The position numbers and the translations under genes are program-made. Under the pieces are notes generated by a model that did no database searches, had not been told where the DNA came from, and saw only the letters and a program-made list of their open reading frames with translations. DNA of 15,740 bases from Candidatus Krumholzibacteriota bacterium (GTDB lineage: Bacteria; Krumholzibacteriota; Krumholzibacteriia; LZORAL124-64-63), in assembly GCA_039714075.1 (NCBI GenBank), contig JBDLKA010000085.1, forward strand, positions 1-15,740. Direction: 5' to 3'. Within the stretch, counting starts at the first letter, position 1. Each line of letters opens with the position of its first letter. Positions 1 through 15,740 of the stretch are shown one piece after another.

Positions 1-2
1 TG

Positions 3-359
3 GCCGAACGCATCGCATTTGACGCTTCCGGCGGCGATGAAGATCTCGTGGAGCACGCTGTTAAAACCATGGGGTCAGCATTTCGGATGGTTGAAAAAGA
101 CCTGGCGGCAGCACTGGTGAGCGACAAGAGCATCACCGAAGGACCACAGCGCAACATGTTTGCCACCCGGATGCACTTACGCGCTTCGCCACGAATTCTG
201 GCTCGAATCAACAAACATCTGAAGGCTATCGAAGACATAATCACATCGGAAGTCGCCGGGAAGCAAAAAGAGTCACCGTCGGATCAACACTTGTCACTGA
301 CCATGGCCTTGCTACCGCTCAGAGGGCGCGGCCAGAACAAAACCAGCAAAGGTGAATAG
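3..359 (+). CDS. C-terminal part of a probable winged-helix (ArsR-like) transcriptional regulator, 5'-truncated by the window edge
   Basis: The frame is open from position 3 (AERIAFDASGGDEDLVEHAVKTMG...LSLTMALLPL...KGE-TAG). The helix plus terminal beta-strand pattern resembles the C-terminal halves of ArsR-like HTH proteins. The HTH itself is not in the window, so the function is inferred. Confidence 0.5.
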   Translation, partial: AERIAFDASGGDEDLVEHAVKTMGSAFRMVEKDLAAALVSDKSITEGPQRNMFATRMHLRASPRILARINKHLKAIEDIITSEVAGKQKESPSDQHLSLTMALLPLRGRGQNKTSKGE

Positions 360-360
360 C

Positions 361-1101
361 ATGGATCGCAATACTTTTGACCTATTCGCCCTGGTGACAC
401 TTCTGGTCCTGGCAGTTGTCGTACCGTTGTTCGGAACCTGGGACTTTCGACGCATGTTGCGGAAAATCGAAGAGGGACAAGCCAACGCACGTACCAGCTT
501 CTACATCTGGACCCTGATCTGGGAATGGGGTCTGGTACTGATATTTGTCGGCTACTGGATTGCAGCAGGTCGTGACATGGCCCCACTGAGCCTGGTGCCC
601 GTAGCCTCGGGGTGGCAGTGGCTGGCAATCGGCCTTGGGATTGCGGCAACAGTCCCCATAATCTGGCAAATGACTTCGATCATTGGCAGTCCCCAAAAAC
701 TGGCAGGGTTTTGTGATGAAGTGAGCTGTCTGATTGAAATGGCCCCCGGTTCTGCCCGTGAAGTTCGTCTGTTTAACGCCGTTGCGATCACGGCAGGCGT
801 TTGCGAGGAAATCCTCTACCGTGGCGTTTTGTTGGGGATTCTGACGCCGATAGTGGGTACCTGGCAAGCTGTCGCCTTGAGCTCAGTGATCTTTGGTCTT
901 GGGCACACGTACCAGGGAGGCTCCGGCATCGCTAAATCGGCATTGGTCGGATTGGTCATGGCCTTATTGACGATCTTCAGCGGTTCACTGTTCGTCGCGA
1001 TGTTCCTGCACGCCACAATTGATTTGACGAGTGGGCGGATACTGTCGGCCGCCCGGCTTGTGAAGCCGGAATTACCGGACAGGGAATTACAGACTTCCTA
1101 G
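361..1101 (+). CDS. CPBP family (Abi/CAAX type II) intramembrane glutamic metalloprotease, 246 aa
   Basis: Multiple hydrophobic helices with the family motifs EEILYRG (EExxxR), FGLGH (FxxxH) and HATID (HxxxB). ATG 361 lies 1 nt after the upstream stop and follows AAGGTG. GTG 352 is an alternative start. Confidence 0.92.
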   Translation: MDRNTFDLFALVTLLVLAVVVPLFGTWDFRRMLRKIEEGQANARTSFYIWTLIWEWGLVLIFVGYWIAAGRDMAPLSLVPVASGWQWLAIGLGIAATVPIIWQMTSIIGSPQKLAGFCDEVSCLIEMAPGSAREVRLFNAVAITAGVCEEILYRGVLLGILTPIVGTWQAVALSSVIFGLGHTYQGGSGIAKSALVGLVMALLTIFSGSLFVAMFLHATIDLTSGRILSAARLVKPELPDRELQTS

Positions 1102-1116
1102 CGTATGGCGGGAGAC

Positions 1117-1133
1117 CCCCGGCTCTGCCGGGG
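1117..1133. terminator. Short GC hairpin between convergent genes, possible terminator
   Basis: CCCCGGC-TCT-GCCGGGG forms a 7-bp stem in the 41-nt gap between the CPBP and kinase stop codons. There is no clear U-tract. Confidence 0.3.
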
Positions 1134-1142
1134 AGGAACGAC

Positions 1143-3860
1143 CTAATCATCTCGATTCCGTTCCAGCAGACGGGCCCAGCCCGTGACCAAGGCCAATGAT
1201 TCGGTGGCGCCCGTCACGAGGGCGCGCTGCACGACGATCTCCCCGCTGATTGGGTCGACGGCGTAGGAGGGCAGGAATGACGGCTCGAGCCCGGACAGGA
1301 TCCGCCGCGCCTCCCCGAAGATCAGGACGTCGCCCTCACGGCTGACCGGCACCGCAATCAGGGCTTGGGCATCATTCAAAAAGTAAATGATGTCGCTGCC
1401 GGGCGCCCACCTCGGCTGAATCCCACCGTCGGCGGAGACCCGCCAGCGCCCTTTCGCAGGGCCGAGGCCGTCGATGAAGATCTCGCTGGAGCCCGTTTCC
1501 TGGGACGAGTAGGCCAGCCAGCGCCCGTCCGGCGACACCTGGGCGAACCGTTCGGAGTAGACCGCATCGGGGTGCATGCGCCGCGTCTGTCCGGTCTCGA
1601 GGTCCAGGACACCCAGGCGCATGACCGCGTTCGAGTCCGATATCGTGTAGTGCAGTTCCCGCCCATCCGGCGTGAACGAAGTCGGGTAGTTGTCGTTGTC
1701 GTCGACAACCAACGGCTCGAGTCCGGCGCCACCCTGGCTGGAGGCCTTGTAGATGCCCCCGTGCCCCCGCTTGTCGTTCAGGACCGCCAACCAGGTCCCA
1801 TCGGGCGCGTACACCGCACTCCATTCCGACTCCGTTTCGAAGGTCAGCCGGGTCTGCAGGCCACGCTCGATCTCCAGTTGCCACAGATCCAGGGTGCCGG
1901 AACGGGTATCCGCCATCGCCAGGGCCAGCGCCTTGCCGTCGGGCGAGAAATTCATCCCGAGGGTCAGGCCCGGCAGGCCGAGGGGCCCGATTTCCTCGCC
2001 TTCCGAGCTGTAGCGAATGATGGTGGTTTTCCCTTGCCCGGCATCGGACCGGACATAGGCCAGCACGCCGGCGCGGCTGACCGAGAAAACCGAAACATGG
2101 GCGGCCCGGATGACCATGACGTTGTCCAGGACCGGGCTGGCCGGGCCGGTGAAGGCGAGGGCCGCGGTGTCGAAGGGCCGCGCCATGAGCAGGCTGTCGT
2201 GGGGATACAGCAGATGCCCGGCGGCGAACTGGGCGCTGGATTGGACCTTCAGCAGCTCCGTCTTCTGACCGGTGGCCGCCTCGACGGCCCAGATGGTGCT
2301 GTCGAGATCGGGATTGTCGTCGGACTGCGAGACGGCGATGTAGATGAAGTGCCTGCCGTCGGGCAGCCAGTGGGGCAAGCGGTGGCTGCGGACGTTTTCG
2401 TCCAGGTCGAGGCGGGTCACATCCACCGGATTGCCGCCGGAAGCGGACACCATTTTTATCGAAGTGGCGTGGCTCTCGGCAAAAACGACCTCATCGAACT
2501 GGTTCCACGATCCTCCCTTGAAATTCACCGCCGGCGCGACCCGCACCGCGGGTCCGCCGTTGATGGGCACCCGCATGATCTGGCCTTCGGAGCCGCCAAA
2601 CCCGATCTCCCGGCTGTCGTAGGACCAGAACGGGTAGATCGCCCCTTCGGTACCGTTCAGGACGCGCGTCCAGCCGTCGGCCAGGTTGCGCACCAGGATA
2701 CGCGGGATGCCGGTCGAGTCGGTGGCCGCGTAGCAAAGGTGGCGGCCGTCAGGCGAGACCTGGACCGGCCCCGGCGAGATCGGCGCCAGGTAGACCGACA
2801 TCCCTTCCGGCACGGCCACGGACGATTGCACCAACGGGCGTGGCTCGGGCGCTGGGCCGATCCGGCCGGTCAATCCGGCGAAAAGCGCACCGGCACAAGC
2901 CACCAGCAGCACCGCTGCCACGGCCCAGGGCAGGCGCGCCGCCGCGGGCTTCGGGGCCGGCAACGCAGCTTCGGCCGCCGCCGTGGACAAACCGACGATG
3001 GACGAGCTCGATCCTTCGAGGGCCACCCGTGCCTCGCCGATGTCCCGCAGGCGTTGGCGCTGATCCTTCTCCAGGCAGCGCTTGCAGATCTGGACCAACA
3101 GGGCCGAGTGGTCCTTCTCCACGCGCTCCCAGTCCGGTTCCTTGTGCAGCACGGCCGCCAGGGTATCGGTGGCCGTTTCGCCCTCGAAGAGGCGCTCACC
3201 GGTCATCATCTCGTAGAGGATCACCCCGAAGGCCCAGATGTCGCTGCGCCGGTCGACCTCGTAGCCGCGGGCCTGCTCGGGGCTCATGTAGGCCGCCGTG
3301 CCCAGCACCGTGCCCGAGCCCGTCAGGGCCTGGGTCAAGGTCGGCTGGTAGGAGTGGGATTCGGCGTCGCCCTCGGCCACGCCTTCGGCGGTGAAGGCCC
3401 GCGCCAGGCCGAAGTCCAGGATCTTGACCGTGCCTTCGCCCGAGACCTTCACGTTGGCCGGCTTCAGGTCGCGGTGCACGATGCCCTGCTCGTGGGCGTA
3501 CTCCAGCCCCCGTGCCAGCTGGCGCGTGATCTTGTCGATCTCGTTGGCCGGCAGCGAACCGCCCAGCAGACGGGTGCTCAGATCCTCACCGCCGGCCAGT
3601 TCCATGGCCAGCACCGGCTGGCCGTCGGTCTCCTCGAGGCCGTAGATCGCGGCGATGTTCTGGTGCTGCAGCGAGGCCAGGACGCGTGCCTCGCGCTGGA
3701 AGCGGGCCAGACGTTCTGCGTCCCGGGCCAACTCGGTGGGCAGCACTTTCAGGGCCACGTCGCGACCCAGTTTGGTATCGCGGGCCTTGAAGACCTCGCC
3801 CATGCCACCGCGCCCGATGGACGCAGTGACTTCATAAGGACCGATGACGCGACCGATCAT
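1143..3860 (-). CDS. Hanks-type Ser/Thr protein kinase with a transmembrane helix and C-terminal TolB-like (PD40/WD40) beta-propeller repeats, 905 aa
   Basis: Kinase motifs GRGGMGEV, VALKVL, HRDLKPAN, DFGLA, YMSPE and DIWAFG. TM segment LPWAVAAVLLVACAGALFAGL. Repeated SPDG/WLPDG/FTPDG propeller blades. ATG 3860 is preceded by GGAGGG. Confidence 0.95.
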   Translation of the reverse strand: MIGRVIGPYEVTASIGRGGMGEVFKARDTKLGRDVALKVLPTELARDAERLARFQREARVLASLQHQNIAAIYGLEETDGQPVLAMELAGGEDLSTRLLGGSLPANEIDKITRQLARGLEYAHEQGIVHRDLKPANVKVSGEGTVKILDFGLARAFTAEGVAEGDAESHSYQPTLTQALTGSGTVLGTAAYMSPEQARGYEVDRRSDIWAFGVILYEMMTGERLFEGETATDTLAAVLHKEPDWERVEKDHSALLVQICKRCLEKDQRQRLRDIGEARVALEGSSSSIVGLSTAAAEAALPAPKPAAARLPWAVAAVLLVACAGALFAGLTGRIGPAPEPRPLVQSSVAVPEGMSVYLAPISPGPVQVSPDGRHLCYAATDSTGIPRILVRNLADGWTRVLNGTEGAIYPFWSYDSREIGFGGSEGQIMRVPINGGPAVRVAPAVNFKGGSWNQFDEVVFAESHATSIKMVSASGGNPVDVTRLDLDENVRSHRLPHWLPDGRHFIYIAVSQSDDNPDLDSTIWAVEAATGQKTELLKVQSSAQFAAGHLLYPHDSLLMARPFDTAALAFTGPASPVLDNVMVIRAAHVSVFSVSRAGVLAYVRSDAGQGKTTIIRYSSEGEEIGPLGLPGLTLGMNFSPDGKALALAMADTRSGTLDLWQLEIERGLQTRLTFETESEWSAVYAPDGTWLAVLNDKRGHGGIYKASSQGGAGLEPLVVDDNDNYPTSFTPDGRELHYTISDSNAVMRLGVLDLETGQTRRMHPDAVYSERFAQVSPDGRWLAYSSQETGSSEIFIDGLGPAKGRWRVSADGGIQPRWAPGSDIIYFLNDAQALIAVPVSREGDVLIFGEARRILSGLEPSFLPSYAVDPISGEIVVQRALVTGATESLALVTGWARLLERNRDD

Positions 3861-3908
3861 GCCGCCAACCCTCCGCAACTTCGGGTGTGGAAAAGATTAA
3901 ACCCACCC

Positions 3909-3937
3909 ATTTTAGTCGGAATTAGGTCACGGCGCAA
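3909..3937 (-). promoter_or_regulatory. Putative sigma70-type promoter for the kinase gene
   Basis: The minus strand reads TTGCGC (3937-3932), a 17-nt spacer, then TAAAAT (3914-3909), about 50 nt upstream of ATG 3860. Confidence 0.5.
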
Positions 3938-4040
3938 TCCAAGTCCTGTGTTGACACTGTGGGATTGGACGAAGAGATGGAGTTCAAGCACCGCCAGCAG
4001 AAGACTGCGGGGCGCTTCAGCATAGCCACGTCCTCTGGGT

Positions 4041-5348
4041 CTACTGCGGCCAGTGCCCCGCCTCGAACCTCTTATGCCGGGCCAACCACGCCGCCAGCCA
4101 AACCGGATCCCCGGGCCCCGTCCCATTCGTAAGCGAGTCCGGCCACTGGGAATTGGCCAGTTCCTGGAACCGATCCTTCACCACGGCGCCCAGTGGATGC
4201 AGCTCCGCATCGAACTGGATCAACAACCGGTAGTTGGGATCCGAACCACCGACTTCGCAGGACAGCTGGATCTCGTCCTCGCCGTTCCGGAAGACCTGGA
4301 TCTCGAAAGCCGACAACCGCGTGGACTGCAGCAACTCCATGTATGGTGCGGGGAACTGGGGCAGGACCACCCGCACCAGGGCCGAGTCGGGTTGGGTGCT
4401 CCACCCATCGCAATTCTCGTCGATGGAGGCGCCGTTGGCGTGTTGGTCGTCGAGGATGAACACCATGGCGCCCTGGTAGGCCTTGGCGTTGTTGGTGCTC
4501 GCGCCGATGATCTCGTCCTTTCCGTCCCCGTCCAGATCCTGGTTCCGCAAATCCATCACGTGCCCTTTTACCGCGTAGTGGGAGCGGAGTGTGCCGTCCC
4601 TTTCCACGGTGCAGACCGCAGTCGGGTAGTACCGGCCATGGGTGAACCGGACGAGCACCTCAGGAAGGCCGTCGCCATCGAGGTCGGCGTAGCCAAAGAG
4701 TCGGCAGGAGAACTTGGCGGCAAGGACGTCTTCTTCCCCGAAGGCGGCGACCAGGGCGGGGATGTCCGGCCCCACCGACCAGACCAGCTCGCCCGTGGCG
4801 CGCTTCAGGCATCTGACTTCGCCTCCGTCGGGCGCAGTCCTGTCCGTGGCCACCAGGAGCAGGCCGGGGTCCCAGGGGGATTCTTCGCAGGAGACGATCG
4901 GGATCTCGTAGGGCGAGGACCAGAGCTCCAGGCCGAAGACGCCGTGCTTGCCGGCAAGGCGGTTGTCTTCCAGTGTCCAGGATGCGTGGGACCGACCGAC
5001 CATCCACAGGATACCCGCGGCAGCCACCGCCGCGACGCCGACCATGACCGCTGCCCGGATCCAGAGGGCCCGGCCGGATCCAGACGTTTTGGCCTTGCCT
5101 TGTTCCTGCTCGACGTCGCCGTTCAGGAGATCGTTCAGGGTCATTCCCAGGGCCCGGGCGATCAACAGGAGGGTCTTTTCCTGGACCCGAACCCGCTTGC
5201 CCTGCTCGATGTCGTGGATGGTCCGGTAGGTGAGTCCCGCCCTTTCGGCCAGGTCGCTCTGACTGAGGTGTTGCTGTTCACGGATTTCGCGGAGGCGGTC
5301 GAGGAAATCCCCGCGTGTCAAATCTAAGTTTTTCGTACCATTTTTCAT
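4041..5348 (-). CDS. Membrane-anchored XRE-family HTH regulator with an extracytoplasmic FG-GAP/VCBS-like domain, 435 aa
   Basis: N-terminal HTH_3 pattern (RLREIREQQHLSQSDLAERAGLTYRTIHDIEQG...IARALGMTLNDLL). One TM helix (WIRAAVMVGVAAVAAAGILWMVG). Two DxDGDG Ca-binding motifs (ADLDGDGLPEVLV, QDLDGDGKDEIIG). ATG 5348 follows GAGG, and ATG 5387 is an alternative start. Confidence 0.85.
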   Translation of the reverse strand: MKNGTKNLDLTRGDFLDRLREIREQQHLSQSDLAERAGLTYRTIHDIEQGKRVRVQEKTLLLIARALGMTLNDLLNGDVEQEQGKAKTSGSGRALWIRAAVMVGVAAVAAAGILWMVGRSHASWTLEDNRLAGKHGVFGLELWSSPYEIPIVSCEESPWDPGLLLVATDRTAPDGGEVRCLKRATGELVWSVGPDIPALVAAFGEEDVLAAKFSCRLFGYADLDGDGLPEVLVRFTHGRYYPTAVCTVERDGTLRSHYAVKGHVMDLRNQDLDGDGKDEIIGASTNNAKAYQGAMVFILDDQHANGASIDENCDGWSTQPDSALVRVVLPQFPAPYMELLQSTRLSAFEIQVFRNGEDEIQLSCEVGGSDPNYRLLIQFDAELHPLGAVVKDRFQELANSQWPDSLTNGTGPGDPVWLAAWLARHKRFEAGHWPQ

Positions 5349-5464
5349 GTCGCCAGCCTCATGGGAAACTTGGATGCAGAATTCCATGTCCGGGTGTTTT
5401 TGTGGCGGGCGAGCCTTAAAAAATCAGGATAAACACCTATGTACCTGGAATATTACAAGATATT

Positions 5465-5496
5465 CATTCCATTTCCAACCATTTCATTTCATTTCC
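5465..5496. repeat. Phased CATTTC/CATTCC direct repeats in the AT-rich divergent intergenic region
   Basis: CATTCC at 5465 and CATTTC at 5470, 5480, 5485 and 5490, with a further CATTTCC at 5562. Confidence 0.6.
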
Positions 5497-5548
5497 GTTG
5501 AGATGAAGGGTCGGGGAGGCGATGATATTATCCACGAGGGAGATATTG

Positions 5549-5625
5549 ATTAGCCGGAAGTCATTTCCAGATTTGGTCCACCCTTGGGCGAGAGGTGGAC
5601 CGAGGAAGAAAGGCTTCCGGCCAAT
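5549..5625. other. 77-nt imperfect rod-like inverted repeat (candidate structured RNA or cruciform)
   Basis: GCCGGAAG (5553-5560) pairs with CTTCCGGC (5614-5621), TTCC pairs with GGAA internally, and GGTCCACC (5575-5582) pairs with GGTGGACC (5594-5601). Confidence 0.5.
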
Positions 5626-5771
5626 TTATTTCTGGGCAACAGAAGCGTAACAGGGTCGAACATTGCGATCCGGTATTGATCGACTTTTGAAGACAATTAT
5701 GGCAATTGCTGCTAAGCTGATTCTGATCTCATAGCATTTAAATAGAAAATAGTTGTCAAGGGGGTTCCGCG

Positions 5772-6353
5772 ATGAACGGTGGCTCGAGACTGTCCGCAGG
5801 CCCATCTCTCGCCCTGCTTGCTCTTACCGCGATCATACTGCTGATGGGCGTCGGCTGCGGTGATTCCGAAGAAGGCCTTGGGCTTCCCCAGAACGGTTTG
5901 CCGAATGTTACCGGGATCTACCTGCGGGACTACAATGCCGAACCGATCGGACTCTGGGGCAACCCCAAGGGTCACGGCGTTGAGGCCTATCCCAATCCGT
6001 CCAATAGTCCTTTCACCATCAGCTTTCAGGTGCCCGAACCGATGTATGTCGATGCCTGGGTCCATCGAGCACTCGGGCCGGGTGAAACGGCCGTCACCGG
6101 GAATGCCGGTATCGGGGGGGCTGTCGTCGACGTCCACCAGCAGGGCGCTGTGAAAGTCCTGCTCTCTGAGGTCATTTCGGCCGGAGTCCATCAGGTCCAC
6201 TGGGGCGGGCGCGATGATGCCGGGGTCGAACAACCAACCGGGTTCTACCGGATATATTTCCGTTTTGGAGAGACATTGCATTTCGATGACGTGTACTTGG
6301 CTCGTGAGTACGAGGACCTTCTGCCGGGTATGGAGCCGAGATATCCATACTGA
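5772..6353 (+). CDS. Lipoprotein with a FlgD-Ig-like (T9SS-CTD-like) domain, 193 aa
   Basis: Hydrophobic leader ending in a lipobox-like MGVG-C. The sequence YPNPSNSPFTISFQVP...VKVLLSEVISAGVHQVHWGGRDDAGVEQPTGFY matches the FlgD-Ig consensus (YPNP...G.H.V.WDG.D..G...SG.Y). RBS AAGGGGG. Confidence 0.75.
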   Translation: MNGGSRLSAGPSLALLALTAIILLMGVGCGDSEEGLGLPQNGLPNVTGIYLRDYNAEPIGLWGNPKGHGVEAYPNPSNSPFTISFQVPEPMYVDAWVHRALGPGETAVTGNAGIGGAVVDVHQQGAVKVLLSEVISAGVHQVHWGGRDDAGVEQPTGFYRIYFRFGETLHFDDVYLAREYEDLLPGMEPRYPY

Positions 6354-6417
6354 TGTTGTTCCCTGAGCAGAACATGCTTGCGGCCGTTTCGGACCGCATT
6401 CGAGAAAGGATTCGGAC

Positions 6418-6939
6418 ATGAAGAAGCTTCAGTTCCGCCCAAACGGTTTCACATTTGTCGTGCTTTTTATCGTGATGTTCGGCGCGTCCCTCGCATCAGC
6501 CCAGGACAATGACCGTGCTGGTACAGTGGGTCTGAGCGCGATCATGCAGACGACGCAAAACGGCGTCTCGGTACCGATTTGGGCATCACACAGCTTTGTT
6601 ATCGAACCTTTGGTCAGTTTGGCCCACGTCAGTGACGCCGGTACCGATCTGGGATTCGGAGTTCTGTTCCGCGGCGTATTGCGTGAAGGAGATGTTCTTC
6701 CGTATCTGGGACTTCGAATCATGGGCATGATCTTCAGTCCGGAAGTCGGTGACAGTACCACCGATAAGGTCTTCGGCCCAACCTTCGGCGGCGAGTACAT
6801 TTTCGCTGACGCAGTCAGTTTGCGCGTGGAATTTCAGGCCAATTACACCAAGTCGGACGAGGAATCCATGCGATTCGGCAATCCCGGCGGATCCTCGTGG
6901 AATACGGCGACCGCGGTCATTGCAACGGTGTATTTCTAG
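6418..6939 (+). CDS. Small outer-membrane beta-barrel protein (about 8 strands), 173 aa
   Basis: Signal peptide ending ASA-Q, alternating amphipathic strands (LPYLGLR, FGGEYIF, SLRVEFQANY) and a C-terminal aromatic beta-signal IATVYF. RBS GAAAGGA. Confidence 0.8.
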   Translation: MKKLQFRPNGFTFVVLFIVMFGASLASAQDNDRAGTVGLSAIMQTTQNGVSVPIWASHSFVIEPLVSLAHVSDAGTDLGFGVLFRGVLREGDVLPYLGLRIMGMIFSPEVGDSTTDKVFGPTFGGEYIFADAVSLRVEFQANYTKSDEESMRFGNPGGSSWNTATAVIATVYF

Positions 6940-6960
6940 GAAGTTTCAGGAGCCCTTGAT

Positions 6961-8502
6961 ATGAGGGGATTACTTTACACAGGTCTTTTTATCGGCCTGG
7001 CATTCCTGGCAATCACCGGCTGTGGAGATGATCCGACATCCACCCCCACAGGCCCAGGCACCATAATAGTCGACAGCGCCCCCGATCATCTCCGAATCTC
7101 CTGGACCCTGACCAACAACCATGGCCTGACCCACAACGGCTTGAACGACGAGACGATCAAGAACATGGCCGCGGGAAGGTACACCCTGGCCTGGTGGGAC
7201 ATCCCCGGCTGGGTAACCCCGGACACGCAATCCGGCACCCTCGAAAACGGCCGGACCCTGACCTTCCGCGGCACCTATACGGAAATTCCCGTGGAGACGG
7301 GAACGATCGAAATCGCCGCGCTGCCGGAAAGCATCGCCTATTACTGGATAGTGACCGGCCCTCGCGGCATCGAAACCACCGGCGTCAACGATACCGTCCT
7401 GGAGAACATGGAGGTCGGTTCCTACACCATCACCTGGGGCTCCCTGGATGACTGGGCCACGCCGCCGAACGAAACGCTGATCCTCGAAAAAGCCGCGACG
7501 ATCACCTTCCACGGAACCTATCTGCCGTCAGGCACGATCGTGATCGACCCGACACCCGCCGACATCAACGCGCCGTGGCTGCTCTGGGGACCGGAAAACG
7601 TGTCGGGTTACGGGGCGGCCACGCTGGAAGAAATGGAGGTCGGCCTGTACGCGCTGGTCTGGAACGACGTCTCGGTCTGGGTCGCGCCGCCTCAAGAAAC
7701 CTTGGACCTGGCCATGGCCGAGACCGTGACTTTCAGCGGTTCCTATCAGGAGGATCCGGGTCTGGACGGCGAACTGCTCTTGATGCCTCCGGGCACCTTC
7801 TGGATGGGCAGCCCCGAGGACGAGGTAGGCCGGAATCCCGTGTCCGAAACCCGCCATCAGGTGACGCTGACGCGGCCGTACTATCTGGGGAAATACGAAG
7901 TGACCGAAGAGTTGTGGGACGCGGTGATGGGATCCGGGACCTCGACTTCGCAGCTACCCGTGGGGCTCGTCAGTTACATCGATGCCATTCGATTCTGCAA
8001 CGCCTATTCGCTCAAGGAAGGCTTTACCCCGGCTTATGATGGGGTCCCGTACAACTGGACCTGGAACCAGGATGCCGATGGGTATCGATTGCCGACGGAA
8101 GCGGAGTGGGAGCATGCCTGTCGCGCCGGCAGCACCACCGCATTCGCCAACGGCCCGATCACCGAACCGATCTGCGAGCTCGATCCGTACCTGGATCTGA
8201 TGGGCTGGTACTGCGGCAATTCACCGGATTCGGCCCAACCCGTGGGGTTGAAACAGGCCAACGCGTGGGGTCTTTTCGACATGCACGGCAACCAGGTCGA
8301 ATGGTGCTGGGATTGGTGGATGCGGCATCAGCCCGGGGCCGTGACCGATCCGCTGGGACCGGATAGCGGCGAATACAAGGTATTAAAGAGCGGTAGCTGG
8401 GTCTGGTATGCGGCGGGCTGTCGCTCCGCGGCTCGCGGTTGGGATATCCAAGGTGGCTCCGGCTACCCCTACGGACTCCGTCTGGCCAGATCGGTCAGAT
8501 AA
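6961..8502 (+). CDS. Lipoprotein with three PEGA-like repeats and a C-terminal FGE-sulfatase (SUMF1/EgtB/PvdO, CLec-fold) domain, 513 aa
   Basis: Lipobox ITG-C. FGE-family motifs PPGTFWMGS, KYEVT, YRLPTEAEWEHACRAG, NAWGLFDMHGNQVEWCWD and GLRLAR. RBS AGGAG. Confidence 0.92.
   Translation: MRGLLYTGLFIGLAFLAITGCGDDPTSTPTGPGTIIVDSAPDHLRISWTLTNNHGLTHNGLNDETIKNMAAGRYTLAWWDIPGWVTPDTQSGTLENGRTLTFRGTYTEIPVETGTIEIAALPESIAYYWIVTGPRGIETTGVNDTVLENMEVGSYTITWGSLDDWATPPNETLILEKAATITFHGTYLPSGTIVIDPTPADINAPWLLWGPENVSGYGAATLEEMEVGLYALVWNDVSVWVAPPQETLDLAMAETVTFSGSYQEDPGLDGELLLMPPGTFWMGSPEDEVGRNPVSETRHQVTLTRPYYLGKYEVTEELWDAVMGSGTSTSQLPVGLVSYIDAIRFCNAYSLKEGFTPAYDGVPYNWTWNQDADGYRLPTEAEWEHACRAGSTTAFANGPITEPICELDPYLDLMGWYCGNSPDSAQPVGLKQANAWGLFDMHGNQVEWCWDWWMRHQPGAVTDPLGPDSGEYKVLKSGSWVWYAAGCRSAARGWDIQGGSGYPYGLRLARSVR
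7057..7752 (+). repeat. Three tandem ~75-80 aa protein repeats (PEGA-like beta-sandwich stalk)
   Basis: Units start at 7057, 7300 and 7531. Each follows GTIxIxxxP...W...G...TxxxMxxGxYxLxW....WxxP......L.....xTFxGxY. Confidence 0.85.
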
Positions 8503-8593
8503 ACGCGGGATGTTCTGGTCTTGACGGCCTTTTGTTGCCATCCGGTGGCCCGGCCTCCGCCGGAGGCCTAGATTGTCGACTAGGAGGCGCCCC

Positions 8594-8848
8594 ATGGTCA
8601 GGCCCAGCCGAACTCTCGATCCGCTATTCCGGAAACCGGCAAAGCGCGACCCCGCCCAGGATCTCCAACGCCGGGCGGACCGCATCTGCTCCTTGATTGT
8701 CGCCAGCGATTATCCGGACATCGACATCGACATCGAAATCCACAACCTGCGCCAGTGGTGCGAAAAGCACATCCCCGCGCGCAGGGATCTTTTTGAAATC
8801 ATTTACGTGAACCGCTTCCGACGGCTCCGCGATCAGTTTCGCTCATGA
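8594..8848 (+). CDS. Small conserved-looking helical hypothetical protein, 84 aa
   Basis: Strong RBS AGGAGG (8582-8587) before ATG 8594. The sequence is protein-like and amphipathic (ADRICSLIVASDYPDIDIDIEI...LFEIIYVNRFRRLRDQFR). No function recognised. Confidence 0.75.
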   Translation: MVRPSRTLDPLFRKPAKRDPAQDLQRRADRICSLIVASDYPDIDIDIEIHNLRQWCEKHIPARRDLFEIIYVNRFRRLRDQFRS

Positions 8849-8876
8849 GCTTTCCCCTTGGGCCGGTTATCGGGGA

Positions 8877-9701
8877 ATGGTCGACGTGAAGGACCCCGAC
8901 GGCATTGAATTCCTGCAATGGGCTCTGCCGCACCTCAACATGCGCTGGCCGGGCTTCCGCAAAGTTCGCAGGCAGGTGTTCAAACGTATTCAACGTCGCA
9001 TGAATGAACTGGGCCTTTGCAGCGCCGCCGGGTACCGCGCCTACCTCGAGCAACATGCCGACGAATGGGCGGTCCTGGATGGGCTGTGTCGGGTCAGCAT
9101 CTCCCGGTTCTACCGCGATCATGCGCTGTTCAAATCGTTGCAGGAAGTGGTCCTGCCCGACCTGGCACGCAACTTAGACCAAGCCGAGTTGCACTGTTGG
9201 TGCGCCGGCTGCGCGGGGGGCGAAGAACCTTATTCGTTGGCGATCATGTGGGATCGCGAGTTGGCGGCGCGGTTTCCTGAGCATCGGTTGCGGATCCTGG
9301 CCACCGACACGGACGAGGTTCAGCTCGAGCGGGGGCGCCGGGCGTGCTATCCGCCGAGCGCGTTGCGGGAGTTGCCGACCGAATGGAGGGAGACGGCATT
9401 CACTTTGGCGGCGGGTGTCTACGCGTTGCGGCCGGAACATCGCAAGCGCGTGGAGTTCCAGCTTCACGACGTTCGGGCGGTGCCGCCGCCGGGAAGGTTC
9501 CACCTTGTCCTGTGCCGTAATCTGGCGTTCACGTATTTCGACCAGAACATGCAGAGCCAGGTATTGGAGCGGTTGCTGGAGAGTCTGGTCGTGGGCGGGT
9601 ATCTGGTGATCGGGACGCGCGAGGAATTGCCGGACGAAGGAGACGACCTGGTGCGGGTGGCGCCGGGCAGAGGGATCTACCGCCATGATATTGGCGGCTG
9701 A
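8877..9701 (+). CDS. cheR: CheR-family protein-glutamate O-methyltransferase (orphan)
   Basis: Motifs SRFYRD, WCAGCAGGEEPYSLA, ILATDTD, FHLVLCRNLAFTYFD and GGYLVIG. GTG 8886 is an alternative start. Confidence 0.9.
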   Translation: MVDVKDPDGIEFLQWALPHLNMRWPGFRKVRRQVFKRIQRRMNELGLCSAAGYRAYLEQHADEWAVLDGLCRVSISRFYRDHALFKSLQEVVLPDLARNLDQAELHCWCAGCAGGEEPYSLAIMWDRELAARFPEHRLRILATDTDEVQLERGRRACYPPSALRELPTEWRETAFTLAAGVYALRPEHRKRVEFQLHDVRAVPPPGRFHLVLCRNLAFTYFDQNMQSQVLERLLESLVVGGYLVIGTREELPDEGDDLVRVAPGRGIYRHDIGG

Positions 9702-9765
9702 TGGATTTTTGGGAGACATTGGTATTCCCCGCAATGGCTCGCCCACGGTCAACCGGAGGTCGAAC

Positions 9766-10437
9766 ATGCGAAGGTTCCTGCTCGCTCTTCCCCTGCTGGC
9801 CCTGTTTGACGGTGAAACGGGTGCCGGAGGATCGACCCTCCAGCAAGTGAAGCTTCCCGACCCGAATCGCCAGGGAGAACTCTCGGTCGAAGAGGGGTTG
9901 CAGAAGCGCCGGTCGGTCCGGGAGTATGCGCCCGGACCACTGAAGCTTGAAGATGTGGCCCAGATCCTTTGGGCCGCCCAGGGTTTCAACGACCCGGAAG
10001 GTTACCGAACCGCGCCTTCAGCCGGGGCACTGTATCCGCTCGAAGTCTATCTGGTTGTGGGCGAGGTGTCCGACCTTCCGGCAGGTGTGTACCACTATCG
10101 TCCCCGGCAGCACGATCTGGTTCTGGTCAAGAGCGGCGATATGCGCGGACCTCTGTTCTCGGCCTCCATCAGGCAGGAATATGTCAGGGATGCTCCTGCC
10201 GTTCTGGCCATCGCCGGTGTCTTCGAACGCACCGCCCGCAAGTACGGCCAGCGGGCCCGCCGCTACGTGCACATGGAGGTCGGTCACGCCGCCCAGAACG
10301 TGTATCTGCAGGCGGTGGCCATCGGTCTGGGAACCGTGATGGTGGGCGCCTTTGATGACGGGGATGTGCAGAAGTTGCTTGGCCTTCCCCAGGATCATGA
10401 ACCCCTGGCGCTGATGCCGCTGGGCCGCAGCCGCTGA
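9766..10437 (+). CDS. SagB/ThcOx-family FMN-dependent dehydrogenase (nitroreductase superfamily) with an N-terminal hydrophobic leader, 223 aa
   Basis: Motifs RRSVREY, LWAAQG, RTAPSAGALYPLEVY, EVGHAAQNVYLQA and GAFDD. ATG 9766 follows GGAGGT. The longer ORF-track start (9685) overlaps cheR. Confidence 0.92.
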   Translation: MRRFLLALPLLALFDGETGAGGSTLQQVKLPDPNRQGELSVEEGLQKRRSVREYAPGPLKLEDVAQILWAAQGFNDPEGYRTAPSAGALYPLEVYLVVGEVSDLPAGVYHYRPRQHDLVLVKSGDMRGPLFSASIRQEYVRDAPAVLAIAGVFERTARKYGQRARRYVHMEVGHAAQNVYLQAVAIGLGTVMVGAFDDGDVQKLLGLPQDHEPLALMPLGRSR

Positions 10438-10633
10438 ATCCTGCCCAACAGCGGTTGGGGTCTTGCCCGGCCCCATCGTAACCGCAAAACTGTCATGGCG
10501 GACGGCAAATTTGGGGGAGGGACAGGTCGCGTTCAATGGCCGCTTCGCCAGGTTGTTGCTATATTTACATTTGCCGCAATCATTATCCCATCGGATCTTG
10601 TTGAAGGTCGATAATACGAAAGGGGGCCTGCGG

Positions 10634-11758
10634 ATGCCTTTTTCCAGTCCACAGCCTGCCTCGTTCACGCCGAAAGTTTTCTACTTCAGTAAGCCCTCGC
10701 AGATTTCGGAGATCCCTGCCGCGGTCGCCCGTAAACTTGATGCCGTGGCCGAACAATTTGCTTTCCGTGCCAATGACTACTACCTGGGTCTCATTGACTG
10801 GAACGATCCGGCTGACCCCATCCGCCGACTCATCATACCCGATACGGCGGAACTCAACGATTGGGGTGAGTTGGATGCCTGTAACGAGGCCGGAAACACG
10901 GTAGTTCACGGACTCCAGCACAAATATCGTGACACGGTCCTGGTACTGGCTGCGGCCACCTGCGCCGCATATTGCCGCTACTGTTTCCGCAAGCGGCTGT
11001 TCATGCGCCACAACGAGGAGACCGCGCGGGACCTCGGTCCGGTCTACGAGTATGTGGCCCGGCATCCCGAGATCACGGACGTCCTGCTGTCGGGCGGCGA
11101 CCCGCTGGTGTTGAGTACCGACCGTTTGGCGCCCATCATTCGCCGTTTGGCCAATATTCCCCATGTGCGGACCATCCGCATGGGCTCCAAGGTGCCGGCG
11201 TTCAATCCCCACCGGTTGCTCGACGACGAAGCCCTCCAGGAACTGGTCGCCCAGGTGACGGCGGGCGGGACGGCCGTGTACCTGATGGCCCACTTCGACC
11301 ACCCCCGCGAACTCACCGACCTGGCGTGCAACGGAATCCGGGCCATGCGGCAGGCGGGCGCCAACATGGCTAACCAGTGTCCCATCGTCCGGGGAGTGAA
11401 CGACGACGCCGAGGTGCTCGCCGAGCTTTTCGAGGCGGCTACGGAACTGGGCATGCCTCAGTACTATCTGTTCCAGGGGCGTCCCACGTCCGGCAACGAG
11501 CCCTACGAGGTACCGCTGGTGCGGGGTTGGCAATTGTTCGATGCCGCGCGCCGCCGGTGTTCCGGTCTTTCGCGGTGGGCGCGGTTCGTCATGAGTCACG
11601 CCAGCGGCAAGATCGAGGTGCTTGGGGTGGATGATCGACACATCCACCTGCGCTATCATCGAGCCCGCGACGAGGCCGACGAGAGCCGGATCATGGTGGC
11701 CCGCCGGGATGATCGGGCCTGCTGGTTCGACGAACTGGAGTTGCTGGACCTTTGCTGA
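10634..11758 (+). CDS. KamA-family (lysine 2,3-aminomutase-like) radical SAM protein, 374 aa
   Basis: GLQHKYRDTVL, the CxxxCxxC motif CAAYCRYCFRK, LLSGGDPL, HFDHPRE, NQCPIVRGVNDD, YYLFQ and a candidate PLP-binding lysine in HASGKIE. ATG 10634 follows AAAGGGGG. Confidence 0.92.
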   Translation: MPFSSPQPASFTPKVFYFSKPSQISEIPAAVARKLDAVAEQFAFRANDYYLGLIDWNDPADPIRRLIIPDTAELNDWGELDACNEAGNTVVHGLQHKYRDTVLVLAAATCAAYCRYCFRKRLFMRHNEETARDLGPVYEYVARHPEITDVLLSGGDPLVLSTDRLAPIIRRLANIPHVRTIRMGSKVPAFNPHRLLDDEALQELVAQVTAGGTAVYLMAHFDHPRELTDLACNGIRAMRQAGANMANQCPIVRGVNDDAEVLAELFEAATELGMPQYYLFQGRPTSGNEPYEVPLVRGWQLFDAARRRCSGLSRWARFVMSHASGKIEVLGVDDRHIHLRYHRARDEADESRIMVARRDDRACWFDELELLDLC

Positions 11759-12462
11759 ACGACTCGTCGCCACAAACAGGACCGGCCCCGGAATCATCCC
11801 CTGTCCCGAAGGGCCGGCCGGTCCTGTCACGGTTGTTGTGCGTTGTTCTTTTCGCAACCGCCATGGGATTCCTGGAGGCCATTTGTGTCATCTATCTCCG
11901 GAAAAACCTCTTCTTTTCCGGACCTGACATCCAGGAGATCGTGGCGCAACTCGGTCGCTTCGGAATCGAACATGTTCGCGAGGCGTGCACCATCGTCATG
12001 CTCTTGACAGTGGCGTATGTCGCCGCCTTCAATTCCCGAACCGTAATTGCGATGTTTTTCCTGATGTTCGGCGTCTGGGATATTACCTACTACATCGGCT
12101 TGCGGATTTTTGCGGGCTGGCCGGTTTCATTGGTGGAATGGGATTGCCTGTTTCTGATCCCCGTGCCCTGGTATGGCCCGGTGCTTGCCCCCGTACTCAT
12201 CAGTTTGTTCTTCGTGGCCAGCTGTATTCTGCTGATTCTTCGCGAGGCCGCCGGCTCCAGCCTGCGGATGACATTGCCCGCCCTGGCCCTGCTGGGATCG
12301 GGCTTCGGGCTCTGGTACTGGTCGTTCGTGAAGGATACCGATACCATCATGGCCGGCGGCTATTCCGGTGTCGTGTATTCGTGGCCCCTGTTTTTCGGCG
12401 GGATGTCCTGTGCGGTGCTCGGGGTCTTTATCGCTGCGCGCAAACGGGTCGAATATTGTTGA
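11752..12462 (+). CDS. Polytopic membrane protein of unknown function, 236 aa
   Basis: About six hydrophobic segments with motif-like stretches AMGFLEA, REACTIVML, FGVWDITYY and WDCLFLIPVPWYGPVLAP. The TTG start overlaps the radical SAM stop (TTGCTGA), and the exact start is uncertain. Confidence 0.8.
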   Translation: MLNDSSPQTGPAPESSPVPKGRPVLSRLLCVVLFATAMGFLEAICVIYLRKNLFFSGPDIQEIVAQLGRFGIEHVREACTIVMLLTVAYVAAFNSRTVIAMFFLMFGVWDITYYIGLRIFAGWPVSLVEWDCLFLIPVPWYGPVLAPVLISLFFVASCILLILREAAGSSLRMTLPALALLGSGFGLWYWSFVKDTDTIMAGGYSGVVYSWPLFFGGMSCAVLGVFIAARKRVEYC

Positions 12463-12487
12463 ATACAGGATGTCAATATGATACCTT
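12459..12487 (+). promoter_or_regulatory. Putative sigma70-type promoter for the secreted Cys-rich protein
   Basis: TTGAAT (12459-12464), a 17-nt spacer, then TACCTT (12482-12487) with an extended TGn. It overlaps the inverted repeat ATATTG (12453-12458) / CAATAT (12474-12479). Confidence 0.35.
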
Positions 12488-12573
12488 CCGCGAGGGGCAT
12501 CAGGGGGGATATCATTTTTTCGTTTTTTTGTTTCCCCTTTTGTTGCTCTAACTCATTCCTAGGGGGGAATATC

Positions 12574-13200
12574 ATGAAAATTATCCTACTGTTCGTCGCC
12601 ATAGCCGCCTTGGGCCTGACCGGCCTGGCGCATGGCCAATGCAACACCGATCCCAACGAGATCGGCATCTTCTGGGATCAGGACTGCACCACCTGCACGA
12701 ATTGCCTGTACTTTACCGGTGGACCGGCGTACGCCTACGTCATCCTGATCAACTGCACCCAGCCCGCGGGGATTAGCGGATTCGAGTTCTGCCTGGTCAA
12801 TGCGGACGGGACGGCTTTCCTGCCGACTCCCGGCAACTTCATCTCGGGGTACACCTACCCACCCGGGGCGATCAATGCTCACACCGAGCCGTGTTTCGCC
12901 GTGGGATTGGCGAGCCCGATGCCCTCGAGCCCCTGCATGACCCTGATTACCATCAATCTGTTGATTTTCGGAGTCGATCCTTGGTGCTTCGGCGTCATGC
13001 CGTCGGTTCCGGCCTCGATTCCGGGGCACATGGCCTATGCCGACGGGGCTAATCCCGGCCTTCTGTTGCCCATGTATCCCAATACGGGACCTGGAGCCAC
13101 GGATTACGCCATGGCCTGCGTGAACAGTCCGATCTGTGATCAACATCCCGTCGGGGTGGAGGAATCGAGTTGGGGGTCCCTCAAGAGCTTGTACCGCTGA
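12574..13200 (+). CDS. Secreted Cys-rich protein (possibly cohesin-like fold) with C-terminal SWGSLKSLYR tail, 208 aa
   Basis: RBS AGGGGGG. Signal peptide MKIILLFVAIAALGLTGLAHG-Q. Eleven Cys in the mature chain. Ends PVGVEESSWGSLKSLYR. Confidence 0.85.
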   Translation: MKIILLFVAIAALGLTGLAHGQCNTDPNEIGIFWDQDCTTCTNCLYFTGGPAYAYVILINCTQPAGISGFEFCLVNADGTAFLPTPGNFISGYTYPPGAINAHTEPCFAVGLASPMPSSPCMTLITINLLIFGVDPWCFGVMPSVPASIPGHMAYADGANPGLLLPMYPNTGPGATDYAMACVNSPICDQHPVGVEESSWGSLKSLYR

Positions 13201-13221
13201 CCTGACCTGCTCGTTTGGACG

Positions 13222-13258
13222 GCCCGGGTTGCCGCGCGGCAGCCCGGGTTCTTCTGTT
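13222..13258 (+). terminator. Rho-independent terminator
   Basis: 12-bp stem GCCCGGGTTGCC-GCGC-GGCAGCCCGGGT (two G-U pairs) followed by TCTTCTGTT, 21 nt after the stop codon. Confidence 0.7.
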
Positions 13259-13353
13259 CGAAAATCATCCGGCGGGCTGGACGATGGATGCAATTGTTGG
13301 TAATTTTCCGTGCTGTCGTCGCAAAGCCACCCATTCCAAAAGGTCGACAACCC

Positions 13354-14202
13354 ATGCCTGAGCAGCTATCCGGATTCCACCGGGACCGAGCGAAGTTTCT
13401 GTGTTCTGCCCTGCGGCGGTTTCCGGTGGTGCTCACTGTGATGGTCCTTGCCCTACCTGGTTTATTTCCCCGGTCGGCCGGCGCCTCCGGTATCGAAATG
13501 ATCCTGATTCCCCCGGGAACGTTCCTGATGGGGAGTCCGGAAAGCGAGCCCGGGCGCGCCGACCACGAGTTGCAGCATAAAGTCACCCTGACCCGCGCCT
13601 TTTGGCTGGGAAAAACCGAGGTGACTCAACGCCAGTGGAAGGCCGTGATGGGGAACAACCCGGCGAAGATCAAGGGCGAGGATCATCCGGTGGAGAAGGT
13701 CAGCTGGTACGACTGCGTGAATTTCTGTAACAAACTCTCGGCGCTGGAAGGGCTGACGCCGGCCTACCAAATCTTGGGGGAAAGCGTCACCTGGGACCAG
13801 TCGGCCGACGGCTATCGTTTGCCCACGGAAGCGGAGTGGGAGTACGCCTGCCGGGCGGGGACGACGGGGCCGTTTGCGGGTGACCTGGACGAGATGGCAA
13901 TCTATAGCAAGAACTCGGTCAGGAAAACCCGTGCGGTGGGGACCAGAAAGGCCAACCCCTGGGGTTTCCACGATATGCACGGCAACGTGGCGGAGTGGTG
14001 CTGGGACCGGTATGAGAGGGATTATGGGGCGGATTGGGTGATCGATCCGACCGGTCCCGCTGAAGGCGATTTCCGGATCGAACGCGGCGGCAACTGGCAT
14101 TTCAACGCCATGGGTTGCCGGTCCGCGAGCCGCGGCACGGACAAATCCGTCACCCGGAGAAACAGGGTGGGTTTCCGTCTGGCGAGGTGGGCTCTCAACT
14201 AA
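13354..14202 (+). CDS. Exported FGE-sulfatase-family (SUMF1/EgtB/PvdO, CLec-fold) protein, 282 aa
   Basis: Hydrophobic leader ending AGA-S. Motifs IPPGTFLMGS, KTEVTQRQW, HPVEKVSW, YRLPTEAEWEYACRAG, WGFHDMHGNVAEWCWD, RGGNW and GFRLAR. ATG 13354 follows AAAGGT, and the start is uncertain. Confidence 0.92.
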   Translation: MPEQLSGFHRDRAKFLCSALRRFPVVLTVMVLALPGLFPRSAGASGIEMILIPPGTFLMGSPESEPGRADHELQHKVTLTRAFWLGKTEVTQRQWKAVMGNNPAKIKGEDHPVEKVSWYDCVNFCNKLSALEGLTPAYQILGESVTWDQSADGYRLPTEAEWEYACRAGTTGPFAGDLDEMAIYSKNSVRKTRAVGTRKANPWGFHDMHGNVAEWCWDRYERDYGADWVIDPTGPAEGDFRIERGGNWHFNAMGCRSASRGTDKSVTRRNRVGFRLARWALN

Positions 14203-14976
14203 CGATAAAGAGCCTTGAAACCGCCCAATGAAGTTTTACTGGTGGCAACCCGGACCGGGCCCCATATATCCAGTCTTCCACTGTTGGATGTGTAGAGATT
14301 TCCGTTGTCACCCTCCTGAATCCCCCTTGTGTTCGGGGCGTACCAACTTGTCAGCAGGGTTCCCGCCGGGTCAATTTTGAAGGCAGTCGGTGTTCCCGAC
14401 CCGTTGAGAATACTGACCACCCCAATGGTCCCTTCGGGGCCGACATCCATAGCAAAGGGGAGGACCGACCCACCGAAGCGATAGACTTCTTCGATGAATA
14501 CACCATTCAAATCCGTCTTCTTGACCCTGTTTGTAGACTTATCCCATTCGATGGTCAGAACATTTCCCTCGGCATCAAAGTCCACGTCACGCAGGCCGAT
14601 GAACTGGTCGTTTCCGGAGCCCCATGATCCCCACTTCATTTTGAAATTGCCGGAGGAATCGAAGACCTGCAGTCGGGAATTGAAAAAGTCGCAACATAAA
14701 TATCCCCATTGGGATGGACCGCAATGCCATGAGGCTGATTGAATTGCCCATCTCCGGTGCCAATGCTGCCGAATTCCATGAGGAATCGACCGTGTACACA
14801 TTGCCCGCGTCATCAGTCACGATTCCGTAGAAAGAACTCGCGGCAGTGCCGTCGGGGTAGAATACCGGGTCTGTCCTTAAAATCAGCGGAGGGGGATCTT
14901 CCAAAGCCATGGCTGGAATTACGAAACCGACCACCAGAATGAGCGCAAAGATGACAGATAGTTGGGACTGACGCAT
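14199..14976 (-). pseudogene. Secreted NHL-repeat (6-bladed beta-propeller) protein gene split over three frames (pseudogene or assembly error)
   Basis: Frame A (14976-14785) gives a signal peptide plus [14 protein letters not shown]. Frame B (14785-14693) gives [31 protein letters not shown]. Frame C (14690-14199) gives [30 protein letters not shown]...SLGGFKALYR. All three segments match the NHL repeat consensus. Confidence 0.85.
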
Positions 14977-15193
14977 TTACTGGACTCCTGTCTGGACAAT
15001 TTTGAAAATTTGCCTCCGGATGGTGAAGACGGATGCTTCCATTCATACTGACGAAAAGGCATACAAATCCGGCCAACTTTTTTGACGAGGACATTTGGAC
15101 TTGCTGCCCTGCCCAGGCTTCTCAAATGTGCCAACATGGGGAACGGCCAGTAAAGAGGTGAGCCCAGGTGGATCCGTTTACCGGGGTCGGGGA

Positions 15194-15234
15194 CCACAAC
15201 AAAGGCCCTGGCTTTTCGGCCAGGGCCTTGTTTT
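15194..15234. terminator. Probably bidirectional Rho-independent terminator
   Basis: Perfect 11-bp stem AAGGCCCTGGC (15202-15212) / GCCAGGGCCTT (15219-15229), followed by GTTTT on + and TGTTGT on -. It lies downstream of the minus-strand gene ending at 15276. Confidence 0.75.
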
Positions 15235-15241
15235 CGTGGGG

Positions 15242-15266
15242 GCCCAGGGCAGATACTGCCCCGGGC
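15242..15266 (-). other. 3'-UTR hairpin immediately after the dockerin-like gene
   Basis: On the minus strand GCCCGGGGCAG-TAT-CTGCCCTGGGC forms an 11-bp stem with one G-U pair. That pair is an A-C mismatch on +, which favours the minus-strand transcript. Confidence 0.5.
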
Positions 15267-15275
15267 AGGCCTTTG

Positions 15276-15740
15276 TCATGGGCAAGAAGCACCGATGGAC
15301 TGGGCTATCTTACTCACGTCAGACAGGTTGACGACTCCGTCGTATTGGAAATCAGAACGGAACGAGTAGCCACCGAAGAAATCAGCGGAGAAAAAAGACA
15401 CGTCAGACAGGTTGACGGCTCCGTCGCCGTTGATGTCGGGGCTGTTGTGCATGATGTTCAAACCGGGACCGCTGGTCAGAGGAGAACCGGCAATCATCAC
15501 CACGGTAAGATCTTGGCTGTAGCCGCCGGCCCGCAGCGGATTGGTCCAGGTGGTCTGGCCATTTGCATCGGTGTCGGCGTCGGCAATCGCGCCTCCCTGG
15601 CAGGGACGAATACACCAGTGACAATCAGCAACGGATTCGAGCCACATGTCCTCGGCCGGGTAGTTGGCAACAGGGTTGTTTGCAGGGTCCCTGAGATGCA
15701 GCGTGATGGTAGCATCAATCGTACTGCCGACAAAGATCCA
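15276..15740 (-). CDS. C-terminal 154 aa of a probably secreted protein with an Ig-like segment and a dockerin-like double EF-hand, 5'-truncated by the window edge
   Basis: The frame is open to the window end (WIFVGSTIDATITLHLRDPANNPVANYPAEDMWLES...DTDANGQTTW...). It carries the duplicated Ca-loop PDINGDGAVNLSDV and SDFQYDGVVNLSDV. Confidence 0.8.
   Translation of the reverse strand, partial: WIFVGSTIDATITLHLRDPANNPVANYPAEDMWLESVADCHWCIRPCQGGAIADADTDANGQTTWTNPLRAGGYSQDLTVVMIAGSPLTSGPGLNIMHNSPDINGDGAVNLSDVSFFSADFFGGYSFRSDFQYDGVVNLSDVSKIAQSIGASCP

Follow-up and report, generated by a model that had tools for sequence, protein, structure and literature searches.

Type IX secretion system (T9SS) signals are regarded as folded domains that are recognized by their shape. 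The described signal closest to the one examined here is the type A C-terminal domain (CTD; TIGR04183/PF18962) of Porphyromonas gingivalis and Flavobacterium johnsoniae, which is served by the carrier PorV and the sortase PorU. The T9SS signals known so far form folded sheets that are at least 43 residues long and carry motifs B, D and E (PMC11969387, PMC11285876). A near-invariant C-terminal Lys is reported to touch PorV (PMC10994853), and the last 22 residues of HBP35 to be enough to secrete GFP (PMC5445135). The short CTDs of Prevotella intermedia (43–55 aa) indicate that these signals can shrink, and their cleavage consensus is given as PT/GI (PMC11969387). For PorU, the published rule is X/(GSA)(VLI) (PMC4560394).

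The window analysed here is a 15,740-nucleotide stretch of a Candidatus Krumholzibacteriota genome, in which two genes end in a related 17-residue tail. Like the CTD, the tail combines a Sec signal with a portable C-terminal signal on unrelated bodies; both have a small-then-hydrophobic linker ahead of them, a conserved Lys and a basic last residue, both are found on the same body in exchange for one another, and SprA, PorV and PorU are present in the genome. The CTD has 70–100 residues in a seven-strand sandwich, whereas the tail has 17 residues, a predicted short helix and a Trp/Phe-Gly core that CTDs lack, and it lacks the folded sheet and motifs B, D and E of known T9SS signals. It also has small cargos and a separate, linked PorU clade. 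The PT/GI consensus of P. intermedia resembles the tail linker, chiefly the S-G-I of a single-copy family described below, but those CTDs retain a three-strand sheet along with motifs B, D and E, and still have three times the length.

A second comparison is with the tripartite signals (LPXTG, PEP-CTERM, GlyGly-CTERM and MYXO-CTERM), which share with the tail the arrangement of dozens of signal-peptide proteins, one tag and one candidate enzyme (bioRxiv 10.1101/2023.06.07.544157). The tail differs from them in having no transmembrane segment, Arg cluster or invariant Cys, and in that a C25 cysteine peptidase, not a sortase A or an intramembrane protease, is the enzyme proposed for it.

The tail in the window and across the genome

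The first tail belongs to a secreted single-domain protein of 208 aa with 11 cysteines and a signal peptide (12574..13200, + strand). The tail and stop (13147..13200, +) consist of an acidic linker, PVGVEE, followed by SSWGSLKSLYR. The AlphaFold model of the protein (pLDDT 91) matches cohesins in Foldseek (E 5e-4), and in VIA-align the best 18 rows are all cohesin or cohesin-like modules (Z 11.4–8.5; top Z 11.4, r.m.s.d. 3.2 over 125 residues). No Pfam family, PF00963 (Cohesin) included, matches the protein below E 0.1, and the nearest Pfam-annotated Atlas cluster (score 0.89) has Cohesin in 16% of its members. The body is a cohesin β-sandwich by prediction, sharing its predicted fold with cohesins of clostridial cellulosomes and of Clostridium perfringens glycoside hydrolases (PDB 2vo8, 5nrk), and dockerin-like genes lie nearby. 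It differs from the clostridial cohesins in its ~12% identity, its lack of a Pfam Cohesin match, its single module and its diderm host. A search for related loci with this protein confirmed none. At the end of the window, the C-terminal part of a 5′-truncated gene (15276..15740, −) finishes in a dockerin-like duplicated motif, detected by motif scan and by Dockerin_1 at 21.9 bits (cut-off 22.9). A similar gene sits in a cluster of tail genes upstream of a PorU paralog (G000:C2:1376-2038), and the product is a possible partner of the cohesin-fold proteins.

The second tail and stop (14199..14252, −) are degenerate and terminate an NHL β-propeller gene that extends over three frames (14199..14976, −), with the signal peptide in 14976-14782, a middle repeat in 14785-14687 and the tail in 14690-14199; the tail frame matches a DUF5128 propeller and the NHL repeats of ScyF. 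The first-pass annotation had placed tails at the ends of both genes and aligned them without gaps over the last 17 residues, and both observations hold, the seven residues in common being V, S, G, K, L, Y and R; among the genome's remaining 2,508 gene C-termini, none scores 7/17 against the first tail. It had also given both proteins an N-terminal signal peptide, which is right for the Cys-rich protein, whereas the NHL gene is no single ORF and, because of two frameshifts, joins signal and tail only if read through. The NHL gene is probably a pseudogene or an assembly error. Across the two breaks the window is matched by a contig from run X1, although that run is possibly the source sample itself, and among the pieces listed for run X2 none spans them. 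The 60 family genomes searched contained no intact close relative, only one weak partial match.

The regular expression proposed for the tail found 36 matches in 76,459 stop-terminated frames. With the window's contig left out of the training set, an anchored position matrix identified 74 ORFs of the genome at 18 bits or more, far beyond the handful that would have spoken against a sorting signal. Of these, 73 ORFs score at least 30 bits (47.9 for the cohesin-fold protein), the NHL tail scores 19.2 and the next-best ORF 9.3. The NHL tail is the weakest of the 74, with Leu at the Trp/Phe position and no acidic linker. The core reads [ST]-[WF]-G-x-[VLI]-K-x-L-[YF]-R, with Trp or Phe at the aromatic position in 70/72 tails and Lys at −5 in 71/72. 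Carriers fall into 38 body families of many unrelated kinds, and signal peptides, called by an in-house heuristic rather than SignalP, are enriched as anticipated (64/72 closed tail ORFs versus 538/1,629 background genes). The cargos are small, with a median of 238 aa from stop to stop and a maximum of 512, compared with a median of 743 for CTD cargos. Excepting the NHL piece, 66 of the 74 tail genes have no match below 0.001 to a tested Pfam family.

The tail had been suspected to lie outside the characterised sorting signals, and indeed 71 tails gave 0 matches to the Pfam and NCBIfam sorting models. No description of it was found in the literature searched, which comprised main texts and few subscription papers. 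Copies occur in all 151 genomes of the phylum, and similar tails are present in Eisenbacteria and Krumholzibacteriia, as the first-pass annotation had suggested. The tail has neither a Cys nor a membrane segment, which makes the window's CPBP/Rce1-like gene (352-1101), the protease suggested at first, an unlikely candidate.

Relation to the CTD and to PorU-like genes

The first-pass annotation had set T9SS aside on account of the shortness of the tail, but the genomic evidence favours T9SS. The genome has 133 TIGR04183 matches, three PorV-family matches, SprA and, next to porV, a complete PorU. None of its 160 CTD-like ORFs carries both tail and CTD. Two paralogs, one ending in a tail (G000:C110:4211-5059) and the other in a CTD (C106:228-1334), share 64% identity across 223 aa, with divergence setting in at the linker, and the cohesin-fold family of 27 ORFs divides into 24 with a tail, three with a CTD and none with neither. 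The tail looks like a stand-in for the T9SS CTD. Lys or Arg is found at −6 in 120/138 CTDs, and the tail Lys at −5 may be its equivalent.

This pattern weighs against the idea that the tail is a periplasmic signal apart from type IX export, by which a PDZ-type C-terminal processing protease or an envelope factor would mature, retain or turn over small periplasmic proteins. PDZ-type ligands are strictly C-terminal, as is the tail, which is followed by nothing in 72 of the 74 ORFs; two carriers are predicted lipoproteins, and searches of the genome for GldM, GldN and PorD/DUF4835 were blank, though the search controls were equally silent. Such a signal leaves unexplained the exchange of tail and CTD, the genomic association of the tail with a PorU paralog in some phyla and with porD in another, and cargos such as CBM20, lamin tail, cohesin and β-helix proteins that are typical of the surface. 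We regard it as improbable.

The PorU paralog (G000:C2:4021-8574) matches peptidase C25 (PF01364) at 180 bits and has a CTD-like end. Its relatives form one clade (41 sequences, support 0.83) in which the catalytic His and Cys are invariant (41/41). NF052324, 'putative T9SS sortase PorU2', likewise describes an additional gene of the PorU type in T9SS genomes. With it the paralog scores 89 bits (cut-off 450), less than the 162 bits that it scores for PorU itself (NF033707, cut-off 420), and so represents another clade. Tail genes occur at 23/40 paralog loci (55 tails) and at 1/20 canonical PorU loci, and 52 of the 55 tails lie upstream of the paralog on the same strand. In 13 genomes for which both loci were fetched, tail genes were present at 10 paralog loci and one canonical locus; related genomes do not count as independent cases. 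For comparison, 26% of random 20-kb windows of the genome contain a tail gene. The 17/40 paralog loci without one include many short ones, and three genomes of the Eisenbacteria phylum with the paralog (G249, G258 and G262) had no tail by either search. In G001, G002, G222 and G223 the paralog was missed by the single-sequence search and recovered by profile.

The tail also exists where no clear paralog does: the best match in 61 such genomes is 228 bits, compared with 447–699 for orthologs. The paralog is therefore not required and cannot be the only reader of the tail, and a model with it as the sole reader was abandoned. These lineages retain a single copy, carried by a small FnIII protein whose gene in one phylum lies beside porD. 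There (the phylum of G157), an initial conclusion of absence (tail HMM, 0/61) was overturned by a DNA pattern (40/61) and by a profile search (59/61), which places the single-copy protein in 59/61 genomes; in 16/17 such loci a PorD/DUF4835 gene is followed by the FnIII-tail gene. The gene is also present in a third of the sampled genomes of the phylum that includes G156, a Melioribacteraceae record, and in 4/5 partial matches the FnIII-like domain precedes a CTD. It is a candidate for an unrecognised T9SS accessory protein.

Linker, shape and competing readings

The linker had been proposed as a cleavage site, which is plausible, though the published PorU rule is followed by only some of the genome's tails: [GSA][VLI] is present at −15/−14 in 24/72, or 36 if Thr is allowed, and at either register in 39/71. 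The linker of the single-copy FnIII family agrees with the rule, having Gly or Ser at −14 in 117/120 and Ile or Val at −13 in 118/120. A tail-linker matrix reaches at least 6 bits in 29/141 pre-CTD linkers versus 181/2,660 control windows. The first linker regular expression showed no enrichment before CTDs (12/141 versus 258/2,660), and a second, written by eye from the CTD linkers, found 49/141 versus 88/2,660 and 21/72 tails.

One alternative is an uncleaved docking peptide that binds a groove, either on a T9SS or outer-membrane component, for which SprA, PorD, a PorV paralog and the PorU paralog come into question, or on a CTD-bearing carrier, such that small proteins ride out with it or stay attached non-covalently. 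T-W-G-S-I-K is invariant in 120/120 single-copy FnIII proteins, as would be expected of a binding site rather than of a loosely defined cleavage signal, Pro occupies the expected first post-cut position in 15/72 genome tails, the terminus is a short helix in both models, and the T9SS gene neighbourhoods fit docking equally well. Against it stand the small-hydrophobic linker that is kept upstream of the core, the near-perfect PorU rule of the single-copy family and the catalytic pair retained throughout the neighbouring peptidase. We therefore consider docking without cleavage unlikely.

An amphipathic helix had been put forward and finds partial support. Two AlphaFold models, that of the cohesin-fold protein included, do place a short helix at the terminus, albeit with low confidence (pLDDT 55–57 and 65–68), but the hydrophobic moment is practically the same for a helix (0.52) as for a strand (0.51), with shuffles at 0.38 ± 0.17. 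A complex prediction of the PorU paralog (811 aa) with the tail scored 0.02 against a mark of 0.32 and gave no answer. An amphipathic basic helix that self-assembles or binds membranes, and so needs no reader of its own to attach proteins to the outer membrane or to one another in a surface layer, would accord with the net charge of about +2 and moment of 0.52 over the last nine residues, and the presence of 24 near-equal cohesin-fold modules hints at a structural coat. However, that moment is only ~1 standard deviation above the shuffles, the invariant Gly, Lys and Arg and the fixed distance to the stop exceed what lipid binding needs, and neither the sortase paralog nor the crossing of the outer membrane is explained, making this reading very improbable. 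A DNA-level repeat or chance match, which has nothing but the broken NHL gene in its favour, is refuted by free codon variation at synonymous positions, by a motif always in frame ahead of a stop (0 of 5,004,958 internal windows at 15 bits or more) and by a reversed control pattern with six matches in 80 genomes.

Proposed role of the tail

On balance, the tail is probably a miniature T9SS-linked sorting signal that takes the place of the CTD and is likely cut by a PorU-type sortase during surface attachment. The predicted N-terminal signal peptide would direct export by Sec, after which the terminal core may be read at the outer-membrane T9SS core, SprA with a PorV-family barrel, in lieu of a folded CTD. 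Within the linker, a cut would then come 14–15 residues from the end, ahead of a small residue and a subsequent Val, Ile or Thr, and the protein would be transferred to a surface glycan, as PorU does with CTD cargo in P. gingivalis. Within Krumholzibacteriota, Eisenbacteria and one further phylum, the small cargos bearing the tail have grown to dozens, accompanied by a second PorU-like sortase that is likely the specialist enzyme of these groups; where the paralog is lacking, one conserved FnIII protein keeps the tail and would presumably use the canonical machinery.

More tentatively, the type IX translocon might read a second, peptide-sized class of signal. It would be an old 15-residue Trp-Gly-Lys tail that several FCB lineages have kept once per genome on a conserved FnIII accessory protein, encoded next to porD in one of them, and that three candidate phyla have expanded to a complete second route with a sortase clade of its own, putting dozens of small modules on the surface, a cohesin scaffold among them. 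We regard this extended account as possible, though less likely than not.

If the tail does act in this way, a peptide of 15–17 residues doing the job of the CTD would change the model of how T9SS recognizes its cargo and would provide a compact tag for export and display. The 74 genes of this genome would then constitute a hidden secretome, and the single-copy FnIII-tail gene may allow the proposal to be tested in cultured relatives.

The tail and its carriers

The first-pass annotation placed the 17-residue tails of two genes in the window correctly, the two being identical at 7 of 17 residues, and proposed an undescribed sorting or export signal. None of the 2,508 other gene C-termini in the genome, G000 (4.06 Mb, 92% complete; the window is its contig C85), attains 7/17 identity to the first tail. 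Its regular expression matched 36 of 76,459 stop-terminated frames, and a position matrix trained without C85 picked out 74 ORF ends at ≥18 bits, well beyond the handful of hits that would have refuted that annotation. Of these, 73 score at least 30 bits and one 19.2; the next ORF scores 9.3, and none of 5,004,958 internal windows reached 15 bits. The consensus is P-V-[APG]-[VT]-E-x-x-[ST]-[WF]-G-[SG]-[VLI]-K-[AS]-L-[YF]-R-stop. At 9.3 bits, a divergent tail opposite a dockerin-like gene (C13:49013-49510, +) is a borderline 75th member.

The carriers are enriched in signal peptides and diverse in their bodies, as anticipated for a sorting signal. By our own heuristic (not SignalP), a signal peptide is found at the chosen start in 53/74 carriers versus 732/2,445 background genes or, with any start allowed, in 64/72 closed ORFs versus 538/1,629 length-matched genes. 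The bodies fall into 38 BLAST families, and Pfam matches 8 of 72 carriers outside the window (lamin tail and CBM20, two each; C39-like peptidase, temptin, AhpC/TSA and beta-helix). No NCBIfam or Pfam sorting model, the CTERM models included, matched any of 71 tails at E up to 1, and a search of mostly open-access literature, main texts only, found no description of the tail. Two carriers at C57:17947-20466 (-) have lipobox-like signal peptides.

The tail profile matches all 151 genomes of the same phylum, 9/9 of a second, small phylum and, at E ≤ 1e-4, 41/51 in the phylum of an Eisenbacteria-titled record, where a DNA pattern found the tail in 7 of the 10 profile-negative genomes. The record representing the second phylum carries a Gemmatimonadota title, though the number of genomes in its group points to a different phylum.

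In the window, the Cys-rich carrier (12574-13200, +) is predicted to fold as a β-sandwich (pLDDT 91) and to end in a loose helix (pLDDT 55-57). Structure comparison ranks cohesins first (Foldseek E 5e-4; VIA-align Z 11.4, rmsd 3.2 over 125 residues), and its Atlas look-alikes are mostly from Candidatus Krumholzibacteriota. Among 29 database homologues, 27 match the tail expression and two end in variant tails; the 27 ORFs of this family in the genome comprise 24 with the tail, three with the type IX secretion (T9SS) C-terminal domain (CTD) and none without a signal. A dockerin-like duplicated motif ends small proteins lacking both tail and CTD (window 15276-15740, -; C2:1376-2038; C13:49595-50227; C138:5097-5927). 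These proteins might pair with the tail-bearing cohesin-fold proteins.

The second carrier, an NHL gene (14199-14976, -), had been described as one protein with signal peptide and tail. Its tail stands, as the lowest-scoring of the 74, but two frameshifts split the gene over three frames: the signal peptide is read from 14976, one middle repeat lies at 14785-14687, and the frame with the tail starts at 14690. Sequencing run X1, possibly the source sample, matches the window across the breaks, and part of a repeat is apparently missing at the first. The gene is probably decaying; good tails occur on NHL-like C-termini in other genomes (loci L149 and L158).

The window also encodes a CPBP/Rce1-like intramembrane protease (352-1101, +), a Ser/Thr kinase with a PD40 β-propeller (1143-3878, -), an HTH protein fused to FG-GAP repeats (4041-5387, -) and a radical SAM protein (Pfam Radical_SAM), by eye of lysine-aminomutase type, followed by an unnamed membrane protein (10463-12462, +). 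Two FGE-sulfatase-domain proteins, one with a lipoprotein-like start and repeated β-rich modules (6961-8502, +), the other at 13288-14202 (+), score against GldK/GldJ models, far under the cut-off for the one tested.

Relation to the T9SS C-terminal domain

The genome holds 133 TIGR04183 matches, three PorV-family genes, SprA and a full PorU adjoining porV; searches for GldM, GldN and PorD found none, though their positive controls were also silent. The tail, which probably works like a CTD, is not one. It is found on 0/160 CTD-like ORFs, and carriers are shorter (median, stop to stop, 238 versus 743 aa). Paralogs C110:4211-5059 and C106:228-1334, 64% identical over 223 aa, diverge at one shared linker, after which the former has the tail and the latter a CTD.

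A tail-linker matrix fires in 29/141 pre-CTD stretches versus 181/2,660 controls; a first linker expression showed no enrichment before CTDs (12/141 versus 258/2,660), and a second was composed by eye. Together, the linkers suggest a moderate likeness. The PorU cleavage rule, X/(GSA)(VLI) (PMC4560394), fits 24/72 tails strictly and 36/72 if Thr is allowed, with Pro in 15/72. We slightly favor the tail being a cleaved T9SS signal; that it is an uncleaved docking peptide is unlikely.

Precedent for so short a signal is limited. The last 22 residues of HBP35 suffice for GFP secretion (PMC5445135, PMC11969387), and P. intermedia CTDs of 43-55 residues still fold as a sheet (PMC11969387). The T9SS reading is weakened by PMC11285876, which stresses that the signal needs an intact fold. 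Nor does the tail belong to the tripartite sorting signals (bioRxiv 10.1101/2023.06.07.544157).

M6-like T9SS-dependent proteins adjoin porV-family genes twice (C19:22033-25632, C47:1545-6144), the pair on C47 possibly forming a second carrier unit.

Gene neighborhoods of a PorU paralog and an FnIII-tail protein

A second PorU-like C25 peptidase (C2:4021-8574), with its own CTD-like end, is directly preceded by three tail genes and a dockerin-like gene; a similar dockerin-like gene lies upstream in 7 loci. A catalytic-domain search found orthologs in 8/10 genomes of the same phylum, 42/51 of the Eisenbacteria phylum, 0/17 of the phylum of G157 (a Zixiibacteriota-titled record whose GTDB phylum may differ) and 0/2 of the second phylum, and canonical PorU in 79/80 genomes of this survey. 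A paralog profile recovered the four misses of the own and second phyla at 457-486 bits, genome G224 at 506 bits and 5/9 Eisenbacteria-phylum misses, with fragments in three more; in G157's phylum, 0/61 genomes exceeded 228 bits (13 candidates scored per genome). All orthologs group in a single clade in which His and Cys are invariant; His follows the Cys in 41/41 sequences.

Tail genes occur at 23/40 paralog loci versus 1/20 PorU loci (the first 40 of 52 and first 20 of 84), counts that include kin genomes not independent of one another. The figures are 18/23 versus 1/19 where at least 5 kb lies upstream, and 10 versus 1 in the 13 genomes with both loci; 26% of random 20-kb windows of the genome hold a tail gene. 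At paralog loci, 52/55 tail genes are upstream on the same strand, and of 54 upstream tail ORFs, 10 show a match to the cohesin family found in the window.

In G157's phylum the tail seemed absent (tail HMM, 0/61 genomes), until the DNA pattern overturned this with 40/61, nearly always in one copy (control, 6 hits in 80 genomes). These hits are one family, a signal peptide and one FnIII-like domain ending in the tail (alignment A4; e.g. L342:1504-1956 and L314:1504-1953, -). It is single-copy in 59/61 of these genomes and present in 2/2 Ignavibacteria-titled genomes and 67/201 of the phylum of genome G156; no stand-alone member was found in 22 genomes searched in the tail-rich phyla. Database matches number 1,194, with names including LCP-89 and Calditrichota. 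All of the best 120 end in S-x-x-x-x-T-W-G-S-I-K-x-x-F-R/K, and their linkers have Gly or Ser (117/120) then Ile or Val (118/120), which agrees closely with the PorU rule.

The gene upstream is PorD/DUF4835 in 16/17 G157-phylum loci (81.9 bits, Pfam; 83.8 bits, NF052317, below its cut-off). PorD belongs to the extended T9SS translocon (PMC10994853), and this neighborhood ties the tail to T9SS a second, independent time. In the Ignavibacteria-titled loci, the FnIII-tail gene instead sits upstream of a Maf gene. The protein is a candidate unrecognised T9SS accessory protein. Since its family occurs in a phylum without a clear paralog, the PorU paralog cannot be the only tail reader. A periplasmic tag acting independently of T9SS is improbable, and less likely still is a simple helix for membrane binding or assembly.

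A probable variant of T9SS sorting

The analysis directly shows the motif, where it sits at the C-terminus, the swap between tail and CTD, and two gene-neighborhood links to T9SS parts. As a cleaved T9SS signal, the tail would be recognised at SprA/PorV and cut 14-15 residues from the C-terminal end, and the protein would then be attached to a surface glycan. The tail is real and is probably a variant of T9SS sorting.
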